DNA from: Acidimicrobiales bacterium
Lineage (GTDB): Bacteria > Actinomycetota > Acidimicrobiia > Acidimicrobiales > Aldehydirespiratoraceae
Direction: 5' to 3'
Length of the DNA stretch: 48,227 bases
Assembly: GCA_047516945.1 (NCBI GenBank)
Contig: JAKZTU010000001.1
Span: forward strand, 1-48,227
In this document: in pieces, positions 1 to 48,227 of the stretch
How the letters are laid out: every line of letters starts with the position of its first letter
Numbering within the stretch: position 1 is the stretch's first letter
The notes under the pieces: generated by a model
Told to the model about the DNA's origin: nothing
What the model saw: the letters and a program-made list of their open reading frames with translations, nothing else
The model's database searches: none
Translations under genes and position numbers: made by a program

Positions 1-1035
1 GGCGGTCTCACCGCAGGCTTCTGGCTGGCTCGCGACAGCACAGGAGCTGAACTCTACGACCCCGTCTTCGCGGTGGAGCACGACCCGGCGGCTGCAGCCA
101 CCTACAAGGCCAACTTCGGCATACATGTCCATGACGGGGACATCGAGTTCGTGGACCCCAAGGTGTACCCCAGCGCCGACATCATCATCGGAGGGCCGCC
201 CTGTCAGGGATTCTCTCCACTGGGCCGCGACCGCGACCCCGACTCGAAGGCCGCACTCAACGGATTGTGGGAGCACTTCCTTGCCGCAGTCGTGCAGGTG
301 CGACCGCGAGCGTTCGTGATCGAGAACGTCCCTCAGTTCCAGCGCTCCGCCCAGTTCAACGAGCTATTGGACCGGATGGCTAATCACCCCTTCCTGTCGC
401 AGTTCGGCTGTGGCTACGGGGTACTGAATGCCGCGGACTACGGGGTGCCGCAGACCAGGAGACGGGGCATCTTCATGGCGGTCTACAAACAGTCCGTGCC
501 TTGGCCTCCTCCGCCGACGCACGGCGACTCTCCGATGTTCGAGCAGCCGTATCGCACAGTGCGCGACGCGATCTCCGACCTTCCGGCCGAACCCACGACG
601 GATCAACCCACCACAGCCGACGACGGCTCCCAGGATCTCCATATCCGACGCAACCCGCGGGAAACCTCTCTGCAGCGTTACCGGGCTATCCCACCGGGAG
701 GGAACCGCTTCGATCTGCAGCGCAATCGGCCCGACATCACGCCGAACTGCTGGCTGAACAAGCCCACGGGCACTACTGACGTGATGGGTCGGATGTGGTG
801 GGACCGACCCGGGCCGACCATTCGGACCGAGTTCTTCAAGCCTGAGAAGGGACGTTACCTACATCCCGAGCACGACAGGCCGATCACCCACCGCGAGGCC
901 GCCCGGCTCCAGAGCTTCCCCGACACCTTCATCTTTGAAGGATCCAAGATCGAGATCGCTCGTCAGATCGGCAACGCCGTCCCGCCGGTGCTCGCCCGCG
1001 AGATCGCGCTGCACCTCGCACGCATACTCGAATAG
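1..1035 (+). CDS. DNA (cytosine-5)-methyltransferase, 5'-truncated by the window edge
   Basis: Frame is open from base 1 (GGLTAGF..., end of motif I). Motifs present: IV GGPPCQGFS, VI ENV, VIII QTRRR, IX REAARLQSFPD and X QIGNAVPP. Confidence 0.95.
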   Translation, partial: GGLTAGFWLARDSTGAELYDPVFAVEHDPAAAATYKANFGIHVHDGDIEFVDPKVYPSADIIIGGPPCQGFSPLGRDRDPDSKAALNGLWEHFLAAVVQVRPRAFVIENVPQFQRSAQFNELLDRMANHPFLSQFGCGYGVLNAADYGVPQTRRRGIFMAVYKQSVPWPPPPTHGDSPMFEQPYRTVRDAISDLPAEPTTDQPTTADDGSQDLHIRRNPRETSLQRYRAIPPGGNRFDLQRNRPDITPNCWLNKPTGTTDVMGRMWWDRPGPTIRTEFFKPEKGRYLHPEHDRPITHREAARLQSFPDTFIFEGSKIEIARQIGNAVPPVLAREIALHLARILE

Positions 1036-1079
1036 CGCAAGAATCCGGTGGTCGACGTCCCGATCGATCCAGGTGGTCT

Positions 1080-2216
1080 TCAGTCTGCTGGGCCGGACTC
1101 GATCATCTGTCGACTCAACGTGAGATAGAGGTCACGGTTGGGGCTCGGTCCTGGATTTTCGCTGGCGCCGGCGAGTCGCCACCACCGATCACCCAGCCAG
1201 ACCCTGCGATTTTCACCATTCTCGGTAGGGACAACCCGGCAAGAAACCAGCTCTCCCTTGTACGGAACAGGAAGATCCAATCCGCGAGCGATGTGGGGGT
1301 CAGCCCCCTGGTGGCCCAGGATCAAGAACCCCTCGTCGCCAAGGTTTGTTGGCAACCTCGCATCACGCGCCCGCTTCATCGGGTCCTTCTGTTGCGCGAC
1401 CGTGACCATGGTCGGCCGGTCGATGATCTCGCCCTGGATCTCGCGCAGCAGAGCGTTCACGCGCTCCTGGCCCGAAGTATTCAGCAAGATTGCACGTCGG
1501 CTATCTTCGCCCATCCGCCGAAGCGGGTTCGGTGGCAGGTTCTGCAGTCCACCCCAGAGCCAATAGGTGCTGTCGATCCCGTCGTCGTTCAGACGCCGCT
1601 TGTTGTCCCGGTTGTACTGCCTACGCCTCTGACCGGAGTCGTCGGTCTTGAATTTGAGCAGGTCATCGCGGATCTGAACGACACCGGCGGCCCACTGGGC
1701 ATCGTCATCGTTCATCCATACCAGGAGTGCGAGGTGGTCGGCGGTTCCGGGTTGCTCGTGGTCTTCACAGAGGTACATCTCCATCGGGATCTCCCAACCG
1801 CCGAAGTCCTTGGAGAACTTGCAATCGACCTCGTGCCCATCGATCTCCCAGTCGAGGTCGGTGCCGTCGGAGATGTCGAATTCGATTGTGAGCCCGAGTT
1901 CAACCTTGGTGCCCAAGTGGGTCTTCTCCGTCTTTTTGAGCTGTTGGTAGCACCATCGCCGTGTGCGCTGCCCGTCGAGCAGTTCGTCCAAGGAGTCGCG
2001 GAGTACCCAGGCGAATCGTTCAAGACCGTCTGGTTGCTCTTCGAACCAACGAACAAGACCCGCGAGGGCGGGGGTAGGTGACGAGGACTCTTCACTGGGA
2101 GGACGCCGCTTGGTGGACATCCGTGCCTTCGGGTCGTCAGCGAAGCCTTCTGGCGGCGCGCCACGGGACCCCCTCGATCTTGTCCTTCTACGTCGCATGG
2201 AGTCCGGTTGGGTCAC
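1080..2216 (-). CDS. NaeI-family type II restriction endonuclease (start uncertain)
   Basis: Segments LRDSLDELLDGQRT..QLKKTEKTHLGTKVE, D-W-E-I-D-G-H-E-V-D-C-K-F-S, NRDNKRRL, SGQERVNALLR and VAQQKDPMKRAR match the NaeI endonuclease plus C-terminal domain pattern. It is convergent with the C5 MTase. Confidence 0.85.
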   Translation of the reverse strand: MTQPDSMRRRRTRSRGSRGAPPEGFADDPKARMSTKRRPPSEESSSPTPALAGLVRWFEEQPDGLERFAWVLRDSLDELLDGQRTRRWCYQQLKKTEKTHLGTKVELGLTIEFDISDGTDLDWEIDGHEVDCKFSKDFGGWEIPMEMYLCEDHEQPGTADHLALLVWMNDDDAQWAAGVVQIRDDLLKFKTDDSGQRRRQYNRDNKRRLNDDGIDSTYWLWGGLQNLPPNPLRRMGEDSRRAILLNTSGQERVNALLREIQGEIIDRPTMVTVAQQKDPMKRARDARLPTNLGDEGFLILGHQGADPHIARGLDLPVPYKGELVSCRVVPTENGENRRVWLGDRWWRLAGASENPGPSPNRDLYLTLSRQMIESGPAD

Positions 2217-2289
2217 ACCGCGGGTCTACCGGGACCGTCGTGGTTTTGGCAACTCTGCACACTGCGATCACGGGATTGCCGACTGGGTA

Positions 2290-2775
2290 CTAGCACCGGC
2301 CACCGACTGTTGTCTCTGTCTGAGGCCGCCCCGTCCCCTCGGCCGAAGAGCGGACCGACTCCTGGACTCGGTCGGCTACCGACTCGGGGTCTTCATGCTC
2401 CCAGAACCGCAGCACCGTCCACCCCGCCTGCTGCAGGTAGGTCGTAGTCTCAGCGTCGCGCTCGACGTTGCGGGCGATCTTGTCGGCCCAGAACTCCGAG
2501 TTGGTAACGGGTTGCGTGTGGTGCTCGGGGCAGCTATGCCAGTAACAACCGTCCACGAACACCGCGATCCGGCTCTTCCGCAGTACCAGATCAGCGGTAC
2601 GGGGCAGTTCCGGCTGGGGACGGACCGAGACCCTGAAGCGGATACCCCGTCGATGCACCGCAGAGCGCACGGCCAACTCGGGCTTGGTGTCGCGGCTTCG
2701 ATTGCCCTGCATCGACTTACGGTTGCCGGGCGATGAAGCCCAAGACGCACTCCCAGAGCCTTCGGCCACCTTCAA
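2290..2775 (-). CDS. vsr: Very short patch repair endonuclease
   Basis: MQGNRSRDTKPEL, ADLV, AVFVDGCYWHSCPEH, FWADKIARNVERD and GWTVLRFWEHE. Lies next to C5 MTases. Confidence 0.95.
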   Translation of the reverse strand: MKVAEGSGSASWASSPGNRKSMQGNRSRDTKPELAVRSAVHRRGIRFRVSVRPQPELPRTADLVLRKSRIAVFVDGCYWHSCPEHHTQPVTNSEFWADKIARNVERDAETTTYLQQAGWTVLRFWEHEDPESVADRVQESVRSSAEGTGRPQTETTVGGRC

Positions 2776-3432
2776 GACAATAGTGGATCAGTCGAGCCGA
2801 CACCGTGTCTCGGTAGCGCTGCTCGCTCCTGCCTTGCGGGATGCTCGTGGTCGACATAAGAAGACCGGCCGCGAGGTTCTTGGCTTCGATCGAGCGTATC
2901 CTTGCTTGTAACTCCCCGGTGTCGCCAATGCCTTCGTGGCATGCGCCCGGGGTATTGACTTTTTGGGACATGGTGGGTCTGGCGCTGGAGTGCGCTTCTC
3001 GCGAATTGACAACCGGCTACGTCCGCCAGGCCGGAGACGGCAAAGGGAGAGCCGCACCCGAGCGTTGCGCCTAGCGCTACCCGGCGTGATGAGAGCCGTC
3101 AAGTGTATCTCGTCGAGTTCGTCGTTGAGGACGGCCTCGAGCCCTGAGCGGCTGTTTTCCGTTTGCAACTTGGAAGCCTTCGTGTTCGACACGAGCCTGC
3201 CGTCGCACTTCGCCCGAGTGGTCCGGTTCGGCGTGCTCGGGTCGCTGGTCGGATCAAGCCGCGCCATCATTCCCGTCCAGGTCGCCTGACGACCGCTGCT
3301 GTCACACCCCTGCTGTGTGCTTGTGGTGTGGACTCTCTAGGAATTGATCGGAAGGCGCGAGGGGTGCAATTGCGTCTTGGTGATGGGCAGAGGGTGCGCG
3401 CCCAGGCCGACCGCAGCGGGCAGACTGAGGGT

Positions 3433-4521
3433 GTGACCGTTGGCTCCGCGATCTCTCTCTTCTCCGGCGCCGGGGGTCTCGACTTGGGGATCGAGTCGGC
3501 GGGGTTCGCCACACTGGCCGCGGTGGAATGGGACGACGATGCCTGCGACACCTTGGAGAAGAACGCCCCCATCTACTTTCAGAGTCTCCGTGAGGTGGTT
3601 CGGGCCGACCTCTACCCGCTCGCCACCGGCGCAGGTGAGGGTCTGACCACGCGGGACATCCTCCGAGCGGCCGGTCTGTCGAGCCGGGAGAGGCCCGATC
3701 TGCTCGTGGGTGGGCCACCTTGCGTTGCATTCTCCAAGTCAGGCTTCTGGCTCGACTGGAAGCGTGATGGAGTTGACCCCGCAGCGAGTCTTCTGCAGGC
3801 CTATACCCGTGTGCTCGCCGAGGCAAGGCCCCGCTACTTCATTTTTGAGAACGTGTATGCGCTGACCTTCAACAACAAGGCGAGCAGGCCGGCGTTCACC
3901 CGCTTACTGGCAGAGATCGAGGCGGCGGGATACCGGTTTTGGTGGCAAGTGTTGAACACGGCCGACTACGGAGTGCCCCAGGCCCGTCCTCGTCTGTGCG
4001 TCGTGGGCTGTCGTAAGCGAGACACACTGCCTGATCCGCCGGATCCGACTCACCACGGACCATGGGAACGACGAGCTACGACCGGTGGGCCTCTGCCCCA
4101 CGTCACGGCTGGCGAGGCGCTCGCCGGGTTGATCACCGACTCCGAGCCCCAGGAGGTGGTGCGAGGGCGTTGGAGCCATCTCCTGCCTGAGGTCCCGCCT
4201 GGTGACAACTACCTCTATTTCACGGAGAAGCGTGGTCACCCAGCGCCGATCTTTGAATGGCGGTCGCGGTATTGGTCGTTCCTGTTGAAGCTTGATCCCG
4301 GCAGGCCGTCACCGACGATCCAGGCTCAGCCCGGTCCCAACGTCGGTCCGTTCCACTGGGACAACCGTCGCCTTCGTGTCCCGGAGCTTCGTAGGCTCTT
4401 CACGTTCCCGGACGACTTCGCGTTCGTCGGCAAGCGAGCATCAGTGCAGGCTCAGATCGGGAACTCGGTGCCTCCACTATTTTCGGAGCGAGTCGCTCGA
4501 GTCGTTGCGGCTGAGTGCTAG
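3433..4521 (+). CDS. Second DNA (cytosine-5)-methyltransferase
   Basis: ISLFSGAGGLDLG, GGPPCVAFS, ENV, QARPR and QIGNSVPP. Likely GTG start at 3433; in-frame alternative GTG at 3328. Confidence 0.95.
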   Translation: MTVGSAISLFSGAGGLDLGIESAGFATLAAVEWDDDACDTLEKNAPIYFQSLREVVRADLYPLATGAGEGLTTRDILRAAGLSSRERPDLLVGGPPCVAFSKSGFWLDWKRDGVDPAASLLQAYTRVLAEARPRYFIFENVYALTFNNKASRPAFTRLLAEIEAAGYRFWWQVLNTADYGVPQARPRLCVVGCRKRDTLPDPPDPTHHGPWERRATTGGPLPHVTAGEALAGLITDSEPQEVVRGRWSHLLPEVPPGDNYLYFTEKRGHPAPIFEWRSRYWSFLLKLDPGRPSPTIQAQPGPNVGPFHWDNRRLRVPELRRLFTFPDDFAFVGKRASVQAQIGNSVPPLFSERVARVVAAEC

Positions 4522-4545
4522 CGCGGCTGAACTGAGGAACGGGCC

Positions 4546-5709
4546 GTGACGGATCTGGCTGGCCGCAGCTACCTCCCCAAGCTGTACCGCATCTCCAAGT
4601 CCCGCGAACCCGTCGTGGACCTGTTGCTCAAAGGAATTAAGGACGGGGGAGGACGGGTGGTCTCATGCTCCTTCCCGGCCAAGAAGCTGGCACCGATCTT
4701 CATCGGTGCTGAAGACAGCGACAACCATCACTTCGGCCTCGTCGTGTATCCATTCACCACAACGAGAAGAGCCACCAAGAACCGACCAGCCACAGAACAC
4801 CGCTTCCAGATCCGGTACGGCGACCCAGAACGAGTTCGCCTTGAATTGAACCCGGTCGGCCACGATCCCGCTGGGGTGGACACCACTCTGATACTCGCCA
4901 TCGACCCCGAGACGGGAATCATCGTCGGTCTGGATCCCCTCGTCTACGCGCAGCTTCCGATGGGAATCTCGGGTTACTACCGGGACGCAAACGCGGAGGC
5001 CGTGATGAGCACTGGCTGGGCCTGGTGGGCGAGGGAGAAGACAAGACCGCGCACACCCCAGGGCGAGGGTTGGGACGGTCTCGAATCCATGGTTGGTTTC
5101 CGTCCTGATCGCTTGCTCGACTACGCCCGTTTCGAGGCGCTCGCAACGAGCCTGGGGTTCGACACGGGTCTGCGGCTCAGCCTCGCTGAACACTTCCTTC
5201 ACGGCAGAATCGGTCGCCACGACCTTGAGACTCTCTACGGTGTCAGTGCAGCCACCATCCTCGACATCATCGAGTCGAACTTCCGTCTCGGCGTCGCAGT
5301 GCGGGGAAGCATTGCAGAACACCACCTAGGCAACTTCCTCGATGGTGATCAGTGCATCGCCGCCTACGAGTCGATCGACCAGGACGGAATGCCGGACTTC
5401 CGGATCTGGCTCGACGACGGACGCGAACTAACGATCGAGTGCAAGAACGCTCTCAGCGAGACCTACAAGGACGGCGACGCCAAGGTTGAGACCCAGAAGA
5501 CGCGCGACTCGGGTGCAGGACGGAAGTACGCCTACGACGCTTTCGACATCGTCGCAGCGTGCATGTTCCCGGTCACCAAACGATGGATGTTCAAGTTCAA
5601 GTGGGCCCGCGATCTCACATGGTGGACCAAAGACGACACCAAGATCGGCGCCATCCAGCGAATCGACGACACTTGGGTCGATTCCCTCACCGACCTGCTC
5701 AAAACCTGA
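4546..5709 (+). CDS. Putative restriction endonuclease: C-terminal PD-(D/E)XK domain plus an N-terminal domain of unknown function
   Basis: AVRGSIAEHHL...MPDFRIWLDDGRELTIECKN...VETQKTR. Starts 24 nt after the second MTase stop. Confidence 0.7.
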   Translation: MTDLAGRSYLPKLYRISKSREPVVDLLLKGIKDGGGRVVSCSFPAKKLAPIFIGAEDSDNHHFGLVVYPFTTTRRATKNRPATEHRFQIRYGDPERVRLELNPVGHDPAGVDTTLILAIDPETGIIVGLDPLVYAQLPMGISGYYRDANAEAVMSTGWAWWAREKTRPRTPQGEGWDGLESMVGFRPDRLLDYARFEALATSLGFDTGLRLSLAEHFLHGRIGRHDLETLYGVSAATILDIIESNFRLGVAVRGSIAEHHLGNFLDGDQCIAAYESIDQDGMPDFRIWLDDGRELTIECKNALSETYKDGDAKVETQKTRDSGAGRKYAYDAFDIVAACMFPVTKRWMFKFKWARDLTWWTKDDTKIGAIQRIDDTWVDSLTDLLKT

Positions 5710-5730
5710 GCCTCTACGCGACGGTTCCTG

Positions 5731-6849
5731 TTATTGCGTTGCTGCTTGGTAGGCGTCGAGTACGAGGCTGTGGAAATGGTGCAGTGCATGCTCGGACAAC
5801 CCCGAGCCCAACGGATCGTTCACGATGCGCCCTTGGGTGAAGGCCGGTGTCTGCATCCCGCGCTGCACGCTTTCGACCAAGTTGATGTCTTCGACCTGGA
5901 GGACCTGGTCGAGGTAGCGGATCGATTCAAGCTCTGCTTCATTCGGCTCATCCGACTCAAGGAATAAATCGCAGGTCTGGAACGTGACGTTCTCCGATAC
6001 CGGGATGATCTTGAGAATGCTCATATTCCCTCGCCCGGGGTAACGCATGATGCAGGTGTTGGGCCAGACCCACCAAACGGCGTGGTCGGTGACCGTCGCC
6101 TCCGACACGTCGTACGCGTTGTTCTCGGTCCTGCCGGCCTGGGCCATGTGGCTTGAGTAGATGCCGTGCGTCGTGACCTTGTAGGTGTCCATGTCGACCA
6201 GCGAGATGAAGTCCTTGTGGGCGACGTGGCAGTGGTAGCACTCGAGGAAGTTGTCGACGACGTTCTTCCAGTTGGAGTTGATCGTGTATTCCAGACGGTG
6301 GGCGAAGGTGAGCTGTTCGACATCGGGGGCCCAGTGCGCAATCTCTTCTGCGAGTTGGCCCGAAGCCTGCGCCAGCGGCGCCGCGGCCGGGTCGAGGTTG
6401 ACGTAGACGAACCCTCCGAGTTCCTCGACCTGCACCTGGTCGAGGCAGATCGAACCGACCTCGAAATCGACGAGGTTCTTCGTGTGCCGGGCGGACTGGA
6501 GAGTTCCGCCGAGATCATAGGACCACCCGTGATAAGGGCACACGATATTGCTCGTCGTGCCCTCGCCAGCGAGAACATGATGGGCCCGATGCTTGCACAC
6601 GTTGAAGAAGGCGCGGAGTTCGCCGCTGGCATCGCGCACGGCGACGATGGGCATCCCGGCGACCTCATCGGCTACGTAGTTGCCGGGATTCCGCAATTTC
6701 TCGCCGTGGCAGAGCCACTGCCACGACCGGCTGATGATCTGCTGCTGGTCGGTCTCGAACCACTCGGGCAGCGTGTAGGCGTCGGCCTGCAGCGACATCG
6801 ATAAAGACGGATCGGGGTCCCAACCCCCGGCAATCGTTTTCGATCTCAT
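5731..6849 (-). CDS. Rieske non-heme iron oxygenase alpha subunit (choline monooxygenase/CntA-like group)
   Basis: Rieske motifs CKHRAH...CPYHGW, mononuclear iron motif NFLECYHCHVAH, and QVED near the C-terminus. Confidence 0.9.
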   Translation of the reverse strand: MRSKTIAGGWDPDPSLSMSLQADAYTLPEWFETDQQQIISRSWQWLCHGEKLRNPGNYVADEVAGMPIVAVRDASGELRAFFNVCKHRAHHVLAGEGTTSNIVCPYHGWSYDLGGTLQSARHTKNLVDFEVGSICLDQVQVEELGGFVYVNLDPAAAPLAQASGQLAEEIAHWAPDVEQLTFAHRLEYTINSNWKNVVDNFLECYHCHVAHKDFISLVDMDTYKVTTHGIYSSHMAQAGRTENNAYDVSEATVTDHAVWWVWPNTCIMRYPGRGNMSILKIIPVSENVTFQTCDLFLESDEPNEAELESIRYLDQVLQVEDINLVESVQRGMQTPAFTQGRIVNDPLGSGLSEHALHHFHSLVLDAYQAATQ

Positions 6850-6880
6850 GGCTGGACCGTAACAGTCTTTGAACGCTCGC

Positions 6881-7039
6881 TTACGCGGCCCGTCGGGCCA
6901 TGTAGATCTCCGCGCGGGCGCCGTGTGCCGCGACCGACTCCGGCTCGGCAGTCGTGGCCAGCTCTATGAGTTCGCATGCCAGGCGGAAGTCTCCGGCTGT
7001 GGCGAGCTCTTGGGCACGGCTGATGACCCCATGCTGCAT
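6881..7039 (-). pseudogene. Fragment resembling an alkyl-sulfatase dimerization domain
   Basis: ISRAQELATAGDFRLACELIELATTAEPESVAAHGARAEIYMARRAA followed by a stop. No upstream metallo-beta-lactamase domain. Confidence 0.55.
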
Positions 7040-7328
7040 CCTATCTCTGCACAAAGTTGTCCTTGCCTGGCCCGTGCGTGAGGAAGCTGGCCTGCGCGCG
7101 GCGTTCGGGTCACTGCAGGGTGCGAGTCGAACTCTCTGCCGGGGAGGTAGTTGACATCGCCGAATGCAGCAAACACACTGGTCAGGTACTGGCACTTCGC
7201 TCTGGAGGTACGCGCACCTGATGAGAAAGTGGCCATTGGCAGCTGCGCCTACTACAGCAGTGAGGAAAGTATCGACGGTCAATGGTAGTTGTCATCATCG
7301 GCCCTGACGATGTGGTGCTCGCACCTTT

Positions 7329-8150
7329 ATGATCGCGGTTGCGACCAGCGAAGCTGAGCTTGTCGGGATGTGTGACCGACTGCGAACGCTCGGTGCGCCG
7401 GCGTGCGATGTTGTGGCACCCGGAGGCATCCGACGGGTTGTGTTGGCCGTCGTGGATAACGAGCAGAGCGAGGCGGGCCTTGTCGAGTCGCTTCGAGATG
7501 AGGGCGCGATGGCGGTTACGAGGCCAAACGGTGGCGCTGCGCTGCAGGCGTGGTTTCGAGATACTCGCCCGCTGACATTTGGCGGACGACTCAGCGTCTG
7601 CCACGCCTTCTCAGAGCACGACCGCAGCGATCTTGTGGGGTTGGTCGAGCTCGGTTCGGGTGGTTTCGGAAGCGGTCATCATGCCACGACCTGGCAAGTC
7701 ATCGAAGCACTGGTGGAGCGGATCGCTGGCGGCGAGCGGGTCCTGGACGTTGGCTGTGGAAGCGGAATTCTAGGACTCTGCGCGCTCAAGCTTGGTGCGG
7801 CAAACGTGGTGGCGGTCGATGTCAAGCCCGATGCCGTGGAAGCGACAAAACGCAATGCTGGAATCAACGCCATGGGCGGTCGGATCCAAGCATCGCTCGC
7901 TGCTCTTGGCGAGATCGACGGCACGTTCGATGTCGTGGTCGCGAACATTGCCCGAGCAGGGATCGTCGAACTCGCCTCGGAACTGGTCTCGCATGTGTCG
8001 CCGGGCGGGTGGCTCGCGGTGGGTGGCATCTCGCCTTCGCAGTGCTCTCAGGTTGTCGACTTCCTCAATCCTCTCGTCGAAGTCGAACGCCGAACCAGCG
8101 GTGAGTGGTCATCTCTAGTGCTCGCTGCCCCCGCAGAACCCCGACCCTAG
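7329..8150 (+). CDS. PrmA-like (ribosomal protein L11-type) SAM-dependent methyltransferase
   Basis: GFGSGHHATT, VLDVGCGSGILG and FDVVVANI. Confidence 0.8.
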   Translation: MIAVATSEAELVGMCDRLRTLGAPACDVVAPGGIRRVVLAVVDNEQSEAGLVESLRDEGAMAVTRPNGGAALQAWFRDTRPLTFGGRLSVCHAFSEHDRSDLVGLVELGSGGFGSGHHATTWQVIEALVERIAGGERVLDVGCGSGILGLCALKLGAANVVAVDVKPDAVEATKRNAGINAMGGRIQASLAALGEIDGTFDVVVANIARAGIVELASELVSHVSPGGWLAVGGISPSQCSQVVDFLNPLVEVERRTSGEWSSLVLAAPAEPRP

Positions 8151-8169
8151 AGCCGGCGTAGGTCAGGAT

Positions 8170-8709
8170 TCAGGTACTGAGTAGCGCGGCGAGGCGGTCG
8201 AACCGGTGGTCTTCGTCACCTGTGATCCGTCCGACCCAGCGCAGCGCCTCTGCGGTGTCGATGTGGGTTCCGAGCGCGATCATGGCTTCGATATCGATCC
8301 AGTCCTTGGGTCGATCGAACACCGCCTTGCAGACGCTGAGGTGGGTGGCGGAGAGCACGCGAATCGTGTGATCGGCGAAAGGCACAGTGACGGTTGCGGC
8401 TTCCGCGGCGGCGTGAAAGGGGTCGTAGGAGAAGAAGAGGTCGATTGGTGTGTTGTCCCACATGTTCCGCGCCTGGCCGTCGCGGGCCAGCGTCTCGGCT
8501 ACGGTGTCGGTGTCGACTCCGAGTTGGCTAAGTGGCTCGAATACCTCTGCGGCTCGCTCTACGGATACGAAAACGTTCACATCGATGGCGATCGTGGCTC
8601 TCGGCTCGGCGTGATAGGCGAGCGAGATCGCGCCACCGAAAGCGTGTGGTATTGCTGTCAGGGCACGATCAATTGCGAGGATCTTGTCGGGCAGCGACAA
8701 GCGGGTCAC
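8170..8709 (-). CDS. Nucleotidyltransferase-fold protein (putative TA toxin)
   Basis: AFGGAISLAYHAEPRATIAIDVNV and K..FDRPKDWIDIE. The GTG start overlaps the upstream HTH gene stop (GTGA). Confidence 0.7.
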   Translation of the reverse strand: MTRLSLPDKILAIDRALTAIPHAFGGAISLAYHAEPRATIAIDVNVFVSVERAAEVFEPLSQLGVDTDTVAETLARDGQARNMWDNTPIDLFFSYDPFHAAAEAATVTVPFADHTIRVLSATHLSVCKAVFDRPKDWIDIEAMIALGTHIDTAEALRWVGRITGDEDHRFDRLAALLST

Positions 8710-9032
8710 GACGAGTCGATTCGGGGATAGGCGAGTGAGGCGCGTCTGTGATGTCCGATGGCGTCGGCAAGGAGGAGCACATCCACGAGTCGGCTGGCGT
8801 GCTCTTCGGGGCATGACGGTGGGGGGATGTCTGGCGGCTGGGATGCGAGTTGGAGTTCTAAACGGTCGCCCGCTGCTGTGATGAGCCGTCGCAGTGTGCG
8901 AGTCGTAGGGTCTCGCCGCCCATGCTCGTAGGCGGAGATCACCGGTTGGCTGGTGCCGGCGCGTGCAGCCAGCACCGCCTGACTCAGACCGTGACGCTGC
9001 CGCGCCGCCCGAAGGAGTTCTGCCGGTTCCAT
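8706..9032 (-). CDS. XRE-family HTH protein (putative antitoxin/regulator)
   Basis: LLRAARQRHGLSQAVLAARAGTSQPVISAYEHGRRDP. Confidence 0.85.
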   Translation of the reverse strand: MEPAELLRAARQRHGLSQAVLAARAGTSQPVISAYEHGRRDPTTRTLRRLITAAGDRLELQLASQPPDIPPPSCPEEHASRLVDVLLLADAIGHHRRASLAYPRIDSS

Positions 9033-9039
9033 AATTGAT

Positions 9040-9068
9040 AGCATAATATATCGCTTTGTATATGTCAG
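9040..9068 (-). promoter_or_regulatory. Sigma70-type promoter for a leaderless HTH/NTase transcript
   Basis: Minus strand reads CTGACA-17 nt-TATGCT, then 7 nt, then the ATG at 9032. Confidence 0.6.
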
Positions 9069-9197
9069 CTTCACAGTAGCTAGTTCAGCTTGCGTTGCTG
9101 AGGCGCAGATCTCGGACTAAGTTATGCGTGTTCAACTGGCAAATGATGCCACCGGTGGCTGGTTACGAGTCACGGTTGACCTAGGAGGACTGACATC

Positions 9198-10355
9198 ATG
9201 ACTGGTGGAGATGCCACAATGCGGGCGTACGGGGGGCAGCAGCCGGTCCCGACGTTCGACGACCCAGCGTTCAGGAAACTCAACAAGCCTCTTGCCGAAG
9301 CCCGTGTTGCGATCGTGACCTCGGCAGCGCTGCACCGGCCCGATCAGGATCGCTTCGCTGTGGCCGACACAGGCTTTCGGGCGCTTGACCGTGCTGACCG
9401 CAACATCGTCATGGGCCACTGGAGTCCCAACTTCGACCACACAGGCTTTCAACTCGACCTCAATGTCGTGTATCCGATCGACCGGTTGGAGGAATTGGCC
9501 GCTCAGGGTGTCATCGGTGATGTCGCGCCACGGCATTTCGCCTTTGCCGGCAATCAACCTGAGACAGTCAGCGAACTGCGTCTCGACACCGGCCCCGCAT
9601 GTGCGAAGGAGATGTTGGCCGATGCGGTCGATGTGGTGGTGCTAACGCCGGTTTGACCGGAGTGCACGCGTACCGTGAGTGCGCTCGCCCATGTCTTCGA
9701 AGCCGCTGGTTTGTCGACCATTGTGCTCGCTTCGATGAAGGAGGTAGCCGAGCGGATGATGCCCCCGCGCACGCTCTACTGCGAGTTCCCGCTGGGCCGT
9801 CCGCTGGGTCGTCCCGACGACGTTGAGTTGCAGCTTGATGTCTTGAACCGCGCCTTGGCATTGCTCGACTCGAACGAACCTGTACTCGAGACCCATCCGC
9901 TGGTGATCGAATCCGAGGAAACACCTTTGGCGTGCTCGATCCCGCCGCGCTTCGATGCAACGCTTCCGCCCGCGGTTGATGAAGCCCAGGGTCTGCGAGC
10001 GGCCTATGACCGGTCATTCGACGCTCGGGGTGTCACCTCGGTCGGCCGCGCCATTGACGCCGACACAGTTGTCGATGCACTCGACGTCCTGGCCCAGTGG
10101 GCCGAAGGTTCGTCGTGGAAGGAAACTCCGCTACCGGGCAAGAACACGATCGCGGTCTGTCACGACATACGGGCCTACTACACCGAAGCAGCCCTTGAGC
10201 TAGCGACAGGGCCGGCGCCAGGAGGGCGTGCGGTCGAAGCCTGGTTCTACACCGAGACCGAAGCCGGCAAGACCATGATGGCGGCGCGCACACAACTGAA
10301 GGAGCAGGACGCACCGTTCCCGTTCTGGTTCTACATGGCCCCCGCCCACCGCTAG
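9198..10355 (+). CDS. Selenoprotein of the glycine/sarcosine/betaine/proline reductase selenoprotein B (GrdB/PrdB-like) family; Sec UGA at 9654-9656
   Basis: The track ORFs 9198-9656 and 9675-10355 are in the same frame, separated only by TGA. Read-through gives VVVLTPV-U-PECTRTVSALAH (UxxC). PLAEARVAIVTSAALH and DLNVVYPIDRLEEL are typical of the family. RBS AGGAGG upstream. Confidence 0.85.
9657..9690 (+). promoter_or_regulatory. Candidate bacterial SECIS hairpin
   Basis: GAGTGCAC (9660-9667) can pair with GTGCGCTC (9679-9686), including one G-U pair, immediately 3' of the UGA. Confidence 0.55.
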
Positions 10356-10365
10356 CCTGGTTGGG

Positions 10366-11589
10366 TTGACTGAGCCGACAATTACAGTTCGTCCGGGGCA
10401 TCCAGACTTCTTGGATCTCGCCTGGGAGCAGTCCGTCGTCGATTGGGACAGTCCTCGGCTGGTGACGCTGCCGAAGGGGATCTCGCGTCACGAGGTCAGG
10501 TTCGTCACCTACGACGAAGGCCTGTATGCGATCAAGGAACTGCCCCACAAAGCGGCGCGCAACGACTACCAGGTGCTTCGCGCACTTGAGCGGCTGGAGG
10601 GACCGTCGGTCAGTGCGGTGGGCTTGGTTGAGGACCGCTGGGATGACCCTGGAGCGGAACGTTCGGCTGCTCTGATAACGAGATATGTCGACTTCTCGTT
10701 TTCATACCGGGAGTTGCTCGAAGGAACTGGTTTCGGTGAACGGCGCCGACAGATGCTGGCTGCTTTCGCCGGGCTGCTCGTCGAATTGCATCTGGCTGGT
10801 TGTTTCTGGGGTGACTGTTCGCTGTCGAACGTTCTCTTCAAGTACGACGCAATGGCTATCGAGGCTCTGATGGTTGATGCCGAAACCGCTGAACTGCACC
10901 CCGAACTCAGCGACGGTCAACGCCTCCACGACATCGACATCATGACAATCAACGTGGCAGGTGGTATGGCCGACATAGCGGCTTCACGAGGGGTTGGTAT
11001 TGATGACGCTGATACCGACCTTGGTGAAGAAATAGCTCGTTGGTACGAATGGTTGTGGGACGAGACAACCAGTGAGACCGTGATCGGCACAGACGAGCGC
11101 TATCGCATCACCGAACGGATTCGGCACCTCAACGAACTCGGGTTTACGGTCGACGAAGTCGACCTCACCTCCACCGATGGAGGCACCCGGCTGCGGATGC
11201 GGCCCAGCGTCGGCCCCCGGAACCACAACACGCGTCGCTTGCGGGAAATAACTGGAATTGAGGCGTCGGAGTGGCAGGCTCGGCACCTGCTCAGCGACAT
11301 CTATCACTTATCAGCAGGCCGCAGCAGCGAGAAAAGCGGTGATCTGGTGTTGGCTGCGATCCGCTGGCGAGCCGAACGGTGGGAGCCGGCAATCCGTCGA
11401 ATCCAAGTTCAGGCGGGGGATGACAATGTGCTGCAGGGATACTGCGACTTCCTGAATTATCGCTATGAGGCATCGAGTAGCGCTGGCGCCGATCTGGGCC
11501 AAGAAGCCGCCTTCGACGGATGGCTCGCAGCCGGTCGCCCCGGTTTCCGCCCCGAACCCGAAGCGTCACCGACAAGGACCGACATTTAA
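10366..11589 (+). CDS. DUF4032 domain / LPS-kinase-like protein
   Basis: HPDFLDLAWE, LPKGISRHEVRFV, and LLVELHLAGCFWGDCSLSNVLF..LMVDAETAE. Confidence 0.85.
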   Translation: MTEPTITVRPGHPDFLDLAWEQSVVDWDSPRLVTLPKGISRHEVRFVTYDEGLYAIKELPHKAARNDYQVLRALERLEGPSVSAVGLVEDRWDDPGAERSAALITRYVDFSFSYRELLEGTGFGERRRQMLAAFAGLLVELHLAGCFWGDCSLSNVLFKYDAMAIEALMVDAETAELHPELSDGQRLHDIDIMTINVAGGMADIAASRGVGIDDADTDLGEEIARWYEWLWDETTSETVIGTDERYRITERIRHLNELGFTVDEVDLTSTDGGTRLRMRPSVGPRNHNTRRLREITGIEASEWQARHLLSDIYHLSAGRSSEKSGDLVLAAIRWRAERWEPAIRRIQVQAGDDNVLQGYCDFLNYRYEASSSAGADLGQEAAFDGWLAAGRPGFRPEPEASPTRTDI

Positions 11590-11590
11590 C

Positions 11591-11620
11591 GTACAAATTG
11601 CTGTTCAGTAGTTGTACACT
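11591..11620 (+). promoter_or_regulatory. Probable autoregulatory operator and -10 element of the vapBC operon
   Basis: Inverted repeat GTACAA (11591-96)...TTGTAC (11612-17) overlaps TACACT, which lies 7 nt before the ATG at 11628. Confidence 0.5.
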
Positions 11621-11627
11621 TACCGTT

Positions 11628-11891
11628 ATGGATGTAGCGGTCACTGATTTGCGAGCCCATTTGAGGCACTGGTTGGATCAGGCGAGAGACGGTGAAGAGG
11701 TTGTGGTCACCGAGAGAGGAATCCCGGTGGCAAAGATCATCGGCTTGGAAACCACCGCGATAATCGAGTCACTGGTCCAGCAGGGAAAAATCTCCAAGCC
11801 TTCTTCTCAAAACCGGCCCGTGGCTACCGGTCGCGCGCGGCCGCGGTCCCGCCAGTCGGTCTCAGACCTAGTTTCCGAGCAGCGGGACTGA
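11628..11891 (+). CDS. vapB: Phd/YefM-family antitoxin
   Basis: MDVAVTDLRAHLRHWLDQARDGEEVVVTERGIPVAKI. Confidence 0.9.
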   Translation: MDVAVTDLRAHLRHWLDQARDGEEVVVTERGIPVAKIIGLETTAIIESLVQQGKISKPSSQNRPVATGRARPRSRQSVSDLVSEQRD

Positions 11892-11895
11892 TCGC

Positions 11896-12333
11896 TTGGC
11901 CATCGTCTATTTCGACTCCAGCGCGCTTGTCAAGCTGCTGGTTGAGGAGTCTGGGAGCGATATTGTTGCCGCTCTCTGGGACGGGTGCGATGCTGCGGTC
12001 TCGAGCCGTCTCTCCTATCCAGAGGTGTGCGCAGCATTGGCCGCGGCTGGACGCAACCACGACTTGGACCAGGCCAGTCTTACTCGCTGCGAACAAGACT
12101 GGGAGCACTATTGGGCGGCGATTCGCCCCGTTGAACTCACTCACCCTGTGCAAATGGCGGCTGGTCGGCTGGCCAAGCAACACGGCCTTCGCGGAGCCGA
12201 CGCGATCCACCTCGCCAGCGCTTTGGGACTAGGTACTGCGGATGTGGTGGTGGCTGTGTGGGACCTGAGGCGCCATGCCGGAGTAGTATCGGAGGCTCTG
12301 GCCGTGTCTCCGCCCAGTTTGGAAACGACATGA
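11896..12333 (+). CDS. vapC: PIN-domain toxin
   Basis: IVYFDSSALVKLLVEE, YPEV, LRGADAIHLASA and VWDLR. Confidence 0.9.
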   Translation: MAIVYFDSSALVKLLVEESGSDIVAALWDGCDAAVSSRLSYPEVCAALAAAGRNHDLDQASLTRCEQDWEHYWAAIRPVELTHPVQMAAGRLAKQHGLRGADAIHLASALGLGTADVVVAVWDLRRHAGVVSEALAVSPPSLETT

Positions 12334-13298
12334 AGGCGATCGAGATCCAAGGCGACCAACTGGTGTGGAGCGACACACCGAGTCCGTCGTTGGGGGATGG
12401 GGAGGTCCGCATTGAGGTCAAAGCCAGCGCCGTGAATCGGGCTGATTTGGCGCAACGAGCGGGGGTCTATCCAGCGCCGCCCGGTGCCAGTCCGATTCTC
12501 GGACTGGAGTGTTCGGGCGTGGTGTCCGAGATCACCCCAGGTGTGTCTGGCTTTGAGATCGGCGATGAAGTTTGTGCCCTTCTCGCCGGAGGCGGTTATG
12601 CCGAAGAAGTCGTAGTCCCGGCCCCGCAGGTTGTCCCGGTCCCTGCCGGTTTGTCGTTTGTTGAGGCCGCAGCGCTGCCCGAGGCCTTCGCCACCGCTTA
12701 TCTGAATCTCTACATGGAAGCAGCCTTGGCTCCCGGCGAACGAGTCTTGTTGCATGCCGGAGCGAGTGGTGTGGGCACCGCCGCTATTCAATTGTGCAGG
12801 GCCTTCGGCAACCCCGTTTTCGTAACGGCTGGCGCTGATGGCAAGATCGAGCGGTGCGTAACGCTAGGCGCGTCCCGAGGCTGCAATCGACATTCAGGGA
12901 GCTTCGTCGATCACGTCAAGAGCTGGACCGATGGCAACGGCTTCGACGTAATCCTCGATCCGGTGGGTGCTAGCTATCTCAACGACAACATCGGAAGTCT
13001 CGCCATCGACGGTCGGCTGGTGCTGATCGGCTTGATGGGCGGCGCCAGCGCAGAAATCTCGCTTGGGCTGTTGATGATGAAACGACTGCGAGTGATCGGT
13101 TCAACACTGCGAGCCAGGCCGGTGGCTGCGAAAGCTGTGATCATGTCGGCGCTTCGCGAACGGGTCTGGCCGCTTATCGAATCGGGTGAGATCGGTCCCA
13201 TCATCGACGAGGTGATCCCCATTGCCGAGACCGAGCGGGCTCACGAACTGATCGAATCCAACAAAACTTTCGGCAAAGTCGTCCTCAAAGTCGACTAA
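12330..13298 (+). CDS. NAD(P)H quinone oxidoreductase (PIG3 family)
   Basis: VNRADLAQRAGVYP..PGASPILGLECSG and LLHAGASGVGTAAIQ. ATG overlaps the vapC stop (ATGA). Confidence 0.9.
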   Translation: MKAIEIQGDQLVWSDTPSPSLGDGEVRIEVKASAVNRADLAQRAGVYPAPPGASPILGLECSGVVSEITPGVSGFEIGDEVCALLAGGGYAEEVVVPAPQVVPVPAGLSFVEAAALPEAFATAYLNLYMEAALAPGERVLLHAGASGVGTAAIQLCRAFGNPVFVTAGADGKIERCVTLGASRGCNRHSGSFVDHVKSWTDGNGFDVILDPVGASYLNDNIGSLAIDGRLVLIGLMGGASAEISLGLLMMKRLRVIGSTLRARPVAAKAVIMSALRERVWPLIESGEIGPIIDEVIPIAETERAHELIESNKTFGKVVLKVD

Positions 13299-13411
13299 TC
13301 AGGCCAAGCACCTGCGATGCGTCGCAATGCCAGATACGGTGCCCACGTTCTTGCGCCGCCAACATGAGAGCGAACTAAGTGTCCGTCTCGGGCCGCTCGG
13401 TCACCGCGGAC

Positions 13412-14503
13412 TCACACCAACTGGGTCTCGCGCAGCGAATCCGACATCGAGACGATGTACCCGATCGCCGGGTCGGCCTGGCCCTCTAGGAGGTTCTGAT
13501 AGACGGCGATGATCTCATTGGGGCCGGTTCGATGAGTGACAGTGAGCCAGCGGTCCGTGGTGTCTAGGAGACTGTGGAACGAACGGGCGATGCGCGAGGT
13601 CAACTCAGCTGCCCCCCACTCTTGGTTCCGCTTCGTTACCTGGCCTGGAGCGAAAAAAAACTCGGGCTTTGGTCCCGCAAGATCCTCAGCCGAGCCGCCC
13701 GGATCCTCCCAGTGAGTGGCCCCGACCGTCAGCGAGCAGGCAAGGTTGTCCGCGAAGTGTGTGTGTACCGCCGAGCGGACCGTGCCGCTGCCGGCGGTGT
13801 CGACCAGACCCGAGGTGATTGAGGCGTCAAGGTGGCCGATCTCGCCGTAGGTGATCACCTGCCCGTACATGCGGAGGCTCTCGACGAACGTACGGTTGCG
13901 GGACGACGTGAGTCCGACGCAGTTGTGGCCGCGGCGGGCCAGACAGTCAGCGAGGCAGATCGAGGTCTTTGATGAGGCGCTGGTGACGAGGGTCTGGGAA
14001 GCACCGTGGAATTCGTGATCGGCGAGGTAGTCGTCAATGAGGAACGAAGTCATGAACAGACCGCGCAGCAGCAGATACTCATCGACTTGGTCGCTCCGAA
14101 ACGTCGGGTCGCTGTCGACATCGATGAACTCGGTGTAGGTGCTGGCGTGGTTGGCGCGATGCGCGCCGATATCGCGGAACCCGCTTCGTCGCGGCTGAGC
14201 GTTGATGACAAGCTGGTCAGACATTGGGTAGAAGCCGAAGAACCGCCCGCCGAGGGGTATTTCAGGGTTGGACGTTTCGACCACCGAGCCGAGTCCCATG
14301 GCCGGGAGCCGTCCCCATGGGGTTTCGGTGGGGAAGAACCCCCAGTAGTCGAGCATGTCGCCAGCCACTGCGTAGGTGACGTTGTTGGTGGTGAATGCGA
14401 ACCGTTCGACGGCGAGGCGAATCTGGCCTTCTGCTAGTTCAGCCGCGGGTTTGTCGATGATCCGGGTGTCTCTGAAATTCTCGCGGTTGACCTCGAAATC
14501 CAT
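13412..14503 (-). CDS. DUF2855 family protein
   Basis: FAFTTNNVTYAVAG..YWGFFP, LRGLFMTSFL, TSASSKTS, VGATHW and FFFAP. Confidence 0.85.
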   Translation of the reverse strand: MDFEVNRENFRDTRIIDKPAAELAEGQIRLAVERFAFTTNNVTYAVAGDMLDYWGFFPTETPWGRLPAMGLGSVVETSNPEIPLGGRFFGFYPMSDQLVINAQPRRSGFRDIGAHRANHASTYTEFIDVDSDPTFRSDQVDEYLLLRGLFMTSFLIDDYLADHEFHGASQTLVTSASSKTSICLADCLARRGHNCVGLTSSRNRTFVESLRMYGQVITYGEIGHLDASITSGLVDTAGSGTVRSAVHTHFADNLACSLTVGATHWEDPGGSAEDLAGPKPEFFFAPGQVTKRNQEWGAAELTSRIARSFHSLLDTTDRWLTVTHRTGPNEIIAVYQNLLEGQADPAIGYIVSMSDSLRETQLV

Positions 14504-14560
14504 GGGCGGATCCTAACAACTGAGCACAACTATTGCTAGTCTGAGGCGCAATACAGTAGG

Positions 14561-14577
14561 TTGAAGCGGTATTTCAA
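14561..14577. promoter_or_regulatory. Palindrome between divergent genes, candidate TetR operator
   Basis: TTGAA-N7-TTCAA between the DUF2855 gene and the dehalogenase-TetR operon. Confidence 0.35.
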
Positions 14578-14604
14578 AGCCAATACAGGATACTCAGACC
14601 GACC

Positions 14605-15570
14605 ATGCACATTCTTCAAACACCAGATGACGCGGCTGACCACTTGGTCGACTATCCGGGAAGCCGCCGCTACGTGTCAGTCCCGGCTGGCGACGGGCAA
14701 GACCTGAGAATCCATATGGTCGATGCCGGTGACCGATCCGCTCCAGCCGTGGTGTTCCTCCATGGCAACCCCTCGTGGTCGTACCTGTGGCGGCACCAGA
14801 TCGCGGCAGCGGTTGACGCCGGGTACCGGGCGATCGCTCCAGATCTGGTTGGGATGGGTCTGTCCGACAAACCGTCTGAGATGTCCGACTACAGCGTCGC
14901 ACGCCATGTCGGCTGGATGCGCGCTGCGTTGTTCGACCAGCTCGGCCTCACCGATATCTCATTCGTGCTACACGACTGGGGTGGGATAATCGGGATGCGC
15001 CTCGCCGCTGAGCAGCCCGAACGAGTCGGGCGCATGGTCATCTCCAACACCGGACTGCCGTGGCGTGACGTTACTGCACCGTTGCCCGAAGTCATCGAAG
15101 CTTCGGGTCCGCTGGCCGACTTCCAGGCATTCGCGGCGGTAGCCCCGAAGTGGGAGCCTTGGACTCTGCTTGGAATGGTCATGGCCTCCCAACCTGCGCC
15201 CGAACTCGAATCGGCTTACCAAGCGCCATACCCAGAGCAGAATCTGACGGTCGGCAGTCGCGCCTTCACACAGTTGTTACCGACCCGCGCCGACAATCCG
15301 ATGTACCCCGACAACTATGAGGCCTGGAAGGTTCTCGACACCTTCACCAAGCCTGTGCTCACTATCTTCAGCGACAAGGATCCGGTGGCCCCCGACGGGT
15401 GGAACCCGATTGTTGACCGCATCCCTGGAGCCAACGGCCAACCCCACACGATCCTTGAGGGAGGTGGCCACTTTGTCCAAGAAGACCTGCCGGAGCAGTA
15501 CACAGAGACACTGATGGGTTGGTTGGGAGACGCAGGTGAGCGTCCGCTTGCTACGGTCGTGGCGCGATGA
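14605..15570 (+). CDS. Haloalkane dehalogenase (alpha/beta hydrolase)
   Basis: LHGNPSWSYLWR, PDLVGMGLSDKP, nucleophile elbow HDWGG, FSDKDP and GHFVQED. Confidence 0.9.
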   Translation: MHILQTPDDAADHLVDYPGSRRYVSVPAGDGQDLRIHMVDAGDRSAPAVVFLHGNPSWSYLWRHQIAAAVDAGYRAIAPDLVGMGLSDKPSEMSDYSVARHVGWMRAALFDQLGLTDISFVLHDWGGIIGMRLAAEQPERVGRMVISNTGLPWRDVTAPLPEVIEASGPLADFQAFAAVAPKWEPWTLLGMVMASQPAPELESAYQAPYPEQNLTVGSRAFTQLLPTRADNPMYPDNYEAWKVLDTFTKPVLTIFSDKDPVAPDGWNPIVDRIPGANGQPHTILEGGGHFVQEDLPEQYTETLMGWLGDAGERPLATVVAR

Positions 15571-16172
15571 CAGACAGCGGTGAAATCCAGACCCCAATCG
15601 ACGGGCGTGCCGCTCGACGGGAACGCAACATAGACAATGTGCTCGACGTGGTGATTGAGATGTTTGCCGAAGAGTCGCTGTTCCCCACCATCGAGCAAGC
15701 CGCGAAACGGTCCGGGCTGTCGTTGCGCTCGCTGTATCGGTACTTCGCTGACCCAGGAGAGTTGCTTGAAGCAGTCATTAAACGCAACCGCGAGGTCATC
15801 GCTGATGATGCCCATCTTTCGTCGATCGGCCAGGGACCGCTTCCCGCTCGGGTCGATGATTTCATAGCGATGCGGATGCGCCTCTACGAAAGCATTGGCC
15901 CGGTGTATCGAGCGACGGTCGCCAACGCAGCGCTGAGTTCACGCATCCGCGACGAACTGGCGGCGACCCGCAACGATTTCCGTGTTCAATTCGAGCTTCA
16001 GTTCGCCCCCGAATTGAATGAACGCAAGCGGTCTGATCGAGTGGCTGTGCTGTCCGCCGGAGACGTGATTACTCAACTCGAATCGATCGATTTTCTCCGC
16101 CGTCACCGTCAACTGACCGTCGCTGAGACTGAGGACTCGCTGCGTATCGTGCTGTTGGCAATTCTCATGTAG
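15567..16172 (+). CDS. TetR-family regulator
   Basis: DGRAARRERN..PTIEQAAKRSGLSLRSLYRYF. Confidence 0.9.
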   Translation: MTDSGEIQTPIDGRAARRERNIDNVLDVVIEMFAEESLFPTIEQAAKRSGLSLRSLYRYFADPGELLEAVIKRNREVIADDAHLSSIGQGPLPARVDDFIAMRMRLYESIGPVYRATVANAALSSRIRDELAATRNDFRVQFELQFAPELNERKRSDRVAVLSAGDVITQLESIDFLRRHRQLTVAETEDSLRIVLLAILM

Positions 16173-16238
16173 TGCCAGTTAAACTAGCATAATATCGTCC
16201 AGCTGAGTCTCTAGACTCATTCCAAAAGGTCACAACCG

Positions 16239-16763
16239 ATGAACAGTCCGACCAGTCCCACAATTGACTCGATACCCGTAGCCAAGACACCCCTCGGTGG
16301 CTGGACCGAATGGCCGGCCCCGATCCTCGTTGGTTGCCGTGAACCTCGCCCCGAGGGCGCACCGGACCTTGATGGTTTCTGGCAGACGATTGAGGTGACG
16401 GTCAACGATCAGGTCGTACCCGACCACCCGTCGGTAGGAGGTGTTACTCGGGTCGAGCAGGCCGGTGATCGACTAGTTGTGATCGGTGGGGGGGTGGTTC
16501 ACGACATGCGCTGCGACGGCACGCTCGAAAACGGGGTCCATGATGTGGCCGAGTTCGACAAGAGAACCGAGATCAATGTCGCGGCGAGCTACGAAGACGG
16601 TGTGCATGTGCTGCGCCCCAAGGGGATGAACCTCGAGGTTCGTCGCTGGCGCGAGGGTGAACACCTGATGTGGGACTACGCGCGTTTCGTGGCGCGAATG
16701 AGACATCTTGGGTCATCAGATCTCGATCCCAGCCAGGTCTTCGCTGCAATCGCCAACCCCTAG
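16239..16763 (+). CDS. Conserved hypothetical protein
   Basis: Coding-like 174-aa ORF (APDLDGFWQ, RVEQAGDRLVVIGGGVVHDMRCDGTLENGVHD). No function recognised. Confidence 0.65.
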   Translation: MNSPTSPTIDSIPVAKTPLGGWTEWPAPILVGCREPRPEGAPDLDGFWQTIEVTVNDQVVPDHPSVGGVTRVEQAGDRLVVIGGGVVHDMRCDGTLENGVHDVAEFDKRTEINVAASYEDGVHVLRPKGMNLEVRRWREGEHLMWDYARFVARMRHLGSSDLDPSQVFAAIANP

Positions 16764-16797
16764 AGAGAGAAACAGACGATCGGTAGGCAGGCGTGGA

Positions 16798-16881
16798 ATG
16801 AAAACCCGGATCACAGAACTCTTGGGAATCGACATCCCGGTGGCATTGTCGAGCAGTCGAAGAGCACGAATAGCCGGGTAA
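16798..16881 (+). pseudogene. Nitronate monooxygenase/FabK-like N-terminal stub
   Basis: Not in the track. MKTRITELLGIDIPV matches the family N-terminus, then the sequence diverges and stops after 27 codons. Confidence 0.65.
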
Positions 16882-16890
16882 TGTTTCGTT

Positions 16891-17517
16891 ATGGCTAGTC
16901 GGCTGCGACGGGATCGTGCAGATATCCGTGATCTGCTGCTGGAAGCGGCTATCGCCGAGTTTGCGGAAAATGGTTTCGAAGGCGCTTCGACGATCTCAAT
17001 TGCCAAAAGAGCCGACGCGCACCAGCCCCAAATCAACTACCACTTCTCGTCGAAAGCGGAGTTGTGGCGAGCCGCAATGGACCACCTATTCTCCCAACTT
17101 GACGGGGCCCTCGGTTACTTCGATCCTGACGCCGATCCGGCGCGAAACTTTGCGCTCTTCCTGCGAAGATTTGTTGAGTTTTGCGCTGAACGCCCGCAGC
17201 TCAACCAGATCATGGTTAAAGAGGCGACTGCCGTCTCGGAGCGGTTGGAGTGGCTCGTTGACAGGCACATCCGCCCGAGATATTTAACGTTGGCTGCTCA
17301 ATGGACACAGCTACAAGATCTTGGTGTCGCGGCCCCGATCGATGTCAGACTCTTTCATCATGTGCTTATGGGAGCGGTCTCGTTGCCCTATACGGTTCGG
17401 TTGGAGTTGGAACTCTTGACCGACGCCGATCCTTCCGATCCTGCGCTGATTGACGCGCACGTCGACGGCCTGGTTGCAACCCTTCTTCCCGGGCTTCGCG
17501 ATTCAATGACAAGCTGA
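16891..17517 (+). CDS. TetR-family regulator
   Basis: LLEAAIAEFAENGFEGASTISIAKRADAHQPQINYHFSSKAELW. Confidence 0.92.
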   Translation: MASRLRRDRADIRDLLLEAAIAEFAENGFEGASTISIAKRADAHQPQINYHFSSKAELWRAAMDHLFSQLDGALGYFDPDADPARNFALFLRRFVEFCAERPQLNQIMVKEATAVSERLEWLVDRHIRPRYLTLAAQWTQLQDLGVAAPIDVRLFHHVLMGAVSLPYTVRLELELLTDADPSDPALIDAHVDGLVATLLPGLRDSMTS

Positions 17518-17550
17518 GAGTGTGCAGGTGAGTCGAGCGAACGGCTGATT

Positions 17551-19002
17551 GTGCGGATCCGAGGCCCTCACCCGTTGGTTGCTGCGGCGCTTTCGGTGAT
17601 TTGGCCCGGTCTCGGACATTTTGGGCATCGCAACCGCCGCGCTTTGATACTGCTACTGAGCTCACTCGCACTTAGCGGCGCGTTGGTTGCCTATGTTGCC
17701 ACGCGCAGTAAATCAACCTTGCTCACCTGGACTTTTGCTCGGTCACCTTTGTGGATCGCCATTGTTGTTGCGGCACTGTCTCTGGTATTTCGAATTTGGG
17801 TTGCGGTTGATGCTTACATGGTTGCGCACGGCTGGCCTCAACCCCGAGTTCGATCCCGTCGGACTCACCGAGCGATTGCGGCTGCGACGTTTGTTGTTTT
17901 GGTCGCCTTCATTGCCGTGCCGCACTTCTTCGTCGTTCGCTACGCGGTTGCTCAGCTCGATCTGTTGCACGACGTCTTCAGTGCAACAACGACCGTGACC
18001 GCAACTCCGACTCCGCTTGTCGATACGGAGGAGCCATCCGAAAAAGATTCGCTTGCGCATGGTTCTACCGATCAGGGTTCCGAGCCGGGTTCTTCGTCGA
18101 TTCCTCCGGAGACAACCGTGCCGAGAGAGACTTGGGATGGAGACGAACGCCTCACCATCGCGTTGCTTGGCGGTGATAGCGGATTTGACCGCGTTGGAGT
18201 GCGAACGGACACGATCATTTTGATTTCCATTGATGTGGACACCGGCGACGCGGCAGCTTTCAACATCCCTCGTAACTGGAGAGACCTCACATTCCCTGAA
18301 GGCACACCCGCGGCCGAGCAGTGGCCTGATGGCTATATGGGTATTGCCAACGAGGTCTATTCCCTCGGTTTGAGTTACCCAGATATTTTTCCGGATGTAA
18401 GCGACCCTGCGGGTCACGCCATCAAGTCCGCCATTGCTCAACTCACGGGCATACCGGTGCAGTATTACGTGCTGATCGACATGGTGGGCTTTATCGAGGT
18501 CGTCGACTTGTTCGGCGGTGTCGACCTCCACGTCACCGAAGAGATCAACGACCGACTAAAGCCCGCCGTACTCGGCGGCGAACCAATGGACATCGTGGTC
18601 GAACCTGGGAACTATCGCTTCAATGGTTTGACCGCTCTGGCTTATGTGAGGGCCAGAACCCAATCCTCTGATTATCACCGCATGAATCGGCAACGTTGCG
18701 TCGTCGAAGCCTTGATCGACCAGGTGTCGATCCCAGATGTGTTCGCCAATTTCGTTTCGTTGACTGGAATCATCTCTGCCCATGTCAAGACTGACATTCC
18801 GCTTGATCGTGTTGACGAACTCGTTGATGTTGCCCGCAAGCTTGACACTTCGTGGATTGTGACCGTCAATTTCATCCCTCCGGAGTTCCCGTCGGGCAGT
18901 GTGCCAACGCCTTTAGTGCGTGAGGCTGTTGCCGAGGCGTTGTTAGGCGTCGCAAGCGAAGCTAATGCTGCTCTCTCTGAGTCCTGCCAAAACCCCGAGT
19001 AG
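17551..19002 (+). CDS. LytR-CpsA-Psr (LCP) family protein with N-terminal TM segments
   Basis: IALLGGDSG..RTDTIILISID, IPRN, and ALAYVRART..SDYHRMNRQRCV. Confidence 0.9.
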   Translation: MRIRGPHPLVAAALSVIWPGLGHFGHRNRRALILLLSSLALSGALVAYVATRSKSTLLTWTFARSPLWIAIVVAALSLVFRIWVAVDAYMVAHGWPQPRVRSRRTHRAIAAATFVVLVAFIAVPHFFVVRYAVAQLDLLHDVFSATTTVTATPTPLVDTEEPSEKDSLAHGSTDQGSEPGSSSIPPETTVPRETWDGDERLTIALLGGDSGFDRVGVRTDTIILISIDVDTGDAAAFNIPRNWRDLTFPEGTPAAEQWPDGYMGIANEVYSLGLSYPDIFPDVSDPAGHAIKSAIAQLTGIPVQYYVLIDMVGFIEVVDLFGGVDLHVTEEINDRLKPAVLGGEPMDIVVEPGNYRFNGLTALAYVRARTQSSDYHRMNRQRCVVEALIDQVSIPDVFANFVSLTGIISAHVKTDIPLDRVDELVDVARKLDTSWIVTVNFIPPEFPSGSVPTPLVREAVAEALLGVASEANAALSESCQNPE

Positions 19003-19780
19003 GACCCGTGTCAGTGTGATCGTGTCCTTGCTGGCCGTGATGCCCGTGGTCGTCCAGCACGAGCATGCCCTGATCGTGTTTGTGATCTCGGTGGTCTCCC
19101 AGTAGACGTTCGCCGAAAGCCTCCCTGAGACGCTCCTCGGTGAGCATTTCTTGTGGGCTGCCAGCCCCGATGAGCCTGTTGGCAAGCAACATCACAGAAT
19201 CACAGTGCCGGGCTTCGTCAAGGTGGTGTGTGGTGATGATCACTACCGCTCCTTGACGAGAATAATCTTCGATCACCGAAAGGATCCGGTCTTGGCTTGG
19301 GATGTCCAGTCCTGTTATTGGCTCATCCAGCAGGAGTATTTCGGGTTCGGAGGCCAGCACTTGGGCAATCCTCACCCGCTGCTGTTGTCCACCGCTGAGT
19401 TCGCCGAAACTGTGATTCAAGAGATGGTTGATGTTGAGGCGCTCGCCGGCGGCGTGCATGGCTGCTCGGTCAGCGGCCTTGAGCCGGCCGGTTAGGCCCC
19501 GCTCGCGATATCTGCCCATTGCTAACACTTCGTTGGGGGTGAGAGGCATCCAGGTGGCGGGCAGGTGTTGGCAGACGTATGCAAGCCGGTCGGGTACGCC
19601 ATCGATCTGTCCGGAGGTGGGGTGTATCAATCCAGCGATGCTCTCCAGCATTGTGGTCTTGCCCGAGCCGTTGACTCCCATGACCGCGGTGGATGTGCCG
19701 GGTTCGAACCTGTGGGTGACATCGTCGAGCGCGTTGAAGTCGTCGAATCGAACGGTCAGGTTCTCAACTTTCACGGCCAT
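18962..19780 (-). CDS. znuC: Zn/Mn ABC transporter ATP-binding protein
   Basis: GVNGSGKTT, LSGGQQQR, LLLDEP, and a His-rich C-terminus. Confidence 0.85.
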   Translation of the reverse strand: MAVKVENLTVRFDDFNALDDVTHRFEPGTSTAVMGVNGSGKTTMLESIAGLIHPTSGQIDGVPDRLAYVCQHLPATWMPLTPNEVLAMGRYRERGLTGRLKAADRAAMHAAGERLNINHLLNHSFGELSGGQQQRVRIAQVLASEPEILLLDEPITGLDIPSQDRILSVIEDYSRQGAVVIITTHHLDEARHCDSVMLLANRLIGAGSPQEMLTEERLREAFGERLLGDHRDHKHDQGMLVLDDHGHHGQQGHDHTDTGPTRGFGRTQREQH

Positions 19781-19795
19781 CTTCACGCAGTCAGA

Positions 19796-20836
19796 CTAGT
19801 TGGGCTGTGCAGAGGAAAACCGACGGCTTCTCCGGCCCGTTCTGCTCGGCAGAAAGTCCGCACCGCAGCTGTCCTCAGCACAGTCAGTACCGAAAGATTC
19901 GAATTGGAAGGTTGTGTGTGTGATTCCGTGTTCCTGCTCAGCGATGCACCGGATCTCAACCAGCAGTTCCTCTTGATCGCGGGGCCGGTCGGGGTCGATG
20001 AGAACATGAGCCGTCAGCGACACGAAACCTGATGTCACCGTCCATGCATGGACATCGTGAATCGCATCCACACCCGGCACGTTCTCCATGTCCGAGCGCA
20101 GCTTGTGCAAATCAAGATCCTCCGGTACGCCCTCCATCAACACGGCAAGCACCGTCTTGGCGAGATTCCAAGAACCGATGAGGATTAGCAGCACGATCAA
20201 GACGCTGATGATCGGGTCGACGATGACAATCCACTCAACCTCACGCCACACCAAGATGATGATTCCTGAGAGCAGGACGCCGACCGAGCCCATGATGTCG
20301 GCCATGACGTGTTGCAGAGCGCCCTTGACGTTGATGCTTTGTTTTGATGGGCCGCGCAGCATATGAGCCACGGCGATGTTCACGAACATACCGATGCCGC
20401 CGACGACGAGAACGGTGGCTCCTTCGACCTCCGTTTCTCGCCAGCTATTTAAGCGGTTGATCGCCTCCCACATGATCCAGCCCGAGATCAGCCATAACGA
20501 CACGACGTTGACCCCGGCCGCCAGAATCTCGGCGCGGTTGCTGCCGTAGGTGCGCTTGGCCGAGGCTGGCCGTTTGGCCAGCCGGATGGCGAAGAGCGCC
20601 AAAGCGATGGAAGCGCTGTCGGTAAGCATGTGGCCCGCGTCGGCGATCAGCGCCAGGCTTCCCGAGATCAGGCCTCCTAGGACCTCGACGACCATGAAGA
20701 GGCCTGTGATCGCGAGCGCGCCGACAAGGACGCGTCGCGATGCCTCTCTCAGATCGTGATGGTCCTGCCCGTTGTTCTGGTTGCTGCTGTCGCCTGGGGC
20801 GGATCGAGCCCTGCGTCTACGCAGTCTGCGAGCCAT
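19796..20836 (-). CDS. Cation diffusion facilitator (CzcD/ZitB-like)
   Basis: SGSLALIADAGHMLTD, NVKGALQHVMAD, IHDVHAW and HTTFQFE. Confidence 0.92.
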   Translation of the reverse strand: MARRLRRRRARSAPGDSSNQNNGQDHHDLREASRRVLVGALAITGLFMVVEVLGGLISGSLALIADAGHMLTDSASIALALFAIRLAKRPASAKRTYGSNRAEILAAGVNVVSLWLISGWIMWEAINRLNSWRETEVEGATVLVVGGIGMFVNIAVAHMLRGPSKQSINVKGALQHVMADIMGSVGVLLSGIIILVWREVEWIVIVDPIISVLIVLLILIGSWNLAKTVLAVLMEGVPEDLDLHKLRSDMENVPGVDAIHDVHAWTVTSGFVSLTAHVLIDPDRPRDQEELLVEIRCIAEQEHGITHTTFQFESFGTDCAEDSCGADFLPSRTGRRSRRFSSAQPN

Positions 20837-20960
20837 GGCATTCCTAACCGGGGTATTGATGGGCTACCAACCTTGATTCCAGTATGCCCAGTTGATTCAG
20901 AAAGAAGCAAGGTTCGGACTACACCTCAGTGGTGGTGACGAGCCGTCAGCGGTCCAACTT

Positions 20961-21437
20961 TCAGACGAGACCCTCGCATTTTTCACAGTGACCGTGAAGG
21001 TCAAGGCTGTGATGAAGGGGCTTGAAACTGGCGCGGGTAGCGACCAGGTTGAGGTTCTGATCCAGCAACTCCTCGATTGCATCGTCGAGACGGACATCTT
21101 CGATAACGCCGCAGTTAACGCATACGAGGTGATGGTGGTGTGAGAGCAATGGCTCGGCCAATTCGAAGTGGGCATGGCCGCCGCCGCTGGTTATGCGATT
21201 GACAATACCGCATCGCTCTAGGACTTCAAGGTTGCGGTAGACGGAACTGGAGGCCAGATCGGGCGCGATTGCGACGATGTCGGGCAGCGTGAGCGGTTGG
21301 CTCGATCCAGCTAATGCATCGACAAGACGGTGGCGCCCGGTTGTATAGCGGTGGTTGTCGTTGGAGAGTCGCTTGTGCACAAAAGCATGATGTTTAAAGG
21401 ACTGGTCGTCGGGTCGGGTTGCTGTTGGCTTTTCCAT
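20961..21437 (-). CDS. Fur-family regulator (Zur-like)
   Basis: SSVYRNLEVLE, HHHHLVCVNCG and HGHCEKC. Divergent from the metal-binding protein gene. Confidence 0.88.
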   Translation of the reverse strand: MEKPTATRPDDQSFKHHAFVHKRLSNDNHRYTTGRHRLVDALAGSSQPLTLPDIVAIAPDLASSSVYRNLEVLERCGIVNRITSGGGHAHFELAEPLLSHHHHLVCVNCGVIEDVRLDDAIEELLDQNLNLVATRASFKPLHHSLDLHGHCEKCEGLV

Positions 21438-21453
21438 CAGGGGTTTGAAATCT

Positions 21454-21474
21454 AAATGAGACCCATTATCATTA
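21454..21474. promoter_or_regulatory. Zur/Fur-type box
   Basis: AATGA-GACCCATTA-TCATT (TGA-N9-TCA palindrome) in the AT-rich divergent intergenic region. Confidence 0.65.
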
Positions 21475-21510
21475 TTGCGAGGTCATCAACTCCAAGAAGG
21501 GATCATAGTC

Positions 21511-22542
21511 GTGCGTATCAGACTCGTAGCTGACGACTCTCGACCACTCCTAGCGAGTCGGCAACTACTGCGAACCATATTGGTGATCACGGGGCTGGCT
21601 CTAGTGATAGCTGGATGCGCAGATGACTCATCGGATGGGGAATCGTCGGGTGATGCCGTCGCTACTGTTCCTACGGTTCTAGCGACAACTGGTATCTGGT
21701 CAGACATCGTTTCGAACGTGGCTTGTGGCGGAATCGTTGATGTGGAGACGATTATCCCGGTCGGCGGTGATCCCCACGGGTTTGAGCCGTCGCTTCAAGA
21801 CCGTGAGCGCATGGAGAACGCCGCCCTAGTGGTGGCCAACGGCCTTGACCTGGAAGAACGCCTCGAAGATACCTTGGCAGCAGTTGAGGACTCCGGCACC
21901 CCCGTGTTCGAAGCCGCCGAGCACGCTGAAGCGATCTCCTTCTCGTCGGAGTTGAGCGAACATCACAGCGACGATTCCGAAAATGATGTCGACGAAGAAG
22001 ATGACCACACGGGCGCTGGGGATCCGCATGTATGGTTCGATCCACAGCGGGTCTCGGAAATACTTCCCGAACTCGCCCATCGCTTGACCACCGATGTGGG
22101 ACTCGCGACCGATGCCATCGAGGAGTGCCTGCGTGACTACCAAGCCGAACTCGCAGCGGTTGATGGTGAAATTATGGAGCTAGTCGAGCGAGTGTCTGCC
22201 GACAGCCGCAAACTAGTAACCAACCATGACGCTCTGGGTTACTTCGCCAATCGCTACGGATTCGAGATTATCGGGACAGTGATCCCCACGGGAGCAATAT
22301 CTGAGACAAGCCCCGCCCAGCTTGAGGCGTTGGCTGAAACCATCGAACACGAGGGGGTCAAGGCAATATTTGCCGAGACTCTGCACTCCACCGACGTCGC
22401 CGACACACTTGCGTCGCGGGTCGACGACGTCGAGGTCGTGACGCTTTATACTGGCAGCCTCGGCCCACCGGGCAGTGGCGCAGAGGACTATGTCGGGTTC
22501 ATGCGCACCAATGCACGTCTGATAGTCGACGCGCTCGGTTAG
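21511..22542 (+). CDS. znuA: Zn/Mn ABC transporter substrate-binding lipoprotein
   Basis: Lipobox VIAGC, GGDPHGFEP, acidic/His loop, DPHVWFDP and VTNHDALGYF. Start position approximate. Confidence 0.88.
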   Translation: MRIRLVADDSRPLLASRQLLRTILVITGLALVIAGCADDSSDGESSGDAVATVPTVLATTGIWSDIVSNVACGGIVDVETIIPVGGDPHGFEPSLQDRERMENAALVVANGLDLEERLEDTLAAVEDSGTPVFEAAEHAEAISFSSELSEHHSDDSENDVDEEDDHTGAGDPHVWFDPQRVSEILPELAHRLTTDVGLATDAIEECLRDYQAELAAVDGEIMELVERVSADSRKLVTNHDALGYFANRYGFEIIGTVIPTGAISETSPAQLEALAETIEHEGVKAIFAETLHSTDVADTLASRVDDVEVVTLYTGSLGPPGSGAEDYVGFMRTNARLIVDALG

Positions 22543-22550
22543 AACTGACT

Positions 22551-23408
22551 GTGGAGTTTCTGACCGACCCAGTGACGTGGTGGATAGATCCATTCACGTC
22601 CAACTCATTCATGCGAAACGCGCTCTACGCGGGCTTGCTTGTGGTACTCACCACCTCGGTTGTGGGCACTTGGGTCGTGTTGCGTGGGATGAGCTTTTTG
22701 GGCGATGCCCTGGCACACGGCGTGCTCCCCGGCATCGCTATAGCGTTCATCATCGGTGTGAACACCACAATCGGAGCGTTTGTTGCAGCCTTGGTGATGG
22801 TGTTGGGTATCAACTTGATCCGAAATCATTCGCCGCTCCCCGAAGACGCCTCAATTGGAGTGCTCTTCGTGGGTTTCCTGGCTCTGGCAGTGGTGATCAT
22901 GTCGAGTTCGTCGGGGTCATACACGGGTGACCTCAATCGCTTTCTGTTCGGCTCGATCACCGGAGTCGACTCTGGAGACCTTCGGCGTCAAGCAATCGCG
23001 GCGGTGATCTCGCTGGCTGGCGTGACTGTTTTTTATCGAGCGTTTCTGGTGATGACTTTCGACGAAGCCCAGGCACAGGTCTTGGGTCTGCGCCCCCGTC
23101 TAGCGCACGCGATGCTGCTGGTGTTGCTGGTGATCTCAATCGTTTCGTCTTTCGAAGCGGTCGGGAACCTATTGGTGTTCGCCTTTTTGATCGCGCCGCC
23201 CGCTACTGCGGTGCTGCTGGTAAGGAGAGTGCCGCGCATCATGATCGTCGCGACTGCTATCGGAGCGGGGTCGACAGTGGTCGGGCTGCTCGTCAGCTAT
23301 CACCACAGCACCGCCGCCGGAGCCACGATGGCCCTTGCAACGGTAGTTGTCTTTCTCGTCGTGCTCACGTCAAAGTCGGTGCTGAATGCAATTGGAGAGC
23401 GTCGCTAG
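22551..23408 (+). CDS. znuB: Zn/Mn ABC transporter permease
   Basis: GTWVVLRGMSFLGDALAHGVLPG, EDASIG and FLFGSI. Confidence 0.9.
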   Translation: MEFLTDPVTWWIDPFTSNSFMRNALYAGLLVVLTTSVVGTWVVLRGMSFLGDALAHGVLPGIAIAFIIGVNTTIGAFVAALVMVLGINLIRNHSPLPEDASIGVLFVGFLALAVVIMSSSSGSYTGDLNRFLFGSITGVDSGDLRRQAIAAVISLAGVTVFYRAFLVMTFDEAQAQVLGLRPRLAHAMLLVLLVISIVSSFEAVGNLLVFAFLIAPPATAVLLVRRVPRIMIVATAIGAGSTVVGLLVSYHHSTAAGATMALATVVVFLVVLTSKSVLNAIGERR

Positions 23409-23426
23409 AACTCAACGCGGCAGACT

Positions 23427-23489
23427 TTGCACACCGGACCCTTGCCCGCCGGACCCTTGCACACCGGACCCTTGCCCGCCGGACCCTTG
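23427..23489. repeat. Tandem repeat, 2 x 30 bp (four alternating 15-bp subunits)
   Basis: TTGCACACCGGACCCTTGCCCGCCGGACCC occurs twice, followed by TTG. Confidence 0.9.
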
Positions 23490-23637
23490 ACCGAAGGCCC
23501 TAGTCTGTTGTGACGGGAAACAACTGGGGAGCGCAACTTGACTTCGACGCATCGCCAACAGATTCTGGGCGAACAGCTTCTTGAGATAATCCGCACGACC
23601 CGGTAGGCCTCTGATTCGAACCGGTTGAGGAGGAAGC

Positions 23638-24426
23638 ATGGATCTATCCACCATCGACTACGCAGTACGTGACCATGTGGCCCATCTGAGGTTCACCCAA
23701 GGTGATAGCGCAAATGTTGTTAACCGGGCCTTCGCTGCGGATTTAAGAGCGGTGATGCTTGAGATCGAGTGGGACGACGATGTGCGTGCCGTGTCGGTTA
23801 CAGCCGAAGGCAAGTTGTTCAGCGCTGGTGGCGATCTCAAAGAGTTCCATTCCAAAGGCGCTGACCTTCCCAAACACGTCGCGGACCTACTCGCAGACTT
23901 CCACACGGCCATCTACAAGATGAACCGCATCCCCAAACCGTTCGTGGCCGGGGTCCGTGGTGGAGTGGGCGGAGCGGGACTCTCGCTGGTCGGGGCTTTC
24001 GATCTAGTCGTATCCGGTGAATCAGCCAAGTACACGATGGCCTACACCCGAGCGGGTATGACACCCGACGGAACTTCTAGCTACTTCGTTGCCCGCCACA
24101 TTGGCGTACGTCGGATGCTCGATCTCACGCTCACCAACCGGACGTTGTCAGCAGCCGAAGCTGAAGCTTGGGGGTTGGTGAACCGGGTGGTGCCCGATGA
24201 TGAGGTCGACGAGGCCACCGAGCAGCTCGCTCAACAACTAGCCGACGGTGCCCCGTATGCGATCGGTAACGCTAAGCGCATCATCTATGAGGGTTACGAG
24301 CGGTCTCTCGAAGAAGCTGGCGAGATTGAAGGCGTGATGATCACAGGCGCAGCCGCAACCAACGACGGCAAGGAAGGAATCGCCGCATTTGTTGAGAAAC
24401 GCCGCCCCAACTTCACCGGTTCCTGA
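23638..24426 (+). CDS. Enoyl-CoA hydratase/isomerase family protein
   Basis: FSAGGDL, GGAG, GMTPDG and EGIAAFVEKRRPNF. Confidence 0.92.
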   Translation: MDLSTIDYAVRDHVAHLRFTQGDSANVVNRAFAADLRAVMLEIEWDDDVRAVSVTAEGKLFSAGGDLKEFHSKGADLPKHVADLLADFHTAIYKMNRIPKPFVAGVRGGVGGAGLSLVGAFDLVVSGESAKYTMAYTRAGMTPDGTSSYFVARHIGVRRMLDLTLTNRTLSAAEAEAWGLVNRVVPDDEVDEATEQLAQQLADGAPYAIGNAKRIIYEGYERSLEEAGEIEGVMITGAAATNDGKEGIAAFVEKRRPNFTGS

Positions 24427-24437
24427 GACCCCCGACC

Positions 24438-25280
24438 TTGACTGACCAGCCGACTTCCCCAACGAACAGGCAACCTAGCGTCGAGCGCTACACGCACGGG
24501 TACCACGAGGTGATCGTGGGGTCATACACTCGCCGTACCGCGGAGACGTGCGCGGGCTTTCTGCTGCCTCGCCTGCAACCGGACACAGTGCTACTCGATT
24601 TGGGTTGTGGCCCCGGCACGATCACCGCGGGCCTGGCTCGGCGGGTCGGGCGCGCGGTTGGACTGGACGCATCCGCGGAGATGGTCGACGCTGCACAAGA
24701 GCACGCTGCAGACTGCGGGATCGGCAATGCTGCCTTTGAGGTCGGTTCGGCTTACGACCTGCCATTCAGCGATGACAGCTTCGACGTGGTGTACGCCCAT
24801 CAGGTGTTCCAGCATCTGTCGCAACCCGTCGAGGCACTGCGGGAAGTCCGCCGAATCCTGAAACCCGAAGGGATAGTGGCAATTCGTGACTCCGATTACG
24901 AAACGATGATCCACGCTCCAGTGACCGAGGCCATCGTTCGTTGGCGAGAGCTCTATCACCAGGTGTCCAGGTCCAACGGCGGCGAACCGAACGCTGGGCG
25001 GCATTTGTTGTCCTGGGTGACCGAGGCCGGTTTTGCTGATCCGGAAGTCACCACCGACACGGTCACGCATGCGACTCCCGAAGGGCGAACGGCTTGGGGC
25101 GAGATGTGGGCGGTGCGAGTCGTAGACAGCGACTTTGCCCGTCACGCGGTAGACCACGGGCTCTCCACCCGAGCAGAACTGCAGCAAATATCGGACGCCT
25201 TTCGCCACTGGACGAGCGAACCCACCGGTTTCTGGGCCTACCTCTGCGGCGAAGTCATTGCCACCTGCCCCTCAACTTGA
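24438..25280 (+). CDS. Class I SAM-dependent methyltransferase (UbiE-like)
   Basis: YTHGYHE, LLDLGCGPGTIT, FDVVYAHQVFQHL and RDSDY. Confidence 0.9.
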   Translation: MTDQPTSPTNRQPSVERYTHGYHEVIVGSYTRRTAETCAGFLLPRLQPDTVLLDLGCGPGTITAGLARRVGRAVGLDASAEMVDAAQEHAADCGIGNAAFEVGSAYDLPFSDDSFDVVYAHQVFQHLSQPVEALREVRRILKPEGIVAIRDSDYETMIHAPVTEAIVRWRELYHQVSRSNGGEPNAGRHLLSWVTEAGFADPEVTTDTVTHATPEGRTAWGEMWAVRVVDSDFARHAVDHGLSTRAELQQISDAFRHWTSEPTGFWAYLCGEVIATCPST

Positions 25281-25566
25281 CCAGACTGGAGTTCTTGTCC
25301 TGCCCAGCAGTCTGCTGAGTGATCTGCGGGATCGTTCGGCGAAACCATCCGTCGACGGTTCGGATTGCCCAGTAGGTCCGCCCGGTCGGGTCGCGTTCGA
25401 CTATCGGATATCCGTTATCGCCTCACGACACGCCCAGCACCTCAGGCTGACCGTCGACATCAACACCGATCCACGCCCGGCCCTGCTCGATAAGCGCCGA
25501 GGCATGGACGTTGCGTTAACCTCGTACGGGCCGGGCATGTCTCAACACAGGACCCGCTCGCCGCCG

Positions 25567-26271
25567 CAACTGTCCAACATCCTTGAACTCGCGGGTATGG
25601 GCAAACACATCGACTTCGACGAACAGGTCACGTCAAGCGATAACAAGGCCCGCCCGGATGTGGTCGTCAAAATCCCAGGCGGAGCGAAAGTCCCCATCGA
25701 CGCGAAGTTCCCGCTGGTAACTGACCAAGAACATGCCACGGATCAAGTCAACGACGAAACCCGCCGCGAGTACGCCAACCGGATCCTCAACCACGCCAAA
25801 GAATTGGGGAAACGGAACTATCCCGACGCGTTGGACGCCGTGTTGGATTTCACTGTGATGTTCCTTCCGGTCGCTCCCATCCTCGACGAAGCGTTGACAG
25901 CCAACCCGGATCTGTGGGACAAGGCGTTGAGAGACCATCAGGTACTGATCGCGACTCCCTGGATGCTCGTTGCGTTCCTGCGCACCGTTTCGGTGTCGTG
26001 GCAACAAGACGAGATGGCCAAGAACACCAAAGAAATCCTCAAAGCTGGTACGGAGATGCTTGACAGGCTGCGGGTCTACGCCGAGCATGTTGACAGAGTG
26101 GGAGTCAACCTGCGTCAGGTGATGGACGCCCACAACAGCAGCGTTTCGTCGCTGGAGGCTAGAGTGTTCCCTCAGGCGAAACGGTTCGAGCAGTACGGAG
26201 TCACCGCACCCAAACCGATACCCGAGTTAGAACAACTCGACACCACACCCAAATCGTTCCGTACTCCCTGA
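25567..26271 (+). pseudogene. rmuC: RmuC nuclease-like domain, N-terminally truncated
   Basis: QLSNILELAGM..DFDEQ..RPDVVVKIPGG..IDAKFPL, FTVMFLP and VLIATP. The usual RGxWGE motif and the coiled-coil/TM N-terminus are absent. Confidence 0.75.
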
Positions 26272-26291
26272 ACGACCGACCGAACCGCCTG

Positions 26292-28178
26292 ATGAGCAAC
26301 CAAAACCCCGCTGAGCAGCGGCTCGCTAAAACCAGCAGAAGCGGGCATCAACGGTTGATCACCTACGACGACACCGGACGGGAACTCAACCCGACCAGCG
26401 AATCAGACTGGGACGGCTGGGTTGGGGCGACAGATACCCGTAACTTCATGCTGCAGAACCCGTTGCTTGACTGGCTTGACCGCTGCGGCGAATCAAAAGA
26501 GTTCGTGCCTGACTCGCCAGATCATCGCACAGACTATGTGACGTTCCTGTTCAAAAAAGGCCAACAGTTCGAGCGGACTGTTGTAGCGCATCTACAGCAT
26601 TTGGGAATCGGGGAGGTCCGGGCGGTCACAGGCACCGAGCAGTGTCTAGGGGTTCGTGACCTTCAAGCAGCGACCAACACCTACGCAGCAATGAGCGAGG
26701 GGGTCGAAATCATCCACCAAGGTGTGCTGCGTGACCCTCAGAATCGTTGCTTCGGGTCACCTGACCTGTTGATCCGCAGCGACATCCTCACCTTGTTGTT
26801 CGGTAACGCCCTAAGCGAACAAGAAGCCACGATCCCAGCACCAAACCTTGATATCGGCGTGCATTACGTTGTGGTCGACATCAAATACACCACTCTCGAA
26901 TTGACCGCGAGAGGATTGCTCAACTCCAGCAGAAACAACCCTGCTTACAAAGCCCAGTTACACATCTACAACCGTGCGCTTGGCAGGCTGCAGGGTTTCG
27001 TCCCGCCACAGTCGTTTCTGTTGGGGCGGGGATGGAAACAAACAGTCAACAAACAAACCCTGCGGGGCAGATCGGCGATGGAACGCCTCGGGCCTGTCCC
27101 CCACAACGACAACGTACGCAAACAGCCCGTCGGTGCGCTCGTTCACGCGGCCGTTGACTGGCTGCTGCGAATGCGCAGCCACGGCGACGCGTGGACCATT
27201 GACCCGCCGTCCGTTGACGAACTCCGTCCGAACACGAACGCCGACAACGGGCGCTGGGCGACCGTATCCAAAGATTTCGCCACCAGGACCGGGGACCTCA
27301 CAGCGCTTCCTAACTTCAGTGTGCCTCAACGAATAGCTGCGGCCGCCGCTGGGCTCACTGACTGGCGCGACCCCGCGGTGAACGCAGCGTCGTTGGGTGT
27401 CACGGGCCCCGTAACAGCCCGAGTGCTAGATGCCGTGCTCGACGTGAACCAAACGCCAGCCAACACCCCGGTCCGTCCAGCGCACGTAGCTGCGGCTCGC
27501 GATGAGTGGATCGACGTGCCACCATTGGAGTTCTACGTCGACTTCGAGACGGTCAACAACACCGACGACGACTTCGCTGCGTTCCCTCAGCAGAACGGGC
27601 AACCGCTTGTGTTCATGGTCGGCTGCGGGCACGCAGAAGACAACGAATGGCGTTTCGAGTGCTTCGTAGCTGACACGCTGAGCGAACACGCAGAAGCCGA
27701 CATGATGGATCAGTGGATATCTCACATGGCTGAGACAACCAGCAAAATCGCCCCAGACACGAACCCGAAACTGATCCACTGGTCAGCAGCGGAGCCCTCA
27801 ATGCTCGAATCGGCGTACAACTCAGCCGTGAACCGTCACGGCGGTGCCGGAAGCGTCTGGTCAACGCTGCGATGGTTCGATCTGTTGACAGCAACCATCA
27901 GGAAAGAACCGGTTGTTGTTCACGGTGCTCTGTCTTTCAACCTCAAAGCGTTCGCCAACGCTCTTCACTCGTTGGGTCTCATCGAAACACAATGGCAAAC
28001 CGGACCAGCCGACGGTTTAGGGGCAATGACAGGCGCGTGGTGGTGTCAACACCAAATCGACGTTGGGGAGCATCAACGGTTGATCGACATTGACCTCATG
28101 GGAGAAATCCGTGACTACAACGAGGTTGACTGTCGCGTTATGTGGGAAATCCTGTCGTATCTGCGCGCCAACCACTAA
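26292..28178 (+). CDS. TM0106-like RecB-family nuclease with C-terminal RNase H-like domain
   Basis: KGQQFE, GSPDLLIR..VVVDIK, QLHIYN, FYVDFET and YNEVDC. Confidence 0.82.
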   Translation: MSNQNPAEQRLAKTSRSGHQRLITYDDTGRELNPTSESDWDGWVGATDTRNFMLQNPLLDWLDRCGESKEFVPDSPDHRTDYVTFLFKKGQQFERTVVAHLQHLGIGEVRAVTGTEQCLGVRDLQAATNTYAAMSEGVEIIHQGVLRDPQNRCFGSPDLLIRSDILTLLFGNALSEQEATIPAPNLDIGVHYVVVDIKYTTLELTARGLLNSSRNNPAYKAQLHIYNRALGRLQGFVPPQSFLLGRGWKQTVNKQTLRGRSAMERLGPVPHNDNVRKQPVGALVHAAVDWLLRMRSHGDAWTIDPPSVDELRPNTNADNGRWATVSKDFATRTGDLTALPNFSVPQRIAAAAAGLTDWRDPAVNAASLGVTGPVTARVLDAVLDVNQTPANTPVRPAHVAAARDEWIDVPPLEFYVDFETVNNTDDDFAAFPQQNGQPLVFMVGCGHAEDNEWRFECFVADTLSEHAEADMMDQWISHMAETTSKIAPDTNPKLIHWSAAEPSMLESAYNSAVNRHGGAGSVWSTLRWFDLLTATIRKEPVVVHGALSFNLKAFANALHSLGLIETQWQTGPADGLGAMTGAWWCQHQIDVGEHQRLIDIDLMGEIRDYNEVDCRVMWEILSYLRANH

Positions 28179-28580
28179 CCCACCTGTGTCTGCTCCGCAT
28201 CAAGCCTTCGCGGTGCGGTCAGTGTTTGTGCCCAGCCGCGCACCGTCCGCCCCGACCGGGGTGAGGATGGGAGCACCGCCCTGTCTTTGACTTGTTGCGC
28301 GCTCCACATTTTCCCAACACTGTCTGACTCTGTTCTGGCTGGTCTACCGGCCGTCCCCGCGGCGGCCGACGCACGATAGAGGAGAACCAACCTCGCAGGA
28401 GGCGCATCCGACGACCCCTGCGAGCACGCACGAGCATCTCCTTAGCCCAATACTCGTCGCGCGGGCGCAGGCTCCGAACACGCGCAGCTCGCGGCTGCCA
28501 TGATCTCATCAACCTCCGACAGCAGTGCAGGCATCTCGTTGGCGCCGAACCGGCCGTAGCCCTCCAGCGAGAGGCGTCCG

Positions 28581-29015
28581 TCAACCAACTCGGGTAAACC
28601 CGTGGATTCTGTGATCTTCGATGCTCGCGGGGTCGAACCACACCCGATGGTACGCACACGCATCGGGCGCGTTGCTGTGAAGCGTCCAAAGACTAGACAC
28701 GCGCCGCCGGGAGGCGGTCATCGCTATGTTGCGGCGGCTACGATGCGCCCACACCCAACCAGGGACAGGCACACCATCACGGTCACACAACGCGTGAACG
28801 ACTGCAGCAATGCGCGTCAGGTCATGGCGACGACGTGTGAAACGGTGGTACCAGCGATGTCGGCGAGGCGGTTCCTGCACCATTGCAATGCGGTGAGCGT
28901 GGTCAGCGTGAGCCCATTGCTTACACAACACGCGGAGTTCAACAATACGGCCGCGCTTGTCGTCATCGGCCATCCAGCGGGGAACTTGGTCGGCGGTGAT
29001 AGTGGGGACGAACAT
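28581..29015 (-). CDS. Hypothetical protein resembling actinobacterial TA-associated antitoxin-like domains
   Basis: RIAAVVHALCDRDGVPVPGWV...NAPDACAYHRVWFD. No partner gene is evident. Confidence 0.45.
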   Translation of the reverse strand: MFVPTITADQVPRWMADDDKRGRIVELRVLCKQWAHADHAHRIAMVQEPPRRHRWYHRFTRRRHDLTRIAAVVHALCDRDGVPVPGWVWAHRSRRNIAMTASRRRVSSLWTLHSNAPDACAYHRVWFDPASIEDHRIHGFTRVG

Positions 29016-29353
29016 GATGGTATGGAGGTGGGATCGGGTTCTCACGACCCATATTAGCGGGTTAGCTTCATCGTGCCTAGAGGGGTAACGCCTGCCCCGA
29101 CCCAGGTGGAGGATGTGAGCACAGAATCCACCACCAGAACAACACCGCAGAGAACGCCACGACAGCGACTAGAACGCGTGACGTTGGTTAGAACCGTTCT
29201 AGGTACGGCTCCCTGTGCTAGTCGCGGGCAGTAGTCAGTATTCGCCGGACGCGATCATTGCTGCGATTTTTTCTGTTTCGAGCATTGGAGTAGTCTCTGG
29301 AGGGTCTGGCGCTGATGGCTGGAGGCGGACGAAAGGAGGACCTCGGGGTGGCG

Positions 29354-30346
29354 ATGTCCTCGGAGGTTGCGGGTCGGGTGCCGCTCGTTGACTTGTCGGG
29401 AGCGTTCGAACCTGGCCGACGGCGCGATCACGCCGTTGAGACGATCAGGCGGGCCTGTGAAGACCTGGGTTTTCTGGTCATTACAGGTCACGGAGTCGGC
29501 AGCGAAACCGTGCAAAGGATCGAAGAAGTCTCCCGCCAATTCTTCGCCCTTCGGATTACCGAGAAGATGAAGCTCACCTGCCCGGAAGGCAACAGGCGGG
29601 GCTATAAGCCTCTCGGGGGCACGCTGCTGGCGTCGTCGCGTGGGGTTGAGACACCCCCAGACCTGTGCGAGTTGTACCTCGTCAACCGGTTTGATGACCC
29701 CGAAGCGGCCCGGCGCGCTGGATTGCGCGAAGGCCGCGAAGCCTTCTTCGCGCCAAACGTCTGGCCCGACCCAGAGCAGGTTCTGAATTTCCGGGAGACC
29801 TTCGGGACCTACTACGCGGTGATGGAGGGTTTGGCCGCCAGGCTGATGGGCTTGATGGCGCTGGCCCTCGGCCTAAACGAGAATTGGTTCGACGACAAAT
29901 TCGCCGACCATGTCACGGCCCTCTCCGCCATCCACTACCCGGCCCTTGACGAAGCCCCACTCCCCGGGCAGTACCGACGCGGGCCGCATTCGGACTGGGG
30001 CAGCCTCACTGTTTTGCACCATGACGGCGGACCGGGTCTGCAGATCATGTCGCCCGAAGGCCAATGGGAAGACGTACCGGTGGTCCGCGGGTCCTTTGTG
30101 GTGAATATCGGTGACCTGATGGCAATGTGGACCAACGACCGTTGGGTTTCGACGGTGCACCGCGTCGTCGTGCCAGCCGATGACTGGCGTGAGCGGATCT
30201 CGATCGCGTTCTTCCACCAACCGACTTACGATGCACGCATCGAATGCATCCCCACTTGCACGTCAACCGACGACCCTCCTCGTCATGAACCGACCACTTC
30301 GGGCGAGTGGCTGGAATCGATGATCGACAAGACCACCGCCTATTGA
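29354..30346 (+). CDS. 2-oxoglutarate/Fe(II) dioxygenase (isopenicillin N synthase family)
   Basis: VPLVDLS, ACEDLGFLVITGHGV, HSDWGSLT, VVNIGDLM..WTND.W.STVHRV and RISIAFF. Confidence 0.93.
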   Translation: MSSEVAGRVPLVDLSGAFEPGRRRDHAVETIRRACEDLGFLVITGHGVGSETVQRIEEVSRQFFALRITEKMKLTCPEGNRRGYKPLGGTLLASSRGVETPPDLCELYLVNRFDDPEAARRAGLREGREAFFAPNVWPDPEQVLNFRETFGTYYAVMEGLAARLMGLMALALGLNENWFDDKFADHVTALSAIHYPALDEAPLPGQYRRGPHSDWGSLTVLHHDGGPGLQIMSPEGQWEDVPVVRGSFVVNIGDLMAMWTNDRWVSTVHRVVVPADDWRERISIAFFHQPTYDARIECIPTCTSTDDPPRHEPTTSGEWLESMIDKTTAY

Positions 30347-30388
30347 TTGAGTCGTCACTGGCACCTTTGGCCCAAGGCTCTAGCATGA

Positions 30389-31444
30389 GTGCCGGCCGGG
30401 ACGTACCAAAGACCGGGAGGTCGCATGAACGCTCGAAGGGACATGATTATCGGTGCCATTGCCTGCATCGTCATATTCTTCTTCTTTGTCAGCATCGATT
30501 CGTACGAGACAGTCTCGGACTTCACGAGTGAACACGAGGGTTGGCAACTCGTTGAGATCCTGGCGGCTGTGCCTACGCTCGCCCTGGTCACCTCCTGGTT
30601 CGCCGTGCGGCGCTGGCTGGAAGTAGCCCACCTCAACGACAGGCTGGCTCATACCGTCGGACAACTCAAAGAAGCGATTAATGAACGCCAAGCCATGGAG
30701 GAACAGATCGGCGAGGCATACAAAATGGCGGCGATGGGCCAGCTAGCCGGCGGACTCACCCGGGAACTCAACAATGTGATGCAGCCGATCGTCACCTTGG
30801 CGCAAATGGGAGTCGACCAAACCGACCAAAGTGAGGCGCAACGGGAGAATATGGGTCGCATACTCTTGGCGGCGGAGCGTGGTTGCAAGATTCTCGAGAG
30901 TTCATTGGCTGACCCCGCTGGCGGATTCGGCGAGCCAGAAGAGATCGTCCCGTCGCAGGGGTTGTCGAGTGTGATTGCCCAGGTAGGAAAGTCGGTCGGA
31001 AACGATGTGACGATTGTGTCCCGTTTCAGCGACGAGGGTGGCGTGATCTCAGTGAACCGTGACGAATTCGACTCGGTGTTTACGAGTTTGCTGACCAACG
31101 CGGCACAGGCCATGAAGCGTGGGGGCGAGATCACGGTGGGACTCTCGACCCGCACATTTGACGAGGCCCAGGCGCGTGTGCAGGGAGTCTCAGCTGGCAG
31201 CTACTTCAGTGCCACTGTGGCCGACCAAGGCATTGGCATGACCGATGATGTACGAACCCAAGTTTTTGATCCGTTCTTCACAACCAAATCGGCCGACGGA
31301 TGCGCCGGTCTGGGTCTCACCATCGCCTATGAAAAGGTTCACGGATGGTCGGGCAGGATCACCGCGGAATCGTCTTATGGTGAGGGTTCGACGTTTGAAG
31401 TCCTCATCCCCCGCCACGACGTAGACGAAGCCCCAGGAGCCTGA
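30389..31444 (+). CDS. Membrane sensor histidine kinase-like protein lacking the H-box His
   Basis: Two TM segments; H-box region GQLAGGLTRELNN; N box LLTNAAQA; G1 DQGIGM; F box FDPFFTTK; G2 AGLGL. Confidence 0.85.
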   Translation: MPAGTYQRPGGRMNARRDMIIGAIACIVIFFFFVSIDSYETVSDFTSEHEGWQLVEILAAVPTLALVTSWFAVRRWLEVAHLNDRLAHTVGQLKEAINERQAMEEQIGEAYKMAAMGQLAGGLTRELNNVMQPIVTLAQMGVDQTDQSEAQRENMGRILLAAERGCKILESSLADPAGGFGEPEEIVPSQGLSSVIAQVGKSVGNDVTIVSRFSDEGGVISVNRDEFDSVFTSLLTNAAQAMKRGGEITVGLSTRTFDEAQARVQGVSAGSYFSATVADQGIGMTDDVRTQVFDPFFTTKSADGCAGLGLTIAYEKVHGWSGRITAESSYGEGSTFEVLIPRHDVDEAPGA

Positions 31445-31447
31445 ATA

Positions 31448-31820
31448 ATGGCGACCGTGTTGGTGGCTGACGACGACCCCGGGGGTGCGCTTTGCGCTGA
31501 CGCGGCTGTTGGATGCTTGTGGTGACCATGAGGTAATCGAAGCCGACAGCTGCGAAGCAGCGCTGGAGCTAATGGCTTCCCGGAAACCGGACGTGGTTGT
31601 GACAGAGGCCGTGATGCCAACAATGACCGCGATCGAGTACATAAAGGCGTTGCGCTGGGCCTACCCTCGCGCCGGGATCGTGGCTTTGTCTGCGGGTGGT
31701 ATGCACCAAAGTCCAGAGTTCGCTACCGGCCTTGCCAGCACCGCAGGAGCCGACGAAGTCCTGCTCAAACCTGTCAGAAACGATTCCCTGTTAACCGCCG
31801 TCAACAAAGTCCTCCGCTAA
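31448..31820 (+). pseudogene. Single-domain response regulator, frameshifted (one extra G), with Glu at the acceptor-Asp position
   Basis: ATG at 31448 gives MATVLVADDDPG. A G5 run at 31481-85 shifts the frame into VRFALTRLL...PDVVVTEAVMP...ALSA...LLKP. Confidence 0.8.
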
Positions 31821-31878
31821 AGAACCTTATCGCTACATACCACCGGGGCTCCGCGCTTAGGTAGCATTCGCGAGACAC

Positions 31879-32100
31879 ATGAGAGAGAGAACTATGAAGC
31901 CTCCGAGTTTTGCCGCCACACCGCAGTTTGCAGCGGGGCTCGCAGGAGTTGCCGCGTGTTTCGCTGGCCTATCAGTCTGGATGATCAACGCTGGCCTTGC
32001 TGATGATGCGACGATCGGCTTGGCGTTCCTCCTGATCTTGGCTTCCCTTTCGCTGTTGTTTTCAGTTGGCGTGTGTCTCTCGAAACAGCAGCCGAAGTAG
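31879..32100 (+). CDS. Small two-TM membrane protein
   Basis: Two hydrophobic stretches, directly upstream of the ABC ATPase stub. Confidence 0.5.
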   Translation: MRERTMKPPSFAATPQFAAGLAGVAACFAGLSVWMINAGLADDATIGLAFLLILASLSLLFSVGVCLSKQQPK

Positions 32101-32109
32101 GGCCGAGTC

Positions 32110-32430
32110 ATGCGCAACAGTCATCCTGTCGAGATATCTGGCCTAACGAAGTCCTACGGGGATGTAGACGCCGTGGACGATTTGAGTCTTGTTGTCAAGA
32201 CGGGCGAGGTCCACGGGCTCCTCGGTCCCAACGGATCCGGTGGATCTGCCGCTGATGATGTTGCGCTTCAGAAGCTCCTTGAAGCCCGCCAACTGTACGA
32301 GGACTATTTGGCCGTAAGGTCTGTCGCTGAGTCGGCGACGCTTCGCGATCTGGCAACCAAGGCCGTGTCTGAGGACAGATACCTAGATCACGCCTTTACA
32401 CCTCAGCCACTCACGATCTCGTTCCGCTGA
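32110..32430 (+). pseudogene. ABC ATPase N-terminal stub fused to unrelated sequence
   Basis: [38 protein letters not shown] breaks inside Walker A (about 32241, before KT). Confidence 0.75.
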
Positions 32431-32678
32431 TCTCTCTGCTTTGCGATGTTCCTCGATGAGTCAGGACGATGGGGTCTTCGAAGTAGCAGAACGATGGAGA
32501 CCCGAAGACACCGAGGTTCAGTTGCTCGCCCGCGATCGTAATCGTGCAAGCGGTACGGGACGACATGACGCACTGCGGCGCCTAGACGCGACTCATCTTC
32601 AAATCGGGTTCAGCGACCATCGGTCACAATTGCATACAATGCGAACGATTTCTGAGGAGCGTAGGGAGGGACCAACTA

Positions 32679-34529
32679 ATGGCTGTCGATGTTCAGCAGA
32701 TCACAGGTACTGCTCGGTCCGTACAAGAGCTTCTGTTGGGGACTCGCTACGGACTTGACTTCTACCAGCGTGAGTACAGCTGGGAGGAAGCACAGGTCGG
32801 TGAGCTCATCGACGACCTGACCGGTCGGTTCTTCGATGAGCACGACGAGGCTCACGAACGAGGCGACGTGGACTCCTACCGTCCGTACTTCCTAGGCCCG
32901 ATCGTGACTGCACAGCGCGGTGGTGTGCGCTATCTCGTCGACGGTCAACAACGGATCACGACCCTCAGCCTCCTGTTGATCTATGTCCGTCACAGACTCG
33001 TCGAATCTCATTCCAAGGATGCAGATGCTCTCAATTCGCTGATCTACTCTTCGGCGTTCGGCAAGACGACATTCAACCTCGACGTTGACGAGCGCGAGAA
33101 GTGCCTGCAGGCCATCCTGGATGACGAGGAGTACGACGCCAGCGCGGAACCTGAGTCAGTTCGCAACCTCTGGAACAGATACCAGACGATCGTCGAACGG
33201 TTCCCGGGCGATCTTCACGGCGACACGCTGCCGTACTTCGCTGACTGGCTCCAGCACCGGGTGATCCTCGTCGCCATTGGAGCGCCAGATCAAGACATGG
33301 CGCTCGAGATATTCGAGACCATGAATGACCGAGGTCTGCGTCTGAGCAGTACCGACATGCTCAAGAGCTTCCTGCTCGCGCAGGTCGGCGACGAGAAAGT
33401 GATCCGGGATCTCAACGGCCGTTGGCGTCAGCGGGTCACCGAACTGATCGATACTGAGAAGAACGCCGACGCTGACTTTGTCAAGGCTTGGCTGCGCGGC
33501 AAGCACGCGGTGACCCAGCGTGAACGCAAGGCCAACGCAGCACCGCGCGACTTCGACATCATCGGCACGGCGTTCCACAAGTGGGTGCGAGACAACCGGA
33601 CTGAGATCGGACTCACAGGACAAGAGACCTACCGACGATTTGTCGAGCGCGAGTTCTTGGGACTCAGTAGCCGCTACCTGGAACTCTTGCGCGCTTCTCG
33701 CGACTTGAGCCCAGGCCTCGAAGCCGTCTTCTGCAACGCGAGAAACGGCTTCACTCTTCAGCTCCCTGTGATCCTCGCTGCTGTCACCCCAGAGGATGAT
33801 GACGAGACCTTCACGGCGAAGGCCGCGCTCGTGGCCGGCTCCCTGGACATCTTCATCGCCCGGAGAATGGTGAACCACCGTAACTTTGGTTACTCAACGG
33901 TCGTCTACACGATGTTCAACCTGATCAAGGAACTTCGCGACAACCCCGTGGAAACTGTTCGAAGAGTCCTGACCCAGTTTCTTGAGAACGAATGGGAGGA
34001 ACTCGAAGGAATTTGGTTGTTTAGCCTCACGAAGCGAAATCGCCGCCACATCCACTACCTCCTCGCCCGCATCACCGCCTGGCTCGACGACGAACTGGGA
34101 ACAGGAATGTCGCTGGCCGACTACCTCGACCGATCACGCAAGCATCCCTTCGAAGTCGAACACATCTGGGCCGACAAGTTCGAACGACACGCGGAAGAGT
34201 TCCCGACCGTCTACGAATTCGAGGAACACCGAAACATGTTCGGCGACCTTTTGCTGCTGCCGAAGGACTTCAACGCCAGCTACGGCGCGATGCCCTACGA
34301 ACAGAAGGTCCAGCACTACTCGGGCCAGAATATCCTGGCGAAGTCGCTTCACCCGCTGGCATACCAGCACCACCCCAGCTTTGACAGGCTTCGCGAGACT
34401 TACAACCTCGCATTCGAGCCGTACCCGACGACCTTCACCAAAGACGATGTCGACGCCCGCCAAGTTCTCTACCGTGATTTGGCTGAGGTCGTCTGGAACC
34501 CAGAGCGAATCGGACTAGGGCCTCGTTGA
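32679..34529 (+). CDS. gmrSD: GmrSD-family (DUF262 + DUF1524/HNH) modification-dependent restriction endonuclease
   Basis: YQREYSW, YFLGPIV, VDGQQRITTL, IFETMNDRG, and EVEHIW...GDLLLL...N. Confidence 0.88.
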   Translation: MAVDVQQITGTARSVQELLLGTRYGLDFYQREYSWEEAQVGELIDDLTGRFFDEHDEAHERGDVDSYRPYFLGPIVTAQRGGVRYLVDGQQRITTLSLLLIYVRHRLVESHSKDADALNSLIYSSAFGKTTFNLDVDEREKCLQAILDDEEYDASAEPESVRNLWNRYQTIVERFPGDLHGDTLPYFADWLQHRVILVAIGAPDQDMALEIFETMNDRGLRLSSTDMLKSFLLAQVGDEKVIRDLNGRWRQRVTELIDTEKNADADFVKAWLRGKHAVTQRERKANAAPRDFDIIGTAFHKWVRDNRTEIGLTGQETYRRFVEREFLGLSSRYLELLRASRDLSPGLEAVFCNARNGFTLQLPVILAAVTPEDDDETFTAKAALVAGSLDIFIARRMVNHRNFGYSTVVYTMFNLIKELRDNPVETVRRVLTQFLENEWEELEGIWLFSLTKRNRRHIHYLLARITAWLDDELGTGMSLADYLDRSRKHPFEVEHIWADKFERHAEEFPTVYEFEEHRNMFGDLLLLPKDFNASYGAMPYEQKVQHYSGQNILAKSLHPLAYQHHPSFDRLRETYNLAFEPYPTTFTKDDVDARQVLYRDLAEVVWNPERIGLGPR

Positions 34530-34646
34530 GGCGTGGACACACAAATTGACGGCGCGTTGGATGCGGTTTGGATTGGGAACTCTCCGTTGCGTGAGTTGTG
34601 TGAACTACCCGTACTCAAGTACTGTAGTTTGTCGTTTCACCAGCGC

Positions 34647-34700
34647 TCAGAGTCCGAGGTTGTTGGCGAGTTGTAGAGCGTGGAGGGCTTGTTGGGCGTT
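34647..34700 (-). repeat. Diverged duplicate of the phosphotransferase gene 3' end (other copy 35649-35702)
   Basis: Encodes NAQQALHALQLANNLGL* versus NAQQALHALQLTAALDL*. The shared core GAGTTGTAG(A/G)GCGTGGAGGGCTTGTTGGGCGTT has one mismatch. Confidence 0.85.
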
Positions 34701-34721
34701 GCTCTAGCCCACGGTGCAGCG

Positions 34722-35429
34722 TCAGATCGTTGGAGACTTCCCGTCTGATATGTCACGAAGAAGAGCTGGCAATTCAGCCAGAGTCTCGATCTCAAAATCG
34801 GCCCCTCCGCTCATTGGAACGTCAGCCCCCAGGCGACCACAACGAACCCAACATGTCTGTAGACCAACTGAGCGTCCAGGGACCATGTCGTGACGAATGC
34901 TCGCTGCCACATGGAGCACTTCGGCAGGTTCGCAATCAGCGATTGACAGCATCCGTTCGAAGTGCGCGAGTCCCGGCTTGTAGGAACGCACCGACTCAGC
35001 CGTTACCGCAAAGTCTGGATGAAAGCTGTCAAATTGGCGGTCTATAGTCCCAGCGAGCAGATCCTCATCGGTGTTCGACAGGATGCCGACAAGCATCGCC
35101 GGGAAGCGAGACCGGATATGGCTCAGCGTCGGTACTGTCGCTTCAAATGCTGGCCACCCGCTCACAGACAATTGCAGAGCGGTGCTCAAGCGGGTTTGGG
35201 TCACGCCGAACTCGGGTGCTAAAGCCCGCGCTACTTCGGCGAGTACTTCTTTGTAAGAGCGGTACGGCTTGGAAGTGGAAAGGAATTCTGCCCGATCAAA
35301 GGACTTGAGCGCAATCTGGTCATCGAATTGTCGCGACTCAGGGCAGGCATCAGCGATCGCCTGCAACACGCCGGTGTCCCAATCAATCAACGTACCGTAG
35401 CAGTCGAACGTCACGGTTCGGATCATCAC
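34722..35429 (-). CDS. HAD-superfamily hydrolase (haloacid dehalogenase type II-like)
   Basis: TFDCYGTLIDW, ILSNTD, SYKP and LHVAASIRHDM. Confidence 0.9.
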   Translation of the reverse strand: MMIRTVTFDCYGTLIDWDTGVLQAIADACPESRQFDDQIALKSFDRAEFLSTSKPYRSYKEVLAEVARALAPEFGVTQTRLSTALQLSVSGWPAFEATVPTLSHIRSRFPAMLVGILSNTDEDLLAGTIDRQFDSFHPDFAVTAESVRSYKPGLAHFERMLSIADCEPAEVLHVAASIRHDMVPGRSVGLQTCWVRCGRLGADVPMSGGADFEIETLAELPALLRDISDGKSPTI

Positions 35430-35648
35430 ATCAGGTGGCCTTCAGCGACGGCAACGAACACAGCGCCCGCAAGGGAGACGTGTTCAACTAACGGCGAAAG
35501 TCCCGCATCAGGGGTCTCAAACAAGTTGAGCACGGCGACCGAGGGGATATGACCTTGGGAACATGTTGAGCAACAGGTCGGGTCTGTTTTGACCGTAGGT
35601 GCCAAATCATGCACCAGAGGAACATAGCAGATCACAGGTTCACCTCGG

Positions 35649-36758
35649 TCAGAGGTCTAGGGCGGCGGTGAGTTGTAGGGCGTGGAGGGCTTGTTGGGCG
35701 TTTTCGAGTAGTGCGGCGCCGCGTTTGGCGAAGAACTCGTTGGAGTCGGCGACAGCGTCGCCGCCGTAGCGTTGGTGTTCGGTAACGCAAGCCTGTTCGA
35801 GCATCAGCGGGGTGAACCAGTCGTACTTGACCGCTGAAGCGGCCATGGCCAGTTCGACGATTCTTGGGTCGCCTTGCCAGCCAACATCTCCGAGACCCTC
35901 AAGGTAAGCGCCAAGCACCGCTTCGCGTAGCCGCGGTAGCTGGTCCGGTTCAACGAAGAAGTCGTGTGCGGCGTCGGGCACGAGGTTTCCGATGTCCTCG
36001 CCGAGCGCTCCGTCACCGACGAAGGCCCAATCCAGCAGAACAAAGCTGCCGTCATTGGTCTGGATCAGGTTCTTGGTCCAGAAGTCGAGGTGGCACAGGG
36101 TGCGCGGAAGCGACTCCAGCACCGAGTAGAGCCGATGACGCTGTGCGTGCAGTTCGTTGGCGGCCGACCTCAAAGCCGGTGGGAAGTGCTCCGCCACAAG
36201 GGGTTGGTTCCATGCGCGATCGTCGTCGAGCAACTCCCAGATCACCGGTTTTTCGGTGCTGTAGGCGCGCAAGAACCCTTGAGACAGCCATTCAACGTCT
36301 GGGAGCGCTCCGCTGAGAGCGAGTTTGCCTTGGGCTGCTCCCAAACGCCGTGCTACTTCGGCATAGGTGTCAATGTCCCAGTTCTCGGCTGGTGTGCCGT
36401 CAACGAACTTCAAGGCAACAACCGCATCGTCGTCGGTGATGTCGACACCCACGCAGCCCGGTGCCCGTACGCCTTCTTCAGCGAAGCACTGGACGACACC
36501 GGACTGGTACGCGAGAGCCTCACGGAGCCAGTAATTCCAGCGATCGGCCGATTCGCATTCCTGCGACCAGTGCCGCGTGAACGCCGTGGTACCAACCTCA
36601 CGGTGCCGAGCCAATCTCTTCACGACCAGACGCCGATCACCCTTCGTCAATTCCCAGATATCAGCAGTGAGCCAGCGACTGTGTTGCGGTTCGGTCACTC
36701 GCCATCCATCGATCTCCAACCCGACCCGCACAAGGGTTTCGCTCAACGATAGATCCAC
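35649..36758 (-). CDS. Aminoglycoside phosphotransferase/choline kinase-like protein
   Basis: VVKRL, WLREALAY, TLCHLDFWTKNL and LLDWAFVG. Confidence 0.85.
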   Translation of the reverse strand: MDLSLSETLVRVGLEIDGWRVTEPQHSRWLTADIWELTKGDRRLVVKRLARHREVGTTAFTRHWSQECESADRWNYWLREALAYQSGVVQCFAEEGVRAPGCVGVDITDDDAVVALKFVDGTPAENWDIDTYAEVARRLGAAQGKLALSGALPDVEWLSQGFLRAYSTEKPVIWELLDDDRAWNQPLVAEHFPPALRSAANELHAQRHRLYSVLESLPRTLCHLDFWTKNLIQTNDGSFVLLDWAFVGDGALGEDIGNLVPDAAHDFFVEPDQLPRLREAVLGAYLEGLGDVGWQGDPRIVELAMAASAVKYDWFTPLMLEQACVTEHQRYGGDAVADSNEFFAKRGAALLENAQQALHALQLTAALDL

Positions 36759-36909
36759 CCTGCAACCCTAGAAGCACCGGCGTTCGCAGAGGGAAGAAAG
36801 GTTGCGTTCTGTTAGCGCACCGAGGCAGTGCGGTCATCGGCCGCGCCTTGATCAGGCCCGGTGGCAACTACTTTGGACTGCTCAGGTGGTCGCGCCTGTG
36901 GCCCAGTCA

Positions 36910-37368
36910 TCAGTCGCCATCCAACAAGGCTGACTTGGCTTCGGCGAACTCAATGTCCGTCAGCGACCCGGAACGATGGAGTTCTGCGAGTTCCGAGAGC
37001 TTCGTCACCAAGTCAGCGGAGCCACCCTGGTCTGCAAGAGGTGTAACAGGTATCGGCCCAGCAGGGGAAGGCGGCGCAGTCTCCGCTTGGGCTGCCTTCT
37101 GCTCCGCCTTCCATTCCTTTCTGTATTCGCGACCTGCTGGTCCGTCGTACGGTTTTCCACTTCCCGTGTCGTTGTATTTGCCGCAGCGTTGGCACTTCAG
37201 TTTCTTTTTTGTGAGTAACGCCGCGGCTCCCCCCGCAACGCCCACTGTGAGCAAACCAGCGCCCACAGCGGTTGCCTTCGCCCGAAACGTGCGCTTTTCT
37301 GTGAAGCCCTTGCTTCCGCAATTCCAACAACGAGGCAACCCGTCCTTGTCGATTCTGATATCTTCCAC
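36910..37368 (-). CDS. Zn-ribbon plus SHOCT domain protein
   Basis: AGGAGG RBS before a GTG start. CWNC...CQRC flank a Gly/Ala-rich hydrophobic stretch. C-terminal LSELAELHRSGSLTDIEFAEAKSALL is SHOCT-like. Confidence 0.75.
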   Translation of the reverse strand: MEDIRIDKDGLPRCWNCGSKGFTEKRTFRAKATAVGAGLLTVGVAGGAAALLTKKKLKCQRCGKYNDTGSGKPYDGPAGREYRKEWKAEQKAAQAETAPPSPAGPIPVTPLADQGGSADLVTKLSELAELHRSGSLTDIEFAEAKSALLDGD

Positions 37369-37434
37369 AACTCGCCTCCTGCGCGGCTCCTCGGGGAGTG
37401 TAGAGCAACTCGGCCAGTAGCCACTGCGCTGGGG

Positions 37435-37574
37435 CAATTGGCAGCGCTGGTGATCACGAAATGATCGGACACTGCAAGCACATCACCCACATCTATGATC
37501 AACGTGTCGATCGCCTTCTTGTCGTCGGTAACAACAGCGGCCAGACGCACCTCTGGACGTGTGGGAAAATGCAT
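37435..37574 (-). pseudogene. rsfS: Ribosome silencing factor N-terminal fragment
   Basis: AAVVTDDKKAIDTLIIDVGDVLAVSDHFVITSAAN, after which homology stops. The WVLLD motif is absent. Confidence 0.7.
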
Positions 37575-37768
37575 CCGCTCGGTTCCGAGGCGGTGATGTG
37601 TGCCAGGACACACTGAACCCAGGTCCATCACAAGAACCAAATCAGCATGACTGGGCCGAAGCAAAGACCGTCAATGCCAGGAACGCCCCGGTCGTGGGAT
37701 CTGAGATGTTGTACGGGTGTGGGCGTATGAAGCGGCCGTTTGCTGCTGTGATGGCTCATATCATGCAG

Positions 37769-37790
37769 TGTCACACCCTTTGAATAGGTT
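37769..37790 (+). promoter_or_regulatory. RecA-NDp/PafBC-type DNA-damage promoter
   Basis: TGTCA-cac-N8-TAGGTT fits TGTCR-N3-N8-TAnnnT. The ATG (37797) follows 6 nt later. Confidence 0.6.
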
Positions 37791-37796
37791 GTGGTC

Positions 37797-38954
37797 ATGT
37801 TCGATTCGATGATCCAACAGGCCCGGCAGGTGACGACTTCTGGGCTTTGCCGTGGTGAGTTGGAGGGTCTGGTGGCGGGTGCTGGGCGGGCTGTGGCGGC
37901 GTTGTCTGCGTTGCAGACGCGGTGCGCGACTGAGATTGAAGCGTTGGATGATGGCGGGGTGAACTCCAAAACCGTTTTACGCGAGCAGGGGCGTATGTCG
38001 ACTCGTGCGGCCAACTCTGTCGCGAAGACTGCTGCTGGTTTGGCTGAGATGCCGAAACTGGCCGAATCGTTGGCTGAAGGCACGATCACCGCAGAGCATG
38101 CGGCTGTAGCAGTCGCCGCGGCAGCCAAGACTTCGGCTGAACAAGTCGAAGACGAACTGTCGAAGCTTGCGGAGACATCGTCTGTTGACGCGTTTACAGA
38201 ACAGTCACGGCGTTGGGTGAACCGCAACCAACCCGACGACGGCGCTGAGTTGTATAAACAGCAGCGCCGTAATCGGTTGTTGAAGCATTGGATCAACGAA
38301 GAAGGCATGGGTGTGCTGTTGGCTGAGTTGGATCCGACCAGCTATCAACAAGTGGTCAAAGAAATCAACGTTGAATACGACCGGTTGTGGCGTGACGACG
38401 GTGGCCGCGACGGCAAACCCGACGATGTGCGAACAACACCACAACGAATGGCCGACGCGTTCGTGGCGCTGTTGACAGACCCGACCCGCCGCGGGCCCGG
38501 TAGTACACGGATGCAACTCATCGCAGTAGCCGACATTGAACGCCTACGAGGTGACAACCCGACAGGGGTCGCTGAGATCGTCGGTGGTGAAGCCCTACCA
38601 CAGACCGTGTTGGAACAGTTGATGTGCACCGCGGCTGTCACCGGAGTCGTCTTTGACGGCAAAGGTCAACCCCTCTGGGTGGGGCGCACCCATCGACACG
38701 CAACCGAGGCTCAAGTCAAAGCCATCATCGCCCGTGACCGGCACTGCACAGGCAAAGACTGCACCGCAGGTCCCGAACGCTGCGAAATCCATCACATCGT
38801 GCCCTGGGAACAAGGCGGACCAACCGACATCGACTCCATGTGTCTCGCCTGCCCACACTGCCATCACAACATCCACGACCGTGGCTACATCGTCATCAAA
38901 ACCAACACCGGCTACAAAATCATCAACCCCAACAACCCACCCAACGGTCCCTAA
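37797..38954 (+). CDS. DUF222 + HNH endonuclease (13E12/REP13E12-like)
   Basis: LAEGTITAEHA, RTTPQRMADA, and GRTHRHAT..IIARDRHC...C...CEIHHIVPWEQGGPTDIDSMCLACPHCHHNIH. Confidence 0.9.
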   Translation: MFDSMIQQARQVTTSGLCRGELEGLVAGAGRAVAALSALQTRCATEIEALDDGGVNSKTVLREQGRMSTRAANSVAKTAAGLAEMPKLAESLAEGTITAEHAAVAVAAAAKTSAEQVEDELSKLAETSSVDAFTEQSRRWVNRNQPDDGAELYKQQRRNRLLKHWINEEGMGVLLAELDPTSYQQVVKEINVEYDRLWRDDGGRDGKPDDVRTTPQRMADAFVALLTDPTRRGPGSTRMQLIAVADIERLRGDNPTGVAEIVGGEALPQTVLEQLMCTAAVTGVVFDGKGQPLWVGRTHRHATEAQVKAIIARDRHCTGKDCTAGPERCEIHHIVPWEQGGPTDIDSMCLACPHCHHNIHDRGYIVIKTNTGYKIINPNNPPNGP

Positions 38955-39167
38955 CCAGCACCAACCGCCTGCCAGCCTGCGAAAAGGGCCGACCACACAA
39001 TCAGCCACACCGGTCACGGGGATCAGCAACCGTGGTTTGGTTCGGGCTGTTCAGCCAACAACCCACCACATTGCCCCTAACCGCCCAACCCCGTGAAGGC
39101 ACAGCCTACGAGCCGACAGCCCGACTGGTGTCGGTTGGATCGCTAGCGAGTGACGCGGGCGGGACGC

Positions 39168-39827
39168 CTACGGTGGTGTGGAGTCGGAGTCGGGGGGATG
39201 GGTGACTTTAAGGGACAAGAAGCGGAGTGGGAGTTCGATCAGCGCGGTGGGACCGTGTGTCACCTCACCCCGAAATTGCATGGAGTCGCCTGTGTTGAGC
39301 ACGTACCGCTTGGTCCCGTAGCCGTACTCGACGCAGCCCTCAAGGATGTATATGAACTCCACGCCACCGTGTTGGAATAGCGGGAAAACCTCGTCGGGTT
39401 CGGTGATTGTGACGTACAGCGATTCGATCTCACGGGTTGGACCTCGCAGCGATCCGAGATCGCGATACACCCTGCCGGGTCCAGCACCTTCGTGAATGAT
39501 CTCCATCCCTTGTCCCGCTGGGACGATCACTGCATCGCGTTCTTCGTCCAGCCCTCGAAAAAAGGCTGTGAAGGGAACCTCGGCCGCGTCAGCCAAGCTG
39601 ATGAGTGTGCTGAAACTTGGTGAGGTCTGCCCATGCTCGACTTTGGAGAGCATCCCGATTGATAGTCCCGCGGCGTCTGCGAATTGCTCCATGGTCAAGC
39701 CCATGCCCACCCGGAGTTCACGCACTCGCCGACCAACGCTCTCGCACACCTCATCGGTTGTCAGTCGGCCTGTTCGGCTGTCGCTGACGGTCAGCGGCGC
39801 TTCTGGGTCGCTTCCTTCAGGTGGCAT
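39168..39827 (-). CDS. XRE-HTH/cupin transcriptional regulator
   Basis: VGRRVRELR..GLSIGMLSKVEHGQTSPS and FQHGGVEFIYILEG..F.GEVTHGP. Typical neighbour of gmaS/mgs clusters. Confidence 0.9.
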   Translation of the reverse strand: MPPEGSDPEAPLTVSDSRTGRLTTDEVCESVGRRVRELRVGMGLTMEQFADAAGLSIGMLSKVEHGQTSPSFSTLISLADAAEVPFTAFFRGLDEERDAVIVPAGQGMEIIHEGAGPGRVYRDLGSLRGPTREIESLYVTITEPDEVFPLFQHGGVEFIYILEGCVEYGYGTKRYVLNTGDSMQFRGEVTHGPTALIELPLRFLSLKVTHPPDSDSTPP

Positions 39828-39844
39828 GTTGGTGGCGTCGATTC

Positions 39845-41200
39845 TCAGAACAGAGTGAGGTACTGGTCGATCTCAGATTGGGTGACCTGGTGATGGTGGG
39901 CCATGAACTCAGCTTTTTTGGTCTTTACAAAATAGTCCCGATAGGAGCCGTCGGGGGTCATCCCGAGTCCTTTCTCAAGCACATCGCAGGTGGCCAGGTT
40001 TTCTGCTGCATGCAGCAAAGTTGGCGGCAACGTGACGATCCCTCGGTCTGCGATCTCTTCAGCGGAGAGCTTGAACAAGTTGTCCTCATTCGGTGGACCG
40101 GGGTCGACGCCTCGGTCAATACCGTCGAGTCCGCAAGCAAGCATCGCCGCGAACATCAGGTATGGATTCGCTGCTCCATCGGGGAGACGGAGTTCCAACC
40201 GGTCCGGCTCGGGTACGCGGATCATCTGGGTGCGGTTGTTGCCCCCATACGCCGCGTAAGCCGGTGCCCATGTCGCCCCCGATGCTGGGGCACCCACCCC
40301 CATTCGCTTGTAGGAGTTGACGATTGGGCAGAGGATTGCGACAAGCGACGGGGCATGTTCGATCAACCCGGCCGCGAACTGATAGGCTAGGTCGCTCAAC
40401 CCCAAGCCTTTGGAGTCATCGTCGCCTCCAACGAAGAGCGGCTCGTTGTCGAGCGACCAAAGGCTTGAATGAGCATGGAGTCCGTTGCCGGTCTTGTCAG
40501 CGAAGGGTTTGGGCATGAACGTCGCATAGCGGCCATCGCGGGTGGCCATTGTGTGGATCATCAACCGGAACAGCACCAGCCGATCAGCGGTTGTGATGGC
40601 ATCGGCATACTGCCAGTTCTGTTCGAACTGGCCGTTAGCGTCCTCATGGTCGTTGGCGTAGTTGCCCCATCCCATGACGTTGAGATTGCGTGAGACTTCG
40701 GTGAGGTGGGGCAGCATGCGGGTGAGGCCCTTGGCGTCATAGCAGGGTTGTTCGTCTACGTCACGCTCGTCTGCGACCACGATTGACCCGTCGGGGTTCC
40801 TGTTGACCAGGGAATACTCGGCTTCGACACCCGCGTTGAACACCAAACCACGCGACGTGAGACCGTCGAGCGCTTGGCGCAGGATCACGCGTGGTGCATA
40901 GGGCCAGAGTTCGCCTTCAACGGTTGGGTCGCATTGCAAGGCGGCGACATTGGGTTGCCATGGCAACTGGGTGTAGGAAGCGGGATCGGGAATGGCCAAG
41001 ATGTCGGGGCTGGACGGGTCCTGGCCAATGGGACCCGCGGCAAAACCTGCGAATCCGGCACCTTCGTTCATCACGGTCTCGAGCGCTTCAACCGGAACTA
41101 GCTTGGCGCACGGTTTGCCGTGCATCTCCACAAACATTGCGTAGATGAAGTCGACACCATCGTTTTCGACCCGTGCTTTGATTTCTTCGTATGCGCCCAT
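39845..41200 (-). CDS. gmaS: Type III glutamate-ammonia ligase / gamma-glutamylmethylamide synthetase
   Basis: KPCAKLVP..GAGFAGFAA, QPCYD, YANDHEDANGQFEQN, ATFMPKPF and SGATWAP..GGNNRTQMIR. Adjacent to mgsABC; start taken as the ATG at 41200. Confidence 0.85.
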   Translation of the reverse strand: MGAYEEIKARVENDGVDFIYAMFVEMHGKPCAKLVPVEALETVMNEGAGFAGFAAGPIGQDPSSPDILAIPDPASYTQLPWQPNVAALQCDPTVEGELWPYAPRVILRQALDGLTSRGLVFNAGVEAEYSLVNRNPDGSIVVADERDVDEQPCYDAKGLTRMLPHLTEVSRNLNVMGWGNYANDHEDANGQFEQNWQYADAITTADRLVLFRLMIHTMATRDGRYATFMPKPFADKTGNGLHAHSSLWSLDNEPLFVGGDDDSKGLGLSDLAYQFAAGLIEHAPSLVAILCPIVNSYKRMGVGAPASGATWAPAYAAYGGNNRTQMIRVPEPDRLELRLPDGAANPYLMFAAMLACGLDGIDRGVDPGPPNEDNLFKLSAEEIADRGIVTLPPTLLHAAENLATCDVLEKGLGMTPDGSYRDYFVKTKKAEFMAHHHQVTQSEIDQYLTLF

Positions 41201-41236
41201 CGGCAACTCCTTCGTCTGAACTGAACCTGTGCGCGA

Positions 41237-41278
41237 TTCACCTGAGGAAACCTCTACTGTAGGTGAAATCTCTTCACC
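41237..41278. promoter_or_regulatory. Overlapping inverted repeats (candidate operators) in the gmaS-mgsA intergenic region
   Basis: TTCACCT...AGGTGAA and GGTGAA-ATCTC-TTCACC. Confidence 0.45.
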
Positions 41279-41314
41279 GTTGTCAAGAGACGCGGCTAAG
41301 GTTTGCGAACGTGC

Positions 41315-41353
41315 CCGAGGTAAACCGCCGAGGTAAACAGCCGAGGTAAACCG
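41315..41353. repeat. 3 x 13-bp tandem direct repeat
   Basis: CCGAGGTAAACCG / CCGAGGTAAACAG / CCGAGGTAAACCG. Confidence 0.9.
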
Positions 41354-41388
41354 CCCGAAGTATTTTCTCCGAGGAGTTGAACTCAAGC

Positions 41389-42288
41389 ATGTGTGGGATT
41401 GTCGGTTTGTTCCTGAAAACTGCGACTTACCGCGACGAACTGGGAAGGCTCACCGCGGTCATGCTGCATGAAATGCGTGAACGAGGCCCCGACAGCGCCG
41501 GATTCGCCGTCTACGACCAAGGTGACAGCGAACGAACAAGGATCACCGTGCTGGTGACCGACGATTCGATCAACCGTCCCCAAACAGCCGACGCCTTAGA
41601 AGCCGAGCTCGGAGCCGAAGTCACCTTGCGAGAAGTTCATGACCACGCCGTGTTCGAAACGACCGGAGACGGTCGTGTTGCGCGCCAATGGCTTATCGAC
41701 AACGTGACAGGAGTCGATGTATTGAGCTATGGCCAACAGATCGAGCTCTATAAGTCGGTGGGCGATCCTGATCTGGTCGCCACCCGCTACGACCTCGCGT
41801 CACGCCGCGGTACACACGCCATCGCCCACACTCGAATGGCTACCGAGTCCGCCGTCACCACCAACGGATCGCACCCCTTTGTAACCGGGGCCGACACTTG
41901 CTTGGTCCACAACGGCTCACTGTCGAATCACAACCAACTTCGAGAACGGTTGGTTCAGCGAGGCGAGTCGTTCCAGACCGAAAACGATTCCGAAGTCGCT
42001 GCTGGATACCTCGCCTGGAAACTGCGCACCGGCGACACCATCGATGGCGCGCTCACCAGTGCTTTGACCGATCTCGACGGTTTCTACACTTTCGCCATCG
42101 GCGTTAAGAACGGTTTTGCGATCCTTCGAGATCCGATTGCATGCAAGCCGGCTGTCGTGGCTGAAACCGACGATTGGGTAGCGATGTCGTCGGAGTACCG
42201 AGCAATCGCCCAACTCCCCGACGTAAGCCATGCAGAGATATTTGAACCTAAACCGTCACGCGTCTACTCATGGAGCCTGGCCTCATGA
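41389..42288 (+). CDS. mgsA: N-methylglutamate synthase subunit A (class II glutamine amidotransferase, GlxB)
   Basis: MCGIVG, RGPDSAG, HTRMATES, VHNGSLSNHN, ENDSEV and RDPIACKP. Confidence 0.9.
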   Translation: MCGIVGLFLKTATYRDELGRLTAVMLHEMRERGPDSAGFAVYDQGDSERTRITVLVTDDSINRPQTADALEAELGAEVTLREVHDHAVFETTGDGRVARQWLIDNVTGVDVLSYGQQIELYKSVGDPDLVATRYDLASRRGTHAIAHTRMATESAVTTNGSHPFVTGADTCLVHNGSLSNHNQLRERLVQRGESFQTENDSEVAAGYLAWKLRTGDTIDGALTSALTDLDGFYTFAIGVKNGFAILRDPIACKPAVVAETDDWVAMSSEYRAIAQLPDVSHAEIFEPKPSRVYSWSLAS

Positions 42289-42980
42289 CCATCTCGATCG
42301 ACCTCTCGCAGGTAACGCTACGTGAACTGAACAAGCGCCTGCACCAAACCGATCAAGGTCATTTTGTTGTGCGCAATCCACGCGGGGCTCATGCATTGGC
42401 GGTCGGGATCACTTCGGCGGTCACTGTCGATGTTGAAGGATCCGTCGGTTACTTCTGTGCTGGGATGAACATGACGGGCACGGTGCGCGTCGACGGCAAC
42501 GCCAGCACCGGACTCGCTGAGAACATCATGTCGGGGATGGTGCGGATAACCGGTAACGCCACGATGTCGGCGGGCGCTACGGGTCATGGCGGTTTGGTAG
42601 TCATTGAAGGCAACGCTGGGGCTCGCTGCGGTATTTCCATGAAAGGCGTCGACATTGTGGTCGGTGGCCATGTCGGGCATATGAGCGCATTCATGGCTCA
42701 AGCCGGCAACCTCGTCGTGCTCGGTGACGCCGCCCACGACCTCGGCGATTCGATATATGAAGCTGAGGTGTTTGTGCGGGGCAAGGTCGCATCGTTGGGA
42801 TCTGATTGCGTGGAAAAAGAAATGACCCCGCAACACCTGGACACGCTCAGCCGCCTGCTCACAGCCGCAGAAATGTCTGCCGAACCAAGCGACTTTCGTC
42901 TCTACGGATCAGCCCGAGAGCTCTACAACTTCCATGTTGACGACGTTGATGCGGCCGCTGCAGCGAAAGGACGGCCATGA
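42285..42980 (+). CDS. mgsB: N-methylglutamate synthase subunit B (GXGXG beta-helix, GlxC)
   Basis: LRELNKRL, NPRGAHALAVG, ENIMSG, RCGISMKG and GSARELYNF. Confidence 0.9.
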   Translation: MTISIDLSQVTLRELNKRLHQTDQGHFVVRNPRGAHALAVGITSAVTVDVEGSVGYFCAGMNMTGTVRVDGNASTGLAENIMSGMVRITGNATMSAGATGHGGLVVIEGNAGARCGISMKGVDIVVGGHVGHMSAFMAQAGNLVVLGDAAHDLGDSIYEAEVFVRGKVASLGSDCVEKEMTPQHLDTLSRLLTAAEMSAEPSDFRLYGSARELYNFHVDDVDAAAAAKGRP

Positions 42981-44293
42981 ACCAACAGAGATGGCACCAC
43001 CGAGAGTCCTACACGTTTGACCGCAATGTGATCGCGGAGATCCGGCGGGCGGCCAACACCGGGATCTACCGGATTCGAGGTTGGGGAGCCAAGCGGGAAC
43101 TGCCCACCTTCGATGATCTCGTGTTCCTCGGTGCTTCGATGTCGCGCTACCCGTTGGAGGGTTACCGCGAGGCGTGTGCCACCGATCTTGTGATTGGTGA
43201 GGCGCGTGCCGAGCGACCCGTTCGTCTCGCCATTCCGATCACCATCGCAGGGATGAGTTTCGGGTCGTTGTCGGCGCAGGCAAAAGAAGCTCTCGGTCGG
43301 GGTGCTACCGCGGCTGGTACCTCTACAACTACCGGGGACGGCGGTATGACGGCTGAGGAGCGCGGACACTCCAAGACGCTTGTGTACCAGTACTTGCCGT
43401 CGCGTTACGGCATGAACCCAGATGATCTGCGCCGCGCTGACGCTATTGAGGTAGTTGTTGGGCAAGGTGCCAAACCAGGTGGCGGCGGGATACTGCTAGG
43501 GCAGAAGATCAATGAACGCGTGGCGGAGATGCGTACGCTCCCCGAGGGGATCGATCAGCGGTCAGCGTGTCGTCATCCCGACTGGACTGGTCCTGACGAC
43601 CTGATGATCAAGATCATCGAACTGCGCGAGATCGTCGATTGGCAGGTTCCGATCTATGTCAAGGTTGGGGCCGCTCGCCCGTACTACGACACCTGCTTGG
43701 CGATCAAGGCGGGTGCCGACGCGATAGTTGTCGACGGTATGCAGGGGGGCACAGCAGCCACGCAAGATGTCTTTATCGAACATGTCGGTATCCCCACGAT
43801 CGCTGCTGTTCCGGAGTCGGTGCGCGCGCTCAAGGAACTCGGTGTCCATCGTGAGGTGAAACTGATCGCTGCTGGGGGGATTCGTTCTGGTGCCGATGTG
43901 GCTAAGGCAATAGCGTTGGGGGCCGACGCGGTTTCGCTCGGCACTGCCGCACTGATCGCCATCGGAGACAACGATCCCGCCCTTGACGAGCAGTATCGGG
44001 AATTGGGTTCGGCGGCCGGTTTTTGGGAGGACTTTCAAGCAGGCAACGACCCGGCGGGAATCACCACGCAGGAACCTGAGTTGGTGAGCCGCCTTGATCC
44101 AGAACTGGCCGGTCGTCGCTTGGCCAACTATTTGCAGGTTTTGACCCTTGAGCTTCAGACGCTGGCTCGGGCCAACGGAAAGTCTCATGTCCACAACCTT
44201 GAACCTGAGGATCTGGCCGCTCTTACGGTGGAGGCAGCAGCCATGGCCAGGGTGCCGCTCGCGGGCACGGAATGGATTCCCGGTAGTTCTTGA
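42977..44293 (+). CDS. mgsC: N-methylglutamate synthase subunit C (FMN-binding glutamate synthase family, GlxD)
   Basis: SMSRYPLEGYRE, AGMSFGSLS, TTTGDGGM, GQGAKPGGGG and RSACRHPDWTGPDDL. Confidence 0.92.
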   Translation: MNQQRWHHRESYTFDRNVIAEIRRAANTGIYRIRGWGAKRELPTFDDLVFLGASMSRYPLEGYREACATDLVIGEARAERPVRLAIPITIAGMSFGSLSAQAKEALGRGATAAGTSTTTGDGGMTAEERGHSKTLVYQYLPSRYGMNPDDLRRADAIEVVVGQGAKPGGGGILLGQKINERVAEMRTLPEGIDQRSACRHPDWTGPDDLMIKIIELREIVDWQVPIYVKVGAARPYYDTCLAIKAGADAIVVDGMQGGTAATQDVFIEHVGIPTIAAVPESVRALKELGVHREVKLIAAGGIRSGADVAKAIALGADAVSLGTAALIAIGDNDPALDEQYRELGSAAGFWEDFQAGNDPAGITTQEPELVSRLDPELAGRRLANYLQVLTLELQTLARANGKSHVHNLEPEDLAALTVEAAAMARVPLAGTEWIPGSS

Positions 44294-44307
44294 CGGAGAA
44301 TACACCG

Positions 44308-45090
44308 ATGGCTCTGGCTGACTTCCGTATCGAACCGTTCTCACACGGAGGTATCACTCACGACGTCTACTTCGCCGGTGACGGCCCCTGCGTTCTGGTG
44401 GCGTCAGAAATCCCAGGAATCACCCCCGAAGTAATCCGATTCGCCGAAGACCTGTTGGCTGCCGGTTTCGCGGTTGCGATGCCATCTATGTTCGGGGTTC
44501 CCGGCCAGGAACCCACAGCTGGGCGGATAACCAGGACCCTCGCACGGGCCTGCATCAGCGCCGAGTTCCACGCGATGGCTACCCGCGACAACTCCAAGGC
44601 CACCGAATGGCTTCGCGGTCTCGCCCGCAAGCTTCACGCCGACCACGGCGGGCCGGGCATTGGTTTTGTGGGGATGTGTTTCACCGGCGGATTCGGGCTG
44701 GCGATGCTGCTCGACGAGGCGGTGATCGCGCCGGTGCTTTCGCAGCCGACGCTGCCCTTCCCTATTGGCGCGAAACGTCGGGCAAACACGGGACTTGACG
44801 AAGAGCAACTCTCTGCGGTGGCGCAACGGGCGGCCGAGGGCTGCGCTGTTCTGGGTCTTCGCTTCACGGGTGACCCGATGGTGCCAGCCGAGCGTTTCGC
44901 CACGCTGCGAGAGGCCTTGGGAGAGAACTTCATCGGTGTCGAGATTCCGAGTCCCGACCCAGATCACGGAATCCCAAAGAACGCTCACAGTGTGCTGACT
45001 GAGGAGCGCTCCGATGCCCACGGTCATCCCACCAAGGAGTCGTTCGATCGGGTAGTGGCCTTCCTTACGGCGCACCTCCAGGGAAAATAG
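44308..45090 (+). CDS. Dienelactone hydrolase family protein
   Basis: SEIPGITP, GFVGMCFTGGFGL, GLRFTGD and AHSVLT. Confidence 0.88.
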   Translation: MALADFRIEPFSHGGITHDVYFAGDGPCVLVASEIPGITPEVIRFAEDLLAAGFAVAMPSMFGVPGQEPTAGRITRTLARACISAEFHAMATRDNSKATEWLRGLARKLHADHGGPGIGFVGMCFTGGFGLAMLLDEAVIAPVLSQPTLPFPIGAKRRANTGLDEEQLSAVAQRAAEGCAVLGLRFTGDPMVPAERFATLREALGENFIGVEIPSPDPDHGIPKNAHSVLTEERSDAHGHPTKESFDRVVAFLTAHLQGK

Positions 45091-45116
45091 CGAGATTCTC
45101 TACTACGGTCGCAGGT

Positions 45117-46604
45117 ATGGACCGTCGCCAATTCTTACAATCCGGAGTTTTTGCGGCTGGTGGCGCCACCGCATTTCCTCTTTTCGTAGCCGCTACGGCC
45201 GGGGCTCAGGCTTCAGGCGAGAGCCCTTACGGATCTTTGGAAGGCATCGCGCCGGATGCCAACGGAATGATCCTTCCGCCCGGCTTCACGTCTCGTGTTG
45301 TTGCCGTCGCGGGTGAACCGGTGGGCGACACCGACTTCGAATGGCACATATTTCCAGATGGCGCTGCGACCTTCGACGACGGCAACGGTGGCTGGATTCA
45401 TACCGTCAACAGTGAAGTGTTCCTCGCGGGCGCCGCAGGTGTGAGCGCTATTCACTACGACGCCGACGGCAACATCATCGACGCGTACCCGCTCCTGCGA
45501 AATAGCAATTCCAACTGCGGTGGGGGTCCGAGTCCATGGGGAACGTTTCTCTCAGGCGAAGAGGTTTTTGCCTCTGGTGGATATCTCTGGGAGTGTGACC
45601 CGACTGGTGCCACCGAGCCGAAGGCACATGCTGCAATGGGCTTTTTTGTTCACGAGGCCGCAGCCGTCGATCCTGTGCGGGAGCAGGTGTATCAGACCGA
45701 GGACATGCTCGATGGTCGCCTCTACCGCTACAGCCCCCACAACTATCCCGACTTGAGCAGCGGATTGCTTGAGGCCGCCGCGGTCGCAGACGACGGGTCG
45801 GTGTCATGGATCGAGGTACCTGATCCGTCGGCCGCGGAAACACCTACTCGTCAACAGGTTCCGGAATCGACCGGGTTCCTTGGTGGTGAGGGCATCTGGT
45901 ACTTCGACGACTGGATCTTCTTCTCAACGAAGTTCAACAACAAGATCCACGGGATTGACCTCGTCAACTCGACCCACACCTTGCTTTATGACCCGAACCC
46001 CGAAGATGTTGCCGCTGGCACCGCGGTGTTGTCGGGCGTCGACAACCTCACGGTTGATGCCGGATCGGGTGACATCTTCGTGGCTGAGGATGGCGGCAAC
46101 ATGGAGGTGGTCATCATTACGCCCGACGGGGTTGTCGCACCGTTCGCCCGGCTTGTCGACCAGGACAACTCCGAGATCACCGGACCGGTGTTCAACCCGC
46201 GTCGCGACCGTCTCTACTTCTCGAGTCAGCGGGGCCCGTCCCCGAGGCCGATTGGCGACATCAACCCGATGGTGGTCACCGAGGACCGCTTCGGCGGTAT
46301 CACCTATGAGGTATCCGGACCGTTCCGAGGGATCGTGGAGGAGGTCGCTGAGGTACCCGAGACGACGACCACCACGACCGCAGCGGCTACAACCACGGAG
46401 CCGCCAGCCACGACACAAGCGCCGACCACAACCGCCGCACCTACAACAACGGTGCCGTCACCCACTACGACTATTGCTCAGATAGCTGAGGAATCGGGCG
46501 GTGATGGTGGTTCCGGTACGGGCATCGCCATCGGTATCGGCGCGGCCGCGGTGATCGCCGTGGGGGCAGGGGTGGTCGGCCTACGCCGCCGCGCCAGTTC
46601 CTAA
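45117..46604 (+). CDS. phoX: Tat-exported PhoX-like alkaline phosphatase (DUF839) with Thr/Pro linker and C-terminal membrane anchor
   Basis: MDRRQFL Tat motif; PDGAA, NSE, NCGGGPSPWGTFLSGEE, HEAAAVD, GEG, VDNL..AEDG and SEITGP; TM helix followed by RRR. Confidence 0.8.
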   Translation: MDRRQFLQSGVFAAGGATAFPLFVAATAGAQASGESPYGSLEGIAPDANGMILPPGFTSRVVAVAGEPVGDTDFEWHIFPDGAATFDDGNGGWIHTVNSEVFLAGAAGVSAIHYDADGNIIDAYPLLRNSNSNCGGGPSPWGTFLSGEEVFASGGYLWECDPTGATEPKAHAAMGFFVHEAAAVDPVREQVYQTEDMLDGRLYRYSPHNYPDLSSGLLEAAAVADDGSVSWIEVPDPSAAETPTRQQVPESTGFLGGEGIWYFDDWIFFSTKFNNKIHGIDLVNSTHTLLYDPNPEDVAAGTAVLSGVDNLTVDAGSGDIFVAEDGGNMEVVIITPDGVVAPFARLVDQDNSEITGPVFNPRRDRLYFSSQRGPSPRPIGDINPMVVTEDRFGGITYEVSGPFRGIVEEVAEVPETTTTTTAAATTTEPPATTQAPTTTAAPTTTVPSPTTTIAQIAEESGGDGGSGTGIAIGIGAAAVIAVGAGVVGLRRRASS

Positions 46605-46657
46605 CCAGGCTGTCTTTTTCTTTGAGTCGATAGGCGGGGAAGGTTACGATCAGGGGG

Positions 46658-47212
46658 ATGGATGTTGTCGTTGCGTTGCACGTAGCCGCAGCGCTGCTCT
46701 TGATCGTGGCGGGCGTCGCCAAGATAGTTCGGCCAGTACCAACGACGGATCTTTTGGCCTCGGTCGGTTTGCCAGAGGTGCCTGCGGCGGTCGTTGTTAT
46801 CGGGGTTGTCGAATCTGTGGTTGGTGTCTTGGCGCTGGTGGTCGGGGGGCCGCTGTTGGCCGCGGCGACGGGTGCGCTCTACTTGGGATTTTTTGCGGTG
46901 GTTTGGCGAGCGCTCGTCACTGGTGCCACAACCTGTGGCTGTTTCGGTCGGGCCAACTCGCCGCCATCGTGGCTTCATGTAGTCGGCAACGCCACCTTTG
47001 CTGTGGCGTCATTTGTTGCAGTTGCTGGGCAGACGCCGACACAGGTCATGGCTGACCAGCCTGCAAGCGGAATTGGTTTTGTGCTCGGGTCCGGAGTGAT
47101 CGCAGGTTTGGCTCTGGTTGCGTTCACCGCGGTGCCCGAAGCGCTCGCCGCGCGCAGCGGTACCCCGTCATCGGCGAGCTTCCACATCAACGGCGAGCGC
47201 CACAAACGATGA
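46658..47212 (+). CDS. mauE: MauE/DoxX-family membrane protein
   Basis: LLLIVAGVAKI, IGVVES, and TCGCFG..HVVGN (MauE CGCFG signature). Confidence 0.82.
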   Translation: MDVVVALHVAAALLLIVAGVAKIVRPVPTTDLLASVGLPEVPAAVVVIGVVESVVGVLALVVGGPLLAAATGALYLGFFAVVWRALVTGATTCGCFGRANSPPSWLHVVGNATFAVASFVAVAGQTPTQVMADQPASGIGFVLGSGVIAGLALVAFTAVPEALAARSGTPSSASFHINGERHKR

Positions 47213-48227
47213 GCAGAACTGTTGTCAACGCTTTGAGTCGTGTGGTTGCCCATCGGACATCTCGGCGCGGCCTCCTCGCTCGTTCCGCTTTCGGAGCAAC
47301 CGCGTTGGCTGTGGCGCCAGTGACTTTCGCGATGCGCCCGATTTCCGCGCACGACGTGATTTGTTCCTGCGGGAGTTCCGAGTGCGCTTGCGGTGACCTT
47401 TGTTGCGATGGGTACTCCGATTTCTGCTGCAAGTTGACCGGTGAGAATCTGTGCCCGCCCAACACGGTGGTCGCGGGCTGGTGGAAAGCCGATGGCACCG
47501 GGTTTTGCGATGTCGGTGACAGTCCTCGCCCCCGCTATTACCTGGATTGCAATCATCTTTGTGACGATGGTTGTGAATGTGACTCGAGTGGGGTTTGTGA
47601 ATCGTCGTGTACGTCTGCTGATTGCCGCTGTCTTGAGGGATGTGATTCGCGATCAGTCGACTGCGCCACTTTCCGGTACGGCCAGTGCAATCAAGACCTT
47701 GCCTGTGTGGGACCTATTGCCTGTCGGATCGTCACCTGTGCGCCGCCGTGGCAGTGGGACGGATCATGTGATGACACGCCGGCAACTGATGACTCCACCG
47801 GGCCTCATGATCAACCCTGCTTGCATGAGGGTTTCACAGATATCGCGCCGAATGCTTACTATGCCGAGGCGGTGGTCTGGGCGTTGGAGCGAGAAATAAC
47901 GACCGGCTATAGCGGCGATATCTTTGGCCCTCATGAGCCTCTGCTTCGTTGGCACTTGGCCGTTTTTTTGTGGCGTTACCAGGGGAATCCTGAACCGGTG
48001 TCGGTATCACACTTCGCCGATGTGCAAGACAGGTGGTACTCCCAGGCTGTGAACTGGATGTCCGAAGCTGGGATTGCGTCTGGCACCGACGCTGGTCGGT
48101 TCGACCCGGATGTCCCGGTCACGCGTGCCCAAGCCGTCACTTTCTTGTGGCGCATGAAAGGTCAACCGGCTGCGAACTGGGAGGCACCTCTACCATTTGA
48201 TGATGTGGGAATTGATGCTTATTACCA
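47209..48227 (+). CDS. Tat-exported Cys-rich MauA (methylamine dehydrogenase light chain)-like protein fused to SLH repeats; runs off the window edge
   Basis: Not in the track; translated by hand. ATG overlaps the mauE stop. Contains TSRRGLL, 26 Cys in 47362-47820 and CPPNTVVAGWWKAD...RYYLDC. From about 47833 it has SLH repeats (FTDI..AYYAEAVVWALEREITTG..FGP; FADV..WYSQAVNWM..GIASG..FDPDVPVTRAQAVTFLWR). Confidence 0.8.
   Translation, partial: MSRTVVNALSRVVAHRTSRRGLLARSAFGATALAVAPVTFAMRPISAHDVICSCGSSECACGDLCCDGYSDFCCKLTGENLCPPNTVVAGWWKADGTGFCDVGDSPRPRYYLDCNHLCDDGCECDSSGVCESSCTSADCRCLEGCDSRSVDCATFRYGQCNQDLACVGPIACRIVTCAPPWQWDGSCDDTPATDDSTGPHDQPCLHEGFTDIAPNAYYAEAVVWALEREITTGYSGDIFGPHEPLLRWHLAVFLWRYQGNPEPVSVSHFADVQDRWYSQAVNWMSEAGIASGTDAGRFDPDVPVTRAQAVTFLWRMKGQPAANWEAPLPFDDVGIDAYY

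Follow-up and report, generated by a model that had tools for sequence, protein, structure and literature searches.

The stretch of DNA analysed here (the window, 48,227 nucleotides from an Acidimicrobiales bacterium) carries, on its forward strand at 9198–10355, a complete gene of 385 codons followed by a TAG stop. As a sequence-only reading of this DNA had noted, the gene is made up of two open reading frames, 9198–9656 and 9675–10355, which share a frame interrupted only by the TGA at 9654–9656. Translated through with TGA as selenocysteine (Sec, U), they give one 385-residue protein with LTPV-U-PECTRT at the junction, again as that reading had it. A Shine–Dalgarno-like AGGAGGA can be read off the sequence at 9183–9189 on the same strand, 8 nt 5′ of the ATG, and 9198 is a plausible start because homologue alignments begin at residues 1–5. 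Matches in the genomes of relatives ran full length, from residue 1 to 385, with one internal TGA, and an AF2 model of the whole protein reached a pLDDT of 94.3 and a pTM of 0.92. In most public database entries the downstream piece of 226 aa stands by itself as a hypothetical protein; with the gene mostly split in this way, its C-terminal domain and the family as a whole are therefore under-counted.

The TGA at 9654–9656 (forward strand; residue U153) was present in every relative whose match spans it. Among 61 match rows from the genomes of 61 relatives, 59 contained a TGA, and the remaining two cover residues 243–383 and 329–385 only and do not span the codon. The aligned codon was TGA in 32/32 orthologue loci, in 8/8 paralogue loci and in 80/80 related loci gathered from public genomes with alignment A1 (78 by motif, plus L137 and L073); as these sets overlap in genomes, the counts are not additive. 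TGA was kept at codon 153 in relatives whose identity ranges between 98% and only about 30%, and conservation of this kind, judged from the alignments, is far beyond chance.

Other homologues have Cys at this position, so that the Sec/Cys pairing suggested earlier as a check was found: Cys occupies position 153 in 18 of the 21 full-length database homologues in alignment A3 and in 7/10 full-length homologues of an earlier database set, and in the genomes of six homologues the aligned codon itself was confirmed as TGC. Cys-form homologues are single proteins of 380–420 aa. Where position 153 is Gly or Ser instead, C156 and C246 are still kept, and two database homologues have W at 153. The second residue of the UxxC motif, Cys156 (codon 9663–9665, forward strand), is invariant in alignments A1 and A3 and present in 66/68 database proteins covering the position; in the AF2 model it sits at the start of helix 156–169, behind strand 146–150.

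The Sec machinery proposed as a further check was found in the genome, with tRNA-Sec (65.5 bits, anticodon TCA), selA (406.4 bits), selB (274.7 bits) and selD (360.8 bits) all above their cut-offs. ARAGORN also called a tRNA-SeC with anticodon TCA. The selA and selB genes are adjacent, and selD has an in-frame TGA of its own, within the motif GAG-U-GCK, trailed by a hairpin of 8 bp whose loop is 5 nt long (GGUCG).

On this evidence, the gene is a genuine selenoprotein gene whose TGA at 9654–9656 is very probably decoded as Sec. A true stop, leaving either a nonsense pseudogene or two genes of 152 and 226 aa, would agree with the separate prediction of the downstream piece by most public gene callers and with a GTG at 9675 usable as a start, but is highly improbable. 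Decay fits poorly with a stop fixed at one codon across that whole range of identity with both flanks conserved at the protein level; the P-E-C-T-R-T between the TGA and the GTG contains the invariant Cys156; the Cys-form homologues are undivided; and both halves together make one confidently predicted fold. Decoding of the UGA as something other than Sec, whether as Trp or Gly after a reassignment across the genome or through near-cognate read-through, is barely credible, as the main alternative residue in homologues is Cys rather than Trp or Gly, the Sec system is complete with selD using UGA at its own known Sec/Cys site, other open reading frames in the window terminate normally under table 11, and the W of two homologues has its simplest explanation in gene prediction with a TGA=Trp table.

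A SECIS-like 8-bp stem just downstream of the UGA had also been proposed. That stem (9660–9667 paired with 9679–9686, forward strand) is present as the centroid fold of 9654–9695 in the present sequence, but it is not conserved and does not stand out from shuffles (z −0.69; 45/200 fold equally well). Among relatives, 68.5% of its cells were paired and covariation was not above shuffles, and we rejected it as a conserved element. The conserved register is a different one that shares the 3′ arm: a candidate SECIS hairpin at 9664–9688 (forward strand), with an upper stem of 6 bp (9668–9673/9679–9684), a loop at 9674–9678 (CGUGA) and lower pairs 9664–9665/9687–9688. Across 29 distinct sequences, 96.1% of cells in this hairpin were paired, and double-sided changes fell in 4/8 pairs, a result reached by 0/500 shuffles, with the caveat that related sequences may exceed shuffles without any structure. 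In 58 more distinct sequences from public genomes, 464/464 cells were paired. This pattern of substitutions indicates that the 6-bp hairpin is maintained by compensatory changes.

Bacterial SECIS elements have an apical loop of 3–14 nt located 16–37 nt after the UGA, with a G in its first two bases, above an upper stem of 4 bp or more; here the CGUGA loop starts 17 nt past the UGA, and the hairpin accords with these rules. The loop G-U, although invariant, also opens the codon of the conserved Val160, and its invariance does not count as separate evidence. Folded alone, the short candidate hairpin has an energy of −8.5 kcal/mol, a value that does not set it apart from shuffles of this GC-rich sequence. 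SelB with Sec-tRNA would read the 9668–9684 hairpin and insert Sec at codon 153. In the long-form Cys homologue L146, 4/8 pairs hold in the conserved register; loss of the hairpin in Cys forms was not used as evidence, because short Cys forms also form hairpins there. The 8-bp stem is genus-specific and is thermodynamically favoured over the conserved hairpin within the genus. A search of the whole window against Rfam, in which bacterial SECIS elements are poorly covered, gave no family at gathering score and only chance-level snoRNA matches around the UGA.

Residues 1–236 (9198–9905, forward strand) form a PrdB/GrdB-like alpha/beta domain, matched by NCBIfam TIGR04483 and Pfam PF07355. The TIGR04483 model, for the selenoprotein subunit PrdB of D-proline reductase in clostridia, gave 129.7 bits (E 1.1e-37, aa 17–225), far under its cut-off of 300, whereas P0218, a true PrdB, scored 453.2. 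The domain is homologous to that of PrdB, with 33% identity to P0218 along 207 aa and the common motifs NFD, D-x-N-x-x-x-P-I-D-R-L and P-x-G-x-x-x-G-x-P; U153 and C156 fall on the C-G-T-C of P0218, so the active-site position assigned in the sequence-only reading holds. GrdB, GrdF and GrdH, covered by PF07355 and by NCBIfam TIGR01917/TIGR01918, are the selenoprotein B subunits that give glycine, sarcosine and betaine reductases their substrate specificity. Here the PF07355 (GRDB) gathering score was passed (30.4 bits versus 22, aa 11–150, model positions 202–345 of 347), whereas TIGR01918 (48.7 bits, from model position about 203) stayed under its subfamily cut-off of 65.45. Matches to GrdB models span positions of about 200–426, that is, their C-terminal half, and the present protein lacks the N-terminal ~200 residues of full GrdB (~430 aa). 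It also differs from the UxxCxxC motif of GrdB in having T-R-T after C156. One Cys-form relative bears the NCBI name ‘glycine/sarcosine/betaine reductase selenoprotein B family protein’. Among solved structures, a Foldseek search with the whole model gave no match at E ≤ 0.001, VIA-align returned only generic Rossmann or periplasmic-binding-like matches (residues 30–237, Z up to 8.7) and a search by sequence gave one chance-level match (E 0.12).

The NCBIfam PrdB match stops at residue 225, and the protein continues beyond the reductase-B-like part, as had been noticed (there as about 140 aa), with about 150 residues that PrdB does not have. A linker (aa 237–257) carries the motif L-A-C-S-x-P-P, in which the nearly invariant Cys246 (codon 9933–9935, forward strand) was found in 194/205 and Pro249 in 194/202 of the database proteins covering the respective positions; in alignment A3, position 246 is Cys in 17/21 sequences, Ser in two, and Thr and Leu in one each. 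The linker leads into a confidently predicted C-terminal helical domain (aa 258–385; 9969–10352, forward strand), with helices across 258–378 in the whole-protein model. Residues 245–385 modelled alone reached a pLDDT of 95.2. The domain had no Pfam or NCBIfam match, and alone against solved structures its best Z was 4.2 and its best Foldseek E 1.6, values that are not proof of a new fold. In a protein atlas, the C-terminal part of P0093, a natural Cys homologue, matched unnamed clusters only (scores 0.86–0.89; leads only), which are commonest in Chloroflexota and Actinomycetota. A quick tree grouped 22 long forms and one 293-aa row (SH-aLRT 95), a grouping that is partly circular and carries little weight because the C-terminal columns of 21 long rows went into it.

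Around the gene lie a PrmA-like methyltransferase, a gene that matched no family, a gene for a Kdo-like kinase with DUF4032, a Phd/PIN pair and a quinone oxidoreductase. Among the neighbours scanned, we saw no PrdA/GrdE, GrdA or thioredoxin gene, in line with the earlier reading, and neither the prd operon context (prdC, prdD, prdE, prdF) nor grd genes were found near the locus. The stand-alone status claimed for the protein also extends to the genome, where PF09338 (PrdA/GrdE) had 0 matches and PF04723 (GrdA) none; with an assembly of 430 contigs at 94% completeness, absence there is not proof, and the PF04723 search was silent in every control genome as well, leaving it with no positive control. 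The missing PrdA match and prd context set the protein apart from PrdB. The host encodes a haem-copper oxidase subunit I (525.5 bits), and a Rieske oxygenase lies in the window, which agrees with the earlier description of an organism with oxygenases; unlike the hosts of clostridial PrdB, it has genes for aerobic respiration. The best explanation, which we consider highly probable, is that a single gene at 9198–10355 encodes a selenoprotein of 385 aa, which belongs to the PrdB/GrdB superfamily as an orphan long form and is not a D-proline reductase.

The gene for the Kdo-like kinase with DUF4032 (PF13224, PF06293; 10366–11589, forward strand) begins 10 nt past the selenoprotein stop, and the two are probably co-transcribed. 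It lies downstream in 8/13 same-genus loci (one locus being too short to test) and in none of the more distant loci L034–L057; we rejected it as a conserved partner, as it was found in only 5/102 loci overall. Nothing was common to 29 loci past close relatives, and the commonest neighbour cluster, of the acyl-CoA synthetase type, occurred in 23/79 loci. These neighbourhood comparisons brought out neither a conserved operon partner nor an electron donor or substrate. DUF2855, which had no NCBIfam or solved-structure match, was inside the flanks of 12/102 loci and co-occurred with the selenoprotein in 20/23 DUF2855-bearing genomes among the 61 relatives, which are not independent of one another. 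With so few flanks and with the two genes mostly on separate contigs in the family-level genomes, DUF2855 was set aside as a partner and is a lead only.

By analogy with PrdB, the U153 selenolate would act as the attacking nucleophile and C156 would resolve the intermediate to a selenenyl-sulfide, which a cellular dithiol would then re-reduce in a PrdB-like manner. Because the genome has no match to a pyruvoyl-bearing PrdA/GrdE, the substrate would be held by the selenoprotein itself; its numerous invariant polar residues would probably contribute to this, along with the C-terminal domain and Cys246. We give this combination of selenolate chemistry, PrdB-like re-reduction and a self-held substrate roughly even odds.

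The protein could instead be a thioredoxin-style selenol/thiol-disulfide oxidoreductase or a redox sensor, using U153/C156 and perhaps C246 and cleaving no substrate; this is a possible reading, though we lean against it, and it contests only the proposed chemistry, leaving the identification of the gene untouched. It is favoured by the placing of the UxxC motif at a helix N-terminus behind a beta-strand in the AF2 model, by a faint Thioredoxin_3 match (aa 145–176, E 0.23, 11.9 bits versus a cut-off of 24.8) and by the lack of both a partner and a conserved operon. The retention of C156 and C246 in homologues whose residue 153 is Gly or Ser points the same way, and surveys, in their accessible text, group PrdB with thiol-dependent redox selenoproteins (PMC1088965). 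On the other side, many polar residues at some distance from the UxxC motif are invariant (S76, D80, E168, R191, Q212 and E262), a conserved, dedicated extra domain better suits a specific small-molecule site, and the fold is PrdB-like, not thioredoxin-like.

A further-reaching form of the substrate-holding reading, which we think rather unlikely, is that the long form works as a Sec-dependent reductase complete in a single polypeptide, with the Cys246 linker and the C-terminal helical domain replacing the PrdA/GrdE subunit. Cys246 would then be a third redox cysteine or, more boldly, self-cleavage between Ala245 and Cys246 would yield an N-terminal pyruvoyl group.

That the protein is a conventional B subunit of a D-proline or glycine-type reductase, with its PrdA/GrdE partner in the unassembled part of the genome, is very unlikely. 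PrdB is the top family match and the assembly is incomplete, but the score falls well short of the PrdB cut-off that a true PrdB exceeds, prd and grd genes are missing nearby and the host is able to respire oxygen. Nor was PF09338 found in five other genomes that carry relatives. Of 301 sampled genomes of the phylum, all 41 that carry a relative lacked a PF09338 match, though the model scored above cut-off in 10 others (one of them the unpublished G207), none of which carries a relative.

Proline reductase is an enzyme of anaerobic Stickland fermentation. Selenoproteins of the PrdB type with a UxxC motif have been reported as an abundant family in marine microbes, among the most abundant selenoproteins of ocean metagenomes, where they were filed as proline reductase (PMC1088965, PMC2398784); the ‘proline reductase PrdB’ family of the GOS survey comprised 235 Sec and 110 Cys sequences (PMC2398784). 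Its UxxC motif, assignment to pfam07355, occurrence in aquatic bacteria and Sec and Cys forms, as far as the accessible text describes them, are as found here, and by the likeness of motif, pfam assignment and Sec/Cys forms the present gene very probably belongs to this family. The description of the gene as a hidden selenoprotein therefore stands for gene callers but not for the literature (PMC1088965, PMC2398784). In their accessible text, the Sargasso and GOS papers treat the family as proline reductase, with no mention of the missing PrdA, the extra domain or the lineage (PMC1088965, PMC2398784). Our literature searches, with subscription journals and supplements outside their scope, found only Synergistota papers on PrdB-/GrdB-like proteins, and no mention of PrdB in work on selenocysteine in Acidimicrobiia. 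What is new here is the architecture and the orphan status; marine ‘PrdB’ selenoproteins as such were already known.

One Actinomycetota branch of the PrdB-type family is thus without PrdA/GrdE in the sampled genomes that carry its members, and its long-form members, the present gene among them, have a conserved extra domain with no solved-structure match. Because PrdA/GrdE was not found, the extra domain is present and the host of the present gene has a haem-copper oxidase, the name ‘proline reductase’ is almost certainly wrong for this branch. If the long form should prove to be a self-contained reductase, it would give Actinomycetota of sea and soil that respire oxygen, and probably Chloroflexota too, a hitherto unrecognised reductive cleavage of an amine- or osmolyte-type compound.

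Two forward-strand open reading frames, 9198–9656 and 9675–10355, lie in the same frame and are separated solely by a lone TGA at 9654–9656, as the sequence-only reading had noticed. Read through, 9198–10355 encodes a product of 385 residues containing LTPV-U-PECTRT, and AGGAGGA stands 8 nt upstream of its ATG. Matches to this PrdB-like protein occurred in 34 of 61 related genomes, and the TGA lay inside 59 of 61 match rows, the other two spanning only residues 243–383 and 329–385. The aligned codon, read from fetched DNA at orthologue and paralogue loci, was TGA in 32/32 orthologues (motif TPV/I-U-P-x-C-TRT) and 8/8 paralogues, and it was also TGA in 80/80 public-genome loci (78 via the motif, plus L137 and L073); these sets and that of the relatives overlap in genomes, so their counts are not additive. 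Full-length homologues carried Cys at the Sec position in 7 of 10 proteins of 380–420 aa in a first database set and 18 of 21 in a larger one, the exceptions having Ser (P0062) or Gly (P0108 and P0136), and six genomes without a stop had TGC at the aligned codon. The suggested check for Sec/Cys pairing at codon 153 gave a positive answer. C156 was invariant in both full-length sets and was Cys in 66 of 68 covering database proteins. Public gene calls mostly consist of the 226-aa piece 3′ of the TGA (9675–10355; database proteins P0002–P0121), labelled hypothetical protein and without a Pfam domain.

The host genome (3.5 Mb, 430 contigs, 94% complete) holds the selenocysteine machinery that had been named as a check: a tRNA-Sec (65.5 bits; called tRNA-SeC with anticodon TCA by ARAGORN), selB (274.7 bits) and selA (406.4 bits) adjacent on one contig, and selD (360.8 bits), whose motif GAG-U-GCK contains an in-frame TGA of its own. 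This selD is itself a selenoprotein gene (locus L018, 1218–1275, contig C63 of the same genome); an 8-bp hairpin with the 5-nt loop GGUCG lies 3′ of its UGA, and the same loop is present in some paralogues of the PrdB-like gene. A nonsense pseudogene and a pair of separate genes are both ruled out for practical purposes by the Sec machinery together with the codon-exact TGA conservation, the Cys/TGC forms and the invariant C156. On comparative sequence grounds, 9198–10355 is a real selenoprotein gene, mis-split by annotation.

The SECIS-like element proposed earlier stood in part. Its 8-bp stem (9660–9667/9679–9686) exists, as the centroid fold of 9654–9695, but its register is not conserved: 68.5% of cells were paired across relatives with covariation at shuffle level, and its stability was also that of shuffles (z −0.69; 45/200 folded equally well). 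Conserved instead, in an alignment of 29 distinct 48-nt segments that surround the UGA, was a nearby forward-strand candidate hairpin with a 6-bp upper stem (9668–9673/9679–9684), a loop at 9674–9678 and two lower pairs (9664–9665/9687–9688). Here 96.1% of cells were paired, with two-sided changes at 4 of 8 pairs (for example C-G in 16 and U-A in 12; A-U in 23 and G-C in 6), values reached by 0/500 shuffles, although kin sequences can outdo shuffles without structure, which limits this test. Slid controls gave 7–67% pairing, and 58 further distinct sequences from public genomes were paired in 464/464 cells. The hairpin is short, its folding energy is no better than that of shuffles, the conserved Val160 codon begins with the invariant G-U of the hairpin loop, short Cys-form homologues fold at the same place too, and no Rfam family matched at this site. 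Because both structures use the same 3′ arm, they are mutually exclusive; the comparative evidence favours the 6-bp hairpin, whereas the 8-bp form is the stabler of the two within the genus, so either may fold in vivo here.

The best NCBIfam match was PrdB (TIGR04483; E 1.1e-37, residues 17–225 on model positions 12–220 of 238), at 129.7 bits far under the 300-bit cut-off, and GrdB-type models were likewise under theirs. Pfam GRDB passed (30.4 versus 22 bits) over residues 11–150 only; this match stops at model position 345 of 347, three residues short of the Sec codon, so the fold's second half is missed. P0218, a database protein that passes the PrdB cut-off (453.2 bits), is 33% identical over 207 residues, and its C-G-T-C aligns with U153-P-E-C156, placing the UxxC where a GrdB/PrdB-like enzyme was expected to have it. 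An AF2 model from 22 sequences (pLDDT 94.3, pTM 0.92) comprises an alpha/beta domain ending at residue 236, then a linker, then helices at 258–378, with the UxxC at the start of helix 156–169, following strand 146–150. Matches of the alpha/beta domain were all of a generic Rossmann-like type (maximum Z 8.7), and Foldseek on the model returned none at E ≤ 0.001. In the homologue P0254, residues 255–314 gave a sub-threshold Pfam UGSC match (19.8 bits versus 25), which hints at a distant relationship between PrdB-like proteins and UGSC, an abundant marine UxxC selenoprotein family.

The model also bears out the C-terminal extension beyond the reductase-B-like part. Residues 245–385 (linker end and helical domain), modelled alone, reached pLDDT 95.2 and had no convincing match among solved structures (Z at most 4.2, Foldseek E-value no lower than 1.6), which does not suffice to establish a novel fold. 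The linker residue Cys246 is conserved as cysteine in 194 of 205 covering database proteins, within [LM]-[AST]-C-x-x-P-P. Residues 668–828 of P0251, a 1019-aa protein without a Pfam family, match residues 213–373 at 41% identity; P0251 could be a fusion of this domain with another part or a gene-calling artefact. Among the genomes sampled, the long form carrying the helical domain was met only within the host's own order, apart from G168 (TGA) and G199 (TGC). Close relatives fall in Acidimicrobiales (Candidatus Aldehydirespiratoraceae, Ilumatobacteraceae and Microthrix), and one Cys form comes from Solirubrobacterales.

No widely conserved neighbour of the PrdB-like gene was found across the compared loci. 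A Kdo-like kinase/DUF4032 gene begins 10 nt past the selenoprotein stop. It likewise follows at 8 of the 13 same-genus loci and at no locus among the more distant L034–L057; at the same-genus locus L026 (2669–3145) it was matched in four short pieces only, as if degraded. On the other side lie a divergent, adjoining 214-aa ORF (8170–8814, reverse strand) without a Pfam or NCBIfam match and, farther upstream, a Rieske ring-hydroxylating oxygenase alpha subunit (5731–6849, reverse strand). The sole recurring uncharacterised neighbour was DUF2855 (PF11017; 13412–14503, reverse strand), which had no NCBIfam or solved-structure match. It lay in the flanks of 12/102 loci, immediately divergent in L070, L072, L133 and L135, and among the 61 relatives 20 of 23 DUF2855-bearing genomes also had the PrdB-like protein. 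The association is weak, and relatedness among the genomes confounds it; DUF2855 may be a functional partner, or the pattern may be synteny among relatives. In the close relatives G011, G012 and G015 (L058–L060), a second PrdB-like TGA gene, roughly 40% identical, shares a neighbourhood with a quinone-oxidoreductase gene and DUF2855, sitting between them in L060; in the window these two genes are about 110 nt apart (13299–13411) with no paralogue between. A Phd/YefM antitoxin and PIN-domain toxin pair (11520–12333, forward strand) separates the DUF4032 and quinone-oxidoreductase genes; it recurs in some same-genus loci (L022, L024, L060) and was undetected in others.

The missing partners extend beyond the neighbourhood: neither PF09338 (PrdA/GrdE) nor PF04723 (GrdA) matched in the host genome, at its 94% completeness over 430 contigs. 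As a positive control, PF09338 was over cut-off in 10 of 301 phylum genomes (one the unpublished G207); relatives of the PrdB-like protein (E ≤ 1e-20) occurred in 41 of the same 301, with zero overlap. PF09338 was also absent from five further genomes with short relatives, whose PrdB-like genes all fall under the PrdB cut-off. With its Sec codon supported, the protein would be the stand-alone Sec enzyme first envisaged. A Stickland-type role is unlikely, since the genome encodes haem-copper oxidase subunit I (525.5 bits) and the window the Rieske oxygenase, in keeping with the oxygenase-bearing host described earlier.

Alongside the observed conserved UGA/Cys site, Sec system, covarying hairpin and PrdB homology with aligned active-site residues, we propose that Sec would be inserted SelB-dependently at codon 153. 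By analogy with PrdB (its mechanism taken in part from the review PMC13188914), the selenolate of U153 would attack as the nucleophile, Cys156 would resolve the adduct to a selenenyl-sulfide and a dithiol would re-reduce it, steps that taken jointly we judge about evenly poised between right and wrong. With no pyruvoyl subunit available, substrate binding would have to be intrinsic; candidate determinants would be the helical domain, Cys246 and the invariant polar residues S76, D80, E168, R191, Q212 and E262. The leading rival to this PrdB-like chemistry is a function as a plain selenol/thiol-disulfide oxidoreductase.

In their available text, the Sargasso Sea survey (PMC1088965) counts PrdB, with UXXC and 42 Sec genes, as its third most abundant family, and the GOS survey (PMC2398784) gives 235 Sec and 110 Cys sequences for PrdB (pfam07355, UxxC). 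Both list the family as proline reductase, as do the accessible parts of PMC13188914, PMC9312934, PMC1794560, PMC5029168 and a 2026 preprint on Actinomarina Sec use; a missing PrdA or added domain goes unmentioned in those portions of the surveys, reviews, tables and preprint. A literature search, with supplements and subscription journals outside its scope, returned nothing more specific on the family. PrdB-type UxxC selenoproteins as a kind were previously known from marine metagenomes, and the protein described here is a distinct variant of them: a long form without partners, whose C-terminal domain is conserved yet unexplained and whose third cysteine, Cys246, is near-invariant.
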